Shown: positions 1-10,722 of the stretch, piece after piece
Numbering within the stretch: the first letter of the stretch is position 1
How the letters are laid out: each line of letters opens with the position of its first letter
Position numbers and translations under genes: made by a program
Virus record (IMG/VR): IMGVR_UViG_2531839662_000041
Location: 1-10,722 of that record
Origin: a virus
Lineage: Duplodnaviria > Heunggongvirae > Uroviricota > Caudoviricetes
Reading direction: 5' to 3' (one strand)
DNA: 10,722 bases
Notes under the pieces: model-generated
What the model saw: the letters and a program-made list of their open reading frames with translations, nothing else
Databases searched by the model: none
Told to the model about the DNA's origin: nothing

Positions 1-1701
1 TTAAGGTGTGGGTTGTGCCTCTTTGGTTGAGGGTTGCGTCGTTGCTGACTTAACGGTCGGACGCGTCGCCGGAACATTGTCACACGGTTGCTCTTTCGGG
101 CAGATCAAATCCAGCATTTTCAGCGTCACGCCATTGGTCCAGCCAAAGCCATCCTGTAATGGATATTCGCCACCGCCGCCCCCCGTTCCGGTGGTGCTGA
201 CATCATATTTTTCCACCAGCTTTTTCTCCCGGTCATAGGTGTGCTGAACATTGGTCAGGAAGTGCCAGCTAATGTCCATCGCCACCTCTTTTTGCCCGTA
301 GTTTTGTAATCCTTCTGTCGCGACCCACTGTAACGGTGCCCAGCCATTTGGCGCATCCCATTGTTGCCCACTTTTCACCGACGTGGTGTTCAGGCCGCCG
401 GGTTGCAGCAGATGTGTTTTCGTCGCCGTCGCCATTTTGTTGGCGCGATCTTTCGCTGCCGCATTGACGTACAGCGGGAACAGGGCGGCCGCGGTTAACT
501 GATTGCGCACTTTATGACTTTTCAGGTCGTAATCGGCATACCAGCCTTGTTGATCGTTCCACAGGTATTTTTCGATCCCTTTTTGACGGGCATTTGCCAG
601 CGTTTCGTACTGGTTTGCCATCGCGTTATCTCCGGCAGCTTTGCTGGCGCGGGCGAGGATTTTTTCCATTTTAAACATCAGGCTGTTCAGATCGACCGGT
701 ACGATGCTGGTGGTGCGTAAGGTATTTAACTGCTGCGGGTTGTCCATCCAGCGCGAGCTGAAATCCCAGCCAGACGCAGCGGCAGAGCGCAGGTCGCGGT
801 AAATTTCAGTGGCAGGTCGATTCGGATTGCTTTTGGCGGTGGCAATATCTTCCACCCATGACTCTGGTCGTGGCGTATCGCGATCGTCCCAGTAGCGGTT
901 GAGAAGGGTACCATCCTGAAGTTTGACAACGCGTTTTTCCTGTTGTCCGGCTTGCAGGTTTTCAACACCGTCCATCCAGTAAGCATATTCTTTTTGCATT
1001 TGCGGCAGGTATTGCTTCAACGCGGCATCGCCTTCATGCTGCGCCAGTAACTCTACCATCAGGGCAAAGAAGGGCGGTTGCGAGCGGCTTAAATAGTAAC
1101 TGCGGTTGCCGTTGGGAATATGACCGTAAGTGTCTATTTCATGAGCAAAATTGGCCACCATATTCGCGACTTTATCCCAGTGACCGCTTTCGGCAAGTCC
1201 TAACATGGTGAAGTAACTGTCCCAGTAATATACCTCGCGAAAGCGTCCGCCCGGCACGACATAAGGTTCCGGCAGCGGTAACAGAGAATCCCATTTTTCG
1301 GTGTTTTCGGTAGAACGCGTTAATACCGGCCAAAGTCCGTCAATATGTTCGCGCAGTGACTGCCCCTCTGGCGGAACATATTTCTCGCCTTCTTTCGGCA
1401 GGGTGAAATTGACGTTAACGAAATGGCGCAGATCAAATCCGCTCTGGTTTTGCTGCATCCGATAATCAGCAAGGATCATCAGCGGATCGCTGTTCGGCAC
1501 GGCATCGGCAAAGGTTTTTTGGTCCGGAAAAAGTTTGGCGTTTTGCACATCATTAAACAGCGGCCCTAATAAAATATCAGGCGGCTGTGGTGTTACCGGT
1601 GTTTCTTCTGCCTGCACCGATAGCGCAGCGAAACACAAAAAGATACAGGCTGGAATTAACGCCATTTTTTGCGGGCGAGAAGGTGCGGGGGATTTCATCA
1701 A
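1..1701 (-). CDS. treA: Periplasmic trehalase TreA (complete, 566 aa; stop codon at window bases 1-3)
   Basis: The 566-aa translation begins [30 protein letters not shown], a typical Sec signal peptide, and continues with sequence I recognise as E. coli periplasmic trehalase (GH37), including the Gly-rich [21 protein letters not shown] segment near the C-terminus. Length matches the ~565-aa TreA I recall. Identity is from memory, not a search. Confidence 0.95.
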
Positions 1702-1831
1702 TCATTCTCCTTTGGCGAAACCGAATAAAACGGTATTCAAGTATCAGAAAACCTTAGTTCAGGATCGCACTAGCTGCATGATCGAAATCTCATTCTGCGA
1801 ACTGTCAGGCATTTTAGAAAAGGGAATGTAT

Positions 1832-1853
1832 TGATTCACTTGAAGTACGAAAA
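1832..1853 (+). other. MuA transposase end-binding site L1 (attL)
   Basis: TGATTCACTTGAAGTACGAAAA matches the 22-bp MuA end-site consensus TGNTTCAYTNNAARYRCGAAAA at every specified position, 5 bp in from the TG terminus. Confidence 0.85.
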
Positions 1854-1936
1854 AAACCGGGAGGACATTGGATTATTCGGGATTTGGCGGGATTAGATTT
1901 TGTGGGGCTTGCAAGCCTGTAGGACAGATTTTAGCC

Positions 1937-1958
1937 GTTACATCTTGAAACGCGAAAG
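1937..1958 (+). other. Degenerate MuA end-binding site (L2-like; right half matches consensus)
   Basis: The right half CTTGAAACGCGAAAG fits YTNNAARYRCGAAA(A/G); the left half is diverged. Its position relative to L1 corresponds to where I recall Mu L2. Confidence 0.45.
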
Positions 1959-1976
1959 ATTGTTGGAAACAGCTTT

Positions 1977-1998
1977 TGATTCATTAAAGACACGAAAA
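1977..1998 (+). other. MuA transposase end-binding site (L3-like)
   Basis: TGATTCATTAAAGACACGAAAA matches the 22-bp consensus with one mismatch. Confidence 0.7.
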
Positions 1999-2165
1999 GC
2001 AATTACTTCACGCATCATTTCAAGTACAGCTTCAAAAATGCTTCAAAAACGGTAACAACCAGGCTTTCAGCAAGTGATGTGTGTCAAAAATAATCATCAC
2101 TGTTTGGGTATCTTACATATGTAATTACCTGGAGTGAAGTTTATGTCTTAGCTATTACCTGGTTG

Positions 2166-2690
2166 TTATACAGCTTTCTTTACATCGTTTTCTCTTACAG
2201 GGAAATTATGTTCTTTGCCTTCATACTGAGACAAAATCTCTCTCACTTTTTCCGGTGGTAATGCCTGAAGAGTTTGCAGGGTTTTCTGTTGCTCCACAGT
2301 AATCCCTAATGCCTCTAATGCCTTATCTTTACTGACAATTGTAGGCATAAGTCCTTTAATCCCTGCTACACGAATGATCTCCACAGCTGCGGCCTGCTCA
2401 TCTGGTGTTAAGAAGCTCATTGCATAAATTAGCCTCTCATCAACTGTATGGGCGATTGATGTATGCACTGGTTTATCAGAAAGTGAGGCTCCTTTAATGG
2501 CCCTGCGTGTTTCTTCTGGCAGACTGTTGATGTGATACTCATAAGCGACACCTTTCCCACCGTGACGCTGACGTTTTACCCAATCTTCCGCCACAGCTTT
2601 CCTGGTAATGTTAGTCGCCAACTTTGGTACACCAGGCATCCCTTCCAGCTCTTTCGCATTAAACCATTCTTTGATTTCAAAAGACATCAT
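2166..2690 (-). CDS. c: Mu/D108-type prophage repressor c (174 aa)
   Basis: Divergent from ner and immediately right of attL, as in Mu. The C-terminal region (LPPEKVREILSQYEG ... VKKAV) resembles the Mu repressor C-terminus as I recall it (LPEEKRKEILSKYG ... VKKAV). The N-terminus ([25 protein letters not shown]) is paralogous to the N-terminus of the transposase in this window. ATG start with an AGGA Shine-Dalgarno 6 nt upstream on the minus strand. Confidence 0.85.
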   Translation of the reverse strand: MMSFEIKEWFNAKELEGMPGVPKLATNITRKAVAEDWVKRQRHGGKGVAYEYHINSLPEETRRAIKGASLSDKPVHTSIAHTVDERLIYAMSFLTPDEQAAAVEIIRVAGIKGLMPTIVSKDKALEALGITVEQQKTLQTLQALPPEKVREILSQYEGKEHNFPVRENDVKKAV

Positions 2691-2875
2691 TTAAAATCCT
2701 AGTGATTTCAATAGAGACAAAATAAATTCATATAAAAATCATGCCGTTATATAAAATCATGGCAAATCATTTCAAATCACTATTGATTTGGAAGTGATTC
2801 CACACTACATTGCACGATATGCCGTGAGCTACTTTATAGCGTAGCTCACGGGGGAATCTGAAAGGATTACATGAA
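2691..2875. promoter_or_regulatory. Divergent c/ner intergenic region: presumed operator sites (O1-O3 / transpositional enhancer) and the Pe and Pc promoters
   Basis: A 185-bp AT-rich spacer between divergent repressor and ner genes. It contains tandem imperfect direct repeats (CATATAAAAATCATGCC at 2728-2745; TTATATAAAATCATGGC at 2747-2763) and several copies of a GTGATTT/AAATCAC core in both orientations (2702-2708, 2774-2780, 2783-2789, 2794-2800). In Mu this region carries the operators, IHF site and early/repressor promoters. Exact site boundaries are not determinable by eye. Confidence 0.6.
2822..2851. repeat. Perfect 11-bp inverted repeat (CCGTGAGCTAC / GTAGCTCACGG) with 8-bp spacer, 25 bp upstream of the ner start codon
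   Basis: Read directly from the sequence: the arms at 2822-2832 and 2841-2851 are exact reverse complements. Confidence 0.9.
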
Positions 2876-3097
2876 ATGCATATGAATAAAAGAACTAACC
2901 GCCAAGATTGGCACAGAGCTGACATCGTTGCAGAGCTACGAAAACGCAATATGTCACTAGCTGAATTGGGAAGATCTAATCATCTTTCGTCTTCAACATT
3001 AAAAAATGCTTTGGATAAGAGATATCCGAAAGCGGAGAAAATCATTGCAGATGCACTGGGAATGACACCGCAAGATATTTGGCCGTCTCGATACTAG
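2876..3097 (+). CDS. ner: Ner-like DNA-binding protein (negative regulator of early transcription; Nlp/SfsB family), 73 aa
   Basis: The translation ([23 protein letters not shown] ... [19 protein letters not shown]) closely parallels Mu Ner as I recall it (DWHRADVIAGLKKRKLSLSALSR ... IWPSRY). AGGA lies 9 nt upstream of the ATG at 2876. Position is immediately upstream of A, as in Mu. Confidence 0.88.
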
Positions 3098-3104
3098 GTG
3101 CGCT

Positions 3105-5093
3105 ATGAAAGAATGGTATACAGCAAAAGAGTTGCTCGGTTTGGCAGGTTTACCAAAGCAAGCCACTAACATTACACGTAAGGCACAAAGAGAAGGCTGG
3201 GAGTTCAGGCAGGTTGCAGGGACTAAAGGTGTATCATTTGAATTCAATATCAAATCATTCCCTGTCGCATTACGTGCTGAAATTCTGTTGCAACAAGGGA
3301 GAATTGAAACCAGTCAGGGGTATTTTGAAATCGCCCGCCCCACGCTGGAAGCCCATGATTATGATCGTGAGGCACTGTGGAGCAAATGGGATAACGCCAG
3401 CGATTCCCAGCGCAGACTTGCTGAAAAATGGTTGCCTGCGGTTCAGGCTGCAGACGAAATGCTGAACCAGGGGATTTCAACGAAAACGGCATTTGCGACC
3501 GTTGCAGGACATTACCAGGTCAGCGCATCCACTTTGCGAGACAAATATTACCAGGTACAGAAGTTTGCGAAGCCTGACTGGGCGGCTGCGCTTGTTGATG
3601 GACGTGGTGCATCCCGTCGCAACGTTCACAAAAGTGAATTTGACGAGGATGCCTGGCAGTTTCTGATTGCAGATTATCTGCGACCAGAAAAACCCGCCTT
3701 TCGCAAATGTTATGAGCGTCTGGAACTGGCAGCCCGCGAGCATGGCTGGAGTATTCCCTCCCGTGCCACGGCCTTTCGCCGGATTCAGCAACTGGACGAG
3801 GCAATGGTTGTTGCCTGCCGTGAAGGTGAACATGCACTGATGCATCTGATACCGGCACAGCAGCGAACTGTGGAACACCTGGACGCCATGCAGTGGATCA
3901 ACGGCGACGGTTATCTGCATAACGTCTTTGTACGCTGGTTTAACGGTGATGTGATCCGCCCGAAAACATGGTTCTGGCAGGATGTGAAAACCCGAAAAAT
4001 TCTGGGCTGGCGCTGCGATGTGAGCGAGAACATTGATTCAATTCGCCTCTCGTTCATGGATGTGGTGACACGCTACGGCATCCCGGAAGATTTTCACATC
4101 ACCATTGATAACACCCGTGGGGCAGCGAATAAATGGCTGACGGGGGGCGCGCCCAATCGTTACCGCTTTAAGGTGAAAGAGGACGATCCAAAGGGACTGT
4201 TTTTACTGATGGGCGCGAAAATGCACTGGACAAGCGTTGTTGCCGGTAAAGGCTGGGGCCAGGCAAAACCTGTTGAACGTGCTTTCGGTGTTGGTGGGCT
4301 TGAGGAATACGTTGATAAGCATCCGGCACTGGCTGGCGCATATACGGGGCCAAATCCGCAGGCAAAACCTGATAACTATGGCGACCGTGCTGTTGATGCA
4401 GAGCTGTTTCTGAAAACCCTTGCTGAAGGTGTGGCGATGTTCAATGCCAGAACAGGCCGTGAAACAGAAATGTGCGGGGGCAAACTCTCGTTTGATGATG
4501 TTTTCGAGCGTGAATACGCCAGAACGATTGTGCGTAAGCCAACCGAAGAACAAAAACGGATGCTGTTACTGCCTGCCGAAGCGGTGAACGTTTCACGCAA
4601 AGGCGAGTTTACGCTTAAAGTTGGCGGCTCCCTTAAAGGCGCGAAAAACGTTTATTACAACATGGCGTTAATGAATGCAGGCGTGAAAAAAGTTGTGGTC
4701 AGGTTTGATCCGCAGCAGCTACACAGCACAGTTTATTGCTACACCCTGGACGGTCGGTTTATCTGTGAAGCGGAATGTCTGGCACCTGTTGCATTTAATG
4801 ATGCTGCGGCAGGCCGTGAATATCGCCGCCGCCAGAAACAACTGAAATCTGCAACTAAAGCAGCCATTAAGGCGCAGAAACAAATGGACGCGCTGGAAGT
4901 TGCTGAACTGCTGCCGCAGATAGCCGAACCAGCAGCACCAGAATCAAGGGTTGTTGGTATTTTCCGGCCTGTGGGTAACACAGTACGGGTTAAATATCGC
5001 ACCCCCGATGATAAATACGAACCCGCTCGTGATGAATATCTGAATCAGTCACTGGATATTCTGGAACAGAAAAGACGTAAAAAAGCCATTTAA
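3105..5093 (+). CDS. A: Mu-type DDE transposase A (662 aa)
   Basis: Length is close to MuA (663 aa as I recall). The catalytic DDE triad is visible in conserved context: D268 in [15 protein letters not shown] (codon at 3906-3908), D335 in [14 protein letters not shown] (4107-4109), and E391 in AKPVERAF (4275-4277), matching MuA D269/D336/E392 spacing. The N-terminal winged-helix region is paralogous to the repressor N-terminus. Confidence 0.95.
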
Positions 5094-5131
5094 TTAACGT
5101 TTAAACAAAATTTAATTACGAGGTTATTCAG

Positions 5132-6091
5132 ATGAATATTTCCGATATTCGCGCAGGACTGCGCACGCTTGTAGAAAATGGAGAAACCACGCTGACACGC
5201 ATCGCCAGTGAATCAGGCGTGGCCCTGAGCACAGTCAGTGGTTTTGTGAATGATAAATATAACGGCAACATGGAATCAGTCGGGCGCACACTGGAACGCT
5301 GGCTGGAAAACTATCACCGCGCAGAAGAACTGCCGGAACCCCCGCGTTTTGTGGAAACTGCAACAGCCCGTCAAATCTGGACAAGTATGCGTTTTGCTAA
5401 TCTGACCGGAACCATTGCTGTTATCTGCGGTAATCCAGGAGTGGGTAAAAGCGAAGCAGCCCGTGAATTTTGTCGCACTAATAATAATGTCTGGATGATC
5501 ACCATTGCGCCATCCCGTGCCAGTACGCTGGAATGTCTGACTGAACTTGCCGAAGAGTTGGGAATGAATAATGCACCATGTCGCAAAGGACCGCTTTCCC
5601 GTAACCTGCGTCGCCGCCTGAAAGGAACGCAGGGACTGGTCATTGTTGACGAAGCTGATCACCTTGACACCGAAGCGCTGGAAGAGCTCCGTCTGTTACA
5701 GGAGTCCGCCTGTATTGGTCTTGTTCTGATGGGGAATCACCGTGTTTATTCAAATATGACCGCTAATGGCGACAGAACAATTGAGTTTGCCCGTCTGTTT
5801 TCCCGTATTGCAAAGCGCACAGCAATTAATAAAACCAAAGAAGACGATGTAAACGCAATTGCGGATGCCTGGCAGATTACCGGGAAAAATGAACGGGAAT
5901 TATTACAGCAGATTGCACAAACGCCTGGTGCGCTCCGCATTATGAATCAAACGCTGCGCCTTGCTGTTATGAATGCCTTCGGTAAAGGCGAACGTGTTAA
6001 TGAGGATTATCTGCGTGAGGCTTACAAAGAGTTAGACCAGGACGTTGATGTTTCGATGCTGCTGGGTGTGCAAGGGGATGCTGAATCATGA
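5132..6091 (+). CDS. B: Mu B-type AAA+ ATPase (target DNA activator for transposition), 319 aa
   Basis: N-terminus [16 protein letters not shown] and most of the protein closely match MuB as I recall it. Walker A GNPGVGKS and Walker [11 protein letters not shown] are present. GAGG Shine-Dalgarno 8 nt upstream of the ATG. Confidence 0.95.
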
Positions 6092-6315
6092 TGTCACGGA
6101 ATATCAAAATGGCGACGGAAGTAAAGACCTGGTTACAGGAGCGCGGCAGCCACGTCAACGAATCCTGGCTGGGCGTGGCCCGCCCGGTGCTTGAAATTAC
6201 CTGCCCGCCACCGGAGCTGGTCAGAAACGCTGTCAGGATTATGGAGCATAAATCAGGGGTTGCCCGTTCCGTATGGACGGCCCGCCTTAATGGTTGCCAG
6301 ATTATCTGGCGTTAA
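6088..6315 (+). CDS. kil: Small early protein in the kil position (75 aa); putative Kil-like host-killing / cell-division inhibitor
   Basis: The start codon overlaps the B stop (ATGA at 6088-6091), which suggests translational coupling. The size (75 aa) and position immediately after B match Mu kil (~74 aa as I recall). I cannot confirm sequence identity from memory, so this call is positional. Confidence 0.5.
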
Positions 6316-6347
6316 TAACGGCTTATTTATTTGTGAGGAATAACAAA

Positions 6348-6617
6348 ATGGCAAAAGTAATCTTTGAATTTAACAATACAAGAAATATTGAGTTTCAGGA
6401 AAATGGAGGTTTTGCCGTAAATATGAATGTGCGACTGGAAGAATCCTCACCTGAGGACCAGACCGGGCCACATGATGTAATGGCAGGCATCATCAAGAGC
6501 ATGGCTCCTGAAATCATTAAAAAAGCGACCGAGGATTTGTTGAAATCAGCCAGGGAGCTTGGGCTGGAAGCCGAAGGCGAGTTATTCCGGTATAACCCGG
6601 ATGCAGCTAAATATTAA
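6348..6617 (+). CDS. Hypothetical early-region protein (89 aa)
   Basis: The ORF-track entry 6294..6617 starts on TTG. The more plausible start is the ATG at 6348 (MAKVIFEF...), preceded by GAGGAA 9 nt upstream. No recognisable motif. Confidence 0.5.
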   Translation: MAKVIFEFNNTRNIEFQENGGFAVNMNVRLEESSPEDQTGPHDVMAGIIKSMAPEIIKKATEDLLKSARELGLEAEGELFRYNPDAAKY

Positions 6618-6637
6618 TTCGCAAAGGAACGCTGACA

Positions 6638-7057
6638 ATGAAAGCCAAAATCAGAAACGAAATTCAGGCATTAATTCGGATTAAAGAGCGTAATAGCAAT
6701 GGTGGAGACTTGCGCGAATTTATTTGCGCGCGCGAAGTTGAGGGATATGGCGAAAAGACTTACCTGATTGCATTCGACCATTACAGCATTTGTGCGCGTT
6801 ATTGCGGGGAGGCGGTATTCCGCGCCATTACGTTTGGCAATGCCTTCAATGTGGATTTATGGGAATACGTCATGGACCGTGAATACATCAGCGCGTCAGA
6901 CCCGGACGCACGGGAGCAGTGGCAGAACATCTGGCGCGATTACCGGCAAATGGCGAAAGGCTGGACGCAGGGGACGTATTCTTCCCTTGCCCTGAAAGCG
7001 GTTCAGTTATCGCTGCGGCATGTTCCGTCAGTACGGTTTGAACTTGCGGTGCACTGA
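6638..7057 (+). CDS. Hypothetical early-region protein (139 aa), Cys/His-containing
   Basis: ATG start with GGAA 8 nt upstream. It sits in the same-strand operon-like run between B and gam. Contains a C-x-...-HYSICARYCGE cluster that might bind a metal. Function unknown. Confidence 0.55.
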   Translation: MKAKIRNEIQALIRIKERNSNGGDLREFICAREVEGYGEKTYLIAFDHYSICARYCGEAVFRAITFGNAFNVDLWEYVMDREYISASDPDAREQWQNIWRDYRQMAKGWTQGTYSSLALKAVQLSLRHVPSVRFELAVH

Positions 7058-7074
7058 TACAGGAGGGCGACATC

Positions 7075-7363
7075 ATGATACCCCCTCGTAAAAGATGGTC
7101 ACGTGAAGACCGGGAATTTATCGAAGCCAGTGTCGGGAAAATGACTGTTGAAGAAATGGCGAAAAAAACTGAACGTTGCCCCAACCGCCCTACAGGCACA
7201 TGCCAGAAGACACGGAATATCGTTGTGTGCATACCGGGTCAGTGAGCACGACAAATATTTGTGTCGTGAACTTTATAAAGAAGGGCTGGATATTCATGTC
7301 ATTACCCAAAAGATGGAATTAAGCAATCGTGCTGTATCCAGCATTGTATACAGCGAATATTAA
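7075..7363 (+). pseudogene. Frameshifted (or slippage-dependent) helix-turn-helix early gene: frame 1 (7075-7248) and frame 2 (to 7363) join at an A7 tract (7162-7168)
   Basis: A strong AGGAGG Shine-Dalgarno 8 nt upstream of the ATG at 7075 opens a reading frame giving MIPPRKRWSREDREFIEASVGKMTVEEMAKK, after which the translation becomes unprotein-like (TERCPNRPTGTCQKTRNIVVCIPGQ) and stops at 7248. The +1 frame from the A7 run gives LNVAPTALQAHARRHGISLCAYRVSEHDKYLCRELYKEGLDIHVITQKMELSNRAVSSIVYSEY. Joined, ...TVEEMAKKLNVAPTALQAHARRHGISL forms a textbook helix-turn-helix. Removing one A from the A7 run restores a single ~95-aa ORF. Confidence 0.6.
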
Positions 7364-7383
7364 TTAACAGGAGCTTTATTTAT

Positions 7384-7908
7384 ATGGCTAAACCAGCAAA
7401 ACGAATCAAGAATGCCGCAGCGGCTTATGTTCCACAGTCCCGCGATGCCGTGGTATGTGATATCCGCCGGATTGGTGACCTGCAACGCGAAGCGGCACGA
7501 CTTGAAACGGAAATGAATGACGCTATCGCTGAAATTACAGAGAAATACGCCTCACAGATTGCGCCGCTAAAAACCAGTATCGAAACCCTTTCAAAAGGCG
7601 TTCAGGGATGGTGTGAAGCGAACCGTGACGAACTGACGAACGGCGGCAAGGTGAAGACGGCGAACCTGGTAACCGGCGATGTGTCATGGCGTCAGCGCCC
7701 ACCATCGGTAAGTATTCGCGGTGTGGATGCGGTGATGGAAACACTGGAGCGTCTTGGCCTGCAACGCTTTATTCGCACGAAACAGGAAATCAACAAGGAA
7801 GCGATTTTACTGGAACCGAAAGCGGTCGCAGGTGTTGCCGGAATTACAGTTAAATCAGGCATTGAAGATTTTTCTATTATTCCGTTTGAACAGGAAGCCG
7901 GTATTTAA
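7384..7908 (+). CDS. gam: Gam, host-nuclease inhibitor / DNA-end-binding protein (Ku-like), 174 aa
   Basis: The translation MAKPAKRIKNAAAAYVPQSRDAV ... LETEMNDAIAEITEKYA ... GWCEANRDELTNGGKVKTANLVTGDVSWR ... FSIIPFEQEAGI is near-identical to Mu Gam as I recall it, and the same length (174 aa). AGGAG Shine-Dalgarno upstream. Confidence 0.93.
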   Translation: MAKPAKRIKNAAAAYVPQSRDAVVCDIRRIGDLQREAARLETEMNDAIAEITEKYASQIAPLKTSIETLSKGVQGWCEANRDELTNGGKVKTANLVTGDVSWRQRPPSVSIRGVDAVMETLERLGLQRFIRTKQEINKEAILLEPKAVAGVAGITVKSGIEDFSIIPFEQEAGI

Positions 7909-7950
7909 TATCACCATTAATATTTAATTAGTTCACTTTCTTTTAATTAT

Positions 7951-7980
7951 GGCGCGATGCGTCAGGGGATTGCTCGCGCC
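7951..7980. repeat. Inverted repeat GGCGCGA ... TCGCGCC (7-bp arms, 16-nt spacer) in the gam-downstream intergenic region
   Basis: Read directly from the sequence. No T-tract follows, so it is not a canonical intrinsic terminator. It could be an RNA stem-loop or a protein-binding site. Confidence 0.5.
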
Positions 7981-8006
7981 TGAAACAGATTACTGAGGAA
8001 TAAAAA

Positions 8007-8546
8007 ATGGTTGATGCAAAAGTTCTGAACGGTGTCAGTACATTATTACGGGCTTACGGACGTCTGACCTGTGGCGTTCTGGCGGAAAAAATGAATATGC
8101 CACCTTCTTCAATGGTGTATTTCCTGCGTGATGCGGTTGATGCCGGAGTTCTCACTGAATGCAACGGATTTTATGACGTTCCGCGCCCTCGTCCGACGCC
8201 GCCAGTAAGACGAAACGCAACGGAGCACCCCGCTGTTGATGATGCTCAATGGTGCGCTTTCCGCCGCTCTTTGCCCTGGCTGGAAGGCAATGCCATTCCG
8301 GCACTGGCAAAAGAATTTGCGACAGGCGTACTGACCTGCGAGTCGGTTTACATCGTTGCTGAAGTGGATGACGAGATGTGCAAACAGGGGATGCCCCGTT
8401 TTGTGATGGCGTATATCGATATCCGACTGGGACGTTTTATTTGTGGCTCCAGTGGCTGGAATATCACCGACCACGTCCTGCGCTATCTCATTCTTGATTA
8501 TTCACCGGTTCCGGCGGCAACACAGGATGTCAGCGAGCATGGTTAA
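8007..8546 (+). CDS. Hypothetical early-region protein (179 aa) with an N-terminal winged-helix-like segment and a Pro/Arg-rich linker
   Basis: ATG with GAGGAA Shine-Dalgarno 6 nt upstream. The N-terminal LRAYGRLTCGVLAEKMNMPPSSMVYFLRDAVDAGVLTE resembles a MarR/Lrp-type winged helix, followed by a PRPRPTPPVRR linker. Function unknown. Confidence 0.6.
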   Translation: MVDAKVLNGVSTLLRAYGRLTCGVLAEKMNMPPSSMVYFLRDAVDAGVLTECNGFYDVPRPRPTPPVRRNATEHPAVDDAQWCAFRRSLPWLEGNAIPALAKEFATGVLTCESVYIVAEVDDEMCKQGMPRFVMAYIDIRLGRFICGSSGWNITDHVLRYLILDYSPVPAATQDVSEHG

Positions 8547-8721
8547 GTCAATTGGCTTTGTCCTGCTGGTTGGTACTTGCGGGAATGATGCCTGTGATGC
8601 CATTCCGGTAACAGAAAAAATCTGGCCCACAGAACAGGCATGTATGCAGGTGATGGAGCGCATACAAAAACGTTATCCCAGTGAAATCTTTTATTGCGAA
8701 GAGGTATTAAGAAATGAATAA
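8527..8721 (+). CDS. Small hypothetical protein (about 60-64 aa) with a hydrophobic N-terminus; start uncertain (ATG at 8527 or 8539)
   Basis: The ORF-track entry 8443..8721 extends upstream in a frame that overlaps the previous gene. The plausible product is MSASMVKSIGFVLLVGTCGND... Its stop codon overlaps the start of the next ORF (ATG 8714 / TAA 8719-8721), suggesting coupling within the operon. Confidence 0.35.
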   Translation: MSASMVKSIGFVLLVGTCGNDACDAIPVTEKIWPTEQACMQVMERIQKRYPSEIFYCEEVLRNE

Positions 8722-9103
8722 CGCAGAGAAAAATGAAATTAAATCCGCATCCGCCAGCACCAGAAAGCATCTTCATGATTTTTATGTTGCCTATAACCAG
8801 TGGTTAAAAAATGGTGTACCAGAAACAGAGGGTGAAATATTTGTTCAATATTCAGGATTATGTACAAATGCTTGTCGTTATTTTGACGAAATCGGAGTGG
8901 ATACCGAAGATATATTAGAACAATTACGTGCAGATTTTATCGCGAACGAGTTGGATGAATTATTACCTTTCAATGAAAGTGGAACGCACTATCATGAGGA
9001 ATGCAGACTTGGCAGATGTCACCTGAATTCTGCTCGTGTGGCATGGGTCGAAAAACACTGCATTAAGGAGATGGGACATAATGAGCCGCACATCCCTGAT
9101 TAA
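8714..9103 (+). CDS. Hypothetical acidic Cys/His-rich protein (129 aa), encoded in a visibly AT-rich segment
   Basis: ATG at 8714 overlaps the preceding small ORF's stop. The translation is rich in D/E and carries C-x3-C (CTNAC) plus HYHEEC-x4-CH ... HC, possibly a zinc-binding fold. By hand count of three 60-bp blocks (8714-8893) G+C is about 40%, 37% and 28%, against roughly 50% in neighbouring genes. These are eye estimates. Confidence 0.6.
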   Translation: MNNAEKNEIKSASASTRKHLHDFYVAYNQWLKNGVPETEGEIFVQYSGLCTNACRYFDEIGVDTEDILEQLRADFIANELDELLPFNESGTHYHEECRLGRCHLNSARVAWVEKHCIKEMGHNEPHIPD

Positions 9104-9632
9104 ATTAATTCATGTCGCCCGTCGGGAATTGCAACTTGACGATGACACTTACCGCGCCTTTCTGGTGCAGTGCACGGGCAAAACCAGTTGCCGCGAGCTG
9201 TCCGTTGCACAACTGGAACGGGTGCTCGATGCCATGAAAGAGCGCGGTTTTAAGAAGCAGAAAAAACATCCCCGCCGTCGCTTTAAGGGGCATGTCACAC
9301 CACGCGAGAAGATTTACAAAATCTGGCAGCAGATGTTTCTTGATGGTTTCGTCTCCGATATCAGCGACGCCGCGCTGGACAAATACGTTGAACGCCTGAC
9401 GGCCAGACGTAATGGCGGTCAGGGTGTTTCCACGCTGGCCTGGTGTCACGGGGAATCGTTGCAGGTTGTGCTCGAAACGCTCAAACAGTGGCACATGCGC
9501 TGCATCCGTGAAGCCTTTGCCCGACATGGTGTGCCTTTACCTGTAAGCCCATCCGGGCGGGAACTGCGCGGCTATGATGCACTGACCAGTGCATATGCCC
9601 GCGCACGAAACAGCGGGAGAATTGCTGTATGA
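9081..9632 (+). CDS. gemA: GemA-like protein (Mu gp16 family, DUF1018), 183 aa
   Basis: The ORF-track entry begins at a GTG (9036). The likely start is the ATG at 9081 (MSRTSLIKLIHVARRELQLDDDTYRAFL...), with AGGAG 10 nt upstream. Position immediately upstream of mor, with an ATGA stop/start overlap into mor, matches Mu gemA-mor. Sequence identity is recalled with moderate certainty only. Confidence 0.7.
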   Translation: MSRTSLIKLIHVARRELQLDDDTYRAFLVQCTGKTSCRELSVAQLERVLDAMKERGFKKQKKHPRRRFKGHVTPREKIYKIWQQMFLDGFVSDISDAALDKYVERLTARRNGGQGVSTLAWCHGESLQVVLETLKQWHMRCIREAFARHGVPLPVSPSGRELRGYDALTSAYARARNSGRIAV

Positions 9633-10078
9633 AACAGATGAAAGAGCAGGATTTGTTCGAAGACCTTCGGGACGACAGCGTTCTGGAATATCTTCATGAT
9701 TACCAGGAAAACACCGCTTATCCGGCGTTACTTTCTGAACTGAACGCACTGCTGCGTAAAGAGCTGGCCCGGATTGGCGCAGACCCTGCCCATTCCCTTG
9801 AGCTGGTTGTGGCGATTTGTCGCCATATCGGCGGGATGCAGGTTTATGTTCCGAGGGGGAATATTCTGGAGAATCTTGTCCGGGATATGCGTATCTGGCG
9901 TGATTTTAACGGCCATAATATTCCTGAACTGGTTCAGCGTTACGGGGTGACGTATAAAACCGTCTACAAGGCCATCAAACGGATGCGACGTCTGGAGCGC
10001 AATAAATACCAGCCGGATTTGTTTTACCTCTCCCCGAACCTGCCTCACCCCGTTCGTCGTCCGCCACGACGCCCTTAA
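9629..10078 (+). CDS. mor: Mor-family middle-operon transcriptional activator (149 aa)
   Basis: DLFEDLRDDSVLEYL ... PALLSELNALLRKELARIGADPAHSLELVVAICRHIGGMQVYVPRG ... RDFNGHNIPELVQRYGVTYKTVYKAIKRMRRL parallels Mu Mor as I recall it (DLFGDLQDDTILAHL ... PALLAELNDLLRGELSRLGVDPAHSLEIVVAICKHLGGGQVYIPRG ... VYKAIRRMRRL). It has a C-terminal HTH. ATG overlaps the gemA stop. Confidence 0.9.
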   Translation: MKQMKEQDLFEDLRDDSVLEYLHDYQENTAYPALLSELNALLRKELARIGADPAHSLELVVAICRHIGGMQVYVPRGNILENLVRDMRIWRDFNGHNIPELVQRYGVTYKTVYKAIKRMRRLERNKYQPDLFYLSPNLPHPVRRPPRRP

Positions 10079-10084
10079 TCAATG

Positions 10085-10108
10085 AAGCCGGTAAATCCGG
10101 CTTTTTTT
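10085..10108 (+). terminator. Putative rho-independent terminator downstream of mor
   Basis: Stem AAGCCGG (10085-10091) pairs with CCGGCTT (10097-10103) around a TAAAT loop, followed by a 7-T run (10102-10108), 7 bp after the mor stop codon. In Mu the early transcript terminates after mor. Confidence 0.7.
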
Positions 10109-10164
10109 ATGCCTCCGGCACCATGAAGCAGACCACGTTTAACTCTGCTTCACAGGTGCTTTTT

Positions 10165-10722
10165 ATGGAAAATCTAAAATTATATCTGGCCTTTGAGCGT
10201 GCGCTGAATTTTATTCTGCGTCCTGATATCGAAGGCGTCTATGTCAATGACCCCACTGACCGTGGCGGAGAAACCAGGTACGGCATCTCTGACCGCCGCG
10301 ACGGTGTGATTGACGGCAAAACTGACGTCAACGGTGATGGTAAACCCGACACCCGCATTAAGGATTTTACCCGCGAACAGGTTGCGCAGATTTACTGGCG
10401 CGATTACTGGCTGCCTGCCGGGTGTGACCAGTGGCCTGACAGAGTGGCGCTTTTTGTGTTCGATGCGGCGGTTCAGCATGGTGTTAAAAAAGCCATCAAA
10501 CTTTTGCAGGAAGCCACTGATATCAATGCCGATGGCATCATCGGCCCGCGCACCCGCAGGGCCGTGAACCTGGCTGACCAGAACTGGTTGCTGACCCGCT
10601 GTATTGTCCGTCGTTCCCGCTTTTATGCCGAAATCATCAAATCAAAACCCGCCCAGGGCAAATACCTGAACGGCTGGTTTAACCGCATGGAAAAACTGAC
10701 CGACGCCTGTCTGGAAATCATC
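10165..10722 (+). CDS. GH108-family lysozyme-like protein with peptidoglycan-binding domain (5' partial; 186 codons, runs off the window)
   Basis: Not in the supplied ORF track because no stop codon occurs before the window end. The ATG at 10165 has AGGTG upstream. The translation MENLKLYLAFERALNFILRPDIEGVYVNDPTDRGGETRYGIS ... DFTREQVAQIYWRDYWLPAGCDQWPDRVALFVFDAAVQHGVKKAIKLLQEATDINADGIIGPRTRRAV carries the GH108 signature (EGGY-like VNDP-DRGG-T-YGI, FD-AVN-G) and the PG_binding_3 motif (DGIIGP-T). I translated all 186 codons by hand and found no stop. Confidence 0.8.
   Translation, partial: MENLKLYLAFERALNFILRPDIEGVYVNDPTDRGGETRYGISDRRDGVIDGKTDVNGDGKPDTRIKDFTREQVAQIYWRDYWLPAGCDQWPDRVALFVFDAAVQHGVKKAIKLLQEATDINADGIIGPRTRRAVNLADQNWLLTRCIVRRSRFYAEIIKSKPAQGKYLNGWFNRMEKLTDACLEII

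Follow-up and report, generated by a model that had tools for sequence, protein, structure and literature searches.

Gene content of the treA locus and the left boundary of the prophage

The window, i.e. the whole stretch of 10,722 nucleotides analyzed here, opens with a complete host gene, treA, encoding periplasmic trehalase (1-1698, minus strand; UMNF18 RefSeq annotation; thousands of E. coli genomes match it at 100%). The gene is still joined to 128 bp of its native upstream DNA from the dhaM-treA intergenic region (1699-1826), which is identical to the empty site of strain 300709. The last five bases of this flank, GGGAA (1822-1826, plus strand), form the left copy of a target-site duplication and are followed by the 5'-TG terminus of a prophage (1827-1828, plus strand), which as base 1 of attL aligns to base 1 of both D108 and Mu. 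The remainder of the window carries the early genes of the prophage, from the repressor gene c through the transposition genes A and B to mor, and ends inside an endolysin gene.

The window coincides with positions 1459222-1469943 of the chromosome of E. coli UMNF18 (NZ_AGTD01000001.1) except for two substitutions in 10,722 positions (window 182 and 7416; C versus T and C versus A in RefSeq UMNF18). This porcine ETEC strain is the nearest complete genome and was used as a proxy for the prophage beyond the window; its locus (L001) begins at window base 1, and the coordinates of the two are the same. The draft contig ABSWMJ010000043.1 (GCA_040133625.1; L029) is 100.000% identical to the window over its entire length, and AAQXIM010000069.1 (GCA_011819865.1; L021) is 100.000% identical to positions 1-9093. 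The window therefore probably stems from a clone-mate or from a different version of the assembly, and not from the RefSeq entry.

The left part of the window is matched in 5,324 of 5,426 complete E. coli genomes. In all 29 prophage-free genomes among the matches listed the host match ends at 1827, the last matched base being the T immediately after GGGAA at the uninterrupted locus. The alignment with phage D108 opens at the same position with D108 base 1; 336 of the first 339 nucleotides are identical (three differences), and attL as a whole shows 99.1% identity to D108. Similarity to Mu is perfect over the first 54 nucleotides, counted from Mu base 1, and falls to about 80% over the first ~360 nucleotides of the prophage. 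Since the host match stops where the alignment to D108 base 1 starts, the boundary at 1826/1827 is real and exact to the base, and 1827 is the left end of the prophage. A first-pass annotation made from the letters of the window had drawn the transition from host DNA to a Mu-like left end at this very base, in the upstream region of treA, and had named continuity of the following bases with host sequence in related strains as the finding that would overturn it; the genome comparison revealed no such continuity. The prophage separates dhaM from treA, its left end being located 128 bp upstream of the treA start codon.

Any effect of the insertion on treA is conjectural. A promoter scan of positions 1600-3150 yielded matches no more numerous than in shuffled sequences. 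In strains JKHS016 and AST198, window positions 1-1827 are matched in two pieces spanning about 1.36 kb beyond the query length, and an IS110-like ISSfl8 transposase is annotated under this match, suggestive of an independent IS insertion in this treA region.

Right end, target duplication and MuA-binding sites

The right end and the second GGGAA were read in UMNF18, two SNPs away from the window, the contigs 100% identical to the window stopping inside the prophage. The UMNF18 element terminates at L001 32640 in ...CGCCGCTTCA, 30.8 kb downstream of the left end, and GGGAA follows; the junction reads ...GTTTTTCGTGCGCCGCTTCA/GGGAA/TTAAAGGG at L001 32640/32641-32645. The last 20 nucleotides of the terminal sequence ...TTTCGCGTTTTTCGTGCGCCGCTTCA are identical to those of Mu and D108, and the closing ...GCTTCA gives the element the TG...CA termini of Mu. 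Beyond the right-hand GGGAA the dhaM-proximal sequence TTAAAGGGATAAAT continues. In the empty treA-dhaM site of strain 300709, ...TTAGAAAAGGGAATTAAAGGG..., GGGAA occurs as a single copy, and removal of the element with one GGGAA restores the uninterrupted locus: the 500 bp of left flank ending in GGGAA plus the 500 bp after the right GGGAA form an exact 1,000-bp match in that strain. The 5-bp duplication had been anticipated from the left end, and it was found at the right end as expected. The anticipated distance of 35-40 kb was too long, the right end lying 30.8 kb downstream in UMNF18 and about 33.7 kb in an undeleted copy (see below). Mu has a weak target preference, N-Y-S-R-N; GGGAA fits only two of its three specified positions on either strand, a point against Mu-type insertion.

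All six MuA-binding sites, L1-L3 and R1-R3, were found at positions equivalent to those in Mu and with 17 to 22 of 22 positions identical to the Mu sites. Site L1 (1832-1853, plus strand; TGATTCACTTGAAGTACGAAAA) is identical to Mu L1 in 22 of 22 positions and has no mismatch to the consensus. Site L2 (1937-1958, plus strand; GTTACATCTTGAAACGCGAAAG), a weak-consensus site with two mismatches, agrees with Mu L2 in 17 of 22 positions, and L3 (1977-1998, plus strand; TGATTCATTAAAGACACGAAAA), with one mismatch, agrees with Mu L3 in 18 of 22; all three left sites are identical to those of D108. The TG terminus and the coordinates of the three sites are exactly those proposed in the first-pass annotation. 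In UMNF18, R1 and R2 are each identical to their Mu counterparts in 21 of 22 positions and R3 in 20 of 22. The Mu arrangement is preserved, with R1 and R2 on the minus strand and the inverted R3 on the plus strand.

We scanned for the 17-nt MuA-site consensus YMYNWRAARYRCGAAAR, taken from the D108 record, allowing at most one mismatch. The window contains three matches (0.20 expected; none of 200 shuffles reached three) and a scan over 43.8 kb gives six (0.45 expected). The third match in the window, at 4631-4647 inside gene A (CCTTAAAGGCGCGAAAA, one mismatch), is probably due to chance or a by-product of coding sequence. Among species-representative genomes, the exact 40-nt left-end sequence has no match and the 22-nt L1 site occurs in one E. 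coli and one Shigella flexneri genome only; the left-end 40-mer is present in 10 IMG/VR contigs.

Immunity and transposition genes

The c repressor gene (2166-2690, minus strand; 174 aa, Pfam HTH_Tnp_Mu_1, E=3e-51) is of the D108 type, its product being 98.9% identical to D108 c and 29% identical to Mu c; at the nucleotide level the identity to D108 is 99.2%. The divergent control region between c and ner (2691-2875) matches the D108 c-ner intergenic region in 177 of 185 nucleotides (95.7%) and is predicted, by homology to Mu and D108, to contain the operators, the transpositional enhancer and the promoters for the early genes and the repressor. The ner gene (2876-3097, plus strand; 73 aa, Pfam HTH_35) encodes a protein 100% identical to D108 Ner versus 53% for Mu Ner.

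The transposase gene A (3105-5093, plus strand) encodes 662 aa with four MuA Pfam domains, HTH_Tnp_Mu_1, HTH_Tnp_Mu_2, DDE_2 and Mu-transpos_C. Its DDE triad is conserved, D268, D335 and E391 aligning in identical contexts with D269, D336 and E392 of Mu. The whole protein is 97.9% identical to D108 A and 92% identical to Mu A, and the identity is unevenly distributed. Residues 1-75, the operator/enhancer-binding domain I-alpha, agree with D108 at 100% of positions and with Mu at 46%; for domains I-beta/gamma and II the identity to the Mu protein is 100%, and domain III shows 86%. Within gene A one breakpoint follows domain I-alpha and a second precedes domain III; another lies near gp11.

The product of the next gene, the transposition ATPase B (5132-6091, plus strand; 319 aa, Pfam AAA_22 and Phage-MuB_C), is 77% identical to the B proteins of both Mu and D108. 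In Mu, domain III of A contacts B. Both A domain III (86%) and B (77%) have diverged from Mu as well as from D108, which may reflect co-variation of the A-B interface.

The immunity type of the prophage is that of D108, judging by the sequences of c, Ner, the operator region and A domain I-alpha. The left end had been described as Mu-like yet not identical to Mu, with a c/ner/A N-terminal region of the D108 kind, and this description holds for attL, c, Ner and MuA residues 1-75 alike. A similar relationship was reported for phage SfMu, whose c and Ner proteins are 89% and 98% identical to those of D108 versus 24% and 47% to those of Mu (PMC4406740); the c and Ner identities found here match this published pattern for SfMu, D108 and Mu, and the D108-like assignment of the left end is supported.

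Downstream of B lie homologues of kil, gp7 (D108-type) and gp8 (6088-7057, plus strand; 85%, 93% and 81% identical to the D108 proteins, respectively). The following homologue of Mu gp9 (7075-7363, plus strand), which is annotated as a D5-like regulator, is split by a +1 frameshift in a run of seven adenines (7162-7168); relatives have six. A homopolymer error of 454 sequencing was considered and rejected: since the A7 allele also occurs in independent assemblies, in prophage copies at other chromosomal insertion sites, it is real and apparently tolerated.

The host-nuclease inhibitor gene gam (7384-7908, plus strand; Pfam Phage_Mu_Gam) encodes a protein 92.5% identical to Gam of Mu/D108, and a gp11 homologue (8007-8546, plus strand) shows 86-89% amino acid identity; blastn similarity to Mu and D108 stops at about 8518, within this gene. 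In place of Mu gp12-gp15 there are two lineage-specific ORFs of 60 and 129 aa (8539-9103, plus strand) with no tblastn match to Mu or D108; the 129-aa ORF, the one of the pair that was scanned, has no Pfam match. The gemA (gp16) homologue (9081-9632, plus strand; 82-84% identity, Pfam GemA) is followed by a gene for a Mor-family transcription activator of 149 aa (9629-10078, plus strand; Pfam Mor, E=4e-30), 63% identical to Mu Mor and 32% to Mu C.

A hairpin with a T-run, read directly from the sequence (GAAGCCGGTAAATCCGGCTTTTTTTAT; 10084-10110, plus strand), resembles a terminator, and the Mu and D108 records likewise have an annotated terminator after mor. The last gene of the window (10165-10722, plus strand; gene end at 10752) encodes a GH108 endolysin with a PG_binding_3 domain (Glyco_hydro_108, E=6e-23) and no similarity to Mu Lys. 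The genes c, ner, A, B, gam, gemA and mor are all full-length. An Rfam search of the window gave no matches.

Mosaic structure of the element

Comparison by blastn with Mu and D108 covers about 31% of the element, namely 1827-8518 at 86-92% identity, patches at about 72%, and the com-mom-attR segment (L001 31704-32640 in UMNF18) at 88%. Against D108 alone, about 9.5 of 30.8 kb is aligned at 71-92% identity, the left 4.5 kb being 92% identical, and our own sum gives an overall nucleotide similarity of roughly 27%. By ICTV convention, whole-genome nucleotide similarity is about 95% within a species and about 70% within a genus; on this measure the element would fall outside both the species Muvirus mu and the genus Muvirus.

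The similarity is concentrated at the two ends. On the left, ~6.7 kb resembles Mu and D108; on the right, the final ~0.9 kb (com, mom, R3-R2-R1 and the ...CA terminus) resembles Mu. Mom is 96% identical to Mu Mom, D108 gene 56, located between mom and attR, is absent from the element, and the last 120 bp resembles Mu and not D108. Late proteins between these parts are 27-61% identical to Mu, with 27-50% for head and tail proteins. Tblastn searches with Mu gp6, gp7, gp12-15, gp19, gp20, Lys, gp23-25, G, gp35-38, U, S' and Gin found no match in the element; the gp7 present is of the D108 type. By sequence comparison, the ~23 kb between the left and right Mu-like parts is that of a different Mu-like myovirus lineage. 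The initial description as a D108-like relative stands for the early region; it does not extend to the late region or to the right end, which is of the Mu type without gene 56.

No isolated phage in the collection searched shares the right 24 kb at the megablast level. The closest isolated-phage relatives of the virion module are Kp4866-3 (OK490420), a Klebsiella phage, the Vibrio phage martha 12B12 and the Shewanella phage MuM16-2, with genomes of about 33 kb versus an estimated ~33.7 kb for the intact element. The major head protein is 73% identical to that of Kp4866-3, 57% to that of martha 12B12 and 58% to that of MuM16-2, versus 37% for Mu T. The likeness to Kp4866-3 concerns the virion module, with nucleotide similarity over just ~2 kb at 74%. 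A candidate relative of the late module, the Mu-like prophage Sp18 of E. coli O157 Sakai, was unsupported at the nucleotide level: the head module is present in just 53 of 5,426 complete genomes, too low a number for a module common to the O157 lineage, provided that this lineage is well represented among them.

The tail-fibre region (L001 28083-31570) contains two sets of fibre and assembly genes on the same strand, with neither an invertase nor an inverted G segment, and the fibre genes vary among related prophages. The UMNF18 annotation shows no invertase gene from the fibre genes to com, and the G segment and Gin of Mu have no counterpart there.

Mu has two activators, Mor and C, and its mom gene is C-dependent. 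In the element no second Mor/C-family activator was detected, the Mu C query aligning only to the mor gene (32%). A 136-aa ORF downstream of gp18 in L029 was considered as a candidate for C and rejected, its product resembling a membrane protein. As a single Mor/C-family activator was detected, the lineage may control its late genes differently from Mu.

In the undeleted, 35.4-kb prophage of strain STEC346 an extra ORF of 165 aa lies between mor and the endolysin gene (L005 11500-12048 versus window 9999-10076). It encodes a hydrophobic N-terminus, has no Pfam match and is absent from the window, and looks like the gain or loss of a moron. A mor-to-endolysin deletion in the window had been suspected, but the alignment shows just the extra STEC346 ORF, and Mor of the window is complete.

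Among the named phages, D108 (NC_013594 / GQ357916) and the element have the same gene order from c to gp11 and near-identical left ends and immunity genes. They differ in B and, beyond ~8518, where only short patches and com-mom are similar, in the endolysin, head, tail and fibre genes, in the G segment, gin and gene 56 absent from the element, and in its Mu-like right subterminus. With Mu (NC_000929) the element shares the TG...CA termini, the positions of the six MuA sites, the 5-bp duplication, the right-end sites, A domains I-beta to II, Mom and Gam. It differs in c, Ner, A domain I-alpha and the late proteins, which are distant or without homologue, and it lacks the invertible G segment of Mu. 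SfMu (KP010268) likewise has D108-type c and ner on a Mu-family backbone and matches window 1827-8503 at 88.5%. Its authors report that, of 55 proteins, 46 exceed 90% identity to Mu and 44 to D108, that its late structural genes are mostly conserved, and that the phage, whose repressor is D108-like, can be induced by UV (PMC4406740). The late genes of the element are not conserved in this way, and only com-mom-attR of its right 24 kb is shared with SfMu.

Distribution of the element and state of individual copies

The index of the assembly collection lists the identical A protein in 89 blocks, and nine different host contexts were identified. Prophage DNA 100% identical to the window was found at unrelated chromosomal sites in three further loci, L022, L024 (CP060109.1) and L028, over 7,267, 7,267 and 4,489 nt (window 1827-9093 in L022 and L024, 1827-6315 in L028). 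The left end is at position 2723 of each, and the flanking pentamers are CTCGC, CCTGG and CTGGC. Further pentamers beside copies with the identical A protein include TCGGT and others, and the neighboring host genes are unrelated. Among 5,426 complete genomes, 40 have the D108-type left end, which adjoins a wide variety of host genes. Thus, as in near-random insertion, the same element occupies different chromosomal sites in different strains. The occurrence of an identical genotype at several sites suggests, at the sequence level, recent activity and spread. The late module occurs in about 46 of the 5,426 complete E. coli genomes, where its usual partner is the D108-type left end (40 genomes); in a single case, STEC346, it is combined with Mu-type c and ner.

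The treA junction is common to at least six assemblies (UMNF18 and the draft contigs L021, L029, L033, L034 and L035), and therefore the treA insertion marks a clone. Each of two look-ups listed 10 to 17 further similar places for this junction.

In UMNF18 the prophage measures 30,814 bp. A 2.9-kb segment is missing between the genes for the major head protein and the tail sheath (L001 19766-19779); it comprises homologues of gp35-38 and two thirds of the sheath protein from its N-terminus, and the deletion junction shows the microhomology AACCCGCA. The segment is kept in 45 of 45 related prophages and was found nowhere else in UMNF18. L029, with the same treA junction, continues past the head gene like the undeleted relatives. 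Because this window-identical copy is without the deletion, the latter is, by sequence comparison, specific to UMNF18, and the intact size would be about 33.7 kb.

The RefSeq record of UMNF18 flags baseplate and fibre genes as frameshifted. With the 2.9-kb deletion and several annotated frameshifts, at least the UMNF18 copy is predicted to be unable to make virions. An initial suggestion that the prophage of the window is itself virion-defective, based on the UMNF18 deletion and frameshifts, was withdrawn, as L029 is 100% identical to the window and undeleted. UMNF18 is one nucleotide shorter than L029 at about position 10994, and some of its frameshifts may be sequencing errors. Substitutions between UMNF18 and L029 cluster in the terminase and protease/head genes (L001 13948-15046 and 18007-19725), which suggests patches of recombination or gene conversion. 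Both the left-end query and the head query also match UMNF18 partially at a second place.

Alternative explanations

We regard it as nearly certain that window position 1827 is attL base 1 of an integrated, mosaic Mu-type transposable prophage of the D108 immunity type, located between dhaM and treA of E. coli of the porcine ETEC type. Both termini, the six MuA sites, the 5-bp duplication, the exact empty site, intact c, ner, A and B with the DDE triad, and the varied insertion sites were all observed. A plain D108 prophage, i.e. a strain of Muvirus mu colinear with D108 throughout, would explain the 92% identity of the left 4.5 kb, the 99-100% identity of c, ner and attL, and the terminal 20 nucleotides identical to D108 at both ends. 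It is refuted by comparison over the whole element and keeps hardly any probability, since less than a third of the element aligns, B is only 77% identical, many Mu late genes and gin are unmatched, the head and tail proteins are distant from those of Mu, gene 56 is missing and the terminal 120 bp on the right is Mu-like. Still less probable is a junction that does not reflect integration at all. Mu left ends carry 50-150 bp of host DNA, far less than the 1,826 bp of colinear chromosome in the left flank of this element. The presence of host DNA at the ends of Mu virion DNA (PMC4406740) would be compatible with a packaged virion end, and the origin of UMNF18 as an older shotgun assembly with an assembly chimera of treA and phage reads; against both, the right flank resumes exactly where the left flank ended, with the 5-bp duplication, and the same junction was assembled independently in UMNF18, L021, L029, L033, L034 and L035. 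We graded these two explanations as already refuted, and the statement of the first-pass annotation that the element is integrated rather than a packaged end is borne out by its chromosomal location in UMNF18 and by the same treA junction in many draft assemblies.

A different question is whether the integrated element is a decaying, non-inducible cryptic prophage that retained its ends and early genes and lost the lytic cycle. We consider this possible but rather unlikely. The UMNF18 copy, with its 2.9-kb deletion of a segment universal among the relatives and its frameshifted baseplate and fibre genes, agrees with such decay, as does the frameshift of the gp9 homologue in the window itself. 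Set against this, L029 is undeleted at the same treA insertion, some UMNF18 frameshifts may not be real, and none of the genes c, ner, A, B, gam, gemA and mor is truncated. Moreover, the exact genotype, including A7, recurs at no fewer than three other chromosomal sites, which argues for recent productive spread.

Proposed mechanism and implications

In every respect that could be tested the element is a Mu-type transposable prophage, and it is a mosaic that lies outside Muvirus in overall similarity and in the G segment. By homology with Mu, a MuA tetramer on L1-L3 and R1-R3 would join the two 3'-CA ends to target phosphates 5 bp apart, at a target chosen by MuB, and gap repair would produce the GGGAA duplication. 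The D108-type c repressor would bind operators between c and ner, which would double as the transpositional enhancer, and keep the early promoter off. Derepression would lead to expression of ner-A-B and replication by transposition, and Mor would then activate the later genes. Repressor function, operator function and inducibility we infer only by analogy.

Textbook knowledge already includes Mu-type ends, 5-bp duplications and the heteroimmunity of D108 and Mu, and Mu-like prophages are routinely annotated in E. coli. In this respect the boundary and the D108-type assignment, although correct, are ordinary and open no long-standing question; they fix the prophage boundary exactly at window 1827 and identify a treA-dhaM locus interrupted in a porcine pathogenic E. 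coli clone. The twist is that the virion genes come from a different Mu-like lineage.

We think it somewhat more probable than the contrary that these prophages form a coherent lineage of E. coli transposable phages, with no cultured member in the collection searched, active in livestock-associated E. coli and meriting a genus apart from Muvirus. Such a lineage would combine a D108/Mu transposition and immunity cassette, a Mu com-mom-attR segment, a virion module similar to those of Kp4866-3 and martha, and a GH108 endolysin, would lack G inversion and show a single Mor/C-type activator, and it would be currently active because 100% identical copies occupy several unrelated sites. The element provides an example of modular exchange among Mu-like phages, in which a D108 immunity and transposition cassette with Mu-type ends is joined to an unrelated virion module, and, if the lineage is real, it would offer a natural test of the exchange of the MuA/MuB/ends module between virion backbones.

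Follow-up and report, generated by a model that had tools for sequence, protein, structure and literature searches.

Insertions of phage Mu are, classically, strongly polar whichever way they face, and the promoters from which Mu repressors are transcribed are weak and autoregulated. Untranslated prophage transcripts are silenced by Rho. In the database record of phage D108, to which the element treated here is nearly identical at its left end, rho-independent terminators are annotated after genes C and T and none after the repressor gene c; the record of Mu annotates promoters and ribosome-binding sites in the c region, again with no terminator. Searches of the literature on Mu polarity, outward transcription and lysogen RNA-seq yielded nothing directly on the termination of c transcripts, and transcript data for Mu or D108 lysogens were not found. 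The ends of a Mu prophage are reportedly held together in a protein-dependent domain (PMC3820752), and an end-proximal terminator in Tn916 is described, on experimental grounds, as acting as an insulator (PMC11658703).

We examined a window of 10,722 nt, meaning the whole stretch of DNA that was analysed, in which the left part of a D108-type prophage stands next to treA, the gene for periplasmic trehalase. The window differs at 2 of its 10,722 nt from the chromosome of the porcine ETEC strain E. coli UMNF18 (NZ_AGTD01000001.1), and a 701-nt probe spanning the prophage-treA junction is 100% identical to that chromosome. Both differences lie outside the insertion feature (C at 182, where RefSeq UMNF18 has T, and C at 7416, where it has A), and another assembly version or a near-identical strain may have been the source. 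When window positions 1500-2200 were used as a query, two places in the UMNF18 record were returned, and the strain may therefore carry another Mu-like left end, or another c gene, at a different locus.

The prophage, 30,814 bp in length, lies between dhaM and treA. Its first base is 1827 (TGTATTG...), as the preliminary description of this DNA had placed it, and the alignment to D108 begins there at D108 nucleotide 1. Its right end, ...CGCCGCTTCA, comes 30,814 bp farther along the source record and is followed by the second copy of a 5-bp target-site duplication, GGGAA, which occurs only once in the empty site of K-12. Deleting the prophage and one GGGAA in silico restores identity to K-12 MG1655 over 595 of 595 nt. 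In K-12, dhaM is followed by treA on the same strand with a spacer of 319 bp, so that the gene order given in the preliminary description was right. A Mu-type transposition into this spacer, clean and with 5 bp of the target duplicated, accounts for the arrangement. The features of the prophage portion are as follows.

1822-1826, no strand: left copy of the 5-bp target-site duplication GGGAA; the right copy, after the prophage right end, is outside the window
1827-2165, plus strand: non-coding left end (attL) of the D108-type prophage, from alignment to D108 and its misc_features
1837-1853: MuA end-binding site L1, consensus match with at most 1 mismatch
1942-1958: MuA end-binding site L2, 2 mismatches to the consensus, read by eye
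1982-1998: MuA end-binding site L3, consensus match with at most 1 mismatch
1814-1907, minus strand: C-rich, G-poor tract straddling the junction, a candidate Rho loading site by composition of the c-sense RNA
2030-2175, minus strand: candidate non-canonical c terminator, from predicted fold and conservation
2166-2690, minus strand: repressor gene c, 174 aa, D108 immunity type, 172/174 residues identical to D108 c
2691-2875: divergent c-ner control region (operators, Pc, Pe), placed by homology with D108 and Mu
2876-3097, plus strand: ner, intact
3105-5093, plus strand: transposase A, intact
5132-6091, plus strand: transposase B, intact

Several properties place the element in the Mu/D108 group. 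Its termini are of the Mu type (5'-TGTATTG... on the left, ...GCTTCA-3' on the right), the target duplication is 5 bp long, and c runs leftward while ner, A and B follow rightward. The MuA-site pattern YMYNWRAARYRCGAAAR is matched 3 times in the window, where 0.2 matches are expected, and the first 340 nt of the left end differ from D108 at 3 positions in the alignment. Insertion sites across hosts are, moreover, essentially random: the same left end adjoins potE, pduA, ssuA, nrdE, yehR and others elsewhere, no two of the genomes examined agreeing, and a scan of viral contigs with the c protein found seven copies with seven different host flanks. The prophage-treA junction itself is present in 1 of 5,426 complete E. 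coli genomes. Since the prophage family occupies a different site in every genome examined and this junction occurs in only one, the position of the insertion is statistically unremarkable.

The complete particle-making genome of about 37 kb is not present. At 30,814 bp, the prophage has no counterpart of D108 genes 35-38, and the tail-sheath gene L is missing its 5' part. Several further genes are frameshifted or partial, making several pseudogenes, although errors of assembly may account for some of the frameshifts. Judged from gene content, with c, ner, A and B intact, the prophage is probably morphogenesis-defective, yet still transposition-competent and repressed. Megablast similarity to D108, Mu and SfMu ends near 8512, and positions 8513-10722 are divergent up to the gp16-family and Mor genes, which points to a mosaic early or semi-essential region. 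The RefSeq label of c, 'MerR family transcriptional regulator', stands despite the 172/174 identity to D108 c. The C-terminal residues KKAV are common to the c proteins of D108 and Mu, whose overall identity is 29%.

Two consequences for treA had been put forward in the preliminary description, namely that regulatory DNA upstream of the gene was displaced by the prophage and that repressor transcripts could read through attL into it. Both depend on what remains between treA and position 1827, where the following features were located.

1-1698, minus strand: treA (periplasmic trehalase) coding sequence, 565 aa, intact, from the ORF and the RefSeq CDS, with ATG at 1698
1707-1711, minus strand: treA Shine-Dalgarno sequence AGGAG, read from the sequence and conserved in all aligned enterics
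1751-1756, minus strand: treA -10 hexamer TAAGGT of the review table, where C at -13 gives CTAAGGT, of sigma-S type
1774-1779, minus strand: treA -35 hexamer ATGCAG of the review table, mapped on the window
1780-1811, minus strand: conserved block TGCCTGACAGTTCGCAGAATGAGATTTCGATC upstream of the -35, from the Escherichia and enteric alignments, fully retained

Over its full 565 aa, the treA product agrees with an E. coli TreA locus at every residue. The native DNA left in front of the gene is a short stretch, as had been stated, of 128 bp (1699-1826) and not 125 bp, because the RefSeq ATG is at 1698; a TTG at 1701 lies one in-frame codon upstream. For the promoter, a review table citing Repoila & Gutierrez 1991 gives ATGCAG, a 17-bp spacer and TAAGGT (PMC5650638). 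The -10 and -35 columns of that table are evidently swapped, which we judge from ATGCAG lying upstream of TAAGGT in the sequence. The arrangement ATGCAG-N17-TAAGGT has a single occurrence upstream of the gene, at 1779-1751 of the window. A C preceding the -10, as in CTAAGGT, is typical of sigma-S promoters. We infer a transcription start at about 1744-1745, 6-7 nt past the -10, by which reckoning the first base of the prophage stands at about -82 or -83. Between it and the -35 there are still 47 bp of native DNA.

Two other promoter assignments were considered and set aside. GATACT (1741-1746) was rejected as the treA -10, given that CTA[A/T]GGTT is invariant across the enterics and that the review table gives TAAGGT. 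A hybrid promoter at the junction was likewise discarded: GTGAAT-17-TAAAAT takes the place of the native TTTATC-17-TAAAAT, and both score 8/12. A consensus promoter scan with a threshold of 9/12 found nothing at the junction.

Comparison with the treA loci of other species offers a measure of how much regulatory sequence might lie farther upstream. The sample comprised seven Escherichia lineages (UMNF18 and six others) and more distant Enterobacteriaceae; the latter were compared by multiple alignment, local alignments being too noisy for quantitative use. Over the retained 128 bp, 99-126 of the 128 positions match in all six of the other Escherichia lineages. The invariant block across the seven lineages begins with TGCCTGACAG... 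at window position 1811, 15 nt inside the retained DNA, and conservation upstream of treA as a whole ends some 12-15 nt inside it. The 128 bp on the displaced side of the junction, by comparison, show 10-38 matches in three lineages, where a shuffled control averaged 33; judged by these alignments, the displaced DNA is simply absent from the three. In two Escherichia lineages, only 121 nt separate the dhaM stop from the treA ATG, which is less than the 128 bp that UMNF18 has kept. Among the distant Enterobacteriaceae, the conserved elements are CTA[A/T]GGTT (invariant in 16 enterobacterial loci), ACACGC, a GTCTGGAAA...GCAAAA block and the Shine-Dalgarno sequence, and all of them fall within the part matching the retained DNA.

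The insertion footprint thus sets an upstream limit to the conserved treA regulatory region, at about -70 from the inferred start. As far as can be read from the sequence, the full reported promoter lies within the retained DNA, together with all conserved upstream sequence, and the proposal that treA regulatory DNA had been displaced is not supported. The TGCCTGACAGTTCGCAGAATGAGATTTCGATC block may be a regulator-binding site, on the strength of its conservation. A relative of it, GTCTGGAAA...GCAAAA.G, is kept in other Enterobacteriaceae.

The spacer between dhaM and treA is itself polymorphic in Escherichia, at 121 nt in the two lineages mentioned and 319-363 nt in E. coli and a close relative, and the extra 190 bp or so of the E. 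coli spacer opens with a hairpin directly after the dhaM stop. Because 121 nt leaves little room for a terminator, co-transcription of dhaKLM and treA is conceivable, and in the short-spacer lineages treA could, from its spacing, be transcribed with dhaKLM. From this arises one way in which the insertion might lower treA expression, by cutting off readthrough from dhaKLM; the removal of DNA beyond -82, or the placing of an AT-rich, protein-bound prophage end beside the promoter, would be others. The left end of the prophage is indeed AT-rich (38-40% GC, against 51-55% in treA), and the protein-dependent domain formed by Mu ends (PMC3820752) would fit the last of these. However, the genus shows no conservation of the displaced DNA, the E. 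coli hairpin sits right after the dhaM stop, and the treA gene and promoter are both intact. We hold a lowered expression of treA to be improbable.

The opposite effect, an increase, would require transcription to enter treA from the prophage. Gene c lies on the treA strand, as previously described, and from its stop (2168-2166) to the treA ATG (1698) there are 468 nt on the same strand, with no ORF needing translation between. Transcripts from Pc might cross the c stop, the 339-nt left end and attL and enter treA, adding a constitutive, sigma-S-independent component to its expression. As far as sequence goes, such readthrough is possible, since c and treA are co-oriented, 468 nt apart, and have no canonical terminator between them. 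A consensus terminator scan of the minus strand across 1827-2165 detected no canonical intrinsic terminator, and a permissive scan of every U-run found no adjacent compact hairpin better than -9.2 kcal/mol. The remark that no convincing GC-rich stem with a T-tract follows c is accordingly borne out for canonical terminators, by these scans and by the annotations of D108 and Mu alike. Designers of mini-Mu elements, moreover, add terminators against internal readthrough across the Mu ends, as an engineering review relates, from which it would follow that Mu ends do not terminate efficiently by themselves. Gene c is also presumably expressed, because the intact A and B must stay repressed. A promoter-like sequence, TTGCCA-16-CATGAT, occurs in the c-ner region on the minus strand at 2765-2738, as a consensus match only.

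Two candidate termination signals on the same path were overlooked in the preliminary description. The first directly follows c. On the c-sense RNA, a 5' arm UAACAACCAGG (2168-2158, which includes the c stop) is predicted to pair with a 3' arm CCUGGUUGUUA (2063-2053). The stem encloses some 95 nt in a branched domain, and the fold has a dG of -31.9 kcal/mol, a z-score of -4.2 and arm pair probabilities of 0.95-1.0. Downstream of the stem lie two U-runs, at 2050-2044 and 2039-2033 (CCGUUUUUG, then AUUUUUG). The arms recur, together with the U-runs, in D108, Mu, PhiR68_1 and SfMu, which represent four immunity types with repressors as little as 29% identical; in SfMu the interior is unrelated. 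A consensus fold lengthens the stem to AAAGCYG/CGGUUUU, an A-tract/U-tract arrangement.

We suggest that this element may be the terminator of c, on the basis of its predicted fold and its conservation. It would be a non-canonical one, with a 95-nt interior and a U-run starting 2-3 nt after the stem. Covariation was seen in 0 of 17 pairs of the closing stem, so that the support is one of conservation only. The scan of viral contigs with the c protein gave only copies 89-100% identical and did not broaden the comparison. The element is unannotated in any of the D108/Mu-family records examined, and the one Rfam hit, to a snoRNA, was below threshold and due to chance. Part of the 5' arm doubles as the conserved KKAV-stop end of the c coding sequence, and the sequence could be conserved for reasons other than termination.

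The second candidate lies at the prophage exit. RNA that is untranslated over a long distance, rich in C and poor in G has the look of a Rho loading site. The final 100 nt or so of the prophage, read in c sense, are of this kind: positions 1907-1830 reach up to 32% C and 10% G, a C/G ratio of 3.1, and rank among the top 0.15% when 78-nt windows from both strands of the 42.5-kb locus are compared. The c-sense RNA is untranslated for 468 nt and so contains the untranslated C-rich, G-poor stretch of about 80 nt expected of a Rho-dependent terminator. The tract sits between MuA sites L1 and L2, in the transposase-binding region, and may be conserved for reasons of transposition. Both candidates are thus possibly conserved on other accounts, because of their overlap with the KKAV-stop coding sequence and with the L1-L2 region, respectively.

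Set against readthrough from c into treA, then, are a conserved stem with U-runs directly after c and about 470 nt of untranslated RNA bearing an exceptionally C-rich, G-poor tract ahead of treA. Pc, moreover, is probably weak and autoregulated, and Mu insertions are polar both ways. Compared with the induced treA promoter, any such contribution would probably be minor. We consider such readthrough unlikely, though somewhat less so than a lowering of treA expression; an insertion with little or no effect is the reading that we rate highest. Were readthrough to occur, it would amount to a position-dependent lysogenic conversion by a transposable phage in a porcine ETEC lineage. Quite doubtful to us is a bolder proposition, that c transcripts crossing attL give treA a constitutive, rpoS-independent component or, conversely, that the stem and U-runs of Mu, D108, PhiR68_1 and SfMu form a dedicated terminator insulating the left end and the neighbouring host genes.

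An insertion with little or no effect on treA therefore remains our preferred account, and we think it probable: an ordinary, recent, strain-specific Mu-type insertion that spared the whole treA control region. In the UMNF18 lineage, a D108-type prophage entered the spacer between dhaM and treA by transposition, at about -82 from the inferred start, and duplicated GGGAA. The cut was made a short way ahead of all sequence that is conserved, or has been reported, for the expression of treA, and the gene retains its sigma-S-type promoter, the block conserved upstream of it, its 5' untranslated region and its ribosome-binding site. TreA would most likely keep its own stationary-phase and osmotic regulation, with the insertion neutral or nearly so and expression unchanged. 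Leftward repressor transcripts are likely to be few, and most would probably end before or around attL, whether at the conserved stem and U-runs just after the c stop or through the action of Rho on some 470 nt of untranslated, C-rich RNA.

For practical purposes, treA in UMNF18 may be treated as normally regulated until shown otherwise. The case matters little beyond the strain, as one natural D108-type insertion that spares the treA control region. Two by-products of the analysis may be useful: the upstream limit that the footprint places on the conserved treA regulatory region, and a conserved and previously unannotated stem with U-runs downstream of a Mu-family repressor gene, which would be cheap to test as a terminator of c.

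The locus may finally be set beside three known systems. It resembles promoter-proximal insertions of IS elements and transposons, which alter the expression of a neighbouring gene by way of outward or hybrid promoters or by the loss of regulatory DNA. In both, a mobile element has settled a short way upstream of a gene, and one of its own genes is transcribed in that gene's direction. Unlike in those cases, no outward or hybrid promoter has been made here, and the reported promoter and conserved upstream DNA are untouched. With respect to Tn916, as far as its terminator is described in PMC11658703, the stem and U-runs after c could play a comparable role; the prophage element, however, is predicted only, departs from the canonical form, and would stop transcription that leaves the mobile element, not transcription that enters it. 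The closest likeness is to phage D108 itself, which shares a near-identical left end and c, the gene order c-ner-A-B, the MuA sites, TG...CA ends, a 5-bp duplication and variable insertion sites. The D108 genome is 37,235 bp long, against the 30,814 bp of the prophage, and the prophage is mosaic past about 8512. Nothing in the element departs from known Mu biology.

Follow-up and report, generated by a model that had tools for sequence, protein, structure and literature searches.

A Mu-type DNA-binding domain common to the repressor and the transposase of a D108-type prophage

The early region of a Mu-like prophage raises the question of why its repressor and its transposase begin with similar residues, how typical and how old this similarity is, and whether both proteins would read the same DNA. 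We analysed a stretch of viral DNA of 10,722 nucleotides (the window). Judged by its sequence, the region considered here governs immunity and early control in a D108-type Mu-like transposable prophage of E. coli UMNF18, a prophage that lies 129 bp upstream of treA. Its features are as follows.

1827..1886, plus strand: left end (attL) of the Mu-like prophage; window position 1827 corresponds to D108 nt 1, TGTATTGATTCACTTGAAG...
1887..3316: heteroimmune cassette relative to Mu (c, operators, ner, A I-alpha), from the identity profile
2166..2690, minus strand: repressor gene c, 174 aa, D108 immunity type (172/174 to D108 c; PF02316, E 3.2e-51)
2496..2675, minus strand: c codons 6-65, N-terminal DNA-binding domain common to A (BLASTP, solved-domain matches, HHalign)
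2592..2618, minus strand: c residues 25-33, ATNITRKAV, inferred recognition helix (alignment and largest cognate excess)
2672..2800: TGATTT/AAATCA hexamer array, likely c and A operator/enhancer sites (repeat statistics)
2822..2851: perfect inverted repeat CCGTGAGCTAC-N8-GTAGCTCACGG, identical in D108
2876..3097, plus strand: ner, 73 aa (73/73 to D108 Ner; PF13693, E 1.2e-28)
3105..5093, plus strand: transposase gene A, 662 aa (97.9% to D108 A)
3105..3284, plus strand: A codons 1-60, I-alpha, enhancer-binding domain (alignment, solved-domain matches)
3162..3188, plus strand: A residues 20-28, ATNITRKAQ, inferred recognition helix (alignment and cognate excess)

The Mu-type left end is followed by c on the minus strand, ner, A (DDE_2) and B (AAA+ with a MuB C-terminal domain), and A carries the Pfam domains HTH_Tnp_Mu_1, HTH_Tnp_Mu_2, DDE_2 and Mu-transpos_C. 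RefSeq names c a “MerR family transcriptional regulator” and A a “transposase domain-containing protein”. Segment 1827..1886 is 98% identical to D108 and to Mu alike, and the D108 record annotates a transposase-binding site at nt 11-27. Forty complete E. coli genomes contain the same left end at a query cover of at least 80%, and among those listed it adjoins different genes. The left end, the gene order and the varied insertion sites identify a Mu-type transposable phage (Muvirus); this assignment covers the left end and the early genes, the right end and target duplication falling beyond the window.

We found that c 6-65 and A 1-60 align without gaps, with 33/60 residues identical and 41/60 positive (BLASTP, E 6e-18). 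A sequence-only reading of this DNA had placed the similarity at 2498-3284 and estimated 33 identities over the 59 positions of c 7-65 and A 2-60. Both peptides are present, and 33/59 is indeed the count, because the added first pair (I/M) mismatches; the span is right within 2 nt (c 7-65, nt 2496-2672; A 2-60, nt 3108-3284). The same reading had proposed alignment against shuffled controls and an HMM search against the Mu-type family, and both bear it out: the local alignment scores 164 while 5000 shuffles give 23.7 +/- 4.5 with a maximum of 55 (z = 31), and PF02316 HTH_Tnp_Mu_1, with a gathering cut-off of 23.3, matches c at 173.6 bits and A at 142.4 bits. PF02316 is the Mu-type DNA-binding domain of the Mu repressor and of MuA I-alpha. 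Furthermore, c and A are each homologous in sequence to the solved Mu domains 1TNS/1TNT (MuA I-alpha) and 1G4D/1QPM (Mu repressor), with E values of 6.9e-8 (1TNS) and 6e-4 (1G4D) for c and of 1.1e-15 and 1.2e-3, respectively, for A.

Profile-profile comparison of 33 c and 33 A N-termini limits the homology to the first 60 columns (HHalign probability 99.8%, E 1e-28), with nothing in common in the tails past these columns (probability 0.3%). A longer shared region, suggested by PF02316 spanning about 134 positions in both proteins, is rejected on this result for the tails. Could the resemblance be that of any two helix-turn-helix proteins, or chance, with neither ancestry nor target in common? 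The shortness of the domain is all that speaks for such a reading, and we consider its probability negligible in view of the E value, the z-score, the HHalign probability and the fact that c and A match a single Pfam family and one and the same pair of solved domains. The two N-termini are genuine paralogues, both of the Mu type. Single-sequence AlphaFold2 models of c 1-80 and A 1-80 are of low confidence (pLDDT 45 and 60); in these low-confidence models the secondary-structure elements are in register after a 5-residue offset, the recognition-helix residues fall in predicted helices c 23-31 and A 18-30, and a Foldseek search against the PDB returned noise only, with no match at E <= 0.001. 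The first eight residues of c 25-33 are identical to A residues 20-27.

Next we compared the prophage with D108 (GenBank GQ357916) and Mu. The immunity type is that of D108: c is 98.9% identical, ner 100% and A 1-80 100% (80/80), with 177/185 positions identical in the control region, and c/A identity in D108 is likewise 33/60. The prophage differs from D108 by Y50N and A80V in c, by eight substitutions within the repeat array (2745-2793), by a diverged A C-terminus (aa 610-656) and by a diverged B (77% identical). With Mu (1G4D/1QPM, 1TNS/1TNT; Harshey et al. 1985) it has in common the domain family, the gene arrangement and the presumed regulatory logic, whereas the immunity type is another: over the domain, identity of c to Mu c is 28%, that of A 1-80 to MuA is 49%, the helix has AGVHYRA / AGVIYVA in Mu where the prophage has ATNITRKA, and the c/A identity of Mu itself is lower (26/64, 41%). 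From c to A I-alpha, identity to Mu is 28-80% in 60-nt windows; in the identity profile the divergence ends at about A codon 71, and identity rises to 100% at 3317. The crystal structure of the MuA transpososome starts at residue 77, without I-alpha (PMC3562280), and we count the proximity of the cassette boundary to this residue as support for the explanation given below.

The similarity between c and A of D108 is claimed in the title of Mizuuchi, Weisberg & Mizuuchi 1986 (NAR 14:3813; ref 52 in PMC3820752). Since the prophage proteins are nearly identical to those of D108, the c/A similarity restates that work. The shared domain is real, ordinary and already known, and the finding as stated matters little, as it rediscovers the 1986 D108 result and a textbook Mu mechanism.

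To place the value of 55% we surveyed Mu-like elements whose repressor is Mu-type, taking 33 non-redundant immunity types. Among these 33 types the mean cognate c/A identity is 53% (range 42-68%), with D108 (55%) in mid-range and Mu (41%) a low outlier. The sequence-only reading had called the paralogy unusually clear; at 55%, equal to the value of D108 itself, it is instead typical. The Mu-type c/A pairing is present at 87 loci and absent at 43 for which sufficient upstream flank was available. Where a Mu-like element has a lambda CI-type repressor, its A likewise begins with an I-alpha-type domain and a repressor gene lies divergently upstream, but this repressor is of the HTH_3 plus Peptidase_S24 type or another Cro/C1-type HTH_3 protein: all ten sampled have HTH_3-class domains, seven also Peptidase_S24, and none of the ten has a domain in common with A. 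As such loci exist, the paralogous coupling of c and A is common and not universal. The survey adds modest value, the c/A pairing being general where the repressor is Mu-type and about one third of relatives using an unrelated CI-type repressor.

We then asked how old the similarity is. The earlier reading had offered recent domain exchange or strong constraint as its causes. Over the domain, the DNA of c and A is 59% identical, third positions agree at 26/60 and fourfold sites at 4/13, no identical run is longer than 11 nt, and dS is saturated at about 3.4. Furthermore, none of the 33 cognate pairs exceeds 66% nucleotide identity or contains an identical run of more than 20 nt. Recent exchange or conversion between the two genes inside the phage would fit the higher identity of c and A within the element (55%) than of D108 c and Mu c over the domain (28%), as well as a third-base identity at identical residues of 0.472 against a codon-usage control of 0.428 (P 0.007, 33 elements). 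Set against the nucleotide data this reading is very improbable, and any recent c/A exchange event is already contradicted by the synonymous sites.

Constraint fared better. In the 33 non-redundant elements, identity between c and A is 0.53 for cognate and 0.39 for non-cognate pairs (permutation z = 10), where a single ancient duplication followed by independent drift would predict equal cognate and non-cognate distances. Within wing-length subfamilies, the recognition helix is more similar in cognate than in non-cognate pairs (0.58 vs 0.38 and 0.43 vs 0.30; 0/5000 permutations reached the observed value), while no significant cognate excess was found in the C-terminal scaffold columns of the 33 elements. 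This concentration of cognate similarity in the inferred recognition helix and wing agrees with strong constraint. Much of the cognate similarity might also stem, not from residue-wise co-evolution, but from ancient conversions or duplications in which a copy of one domain repeatedly took the place of the other in different lineages. Cognate c-A pairs (0.53) are more alike than c-c (0.40) or A-A (0.41) pairs between types, c and A agree in wing-length class in 33/33 elements, and helix 1 too has a small cognate excess (P ~0.013), next to the small synonymous excess. However, the excess centres on columns 18-26 and on the wing, being non-significant in the C-terminal scaffold, a c domain has its own A as nearest relative overall in just 3/33 cases, and synonymous sites are essentially randomised; we regard such replacement as unlikely, though worth keeping in view. 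As part of the whole explanation, it is highly probable that the c and A domains are old paralogues whose DNA-specificity residues have been kept matched.

What DNA would these residues read? TGATTT occurs seven times in 2672-2789, at 2672(+), 2703(+), 2736(-), 2754(-), 2764(-), 2774(-) and 2784(+), with a variant TGATTC at 2795. Six copies lie in 2691-2820 (130 nt), where 0.24 are expected, and the right-hand hexamers are phased 10-11 bp apart. The copy at 2672 lies inside c and may merely reflect coding sequence. The likely shared array of c/A sites, assigned from repeat statistics, is confined to about 2672-2800, so that the range of 2691-2875 proposed earlier was too wide: the perfect inverted repeat at 2822-2851 is a different element. 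In keeping with background on D108 Ner, this repeat is probably the Ner operator, separate from the c/A sites. In the promoter scan of the region no plus-strand early promoter reached threshold; the sole candidate, on the minus strand at 2765-2738, is possibly a c promoter. A candidate Pe promoter at 2783-2811 comes from manual reading (8/12 to consensus) and is missing from the scan output. A potential IHF site at 2737-2749, with one mismatch to WATCAANNNNTTR, was rejected; matches in the window are fewer than in shuffles.

In Mu, I-alpha binds the enhancer (PMC3362531, PMC3562280), which partly overlaps the O1-O3 operator region and in which two MuA-binding clusters surround an IHF site (PMC3145075); this precedent had been quoted correctly by the sequence-only reading. 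In the textbook account of Mu, one repressor keeps the early promoter silent and obstructs the transposition enhancer as well, because it has the enhancer-binding domain of the transposase. What was computed here is the homology, the D108 identity, the hexamer array, the joint variation of c, A and motif across many elements described below, and the lack of recent DNA exchange. By analogy with the biochemistry of Mu and D108, from which binding, competition and promoter position are taken, we propose that c and A, each beginning with the Mu-type domain of about 60 residues, would act on the same DNA. As ATNITRKA is the same in both and the specificity residues are matched, both are expected to read the TGATTT array at about 2672-2800. 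Bound at this array between c and ner, c would shut the early promoter and would also cover the sites that A needs as transpositional enhancer, so that one protein would block early transcription and transposition. We give this explanation as a whole, with matched old paralogue domains, a common array and a dual block, a probability of about 90%. Regulators that compete with or poison a transposase through the same DNA-recognition module are also found in IS1 (InsA), IS911 (OrfA) and Tn5 (inhibitor protein); those inhibitors are products of the transposase gene itself, arising by frameshifting or from alternative starts, and their action is at the ends of the element, whereas the prophage has two separate paralogous genes and the proposed action is at an internal operator/enhancer.

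Finally, the motif itself varies with the helix. TGATTT is present in 5-6 copies in 4/4 elements with a TN(I/V)(T/N)R helix and in 0-3 copies in 29 others (P 4.5e-4), and there is no long DNA alignment between the D108 and Pasteurellaceae control regions. The 33 elements are phylogenetically non-independent, and the helix-motif classes therefore number about five, not 33. The proposed pairings of helix and motif would be:

helix TN(I/V)(T/N)R: motif TGATTT
helix PQG(V/I)NK: motif AGTTTC/AGAAAC
helix GVHK: motif ATAAAC
helix SDR(N/W): motif AACGGA
helix RRxRD: motif GGAC(G)

We found no such helix-to-motif table in the searchable literature. We hypothesize, at even odds, that in Mu-like elements whose repressor is Mu-type the helix and wing of c, the helix and wing of A I-alpha and the operator/enhancer hexamer co-vary as a unit and are swapped as a cassette ending near the I-alpha/I-beta junction, with a helix-to-motif table readable across about 33 types. 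The practical value of the analysis is one of annotation, as the region can be named precisely as that of a D108-immunity Mu-like prophage. If the cassette hypothesis is true, this domain class would have a small recognition code, and heteroimmunity and enhancer compatibility would be predictable from sequence.

The early region of a D108-type Mu-like prophage in the window is laid out as follows.

First 1701 nt, minus strand: treA (gene call)
1827 onward (TGTATTGATTCACTTGAAG...): left end of a Mu-type transposable prophage, corresponding to D108 nt 1
2166-2690, minus strand: repressor c, 174 aa (Pfam HTH_Tnp_Mu_1)
2672, 2703, 2736, 2754, 2764, 2774 and 2784: TGATTT/AAATCA hexamers, both orientations counted
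2795: variant hexamer TGATTC
2822-2851: perfect inverted repeat, a kind of site distinct from the hexamers
2876-3097, plus strand: ner (Pfam HTH_35)
3105-5093, plus strand: transposase A, 662 aa (Pfam HTH_Tnp_Mu_1, HTH_Tnp_Mu_2, DDE_2, Mu-transpos_C)
5132-6091, plus strand: B, 319 aa (Pfam AAA_22, Phage-MuB_C)

The Pfam matches confirm the roles of c, ner, A and B; RefSeq/PGAP labels the prophage c a 'MerR family transcriptional regulator'. Escherichia coli UMNF18 is 100% identical to the window, and the left end was found in 40 complete E. coli genomes (match covering at least 80% of the query), next to genes that, among the matches listed, differ from genome to genome, as a transposing phage predicts. 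In UMNF18 the insertion lies within the treA upstream region, with the treA ATG (1698, minus strand) 129 bp from the left end, and could cut treA off from regulatory DNA upstream.

We found that c and A do share an N-terminal domain, as the sequence-only reading had claimed from about 33 identities over 59 positions: 33/59 was recovered over the same ranges, with the domain coordinates off by no more than 2 nt. A gapless BLASTP alignment pairs c 6-65 with A 1-60 at 33/60 identities (E 6e-18), and a local alignment score of 164 lies far above that of 5000 shuffles (23.7 +/- 4.5, z = 31). Furthermore, both N-termini match the solved MuA I-alpha domain (1TNS; 6.9e-8 for c, 1.1e-15 for A) and the solved Mu repressor DNA-binding domain (1G4D; 6e-4 and 1.2e-3), which places them in the Mu-type family; alignment-free structure models of the two N-termini were of low confidence and too poor for comparison. 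The Pfam model PF02316 aligns over about 134 positions in c and in A alike (window 2166-2690 and 3105-3530). In HHalign profile-profile comparison of 33 c with 33 A, the homology is confined to the first 60 columns (99.8%, E 1e-28) and the tails past column 60 are unrelated (probability 0.3%), so that, judged by sequence, the model seems to fuse two distinct downstream regions.

This shared domain is already known. The prophage is nearly D108 here, with identity at 172/174 residues of GenBank D108 c, 73/73 of Ner, 80/80 of A residues 1-80 and 177/185 nt of the c-ner control region; D108 has the same c/A identity of 33/60, and Mu has 26/64. That repressor and transposase resemble each other at the N-terminus in both D108 and Mu is claimed in the title of Mizuuchi, Weisberg & Mizuuchi 1986, and Harshey et al. 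1985 had reported it for Mu; PMC3820752 cites the two papers as references 51 and 52. All eight control-region substitutions fall within the hexamer array (2745-2793), and one of them completes the hexamer at 2764 (AAATCA in the window, AAATCC in D108); on either side of the array, the start of c, the inverted repeat (the probable Ner operator) and ner show no change. At c codon 50 (2541-2543), which falls on a beta strand predicted for the DNA-binding domain, the window and IMG/VR D108-type copies encode Tyr50 (GVAYEYHI) and GenBank D108 Asn50 (GVANEYHI), which we speculate may be a laboratory (thermoinducible?) allele.

The paralogy had also been called unusually clear, which a survey of related elements does not bear out. 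We fetched 159 related loci and located the domain by iterated HMM; 87 loci had A plus a divergent domain-bearing c, and these reduce to 64 unique pairs and then to 33 non-redundant immunity types. Identity between c and A of the same element (cognate) averages 0.53 (range 0.42-0.68), making D108, at 0.55, typical and Mu, at about 0.44, a low-end case. Another 43 loci have an I-alpha-type A and no domain-bearing c (at least 1300 nt upstream required). All ten sampled for the DNA upstream of A (L081, L052, L018, L022, L135, L014, L062, L070, L050 and L044) carry a Cro/C1-type (HTH_3-class) repressor, in seven with the Peptidase_S24 domain also found in lambda CI; such elements therefore have no site sharing by a common domain.

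Two explanations had been offered for the likeness, recent domain exchange and strong constraint. Recent exchange is contradicted at the DNA level: aligned codon for codon, the coding segments share 59% of their nucleotides, with 26/60 third positions and 4/13 fourfold sites matching, dS about 3.4 and dN 0.41 (NG86), and a longest identical run of 11 nt. Across the 33 types no cognate pair exceeds 66% nucleotide identity, and where residues are identical the third base matches at a rate of 0.472 vs 0.428 for a codon-usage control. At about 67%, synonymous third-base identity peaks in the Pasteurellaceae loci L064, L025 and L047, with the longest identical runs (20 nt) in L064 and L047; an older conversion between c and A is most plausible in these three.

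Constraint, on the other hand, is supported. Identity between c and A is 0.53 for cognate vs 0.39 for non-cognate pairs (permutation z = 10), and also exceeds that between types for c-c (0.40) and A-A (0.41), which is incompatible with a single old duplication followed by independent drift. The excess falls on columns 18-26, six of which reach 0.33-0.55, and on the tip of the wing; scaffold columns show almost none. In the window, columns 18-26 are c 25-33 and A 20-28, whose first eight residues, ATNITRKA, are identical. These columns would form the recognition helix, judging from low-confidence model secondary structure and the Mu structures, in which we take them to be that helix. Within the two wing-length subfamilies, identity in this putative helix is 0.58 vs 0.38 and 0.43 vs 0.30, values reached in 0/5000 permutations; the excess in the C-terminal part of the domain is not significant within either.

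The DNA sites vary with the same residues. The hexamer occurs six times in 2691-2820 vs 0.24 expected, with 10-11 bp spacing among the right-hand sites. All four elements with a TN(I/V)(T/N)R helix (D108, an Enterobacteriaceae MAG, [Haemophilus] felis and H. influenzae) have 5-6 copies of TGATTT vs 0-3 in the other 29 types (P 4.5e-4), and apart from the hexamers the D108 and Pasteurellaceae control regions do not align. The remaining helix classes have different top hexamers, common within each class. The proposed range of shared sites, 2691-2875, proved too broad: it also spans the inverted repeat at 2822-2851, which is probably the Ner operator known from D108, and thus would combine two operators. 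Promoter and IHF scans of the window were uninformative. The mechanism invoked by the sequence-only reading, repressor competition with the transpositional enhancer, is indeed established for Mu, where I-alpha binds the enhancer (PMC3362531; PMC3562280) and the enhancer, made up of two MuA-site clusters flanking an IHF site, overlaps part of the O1-O3 operator region (PMC3145075).

Divergence between the window and Mu runs from about 1887 to 3316, and identity is 100% from 3317 (about A codon 71), close to residue 77, from which MuA is present, without I-alpha, in the transpososome crystal structure (PMC3562280). Judging by where this divergence ends, the module swapped relative to Mu is c, the operators, ner and the I-alpha domain of A. 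Separately, the window diverges jointly from Mu and D108, themselves almost identical there, in the A C-terminal part (4937-5056, aa 611-651) and nearly all of B (5177-6315), with 98-100% conservation in the 120 nt between. Twelve of the 14 A differences from D108 lie within aa 610-656, and B is 77% identical (319 vs 312 aa). MuA domain III-beta interacts with MuB/ClpX (PMC3562280), which suggests a second module whose parts co-vary. At about 6318 the prophage lacks some 180 nt or more that Mu and D108 have downstream of kil (gene 6 / E5 region), and 6344-6632, past this gap, resembles D108, not Mu.

Taken together, the shared c/A domain holds up, and so does the core of its interpretation; the paralogy is neither unusual nor the product of recent exchange. 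Only one point is mildly new: across the surveyed Mu-like elements, all three of c, A and the operator repeat co-vary.

Follow-up and report, generated by a model that had tools for sequence, protein, structure and literature searches.

In phage Mu, a third operator for the repressor is located between O2 and ner. In phage D108, the Ner protein is reportedly a monomer that oligomerises on its operator, as attributed to Kukolj et al. in 1989, and the Ner footprint is said, from the work of the DuBow laboratory (Tolias and DuBow in 1985, Kukolj et al. in 1989), to consist of two 11-bp inverted repeats with an 8-bp AT-rich spacer. The D108 Ner repressor and a 61-bp operator are the subject of Benevides et al. 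1994, and the D108 control region is the subject of Mizuuchi et al. 1986, as cited in PMC3820752. For Mu, the promoters Pe and Pc and the arrangement of operator/enhancer and IHF have been described (PMC3820752). Concerning the protein family, EnrR is monomeric in solution; on DNA, two copies lie side by side in the major groove, with distortion of the DNA (PMC9023278).

The locus compared here with these systems belongs to a stretch of viral DNA of 10,722 nucleotides, referred to as the window, and comprises the spacer between the divergent genes c and ner, with a perfect palindrome shortly before ner.

The prophage and its early control region

Interval 2691-2875 of the window is, judged from sequence, the divergent c/ner early control region of a D108-type Mu-like prophage, characterised previously. 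This assignment, which coincides with the original prediction of a D108-type operator-promoter region, follows from near-identity and collinearity with D108. From its nt 1 onwards, D108 was collinear with the window, with 17 substitutions in 1674 bp, and megablast of positions 2100-3200 gave 98.9% identity with phage D108 and 86% with Shigella phage SfMu. Within 2795-3310 the differences from D108 were zero, and the adjacent IHF/O2 segment 2745-2794 contained eight substitutions relative to D108. At the protein level, c was 98.9% identical to D108 c, and Ner was 100% identical to D108 Ner. Positions 2560-2960 matched the chromosomes of E. coli UMNF18 and STEC383 with 100% identity, the copy in the window being a chromosomal prophage, and 50 of 5426 complete E. 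coli genomes (about 1%) contained related copies. A protein scan of contigs found no relatives of the c protein in species-representative genomes. The features of the prophage left end and its control region are the following:

1-1701, minus strand: host trehalase gene, left of attL (Pfam match)
1827-1853, plus strand: prophage left end (attL), TGTATTGATTCACTTGAAGTACGAAAA, a Mu-type end (collinearity with D108)
2166-2690, minus strand: c immunity repressor, 174 aa, with an N-terminal Mu DNA-binding domain (Pfam HTH_Tnp_Mu_1, E 3e-51)
2665-2732, no strand: O1-like cluster with inferred limits, overlapping the c start codon (motif positions, 30-nt repeats)
2728-2763, plus strand: two imperfect direct repeats of about 17 nt, the first overlapping the IHF consensus
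2737-2749, plus strand: IHF consensus site AATCATGCCGTTA, with 12 of the 13 positions of WATCAANNNNTTR and an A-tract before it
2764-2800, no strand: O2-like cluster, overlapping the -35 of Pe (four half-sites, nested inverted symmetry)
2783-2811, plus strand: predicted early promoter Pe, with -35 TTGATT at 2783-2788, a 17-nt spacer and -10 TACATT at 2806-2811 (10.2 bits)
2822-2851, no strand: putative Ner operator, 11-bp perfect inverted repeats with the 8-bp spacer TTTATAGC (identical in D108)
2863-2866, plus strand: ner Shine-Dalgarno sequence AGGA (sequence reading)
2876-3097, plus strand: ner, 73 aa, Cro-like early regulator (Pfam HTH_35, E 1e-28)
3105-5093, plus strand: transposase A, Mu-type (ORF list and Pfam)
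3105-3284, plus strand: N-terminal DNA-binding domain of transposase A, a paralogue of the c N-terminus (Pfam HTH_Tnp_Mu_1)
5132-6091: MuB (ORF list and Pfam)

The control region is located 864-1049 bp from the left end at 1827. In the alignment of the lineages, the ner ATG at 2876 coincided with the starts in all of them, an upstream ATG at 2871 being ACG in the D108-type contig L123, and GAGGAT or AAGGAT was kept at the column of the ner Shine-Dalgarno sequence.

Half-sites, IHF consensus and promoters

The spacer had been credited with at least four copies of GTGATTT/AAATCAC, taken as half-sites for a DNA-binding domain shared by repressor and transposase. For the 7-mer the number was overstated, as there are two exact copies in the spacer (2702 on the plus strand, 2774 on the minus strand), with no enrichment across the window. 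The count holds for the 6-mer TGATTT/AAATCA, which occurs six times in the spacer (2703 and 2784 on the plus strand; 2736, 2754, 2764 and 2774 on the minus strand), a number reached by none of 5000 shuffles. An extra TGATTT is found at 2672 on the plus strand, within the initial codons of c, and at 2795 there is a TGATTC variant. The O1-like cluster contains TGATTTCAA half-sites at 2672 and 2703 and the inverted motifs AAATCC/AAATTC at 2694 and 2724, within a family of 30-nt direct repeats (2672-2701 and 2703-2732). The half-sites of the O2-like cluster (AAATCA at 2764, AAATCA at 2774, TGATTT at 2784 and TGATTC at 2795) are about 10-11 bp apart. By reading of the alignment, an IHF-like match occupies the same column in SfMu (12/13), in the IMG/VR contig L095 (12/13) and in Vibrio phage martha 12B12 (13/13). 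The two half-site clusters flanking the putative IHF site are those of the O1-IHF-O2 operator/enhancer layout of the Mu family.

Both c and A carry the Pfam domain HTH_Tnp_Mu_1, and their N-termini are 55% identical over 60 aa (65% in the lineage of STEC388). In this lineage, TGTATTCA is found at the columns where D108 has TGATTT(C/G)A, with TGTATTCAA replacing the O1 motif at the same column, and the N-termini of c and A are both diverged. The martha repressor is D108-like only in its N-terminal 54 aa (54% identity), and motifs of the TGATTTC type are retained. So, the motif changes with the N-termini of c and A and is kept in martha, which supports the proposal that TGATTT-type motifs behave as half-sites of the DNA-binding domain common to both proteins. 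The N-terminal domain of transposase A is presumed to be a second reader of the O1/O2 motifs, in an enhancer role.

Considering the promoters, the Pe candidate obtained the top score on either strand in a position-weight scan, with a predicted start near 2818, and it ends 10 bp before the palindrome. In four enteric lineages (D108, SfMu, STEC388/PhiR68_1 and L095), the pattern TTGnnT-17-TAnnnT occupied equivalent columns of the alignment, and comparable -35/-10 pairs were read at a similar distance 5′ of the palindrome in martha and in a Parashewanella MAG (L192). The scan of either strand gave no confident location for the repressor promoter Pc. One candidate, which would place its -10 (minus-strand TATAAA, 18 nt downstream of TTCAGA) inside the spacer of the palindrome, was rejected because this -10 is missing in SfMu and other lineages. 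An alternative Pc candidate at 2775-2746 falls outside the palindrome.

Two tandem direct repeats of about 17 bp, each with a TATAAAA element as a possible -10 box, had also been pointed out. The repeats exist, but their units of 17-18 nt are imperfect and align only with a 1-nt indel, the exact core being only the 9-mer AAAATCATG at 2735-2743 and 2753-2761, 18 bp apart. Since an exact 9-nt direct repeat with an offset of up to 30 nt appeared in 162 of 5000 shuffles (3.2%), the feature exceeds chance only modestly. Within the D108 lineage the second copy varies, and SfMu lacks it. It is improbable that the TATAAA elements of these repeats would be functional -10 boxes of ner or c promoters rather than sequence of the IHF site. 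The minus-strand combination of TTGAAA (2775-2770), an 18-nt spacer and TATAAC (2751-2746) could be a leftward c promoter, with 6.3 bits, and a plus-strand combination of TTCATA, a 19-nt spacer and TAAAAT gave 5.7 bits. However, no TATAAA-based promoter surpassed 6.3 bits, to be compared with 10.2 for the Pe candidate, and a promoter consensus scan returned a single site for the region, which does not exceed the number in shuffled sequence. Moreover, the second TATAAAA reads TATGAAA in D108 and TGTGAAA in contig L123, while the first repeat coincides with the IHF consensus conserved across lineages.

The palindrome upstream of ner

The palindrome is formed by the arms CCGTGAGCTAC (2822-2832) and GTAGCTCACGG (2841-2851), which are 100% complementary, and its end is 25 bp before the ner ATG, exactly as first described. 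It is the longest perfect inverted repeat of the 10.7-kb window, and the sole one with arms of at least 10 nt and a spacer of up to 20 nt. The claim that such a palindrome was unlikely by chance in 185 bp was borne out: arms of at least 11 nt with a spacer of up to 20 nt appeared in 11 of 5000 dinucleotide shuffles of 2691-2875 (0.2%). When the whole window was shuffled, arms of at least 11 nt appeared in 11 of 200 cases.

The 30 bp of the palindrome were base-for-base identical to nt 996-1025 of D108 (GQ357916), and Ner, the distance to ner and the flanking Pe region are also the same in D108. In terms of sequence, the palindrome is the Ner operator of phage D108 and a putative Ner site in the window; it is an already known element, matching the D108 site base for base. 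Its equation with the footprinted Ner operator draws on this identity, on the comparative evidence given below and on the footprints reported for D108.

Concerning this comparative evidence, a core T(G/C)AGCTAC-N8-GTAGCT(C/G)A, which in the window is TGAGCTAC-N8-GTAGCTCA at 2825-2848, was found 22-30 bp 5′ of every D108-type ner examined (Escherichia, Shigella, Vibrio and Parashewanella). Eight distinct variants were compared: D108, SfMu, L054/L105, L095, STEC388, PhiR68_1, Vibrio phage martha 12B12 and the Parashewanella MAG. Seven of the eight positions of the inner arm were invariant across them and the eighth swapped G and C symmetrically, while the outer 3 bp of the arms and the spacer were variable. 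The arms were unchanged in SfMu and its relatives from E. coli, with three of the eight spacer bases differing. STEC388 and PhiR68_1, which represent a third E. coli immunity type, carry (A)TCAGCTAC-N8-GTAGCTGA(T), with an extra GTAGCT half-site, third and unpaired, 4 bp downstream of the palindrome; their Ner is 64-65% identical and their c 41% identical. Contig L095 has TTATGAGCTAC-N8-GTAGCTCATAA, with a Ner about 66% and a c 57% identical. In martha, the same TGAGCTAC-N8-GTAGCTCA accompanies a repressor of LexA/S24 type and a Ner 64% identical by alignment (65% by tblastn). In the Parashewanella MAG, the core is 22 bp 5′ of ner, and Ner is 69% identical.

The association of the core with ner was also seen in database searches. 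When IMG/VR was searched with 16-base patterns, 8 of the 12 palindromes of TGAGCTAC type and 5 of the 17 of TCAGCTAC type were directly 5′ of a D108-type ner. With a 14-base pattern, 8 among the 120 IMG/VR matches listed adjoined ner, the matches being mostly background. In 596 Gb of representative genomes there were 80 palindrome matches, approximately the estimated chance number, and one of these 80 loci had a ner-like gene, starting 22 bp from the palindrome. Considering all the sources, the core co-occurred with a D108-type Ner in 13 IMG/VR contigs, four lineages (D108, SfMu, STEC388/PhiR68_1 and Vibrio martha) and one MAG. Upstream of Salmonella nlp/sfsB, a host homologue of ner, there was no such palindrome. 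An alternating pyrimidine-purine centre of the spacer (TATA, TGCA, TATG, CATG), like CTATAG of EnrR, was considered as a further common element and dropped, as Parashewanella has TAAT.

Among the core-carrying phages the O1/O2 motifs differ, and the repressors either have 41-57% identity or belong to the LexA/S24 type. The helix T(L/V)KNALDK, in turn, is common to all the core-associated Ner proteins. In Mu and Vibrio phage 1.156.O, whose Ner proteins have TLANALE(D)R, repeats of CTAAGT/ACTTAG type are found at the same place. Judging from these sequences, the palindrome belongs to Ner and not to c, as the core is kept despite differing repressors and operator motifs, and Mu-type Ner loci carry other repeats. 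In addition, what is kept across flanks that cannot be aligned is the inner sequence, beyond mere pairing, a pattern that marks a site recognised by a protein.

The palindrome had been proposed as an operator for a dimeric Ner. The identity with D108 and the way in which the core tracks Ner favour the Ner operator, but not the dimer, given that EnrR is a monomer (PMC9023278). From centre to centre, the two AGCT cores are separated by 16 bp, compared to the 10-bp spacing of a classic HTH dimer, so a simple dimer model explains neither the stoichiometry nor the geometry of binding. The pairing of EnrR monomers on DNA fits a DNA-directed assembly of Ner better than a preformed dimer.

Other interpretations of the palindrome were weighed against the Ner operator. 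It is rather unlikely that the palindrome would function, either chiefly or as a second role, through a hairpin formed at the 5′ terminus of the ner-A-B early mRNA, protecting it from decay that depends on its 5′ end or modulating ner translation. A Pe start near 2818 would place the palindrome in the transcript, at about +5 to +34, and RNA 2818-2890 folds with the 11-bp stem (-23.4 kcal/mol, z = -4.2), none of 200 shuffles being as good. Pairing is also mostly preserved in the enteric lineages, both in the symmetric G/C changes of the STEC388 lineage and in the change of CCG/CGG to TTA/TAA in L095, and the sole single-arm change in the D108 lineage (A to G, in L054/L105) retains a U-G wobble. 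However, any palindromic protein operator located inside a transcript folds likewise, and a hairpin alone would not need seven of eight invariant positions in the inner stem across phages of Escherichia, Vibrio and Parashewanella whose flanks cannot be aligned. Martha has lost the outer three pairs, of which Parashewanella keeps little (two mismatches plus a G-T wobble), and the third GTAGCT half-site of the STEC388 lineage is unpaired. The stem ends 12 nt before the ner Shine-Dalgarno sequence, which is not sequestered, it has no T-run behind it, and there was no match to Rfam, the best score on 2819-2909 being 15.4 bits (E 0.99) against a gathering threshold of 45.

The position of the palindrome is that of the third repressor operator of Mu, and it could be read accordingly as an O3-like operator for c instead of Ner. 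This is very improbable, as the palindrome contains no TGATTT-type motif, its core is kept where c is 41-57% identical or of LexA/S24 type and where the O1/O2 motif is TGTATTC or GAATTC, and it co-varies instead with the recognition helix of Ner. An origin by chance, or a role as intrinsic terminator or attenuator, is hardly credible. Certainly, a G+C-rich stem in an A+T-rich spacer is superficially terminator-like, and an 11-nt arm appeared in 5.5% of the whole-window shuffles. Nevertheless, no T-run follows the stem (GGGGGAATCTG) and a terminator scan gave nothing there, while chance is excluded by the conservation, in distant phages, of the core and its distance to ner. The preferred interpretation of the palindrome is thus that of a putative Ner operator.

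The proposed switch and its known counterparts

Taken as a whole, the control region is very probably a D108-type switch, in which Pe lies within the O2 part of an O1-IHF-O2 arrangement and the palindrome is the Ner operator. By analogy with D108 and Mu, we infer the actual binding of Ner, c and IHF, the repression of Pc and the enhancer role of O1/O2. In the proposed mechanism, the c repressor would bind the O1 (approximately 2665-2732) and O2 (approximately 2764-2800) clusters, turning the early promoter off, and the N-terminal domain of transposase A would read the same clusters as a transposition enhancer. Pe, embedded in O2, would drive the rightward transcription of ner-A-B. Ner, as the first early gene product, would assemble as monomers on both arms and on neighbouring DNA; once bound, it would turn down Pe, with autoregulation of ner and transposase, and also the leftward transcription of the repressor, leading to lytic commitment.

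The window would thus carry an intact prophage switch of D108 immunity, which matters mainly for correct annotation. As a definition of the D108-type Ner site, the conserved 8-bp core is preferable to the 11-bp arms, and a site that moves with Ner, and not with the repressor, could aid the annotation of Mu-like prophages and the prediction of heteroimmunity groups. A tentative extension, possible but doubtful, is that the core and a Ner with T(L/V)KNALDK form a portable, self-contained module that would have moved jointly between transposable phages of Escherichia, Shigella, Vibrio and Parashewanella, with no tie to the immunity repressor. In that extension, the Lys/Ala position of the helix would mark the switch between AGCTAC-type and CTAAGT-type sites, the transcribed palindrome might also serve the early mRNA as a hairpin that shields its 5′ end, and each arm might hold a packed pair of Ner monomers, by analogy with EnrR.

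In comparison with Mu, the putative Ner operator has the same location, between Pe (predicted in the window) and ner, and the operator of Mu is made of tandem 12-bp ANPyTAPuCTAAGT repeats. Mu Ner belongs to the same HTH_35 family (49% identical by MAFFT, 53% by tblastn), with the same presumed role of turning down early and repressor transcription, and its recognition helix is TLANALER versus TLKNALDK in the window. The sites differ as well, with CTAAGT/ACTTAG-type repeats in Mu versus AGCTAC-N8-GTAGCT in the window, although both contain TAGCT; this is in agreement with the different specificities anticipated for D108-type and Mu-type Ner. The Mu Ner consensus ANPyTAPuCTAAGT had no match with up to two mismatches in 2600-2900, and its only three two-mismatch matches in the window, at 6758-7937, were below the chance expectation. 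The O1-IHF-O2 (IAS) of Mu has, as in the window, half-site clusters around an IHF consensus at about 0.85-1.0 kb from the left end, Pe (a predicted one in the window) inside the right-hand cluster and paralogous N-termini of c and A. The half-site of the window is TGATTT(C/G)A-like, unlike the Mu motif, the c proteins being about 29% identical to each other, and there is no third TGATTT cluster between Pe and ner as an equivalent of the Mu O3.

EnrR of Edwardsiella piscicida (PDB 7F9H/7F9I), a nucleoid-associated protein of the Ner family, was the closest solved relative of the Ner of the window (E 1.5e-22). It differs in that it recognises short AT-rich sites of CTATAG type genome-wide and counteracts H-NS, and these sites are not a dedicated phage operator with 11-bp arms and an 8-bp spacer. 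The logic of the switch is that of lambda Cro at OR, where the first product of the early rightward operon binds close to the divergent promoters and reduces the expression of the repressor as well as that of its own operon. Yet the fold family of Cro is unrelated to that of Ner, and the operators of Cro are common to CI, whereas the putative Ner site is separate from the c operators.

Divergence of the switch region and the prophage boundary

When the window was compared with D108 over 1674 bp, 17 substitutions were counted, of which eight were concentrated in the 50-bp IHF/O2 segment at 2745-2794; among these eight are changes in the flanks of two half-sites (2769 and 2794) and in the second TATAAAA (2753). 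Across 2795-3310, the number of substitutions was zero. Within the switch, judged from this alignment, change is fastest in the repressor operator, and the most stable part is the Ner operator. The left boundary of the prophage was located as follows:

Window 1801-1853: host/prophage junction, with host DNA up to 1826 and prophage from 1827

The Mu-type left end, TGTATTGATTCACTTGAAGTACGAAAA, has its first base at 1827, and the start of the trehalase gene (1-1701, minus strand) is about 125 bp away from it.

Leader and start codon of ner

Just 3′ of the main hairpin, the predicted RNA fold contains a weak 5-bp stem (AAUCU/GGAUU, 2855-2868), which pairs part of the ner Shine-Dalgarno. Concerning the start codon, the comparison supports the ATG at 2876, as this position is aligned with the ner start across all lineages, whereas one D108-type contig (L123) has ACG at the column equivalent to 2871-2873, where the window shows an ATG further upstream that looks in frame.

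Additional copies of the half-site

A third exact GAGCTAC, the sole copy in the 10.7-kb window beyond the palindrome arms, occurs inside the ner ORF at 2933-2939 (codons A-E-L-R), some 85 bp 3′ of the right arm. Since the ner of Parashewanella has GAGTTG at the equivalent codons, this copy is probably a coincidence. A third GTAGCT half-site (GTAGCTGATGGCGTAGCT) is present in the STEC388/PhiR68_1 lineage:

L008 1114-1131; L009 ~716-733 (minus strand): third GTAGCT half-site

Its location 4 bp 3′ of the right arm suggests an additional binding position for Ner in this lineage.

Relation to other Mu-like switches

Judging from the paper on the Ner-family protein EnrR (PMC9023278), a D108-type switch can apparently be flipped by a foreign Ner-family protein. 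The comparison with Vibrio phage martha 12B12 concerns the repressor side:

L004 312-977 and 1000-1125: 'LexA family' repressor and operator region

The N-terminal 54 amino acids of this repressor are D108-c-like (54% identity) and are fused to a different C-terminal part; it is an instance of domain shuffling among Mu-like immunity repressors. The operator region carries TGATTTC/GAATTCA motifs, in an arrangement that resembles D108 O2.

Follow-up and report, generated by a model that had tools for sequence, protein, structure and literature searches.

A reading frame in the early region of a Mu-like prophage is well formed up to a run of seven adenines (A7), where a plausible continuation is taken up in another frame. 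This locus raises the question of whether the run reflects a sequencing error, a site of programmed recoding, a switch, or a mutation that has inactivated the gene while the phage itself lived on.

A split early gene in a Mu-like prophage of E. coli UMNF18

The window, i.e., the whole stretch of 10,722 nucleotides analyzed here, was 100% identical to positions 1459222 to 1469943 of the Escherichia coli UMNF18 chromosome (NZ_AGTD01000001.1). It contains the host gene treA (1 to 1701, minus strand), followed by a Mu/D108-like prophage whose left end (TGTATTGATTCACTTGAAGTACGAAAAAAACCGGG, 1827 to 1861, plus strand) is separated from the start of treA by approximately 125 bp of upstream sequence. 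The prophage sequence starting at 1827 reads TGTATTGATTCACTTGAAGTACG..., and this boundary could be placed exactly, with homology to the other A7-carrying prophages described below beginning at 1827 and their upstream host flanks differing from that of the window. The other A7 run of the window lies within the left-end sequence (1850 to 1856). Since the left end sits inside the treA upstream region, treA expression could be affected.

The gene order of the prophage is c (repressor), ner, A, B, kil, a gp7-like gene, a gp8-like gene, the split gene, gam, gp11 and following genes, gemA and mor, and apart from the split gene its early region is intact. The upstream neighbor of the split gene is a gp8 (E7) homolog of 139 amino acids (6638 to 7057, plus strand; WP_000644790.1 in UMNF18), which has the same position as Mup08 in Mu. 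Directly downstream is gam, encoding the host-nuclease inhibitor (7384 to 7908, plus strand; its counterparts in related loci match PF07352), in agreement with an earlier note on this DNA that had placed the split gene just upstream of gam. The split gene belongs to the early "semi-essential" region, whose genes in Mu have been described as mostly uncharacterized (PMC3820752).

A ribosome-binding site, AGGAGG (7061 to 7066, plus strand), lies 8 nt ahead of the ATG at 7075. The frame-1 open reading frame that starts there (7075 to 7245, plus strand) encodes 56 amino acids, consisting of 31 authentic residues (MIPPRKRW...EEMAKK) and 25 out-of-frame residues (TERCPNRPTGTCQKTRNIVVCIPGQ). The description of this frame in the earlier note, as protein-like for 31 residues and implausible afterwards, was borne out by the sequence; the stop codon also exists, but the position given for it, 7248, was three bases off, the TGA being at 7243 to 7245. 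The A7 run (7162 to 7168, plus strand) covers residues 30 and 31, which are Lys-Lys when in frame, and coincides with the end of helix 2 in a predicted first helix-turn-helix (HTH). From 7169, frame 2 begins LNVAPTALQAHARRHGISL... and continues (LNVAPTALQ...VYSEY) to the TAA at 7361 to 7363 (plus strand), and this part holds the entire predicted HTH2 together with the recognition helix of HTH1. In RefSeq, the complete 289-nt gene (7075 to 7363, plus strand) is the pseudogene UMNF18_RS34070, with the PGAP note "frameshifted."

The two frames form one homolog of Mu gp9

When one A of the run was deleted, a 95-amino-acid product was obtained, with EEMAKKLNVAPTALQ as the peptide spanning the junction. 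This joined product was identical at 93 of 95 positions (98%) to the intact protein WP_235411756.1 of strain STEC346, gapless across the junction, and at 82 of 95 positions (86%) to phage Mu gp9, again gapless (E = 8e-62). As judged by these alignments, the match to intact homologs is far beyond chance, and the two pieces are one gene broken at the A7 run, as the earlier note had proposed. At the DNA level, the extra A was the sole indel within the gp9 gene between the window and STEC346. At the same place the run is A6 in STEC346 and GAAAAA (Glu-Lys) in Mu, which are the two states, A6 or an interrupted run, that had been predicted for intact homologs. The single intact frame of about 95 to 99 codons expected of the Mu gp9/E8 family is thus missing in the window copy.

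The joined protein also matched PHROG 323 ("transcriptional regulator, D5-like") with an E value of 1.2e-26, and by sequence comparison the split gene is a homolog of Mu gp9 (E8) and a pseudogene member of this family. Mu gp9 (Mup09, NP_050613.1, formerly E8) and its orthologs in D108 and SfMu are likewise located between gp8 and gam. The Mu protein differs from the window copy in that its annotated start is four codons further upstream, giving 99 amino acids, in that its run is GAAAAA, and in that its frame is unbroken. Two close relatives, WP_235411756.1 (STEC346) and WP_000586546.1 (from UMNF18 itself), are in frame with A6 and have Ala72 and Ala77, whereas the window allele has Asp72 and Thr77.

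Predicted fold of the gp9 product

In a Pfam search with the joined protein, all HTH-type hits fell below the gathering thresholds, the best being HTH_Tnp_1 (19.1 versus 24.1 bits), and a sequence search of the PDB gave nothing significant (E ≥ 0.06). AlphaFold2 was run on the intact homolog P0002 (88% identical) with 10 relatives. The resulting model (mean pLDDT 80.7) predicted a linker connecting two three-helix bundles, with helices at residues 10 to 19, 25 to 32 and 36 to 45 and at residues 57 to 68, 73 to 79 and 84 to 93. A Foldseek search of the PDB with this model returned no match at E ≤ 0.001; the best one, to the DNA-binding domain of Tc3 transposase (1u78), was weak (E = 0.025, TM 0.40). 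Like the predicted gp9 bundles, 1u78, CENP-B and the C-terminal domains of AraC-type proteins have a bipartite, tandem HTH arrangement, and the resemblance is at the level of fold only. A tandem-HTH DNA-binding protein is a reasonable prediction from the model, and not a demonstrated family membership. The earlier description of the product as an HTH early protein is therefore plausible from the predicted three-helix fold, although no curated HTH family scored above threshold.

The frame-1 product keeps helices 1 and 2 of the predicted first HTH and is without its recognition helix and without any of the second domain, and the A7 allele would for this reason be effectively null. The idea that the 56-amino-acid product is itself functional was considered and dropped, given that its last 25 residues are out of frame and the recognition helix is absent. 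A literature search for Mup09 returned nothing relevant, and no experimental test of the function of the PHROG 323/Mu gp9 family was found in the literature.

The A7 allele is shared by distinct genomes

Eleven further contigs, from NCBI and Logan assemblies, encode exactly the same 56-amino-acid frame-1 product. The NCBI carriers were GCA_047262285.1 (two copies), GCA_036681295.1, GCA_002516985.1 and GCA_002231075.1, while the Logan carriers came from five separate SRA runs (SRR18572830 and those ending in 800, 793, 839 and 853). All fetched loci carrying this product had the A7 run, and the allele was thus present in at least nine samples besides UMNF18. As host neighbor, the prophage has treA in the window, whereas L014 lies beside btuR, L016 on the side of ydhT, L017 beside the eut operon and L015 beside rihA/hscC. 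The A7 prophages share the left end found at 1827 of the window, yet they occupy at least four chromosomal sites; L015 has a different left arm. Given these different host sites, the carriers are distinct genomes.

The gp9 region was identical across the A7 copies except for L010, where two downstream codons keep the consensus Ala/Ala. The near-identical A7 prophages differed only in clustered mosaic patches. In comparison with L014 to L017, these patches were located at 7911 to 8148, 4580 to 4937 and 10029 to 10722 of the window, comprising the spacer between gam and gp11 together with the gp11 start, part of A, and the post-mor region with the start of the lysis gene, respectively. Such dense patches look typical of mosaic recombination and not of clock-like divergence.

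These carriers bear on one of the options raised in the earlier note, namely that A7 in UMNF18 is a homopolymer error of sequencing or assembly and that the true gene has A6 and is intact. The A7 allele is indeed one base off the closest intact allele, UMNF18 was the sole A7 case among the 60 complete E. coli genome matches listed, and one of the carriers, GCA_047262285.1, has extra 1-bp G-run deletions that resemble assembly errors. However, four further NCBI assemblies and the Logan assemblies of five SRA runs have the same allele, coming from different genomes with the prophage at different host sites, and the paralogous run in a second prophage of UMNF18 reads A6 in the very same assembly. 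With identical A7 runs in nine or more further samples, and with the prophage at different chromosomal sites, this option was refuted, and we consider it extremely unlikely that the UMNF18 run is an artifact. A literature search for the sequencing method used for UMNF18 returned nothing relevant, and the platform is in any case moot, since independent assemblies show the same allele. The flag on UMNF18_RS34070 is the one that PGAP gives to other "frameshifted" homopolymer pseudogenes; here it marks a provably real allele that a still-mobile phage has passed on, and not an error in reading a homopolymer.

State of the A-run in other alleles

The shifted state was rare. Among the best 60 places listed from complete E. 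coli genomes, an 80-nt query covered 79 nt at 59 places and the full 80 nt in UMNF18 alone. All 35 IMG/VR contigs were in frame (27 with GAAAAA and 8 with AAAAAA), and a run one base longer or shorter was not found among them. The gp9 homologs on metagenome contigs were likewise all in frame (14/14), nine of them with GAAAAA. The interrupted run GAAAAA was accordingly the majority allele, at 36 of 49 loci (27/35 in IMG/VR and 9/14 in the metagenomes). Within the A7 lineage, 14/14 loci were still A7, with no reversion seen.

Across alleles the run was observed as A6, A7, GA5 and GA6, and only insertions were seen. An independent A7 had arisen in a different A6 allele (MMCNRKRW..., L019 to L021, three assemblies), carried by a Mu-like prophage with a different transposase, and an independent +1A was present in the Mu-type allele L022, where GAAAAAA replaces GAAAAA. 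In both alleles the downstream frame runs on to the normal stop. Furthermore, a 32-amino-acid product ending AKKN-stop would fit an A8 run, a length deduced from the product alone. Comparison of these alleles shows the A-run to be a hot spot of replication slippage, with independent +1A insertions in other alleles, and thus a recurrent mutation site in gp9. Slippage would be expected to act in this way on a gene that is dispensable, of which this is the longest run.

Other disrupted homologs (P0019, P0021 and P0032) were broken elsewhere in the gene. In P0021 (95 amino acids), residues 4 to 20 are in an alternative frame (VKDGHVKTGNLSKPVS) and are followed by the normal frame, which looks like a compensated frameshift pair in the N-terminal part. 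Frameshifts also affect a neighboring gene: in STEC346 (L002), the prophage with the closest intact gp9, a gp7-like gene at 848 to 1118 of that locus is flagged "frameshifted" by PGAP, indicating that single-gene frameshifts in the early region are not rare. When a collection holding one genome per species was scanned with the A7 24-mer, only an unrelated, uninformative in-frame match was obtained. This exact 24-nt match (L004, 6087 to 6110) lies in an alphaproteobacterial MAG (CAWJOY010000026.1), in frame within a 177-amino-acid open reading frame (...VEEMAKKTEAGG...) that has no other similarity to gp9, and it is probably a coincidence caused by a common peptide motif.

Recoding, switching and selective loss as alternatives

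A frame that remains open behind the run could in principle be reached by programmed recoding, either through a +1 ribosomal frameshift on AAA-AAA-A or through RNA polymerase dropping one A, so that gp9 would remain functional at a set low level. On a reading of the sequence, the P-site tRNA-Lys on GCG AAA AAA ACU re-pairs perfectly in the +1 frame, a property that is necessary and not sufficient for such a shift; moreover, none of the shifted alleles has a stop in the downstream frame before the normal one, and the A7 phage lineage has been evolutionarily successful. The out-of-frame arrangement is, however, not conserved, nearly all homologs being in frame. In the zero frame the run is followed by ACU, which is not a stop codon and is not rare or slow either, no GGAGG-like (Shine-Dalgarno-like) element was found within approximately 90 nt upstream of the run, and RNA folding was no better than that of shuffled sequence (z = +0.8 downstream and +1.1 upstream). 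The run is also too short for transcriptional slippage: with out-of-frame reporters, slippage by E. coli RNA polymerase was undetectable below A8 or T7, and deletion on poly(A) never gave rescue (PMC6260861).

Rescue by poly(A) slippage in IS elements, in endosymbiont frameshifts and in Citrobacter tssM likewise concerns a gene that is divided at an A-run into two halves in different frames, both of them open. The tracts in those cases are longer, typically 9 or more. In UMNF18, unlike in these systems, the run is A7, a deletion-type slip on poly(A) would be required, and the arrangement is not conserved. Two shifted lineages, in addition, had substitutions at invariant downstream residues: A77T in the window lineage, at a position that is Ala in 51/51 in-frame loci examined, and S83R in the L019 lineage, with Arg at an otherwise invariant Ser. 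These substitutions, which are two events only in lineages of little divergence, point to relaxed constraint and not to continued translation. Given that the shifted state is rare and shallow, that a stimulator was not found and that A7 is below the slipping length, the earlier suggestion of slippage or +1 frameshifting acting as a phase-variable switch is unsupported, and programmed recoding of gp9 appears very unlikely to us. A small amount of full-length gp9 may nevertheless be made by spontaneous +1 slippage of tRNA-Lys on AAA-AAA-A.

Switching could also be placed in the DNA itself, with the A-run serving as a contingency ON/OFF switch through replication slippage, or the loss of gp9 could be adaptive. 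In the latter variant, OFF alleles would benefit the phage or the lysogen, for example through escape from a gp9-sensing host system or through relief of toxicity. In line with this, at least three independent +1A events were counted at the same run in divergent alleles, to which the product fitting A8 can be added, the A7 lineage has reached at least four sites, and A6 is kept in many alleles though Mu tolerates GAAAAA. Against it, A6 and A7 are shorter than typical phase-variable tracts, none of the 14 A7-lineage loci has reverted, the OFF alleles are a small minority beside a majority allele in IMG/VR and metagenomes whose run is interrupted, and P0019, P0021 and P0032 are broken at other places. 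The overall pattern is consistent with plain mutational bias. Phase variation was not assigned, given a run too short and OFF alleles too rare and too stable for it. We regard a switch or adaptive loss as unlikely. The more specific proposal, that the Lys-Lys run is a mutational ON/OFF point whose OFF alleles are spreading since gp9 loss helps the phage or lysogen, is quite unlikely, but if true it would explain both the repeated +1A hits at one site and the presence of the mutant lineage in several strains and sites. Repeated hits on the run and spread of the mutant could reflect selection for loss and not neutrality.

Probable loss of gp9 in a prophage lineage that stayed mobile

We consider it likely that the split gene carries a heritable +1A frameshift, which inactivates a dispensable tandem-HTH Mu gp9 early gene in a still-mobile prophage lineage. 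A single A would have been inserted into the Lys-Lys run of gp9 (A6 to A7) by replication slippage, and the ribosome would be shifted out of frame after residue 31, with the product ending 25 codons later and the allele presumably null. If gp9 is dispensable for transposition and lysogenization, the mutant lineage would have stayed mobile. The simplest history would be one A6-to-A7 event, after which the phage reached further sites and strains, the different sites being those found for the carriers above.

The same A7 allele in near-identical prophages at at least four sites indicates that the phage lineage kept moving after the mutation, and the A7 mutation does not seem to preclude an active Mu-type life cycle, or at the minimum transposition. 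The genuine inactivating frameshift that was among the options of the earlier note is thereby retained, whereas its attribution to prophage decay was overstated: the early region is otherwise intact, and integration at new sites continued after the mutation. The frameshift was already flagged in public annotation (UMNF18_RS34070) and is an ordinary kind of mutation. Loss of Mu gp9/E8 would then leave a Mu-like phage able to integrate at new sites, and the allele offers a small natural-knockout hint for the study of the uncharacterized semi-essential early genes of Mu, with little reach beyond annotation.

UMNF18 carries a second Mu-like prophage (L058, chromosome positions 3084756 to 3099063), which is inserted in yphC and has no gp8 homolog. 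Its gp9 (6990 to 7277 of that locus, WP_000586546.1) is intact, encodes 95 amino acids and has A6, with 10 differences from the window copy over 288 nt. This gene could complement the broken copy in trans, and such a supply from the second prophage would weaken the case for dispensability as far as it is drawn from UMNF18 alone.

One of the other carriers, GCA_047262285.1, showed two further features. The 1-bp G-run deletions in this genome, at positions corresponding to 6553 and 6970 of the window, break gp7 and gp8 and may be assembly errors. The genome also contains, besides a full copy of the A7 prophage (L016), a hybrid Mu-like prophage (L015, 1390803 to 1406973) with a different repressor, ner, A (695 amino acids) and B. 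From position 6084 of the window onwards, L015 is homologous to the window and carries the same A7 gp9 and downstream genes, an arrangement that suggests recombination between co-resident Mu-like prophages.

Follow-up and report, generated by a model that had tools for sequence, protein, structure and literature searches.

To judge from genome comparisons, a gene of 129 codons in the early region of a Mu-type prophage, at positions 8714–9103 of the 10,722-nucleotide stretch of DNA analysed here (the window), belongs, as a mobile accessory gene, to the Mu-type early operon. The alignments show, at the level of sequence, that recombination has placed an AT-rich cassette in-frame between the opening ~10 codons of a gp14-type gene and the start of gemA. 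The cassette encodes a domain that is also found in gp3 of phage N4. The family is one that is already catalogued in PHROGs, though uncharacterised, and the 129-aa gene adds to it a member carried as an accessory cassette. A host-takeover or anti-defence role of the protein is plausible from its genomic context; to the reading of the protein as a host-directed effector, taken as a whole, we would give about an even chance.

In E. coli UMNF18 (NZ_AGTD01000001), the window has a match of 100%. The left end of the prophage is about 126–129 bp upstream of the treA start codon, so that the prophage lies within the intergenic region upstream of treA, whose regulation might be affected by the insertion. 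The early operon has the order repressor gene c, ner, the transposase genes A and B, a Kil-like gene, and the gp7, gp8 and gp9 homologues, followed by gam. The layout is as follows.

treA, minus strand, beside the prophage left end
1827–1870, Mu-type left end, starting at 1827, with the sequence TGTATTGATTCACTTGAAGTACG, also TGTATTGATTCACTTGAAGTACGAAAAAAA
7384–7908, gam
8007–8546, gp11 homologue
8539–8721, plus strand, 60-aa ORF (phrog_16556; in RefSeq)
8714–9103, plus strand, 129-aa ORF, from ATG to TAA (RefSeq WP_001057678.1)
8714–8744, plus strand, 5′ recombination junction: the first ~10 codons (MNNAEKNEIK), from the resident gp14-type gene
8745–9077, plus strand, imported cassette of 333 bp and 40.5% GC, encoding residues 11–121
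9081–9103, plus strand, 3′ end of the 129-aa gene: its last 7 codons and stop are the conserved 5′ end of gemA, read out of frame
9081–9632, plus strand, gemA (gp16 family; Pfam GemA, 8.6e-33; in RefSeq)
9629–10078, mor

The preliminary description of this DNA had placed the 129-aa ORF between gam and gemA. It does adjoin gemA; on the other side, however, the gp11 homologue and the 60-aa ORF intervene after gam. Two further observations concern the prophage at large. The homologue of Mu gp9 (a D5-like regulator, phrog_323) is broken into the overlapping ORFs 7075–7245 and 7148–7363, and RefSeq treats it (7075–7363) as a frameshifted pseudogene. A glycoside hydrolase family 108 endolysin is encoded 3′ of mor (window 10165–10722; L002 10766–11353). 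Since this endolysin stands where Mu has the gp18–gp21 block and its lysozyme, the prophage is mosaic well outside the early region.

The 129-aa ORF is evidently a real gene, because its product has profile matches down to 1e-41 and because dN/dS is 0.27–0.30 between it and an 82%-identical variant in another prophage. RefSeq lists the product, in E. coli UMNF18, as a hypothetical protein. The gene is interlocked with both neighbours. From its ATG onward, it shares 8 nt (ATGAATAA) with the end of the 60-aa ORF, stop included, and the ATG of gemA (9081) falls within its 3′ end, by 23 nt; a Shine-Dalgarno-like GAGG is positioned 9 nt 5′ of its own ATG, and an AAGGAG (9065–9070) 10 nt 5′ of that of gemA. 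From the overlaps and these Shine-Dalgarno-like sites, we infer that translation of the gene is coupled to that of its neighbours. The interval from 8400 to 9400 contains no promoter-like site and no plus-strand terminator-like site, and no Rfam family matches the region of the gene. As the preliminary description had supposed from such coupling, the gene would be transcribed and translated with the early operon. The strict mark of a moron, a promoter and terminator of its own, is thus absent from a gene that overlaps both neighbours. The other mark, deviant composition together with presence/absence polymorphism, is found: the GC content is 40.5% against 49–53%, and the gene occurs in 14 genomes versus ~55.

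The deviation in composition, also pointed out earlier, is borne out by measurement. The GC content is 35.0% over 8714–8893, 42.9% over 8894–9103 and 39.2% for the whole gene, and windows of 390 bp that are equally AT-rich make up only 4.6% of the prophage part. The GC3 of the gene, 33.1%, is the minimum among all prophage genes in the window. For the neighbours, the GC content is 52.2% (gp11-like gene) and 54.9% (gemA), while the 60-aa ORF, at 42.6%, is also low. In the prophage part, just one other island is strongly AT-rich, the c/ner operator region (2380–2774), where windows of 390 bp go down to 34.9% GC, so that a low GC content by itself does not set the 129-aa gene apart.

The 60-aa ORF has a hydrophobic N-terminus (MVKSIGFVLLVGTC) and four Cys residues, and corresponds to Mu gp13 in size and position. 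As a gp13-like protein it was rejected, since a comparison with Mu gp13 shows no homology. It varies in presence among prophages independently of the 129-aa gene, as follows from the prophage L004 (TD225-C4), which has the 129-aa gene and lacks the 60-aa ORF.

The limits of the imported piece come from a related prophage, that of RIVM_C019217 (L003). The DNA homology between the two, at 94%, runs up to 8744, breaks, and restarts at 9078, from which it follows that the imported piece is 8745–9077. L003 has the 60-aa ORF and then gp14- and gp15-type genes; in related Mu-like prophages, the slot of the cassette is filled by most of gp14 and by the minus-strand gp15. The gp14-type gene of L003 begins MNKPENKEMK, and its DNA identity with the window continues to 8744. 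At the other junction, the alignment gives identity of the window with both Mu and L003 from about 9078 onward; the Shine-Dalgarno sequence AAGGAG of gemA is supplied by the cassette. The 40.5% GC of the cassette is set against 48.9% and 53.3% in the flanks and resembles that of the lytic phages that carry homologues (~39%). Among complete E. coli genomes, the 129-aa gene is present in 14, compared with ~55 that have the flanking sequence, that is, in about a quarter. The separate horizontal acquisition suggested by the preliminary description is therefore upheld, by the breaks at 8744 and 9078, by the genome counts and by the composition of the cassette.

The relation to phage Mu itself is as follows. 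In Mu, the interval from gp11 to gemA consists of gp12, gp13, gp14 and the minus-strand gp15. DNA homology of the window to Mu ends at 8518 and is back at 9078; the gp12-gp13-gp14-gp15 block (Mu 6936–8229, L001) is missing, and the segment 8519–9077 holds the 60-aa ORF and the 129-aa gene instead. The 129-aa gene shares its slot and its operon with gp14 and gp15 (and with gp12 and gp13) of this semi-essential early region, and its first ~10 codons are of the gp14 type, but its product has neither sequence nor profile similarity to gp12, gp14 or gp15. Homology to these three proteins was rejected, given BLASTP E values above 1 and hhalign probabilities of the family profile of at most 0.2%, and the statement that this is not a known Mu protein stands.

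A second Mu-like prophage points the same way. In its gp12 slot is a gene for a protein of 231 aa (P0156; L013 8001–8696, L014 7025–7720), in which a 55-aa N-terminus, the domain and Mu gp13 are joined in-frame. The P0156 domain is the closest relative of the window protein, at 57% identity. Its gp13 part is 94% identical to genuine Mu gp13 over 54 residues and has a Cys-rich, zinc-ribbon-like tail. As P0156 represents a second graft, here onto gp13, the Mu early region has received the domain in-frame on at least two occasions. On such comparisons, the gp12–gp15 part of the Mu early region is evidently a hotspot of gene replacement.

In PHROGs, the 129-aa protein matches phrog_6418 (8.2e-41) and phrog_2510 (5.4e-31), both annotated as function unknown. 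The homologous region spans residues ~15–118, a domain of ~100 aa encoded by the cassette. Of the cluster representatives retrieved by an exhaustive HMMER search, 683 reach E ≤ 1e-3 and 136 reach E ≤ 1e-10; wherever a source gives a name, it is "hypothetical protein". No match was found to the window protein in Pfam, NCBIfam or PADLOC (for PADLOC at E ≤ 1, its models being of defence proteins and not of anti-defence proteins), nor in Pfam to any of 110 relatives. In these libraries, defence-related and anti-restriction models likewise gave no match to the 129-aa protein. Against PDB sequences, both the single protein and the family profile returned noise only, with E about 1. Together, the counts of presence and absence in E. 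coli genomes and the profile searches, both of a kind proposed in the preliminary description, identify a polymorphic accessory gene of the phrog_6418/phrog_2510 family, and not a conserved core gene of Mu.

Among the family members is gp3 of N4 (YP_950481.1), whose gene stands third in the early region of that phage. The protein matches the family profile with an hhalign probability of 99.5% and an E value of 2.6e-23; over the 99 columns of the match, identity is 32%. It has in common with the window protein the motifs FY-AY--W, GLC-N, LPFN, E and CHLN--R--WV. In N4-like phages of Caballeronia and from a metagenome, the homologue is encoded just 3′ of the gp1/gp2 homologues and 5′ of the RNAPII genes. 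N4 gp3 has the same domain as the window protein and is likewise encoded in an early region; in that lytic podovirus, however, the gene is fixed and syntenic, whereas the window protein is the product of a polymorphic cassette and carries ~10 foreign N-terminal residues and 7 out-of-frame C-terminal ones. In the papers searched, there is no mention of the protein, of the PHROGs or of a function for N4 gp3, and the passages searched of two phage Tn-seq preprints hold nothing relevant to the family.

By tblastn, homologues are found in 229 phage records. The phages include rV5/phAPEC8-like myoviruses; N4-like podoviruses of Escherichia, Erwinia, Achromobacter and Klebsiella; phages of ~43–48 kb, presumably T1-like, of Escherichia, Salmonella, Shigella and Klebsiella; Rhizobium phages; and a Burkholderia jumbo phage. 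Among 72,556 plasmids, there is a single match, to a P1/SSU5-like phage-plasmid, and an association with plasmid leading regions was rejected on that account. As far as sequence searches reach, these matches show the domain to be phage-restricted. In every genomic context examined, the location is an early or accessory region. The lytic phage phAPEC8 (L005) encodes the domain four times, in paralogues scattered within 12 kb of small early genes, as follows.

2007–2291, 5230–5541, 6001–6300 and 8947–9234 of phAPEC8 (L005), the four paralogues

The domain is also multiplied and combined within single proteins. Two or three tandem copies are present in 11 of 154 family proteins, and every copy in the tandem proteins retains the conserved polar residues. 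Recurring partners in fusions are the small modules phrog_60, phrog_660, phrog_5117 and phrog_3323, which have no assigned function. In P0026, encoded upstream of a lysis cassette, the domain is fused to a Lar restriction-alleviation domain (41.2 bits against a cutoff of 39.6), and another member is fused to a dATP/dGTP pyrophosphohydrolase and DUF7415, in a prophage early region beside KilA-N and ExoVIII/RecT. Each of these two fusions was seen once among the 150 proteins examined, and functions that are joined in modular phage proteins are unrelated to each other. On a phage-like contig of 164 kb (L016; 8037–8489 and 10966–11712), a NADAR-domain gene and an AcrVA2-like gene are found only a few kb from the family member, which thus sits among candidate counter-defence genes.

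The fusion to Lar invites comparison with the Lar/Ral proteins (TIGR03655, PF14354), which, like the 129-aa protein, are small early proteins of temperate phages. Lar, however, is a small Cys4 module of the zinc-ribbon type, whereas the 129-aa protein is predicted to be a five-helix bundle and has no match to TIGR03655 or PF14354. Similarly, the family resembles the polyvalent or modular accessory proteins of phages and conjugative elements (Iyer et al. 2017, PMC5512222) in that, in prophage early regions, the domain is found among small modules strung together with Pro/Ala-rich linkers; the 129-aa protein itself has a single domain. In the passages of that article that were searched, neither N4 gp3 nor the domain is treated.

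The domain is predicted to be all-alpha, with the same fold across members. With an alignment of 110 sequences, AF2 gives a model with a pLDDT of 86.9 and a pTM of 0.78, compared with a pLDDT of 48 from 5 close sequences. The model has five helices, as follows.

Residues 3–32, 49–60, 65–77, 90–98 and 106–116, α-helices of the AF2 model

A Foldseek search of BFVD with this model finds only uncharacterised members of the family (TM 0.66–0.73, E down to 5.5e-7), and there is no match among the solved folds in the PDB; the fold is thus one that has no detectable solved relative.

The zinc-binding arrangement that the preliminary description considered possible concerns the Cys and His residues of the protein. 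The 129-aa protein is acidic, with 23 D+E against 12 K+R, a net charge of −11 and a pI of 5.08, and has 5 Cys and 8 His. The strings reported earlier are all present, namely C50-TNA-C54, H92-Y-H94-EE-C97-RLGR-C102-H103 and H115-C116. Their conservation, in an alignment of 166 domain copies, is as follows. Invariant or nearly so are C50 (166/166), P85, F86, N105 (164/165), R108 (164/164), W30 and G48; conserved at 90% or more are L20, F23, Y24, Y27, G34, F43, L49, F75, E96 (91%) and W111, and at 80–89% N52 (85%), N87 and Y93. The window protein has all of W30, G48, C50, P85, F86, E96, N105 and R108. Among the proposed ligands, in contrast, C54 is conserved in 6% of copies, H94 in 9%, C97 in 20%, H92 in 20% and C116 in 21%. 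C102 is found in 65%, being replaced otherwise mainly by M, T, A and V, as would be expected of a buried residue. H103 is found in 75% and is Y in another 16%, so that H or Y occupies the position in 91%.

Since only C50 is invariant among the proposed ligands, a four-ligand zinc site does not define the family, and the zinc arrangement does not hold up as the functional basis of the protein. C50 itself does matter, because it is invariant and is kept in every tandem copy. A zinc site might still exist in some lineages. In the Mu-prophage clade, the seven residues C50, H92, C97, C102, H103, H115 and C116 are all invariant, and C50, C97, C102 and H103 are common to this clade and N4 gp3; the Mu-prophage subclade and N4 gp3 may therefore share a lineage-specific metal site made of these four. 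It could then be argued that the 129-aa protein is a small acidic zinc protein, in which C50, C97, C102 and H103 (possibly also H92, H115 and C116) bind a structural zinc, and which inhibits a host protein, e.g., a restriction enzyme. The net charge of −11 and the combination of C97, C102 and H103 in 15 of 168 copies fit this proposal. Yet most members lack the four-ligand set, 25 copies have C50 and neither C102 nor H103, the substitutes at position 102 fit a buried residue, and no known zinc-binding Pfam model or PDB fold matches the protein (nor, for Pfam, any of the 110 relatives). Moreover, the family is only mildly acidic: a net negative charge is found in 79% of copies, the medians being −3 for charge and 5.6 for pI, and the window protein is at the acidic end. 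We consider this explanation unlikely.

The same mild acidity bears on another class of early proteins. The DNA mimics Ocr and ArdA are expressed early and are net acidic, with a charge of roughly −25 to −30. The 129-aa protein is likewise early and acidic, but its charge is only −11. A DNA mimic of the Ocr/ArdA type was rejected, given the mild acidity of the family and the lack of any sequence or fold match in the PDB.

Conserved across the family, along with C50, is a set of polar residues. From their positions at helix ends and in loops, we infer that they form one pocket. We propose that the 129-aa protein would be a cytoplasmic early effector acting on a host component, in host takeover or counter-defence, and that it would act through this conserved polar site, in which C50, at the N-terminus of helix 2, would be joined by N52, E96, H/Y103, N105 and R108. 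The target of the site would be a conserved ligand or protein, which it would either bind or modify by thiol chemistry, in a mode that would be neither that of a classical zinc finger nor that of a DNA mimic. The signs of a host-directed role are the early and accessory position, the paralogues of phAPEC8, the tandem copies, the fusions to Lar and to the pyrophosphohydrolase, and the NADAR-domain and AcrVA2-like neighbours.

One could go further and regard the protein as an enzyme, with C50 as the catalytic nucleophile, H103 and E96 in an assisting role, and N105 and R108 to position it, and with a substrate that is either a small molecule (e.g., a nucleotide-derived signal) or a host macromolecule, modified covalently. 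The presence of C50 in 166 of 166 copies at less than 35% overall identity, with near-invariant E, N, R and H/Y, looks more like an active site than a binding surface, and one fusion is to a nucleotide pyrophosphohydrolase. On the other hand, H103 is Y in 16% of copies and missing in others, a five-helix bundle of ~100 aa resembles no known thiol enzyme fold, and tandem arrays in which all copies are intact look more like binding modules. An enzymatic function thus seems improbable to us as well.

The main rival to the host-directed reading, a function internal to the phage (e.g., as a cofactor of early transcription or replication), is suggested by the synteny of gp3 with the RNAPII cofactors gp1/gp2 in N4-like phages, but it is very unlikely, as the domain spans phages that transcribe and replicate in unrelated ways (Mu-like, lambdoid, T1-like, rV5/phAPEC8-like and jumbo), varies in presence among Mu-like prophages that are nearly identical, occurs as up to four paralogues per genome, and has a net negative charge that argues against nucleic-acid binding.

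If the host-directed reading is right, it is tempting to extend it. The family might be a new class of early effectors, with a fold that has no solved relative and an invariant-Cys pocket that would neutralise a conserved component of the bacterium, or an immune signal, by acting as an enzyme or a sponge; phages would shuffle the domain as an in-frame cassette and, in the course of an arms race, expand it to paralogues and tandem arrays. We put this forward as a speculation of doubtful standing.

As an event, the 129-aa gene is an ordinary case of accessory-gene exchange in a phage early operon, and its value lies in the family. The latter, with no fewer than 683 sequence clusters, is found in Mu-like, lambdoid, N4-like, T1-like, rV5/phAPEC8-like and jumbo phages of Proteobacteria. 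It is a large family that has no Pfam model and no solved structural relative, yet has a sharply defined conserved site of a Cys and polar residues. Tractable systems are at hand in N4 gp3 and in the Mu-like prophages that differ only by the cassette, which are natural near-isogenic pairs. The in-frame grafts onto the start of gp14 and onto gp13, for their part, show the domain moving between phages without expression signals of its own.

Follow-up and report, generated by a model that had tools for sequence, protein, structure and literature searches.

A GH108 muramidase gene directly behind mor in a Mu-like prophage of Escherichia coli: a probable endolysin with a hairpin-forming leader

The window analysed here, i.e. 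the whole stretch of 10,722 nucleotides, is 100% identical to a region of E. coli UMNF18 (NZ_AGTD01000001.1), where the prophage is located between treA and dhaM. The end of the window holds the activator gene mor, a short spacer and most of a gene for a glycoside hydrolase of family 108 (GH108). The features discussed below are the following.

9629 to 10078, plus strand: mor (Pfam Mor PF08765, E=3.6e-30), the only gene for a Mor/C-family activator in the prophage.
10081 to 10096, no strand assigned: 16-bp element AATGAAGCCGGTAAAT, at the position of the Mu Mor-binding dyad (-51 to -36 of Pm).
10084 to 10108, plus strand: intrinsic-terminator-like hairpin GAAGCCGG/CCGGCTT with a T7 run (terminator scan, RNA fold).
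10117 to 10160, plus strand: leader hairpin in the MFE fold, with outer stem GGCACC/GGTGCT, inner stem TGAAGCAGA/TCTGCTTCA and an 11-nt loop, followed by a T5 run.
10119 to 10124, plus strand: predicted -10 hexamer CACCAT, at positions 11-16 after the T run and at the Mu Pm distance from the dyad.
10154 to 10158, plus strand: Shine-Dalgarno sequence AGGTG, seen by inspection and separated from the ATG by 6 nt.
10165 to 10722, plus strand: GH108 muramidase gene, the first 186 of its 195 codons lying in the window (RefSeq WP_000429310.1).
10228 to 10482, plus strand: GH108 catalytic domain, aa 22-106 (Pfam PF05838), with Glu23 of E-G-(G/V)-Y and the motif DxxGGxTxxGI.
10291 to 10350, plus strand: lineage-specific acidic loop, aa 43-62, DRRDGVIDGKTDVNGDGKPD, with the DxDxDG-type motif D54-V-N-G-D-G-K-P-D62.
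10492 to 10689, plus strand: PG_binding_3 domain, aa 110-175 (Pfam PF09374, E=2e-17).

The frame that starts with the ATG at 10165 runs through 186 codons to the window end without a stop, as the initial annotation had noticed, and it is missing from the ORF list because ORFs running off the window were not listed. Extension of the sequence in NZ_AGTD01000001.1 places the stop 30 nt beyond the window; the result is an intact gene of 195 codons, with neither an early stop nor a frameshift, and the length of the protein is within the range that is usual for the family (193-198 aa). RefSeq already lists the product as a 'glycoside hydrolase family 108 protein'. An alternative in-frame ATG at 10123 would add 14 amino acids; however, in the STEC1575 copy, which is 95% identical, a 1-nt deletion puts this ATG out of frame, and 10165 is therefore the likely start.

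All three peptides quoted in the initial annotation are found in the translation (VNDPTDRGGETRYGIS at aa 27-42, DRRDGVIDGKTDVNGDGKPDTRIKD at aa 43-67 and DGIIGPRTRRAV at aa 123-134), and the profile searches it had proposed agree with the two domains that it read from them. The catalytic domain matches Glyco_hydro_108 (PF05838) with E=5.6e-23 and 81.7 bits against a cut-off of 21.2, covering profile positions 7-85 out of 85, while the PG_binding_3 domain, which is C-terminal to it, reaches 63.6 bits against a cut-off of 24.6. The protein also matches PHROG 315, 'endolysin' (E=2.7e-53). Nine residues (E23, Y26, D29, D32, G34, G35, E36, T37 and G40) are invariant in alignments of 14 and of 19 homologues; of these, we take Glu23 to be the catalytic residue of GH108. 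The motif around it reads EGVY and not EGGY, i.e. the second glycine is replaced by valine, and the same is true for the nearest E. coli homologue, P0001. An AlphaFold2 model was calculated from a 19-sequence alignment (mean pLDDT 75), and its top 14 Foldseek matches are all of the GH108 type (2IS5/2IKB, 7DNP, 2NR7, 6V3Z and 6V40; probability 1.0, TM 0.5-0.7), the model being unreliable, with pLDDT below 50, at residues 24-53, i.e. in the catalytic loop region. Characterised GH108 proteins share the motif, the fold and the PG_binding_3 domain at 24-35% identity; these are ElyA1 and ElyA2 (Acinetobacter phage), NMB1012 (2IKB), Brucella SagA (7DNP) and Salmonella TtsA (6V40). Coliphage N4 gp61 is another characterised member of the family. 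Proteins that combine the two domains are experimentally muralytic endolysins (PMC7188820, PMC12661215), and we regard the product as an N-acetylmuramidase of family GH108 that carries PG_binding_3 at its C-terminus; its muramidase activity is predicted from the sequence.

An apparent insertion within the catalytic domain had also been pointed out, and it is real. Fourteen residues have no counterpart in the Vibrio and Shewanella orthologues, and NMB1012, a homologue with a solved structure, has about 10-12 residues fewer in this stretch. The loop is kept in all aligned enterobacterial homologues (19 out of 19), in which D43, R45, D46, G47, D50, G51, D54, G57, D58, P61 and D62 are invariant, whereas none of the solved GH108 structures has a DxDxDG-type loop according to the alignments. 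The motif suggests that the loop may bind calcium. In the AlphaFold model the pLDDT of the loop region is below 50, and its position with respect to the active site is beyond the reliable part of the model.

In the UMNF18 genome the GH108 gene is followed by genes for a gp18-like protein, a gp19-like membrane protein with at least three transmembrane segments, a 202-aa membrane protein, a TraR/DksA zinc-finger protein, a DUF2730 protein (the family of Mu gp25 'releasin'; E=1e-30) with an N-terminal transmembrane segment, gp26-like and gp27-like proteins, terminase, portal and F. A single nucleotide separates the stop codon of GH108 from the start codon that follows it (TGAtATG). When a hydrophobic or charge-free segment was sought at the N-terminus of the GH108 protein, neither a signal nor a SAR segment was seen, the longest charge-free stretch being 6 residues as compared to 17 in Mu gp22; a protein of this kind would thus require a holin. 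The search for lysis partners, as suggested by the initial annotation, recognised no holin and no spanin, and there was no lipobox ORF for an outer-membrane spanin among the listed ORFs. PF11351, 'GTA_holin_3TM', gave sub-threshold matches to the 202-aa protein and its Shewanella homologue (20.2 and 18.4 bits vs. 24.8), and the homologues of the 202-aa protein are only 'hypothetical' or unnamed proteins without Pfam domains. Tblastn searches with Mu-type lysins as the only queries found no Mu Lys or Rz homologue in either the UMNF18 prophage or Kp4866-3, and the annotation of the UMNF18 prophage contains no other lysozyme.

The prophage itself carries several lesions: the sheath gene lacks its N-terminus, frameshifts affect three baseplate/tail genes and one early gene, and the gp18 and gp19 genes are fused. 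With a truncated sheath and these frameshifts the UMNF18 prophage may not complete a lytic cycle, and one could regard its GH108 gene as an inert relic of a decaying prophage. We find this unlikely, since the GH108 ORF, promoter module and leader show no damage and agree with those of functional-looking relatives. Moreover, UMNF18 is an older whole-genome shotgun assembly, in which some of the frameshifts may be sequencing errors. We note that decay would bear on the activity in one strain, and not on the identity of the gene.

The mor product is 63% identical to Mu Mor and 32% identical to Mu C, and its recognition-helix region reads TVYKAIKRMRRL as compared to TVYKAIRRMRRL in Mu Mor. The initial annotation saw no gene for the late activator C between mor and the hydrolase gene, and in fact there is none there or elsewhere in the 31-kb prophage: a tblastn search of 42 kb detected no second Mor/C-family gene, at a sensitivity where the Mu Mor query recovers Mu C at E=7e-20. 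A single Mor/C locus is also present in Kp4866-3 and in 13 other loci. In other words, a Mu-type three-tier cascade (Mor, C, late genes) requires a second paralogue, C, that this prophage does not contain.

The spacer between mor and the GH108 gene had been described as a terminator and about 55 bp, which is accurate; the terminator ends at 10108 and 56 nt follow before the ATG. The terminator element closes the early operon, overlaps the dyad and does not vary between Mu, vB_YpM_5 and the E. coli relatives. The 16-bp element of UMNF18 aligns with AGTAAAGCCGGTTAAT of Mu, the AGCCGG spacer being identical, and the core AAGCCGGT(A/T)AATCCGGCTTTTTTTA is invariant between the UMNF18 spacer and Mu Pm. 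The Mu counterpart of this sequence is a mapped Mor site and promoter, with the Mor-binding dyad at -51 to -36 of Pm (PMC4287176, PMC4390567). Our promoter numbering reproduces -57G and -54A of these studies, and the -10 of Mu Pm (TATCCT) is our own assignment from the published numbering. A promoter of the Mu Pm type would be expected to have a 16-bp dyad in which 5-bp inverted repeats flank a GC-rich spacer of 6 bp, and whose centre is 43.5 bp before the start. In UMNF18 the AGCCGG spacer is at the Mu position relative to the terminator and the hexamer, and by analogy to Mu Pm transcription is predicted to start at about 10132. The half-sites are AATGA/TAAAT in UMNF18 as opposed to AGTAA/TTAAT in Mu, with an internal dyad symmetry of 3/5, and since they are unlike those of Mu, recognition by the UMNF18 Mor is an assumption. 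Two positions of the hexamer, A2 and T6, are present in approximately 45 out of 50 distinct leaders. No sigma-70 -35/-10 pair was found in the region 9900-10400 and the hexamer is not preceded by TGn; the lack of such a pair nearby fits activator dependence.

A second copy of the module (49 nt, 86% identity, with one mismatch in its 16-bp element) is found upstream of the head protease gene. The likeness between the two copies, and also between lineages, runs 12-16 nt past the T run. Where an extra gene intervenes between mor and GH108, as in L007 and Kp4866-3, the module adjoins GH108 and not mor. Among 124 module copies in viral contigs, about 87 (86-87) are located before GH108, 21 before the head protease gene and 13-14 before Mu gp18. 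Rfam gave nothing above threshold in the spacer, the sroD family reaching 25 bits vs. 50 and covering the terminator hairpin only. A leader peptide starting from the conserved ATG in the hexamer region was considered and ruled out, as frames and stops are inconsistent among lineages and there is no Shine-Dalgarno sequence before this ATG.

The leader of the GH108 gene folds into a second hairpin, the 5' arm of which overlaps the predicted -10 and +1 and the 3' arm of which covers the Shine-Dalgarno sequence. Its MFE is -22.5 kcal/mol (z=-4.33), and none of 200 shuffled sequences folds as well, while an RNA begun at 10132 folds to only -3.3 kcal/mol. In the fold of the read-through RNA, four out of five Shine-Dalgarno nucleotides are paired with bases upstream of the predicted +1. 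Equivalent hairpins with differing stem sequences are found in 50 distinct GH108 leaders (median z=-3.67; z<-2 in 44 out of 50), whereas Mu gp18 leaders behind the same module, which served as the control (n=4), have z values near 0. In the vB_YpM_5-type leader the 5' arm GCCCTC, at positions 3-8 after the T run, pairs with the Shine-Dalgarno sequence GAGGGC (z=-4.47). Here Mor and Pm are nearly identical to those of Mu, for which the start is mapped, and the 5' arm corresponds to untranscribed promoter spacer.

The support for the hairpin consists of z-scores of individual sequences against the Mu gp18 leaders. RNAalifold found no consensus structure in MAFFT alignments of 10 and of 12 diverse leaders; such alignments fail because the stems lie in different registers. 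The GH108 leaders and the Mu gp18 control could not be told apart by the opening energy of the ribosome-binding site, and this measure is not counted as support. The antisense strand folds as stably as the sense strand (median difference -0.2 kcal/mol, Wilcoxon p=0.26), i.e. this comparison does not distinguish a role at the RNA level from one at the DNA level. In front of the protease gene, the leader hairpin is not significant in UMNF18 (z=-0.94), and the median over nine distinct protease leaders is z -1.8. The conserved hairpin before GH108 may be a new feature, and we infer that it blocks expression from read-through transcripts.

These data bear on the question whether the module drives the GH108 gene at all. 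It could be nothing but the terminator of the preceding operon, with GH108 being expressed by early read-through or from an unrecognised promoter, and not through Mor. Indeed, the element is predicted as a canonical intrinsic terminator, the prophage has both copies at operon ends (after mor and after F), and the half-sites differ from the Mu Mor site; termination could alone explain part of the module's conservation. However, the similarity that continues past the T run takes in a hexamer, spaced exactly as in Mu Pm, whose A2 and T6 hardly vary, and the same sequence in Mu is both a Mor site and a promoter. Early read-through is a poor source of the enzyme if the leader hairpin silences read-through RNA, and no sigma-70-type promoter was found nearby. 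We consider it quite improbable that the module acts as a terminator only.

The arrangement GemA-Mor-GH108-gp18-like, followed by membrane proteins, TraR, DUF2730 and terminase, does not reflect a local rearrangement: it was found in 13 enterobacterial loci and in Mu-like phages from the genera Vibrio, Shewanella and Klebsiella. STEC1575 and STEC346 share this order with Shewanella MuM16-2, Vibrio 1.136.O and Klebsiella Kp4866-3. In the Vibrio and Shewanella phages (1.136.O, NVP1136O_20; vB_SspM_MuM16-2, p20) the two-domain protein is 41-44% identical to that of UMNF18, and the order is gp16/GemA, Mor, GH108, gp18-like, a membrane protein of about 200 aa, TraR/DksA, DUF2730 and small terminase, with a single Mor/C gene in the regions examined, as in UMNF18. 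They differ in having an extra 150-aa ORF between mor and GH108, in lacking the 14-residue acidic loop, and in carrying a hairpin AAAAGCACAATC...GGTTGTGCTTTT that abuts the ATG in place of the Mu-type Pm core. For Vibrio Mu-like phages this layout is already published, GH108 being listed there as the endolysin and paired with DUF2730 (Chamblee et al. 2022, Table S1).

Mu itself shares with UMNF18 not only Mor and the Pm core with its identical spacer and terminator, but also gp18 (69% identical), a gp19-like multi-pass membrane protein and homologues of DUF2730/gp25 and gp27, in conserved order. The middle operon of Mu is Pm-gp18-gp19-gp20-C and its lysis cassette consists of the gp22 SAR endolysin, the gp23/23.1 spanins and the gp25 releasin. 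On the other hand, Mu has no GH108 and the leader of its gp18 has no hairpin (z about 0), while C, a gp22-type lysozyme and an Rz-like spanin are all missing from the UMNF18 prophage. The Mu head promoter PI needs C, whereas UMNF18 repeats the Pm-like module before the protease gene. The possibility that Mu gp18 and gp19 (72 and 120 aa) are a frameshifted GH108 gene was ruled out, since there is no GH108 tblastn match in Mu below E=0.1 and gp18 is the homologue of the gene after GH108. The initial annotation had interpreted the gene order as a rearranged middle/late region. This is correct relative to Mu, but among the carriers of the module GH108 behind the module is the majority (about 87 out of 124) and the passage from mor to gp18 is found in 13. 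Its other suggestion, a Mor-controlled lysis gene, is favoured by the Pm core with the spacing of the -10-like hexamer and by the downstream membrane proteins, DUF2730 and terminase.

A different arrangement is found in the Yersinia phages vB_YpM_5 and vB_YpM_6 (genus Muvirus). Their GH108 protein, which shares 71% identity and also the acidic loop with that of UMNF18, is encoded directly behind Pm and before gp18, and the leader hairpin pairs promoter spacer with the Shine-Dalgarno sequence. Nevertheless, these phages keep the C of Mu (99% identical) as well as a gp22-type endolysin, and GH108 is an extra gene of the middle operon. The coexistence with a Mu-type SAR endolysin means that in some phages GH108 may be neither the only lysin nor an essential one. 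It also raises the alternative that GH108 is an accessory muramidase, i.e. either a middle-operon 'moron' whose remodelling of peptidoglycan has a purpose other than lysis or a second lysin that is redundant, and 12 viral contigs that combine a Mu-type Mor with GH108 can be cited in its favour. For the UMNF18 lineage this has only an outside chance: no other muramidase was found there when Mu-type lysins were searched for, GH108 heads a cluster of membrane-protein and DUF2730 genes as in the Vibrio phages where it is taken as the endolysin, and PHROG 315 is an endolysin family. Finally, that GH108 should be a host-domesticated, secretion-associated muramidase like TtsA (typhoid toxin export) or SagA (Brucella type IV secretion), which unlike phage endolysins act in secretion, is hardly credible: the fold and both domains are common to these proteins (PDB 7DNP, SagA, TM 0.72; 6V40, TtsA) and some database names read 'secretion activator protein', but in every locus examined GH108 belongs to a Mu-like phage genome, with mor on one side and the terminase genes on the other, there are no neighbouring genes for toxins or secretion, and the similarity to the TtsA type is weak (E=1e-5 to 9e-7) as compared to the prophage protein NMB1012 (5e-20).

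We think it probable that the GH108 protein is the soluble endolysin of a Mu-like transposable prophage, made from a Mor-dependent start in a two-tier cascade and gated by the leader hairpin. GH108 would open the transcription unit behind the early operon, a unit that appears to merge the 'middle' and 'lys' operons of Mu. Mor would bind the Pm-like dyad overlapping the early terminator and start transcription near 10132. As there is a single Mor-type activator and no C, and as the module is repeated before the protease gene, the cascade would have two tiers (early; Mor and the rest) and not the three of Mu. Only RNA that enters from the early operon should be able to form the full hairpin, which would silence these read-through transcripts and, in UMNF18, may also terminate them. 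Synthesis of the endolysin, and of the products of the closely packed genes behind it, would in this case be confined to RNA that Mor has initiated, and the enzyme would reach the wall through a membrane lesion caused by a downstream membrane protein in the putative role of a holin.

The proposed gating resembles the fold-back inhibition of IS10/Tn10 transposase translation, reportedly described by Davis, Simons and Kleckner in 1985. In that system the 5' arm of an inverted repeat is likewise upstream of the element's own start, and only transcripts from outside occlude the ribosome-binding site. The system and the sequence are unrelated, and for GH108 both the start and the effect on translation are predictions.

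A broader reading combines four elements: an undescribed fold-back gate in GH108 leaders, acting as a second terminator in some lineages; a Mor-only, two-tier cascade as the common state among the relatives of Mu; a later insertion as the source of the C/gp22/Rz block of Mu; and Mu gp18-gp20 as leftovers of a GH108-type cassette. Taken jointly, we regard these as a tentative and rather doubtful proposition.

The gene call in itself fills a gap in an ORF list, and both the RefSeq annotation and the GH108/DUF2730 pairing were already on record. What changes is the perspective on Mu: among carriers of the Mu middle-promoter core, the arrangement of mor, gp18-20, C and a SAR endolysin is the exception, and one activator with a cytoplasmic GH108 endolysin is the rule. 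The role of the DUF2730 'releasin' with a non-SAR endolysin was left open by Chamblee et al. 2022, and the present lineage is a natural test set for this question, as it is for the roles of Mu gp18 and gp19. Finally, lysis genes placed right behind the early operon raise the problem of premature lysis, to which the leader hairpin would be a simple and testable answer.

The reading frame that starts at the ATG at 10165, after mor (9629-10078), is open for 186 codons as far as the end of the window. The ORF list omits it solely because it leaves out ORFs cut by the window end. Extension downstream gave a complete product of 195 aa with a stop 30 nt beyond the window, and the E. coli UMNF18 record already labels the gene 'glycoside hydrolase family 108 protein'. 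The initial annotation had proposed a GH108 and peptidoglycan-binding identity, and the profile searches bear this out (Glyco_hydro_108, E=5.6e-23, 81.7 bits vs a cut-off of 21.2; PG_binding_3, E=2e-17; PHROG 315 'endolysin', E=2.7e-53). Homologues from Enterobacterales have 193-198 aa and both domains. The closest solved relatives are NMB1012 of Neisseria meningitidis (2IKB, E=5e-20), Brucella SagA and Salmonella TtsA, and a structure search with the AlphaFold2 model (mean pLDDT 75, residues 24-53 below 50) returned solely GH108-type structures of this kind. The catalytic-motif residues E23, Y26, D29, D32, G34-G35, E36, T37 and G40 are invariant in the aligned homologues. A hydrophobic or SAR-like N-terminus was not found in the protein.

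The features of the region are as follows.

Window 1 to ~1701, minus strand: treA
Window after ~1701: left third of a Mu-like prophage of ~31 kb, between treA and dhaM
10081-10096: local dyad equivalent AATGAAGCCGGTAAAT, by alignment to Mu
10119-10124: predicted -10 hexamer CACCAT
~10132: predicted transcription start
6 nt before ATG 10165: Shine-Dalgarno AGGTG of the likely GH108 start codon
Directly after GH108: gp18 homologue, 69% identical to Mu gp18, its start abutting the GH108 stop (junction TGAtATG)
After gp18-like: gp19-like multi-pass membrane region, fused to the gp18-like ORF in UMNF18
After gp19-like: 202-aa protein that has a coiled coil and, at its C-terminus, membrane segments
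After the 202-aa protein: TraR/DksA zinc-finger protein
After TraR/DksA: DUF2730 protein, of the family of Mu gp25 'releasin'
After DUF2730: gp26-like and gp27-like proteins, then terminase

An in-frame ATG at 10123-10125, inside the predicted -10 region, would add 14 residues; it is not in frame in STEC1575, whose copy is 95% identical, and is probably not used.

The stretch compared (window 9600-10722) is 100% identical to the UMNF18 chromosome (NZ_AGTD01000001.1), and matching DNA is present in 50 of 5,426 complete E. coli genomes. The prophage genes run in the order repressor, ner, transposase A, B, small early genes, gam, gemA (gp16), mor and GH108, with the rest of the prophage, up to com and mom, lying beyond the window. 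In the UMNF18 prophage region (L001) it spans approximately 3388-33747 in the treA-dhaM intergenic region, which is uninterrupted in E. coli K-12. We note that an early gene is frameshifted (window 7075-7363), that the tail sheath gene is without its N-terminus and that three baseplate/tail genes are frameshifted (L001 20995-21648, 25618-26689, 27655-28732, 29305-30192), which reflects either a defective prophage or indel errors of an older shotgun assembly.

The absence of a C gene between mor and GH108, claimed initially, extends to the whole region: tblastn with Mu Mor, Mu C and the local Mor as queries detected one Mor/C-family locus in the 42 kb examined. Its product is 63% identical to Mu Mor and 32% to Mu C. 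The Mu Mor query detects Mu C at E=7e-20, so any paralogue in the prophage would have shown. In UMNF18 the gp18-like and gp19-like parts are joined into one 211-aa ORF (L001 11976-12611), which begins 32 nt beyond the window and whose membrane part is divergent (PHROG 12596); PGAP called its first 73 codons alone, as a pseudogene. STEC1575 and the STEC346 prophage have two separate genes instead, 75 and 136 aa long, which overlap. Neither a Mu-type lysozyme nor Rz was found in the prophage, and no holin or spanin was recognised among its genes. Com and mom are kept although C, which Mu requires as activator at Pmom, is absent. In the region upstream of them (L001 32780-32935) the GATC-site cluster of Mu is conserved, whereas there is no conservation in the part that aligns with the C-binding region of Mu.

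The mor-GH108 spacer resembles the Mor-dependent Mu middle promoter, Pm. The Mor site of Mu is a 16-bp dyad from -51 to -36, with 5-bp repeats flanking a GC-rich hexanucleotide (PMC4287176, PMC4390567). With the Mu sequence numbered as in these papers (-57 is G, -54 is A), the dyad is AGTAAAGCCGGTTAAT and +1 lies 24 nt after the T run. The core AAGCCGGT(A/T)AATCCGGCTTTTTTTA is invariant across the UMNF18 prophage, its relatives, Yersinia phage vB_YpM_5 and Mu. The hexamer position is cAnnAT-like, with A2 and T6 in ~45 of 50 distinct leaders, and no ordinary sigma-70 promoter was found in window 9900-10400. By its sequence, the spacer is thus a putative Pm-type promoter region, whose dependence on Mor we infer.

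A second copy of this promoter/terminator module (L001 19021-19069, 49 nt, 86% identical to window 10072-10120) lies outside the window between minor head gene F and the protease gene, with a CATACT hexamer at equal spacing; at this position Mu has the C-dependent promoter PI instead. The copy is also found in STEC1575 and is degenerate in Klebsiella phage Kp4866-3. At least 124 exact module copies were found in IMG/VR, and among those listed the next gene is GH108 in ~87, the protease in 21 and Mu gp18 in 13.

Mu has no GH108, its order being mor - Pm - gp18 - gp19 - gp20 - C - lys. The UMNF18 order of mor, GH108 and the genes behind them recurs in other E. coli prophages, Shewanella phage MuM16-2, Vibrio phage 1.136.O and Kp4866-3, as well as in 13 loci from Klebsiella, Pluralibacter, Raoultella, Kluyvera, Serratia, Brenneria and Trabulsiella. 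Vibrio GH108 + PG_binding_3 proteins have been listed as endolysins paired with DUF2730, and many DUF2730-bearing Mu-like phages have cytoplasmic endolysins (Chamblee et al. 2022, PMC9239132). An intermediate form is seen in two Yersinia Muviruses, vB_YpM_5 and vB_YpM_6: a 71% identical GH108 + PG_binding_3 gene lies between Pm and gp18 (in vB_YpM_5 at L002 5983-6543, i.e. MT374853.1 14273-14833), while a Mu-type C (99% identical) and a gp22-type SAR endolysin are retained. They therefore encode two muramidases, whereas the table of Chamblee et al. gives the gp22-type endolysin alone (PMC9239132). A Mu-type Mor is combined with GH108 in at least 12 IMG/VR contigs.

In elements with an extra gene behind mor (STEC346, Kp4866-3, most other genera), it is GH108, not mor, that the module adjoins. 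The extra ORF of STEC346 (L007 7437-7934) encodes 165 aa that match nothing in Pfam, that of Kp4866-3 is AT-rich and encodes a small membrane protein (L010, about 7965-8290), and most other genera have 0.45-0.65 kb between mor and the module. These ORFs are unrelated among relatives, and the mor/Pm junction looks like a hotspot of accessory-gene insertion.

The leader between hexamer and start codon is predicted to be strongly structured. UMNF18 RNA 10117-10160 can form a 15-bp interrupted stem followed by U5 (MFE -22.5 kcal/mol, z=-4.33; 0 of 200 shuffles as stable), whereas RNA from the predicted +1 folds to just -3.3 kcal/mol. The same architecture, with differing stem sequences, is seen across 50 distinct leaders of GH108 genes (energies from -15 to -31 kcal/mol; z has a median of -3.67 and is below -2 in 44). 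In most base pairs the 5' partner lies upstream of position 24, and 44 of the 50 leaders have such a partner for 3 or more of the 5 Shine-Dalgarno nucleotides. No such structure is seen in four distinct Mu gp18 leaders that follow this module (z -0.6 to +0.8); the hairpin therefore tracks GH108 rather than the promoter. In vB_YpM_5-type elements, whose Pm and Mor are nearly identical to those of Mu, the 5' arm falls within the promoter spacer and is untranscribed from Pm. From the folding statistics, the gp18 control and this arm position we propose a fold-back of read-through RNA: transcripts from the early operon would be the only ones able to form the hairpin, given the predicted +1, and the hairpin would hide their ribosome site and, in UMNF18, could double as a second terminator. 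Sense and antisense folds are equally stable, an opening-energy measure did not separate GH108 leaders from the gp18 control, and no Rfam family matched the leader. Sequence-based alignments leave the stems out of register and gave no consensus structure with RNAalifold. The Shewanella/Vibrio Mu-like phages (L003 4856-4935, L004 4863-4950) are without a Mu-type Pm core; a possible counterpart of the leader hairpin there is a different inverted repeat, AAAAGCACAATC ... GGTTGTGCTTTT, which ends directly at the GH108 ATG and includes the ribosome-site AGG.

The insertion noticed initially within the GH108 domain is real: the enterobacterial proteins have 14 more residues than those of Vibrio/Shewanella Mu-like phages in the alignment, and ~10-12 more than NMB1012. 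D43, R45, D46, G47, D50, G51, D54, G57, D58, P61 and D62 are invariant in 19 enterobacterial sequences, and D54-V-N-G-D-G-K-P-D62 fits, by motif, a DxDxDG-type calcium-binding loop.

The initial observation holds and its reading was essentially right, but both the gene and its layout are already known and common. Only three elements may be new, each with a role that we infer: the hairpin in the leader, the repeat of the promoter module, and the acidic loop. In the best-supported reading, GH108 serves a one-activator Mu-like phage as its soluble endolysin and is expressed from a Pm-type promoter.
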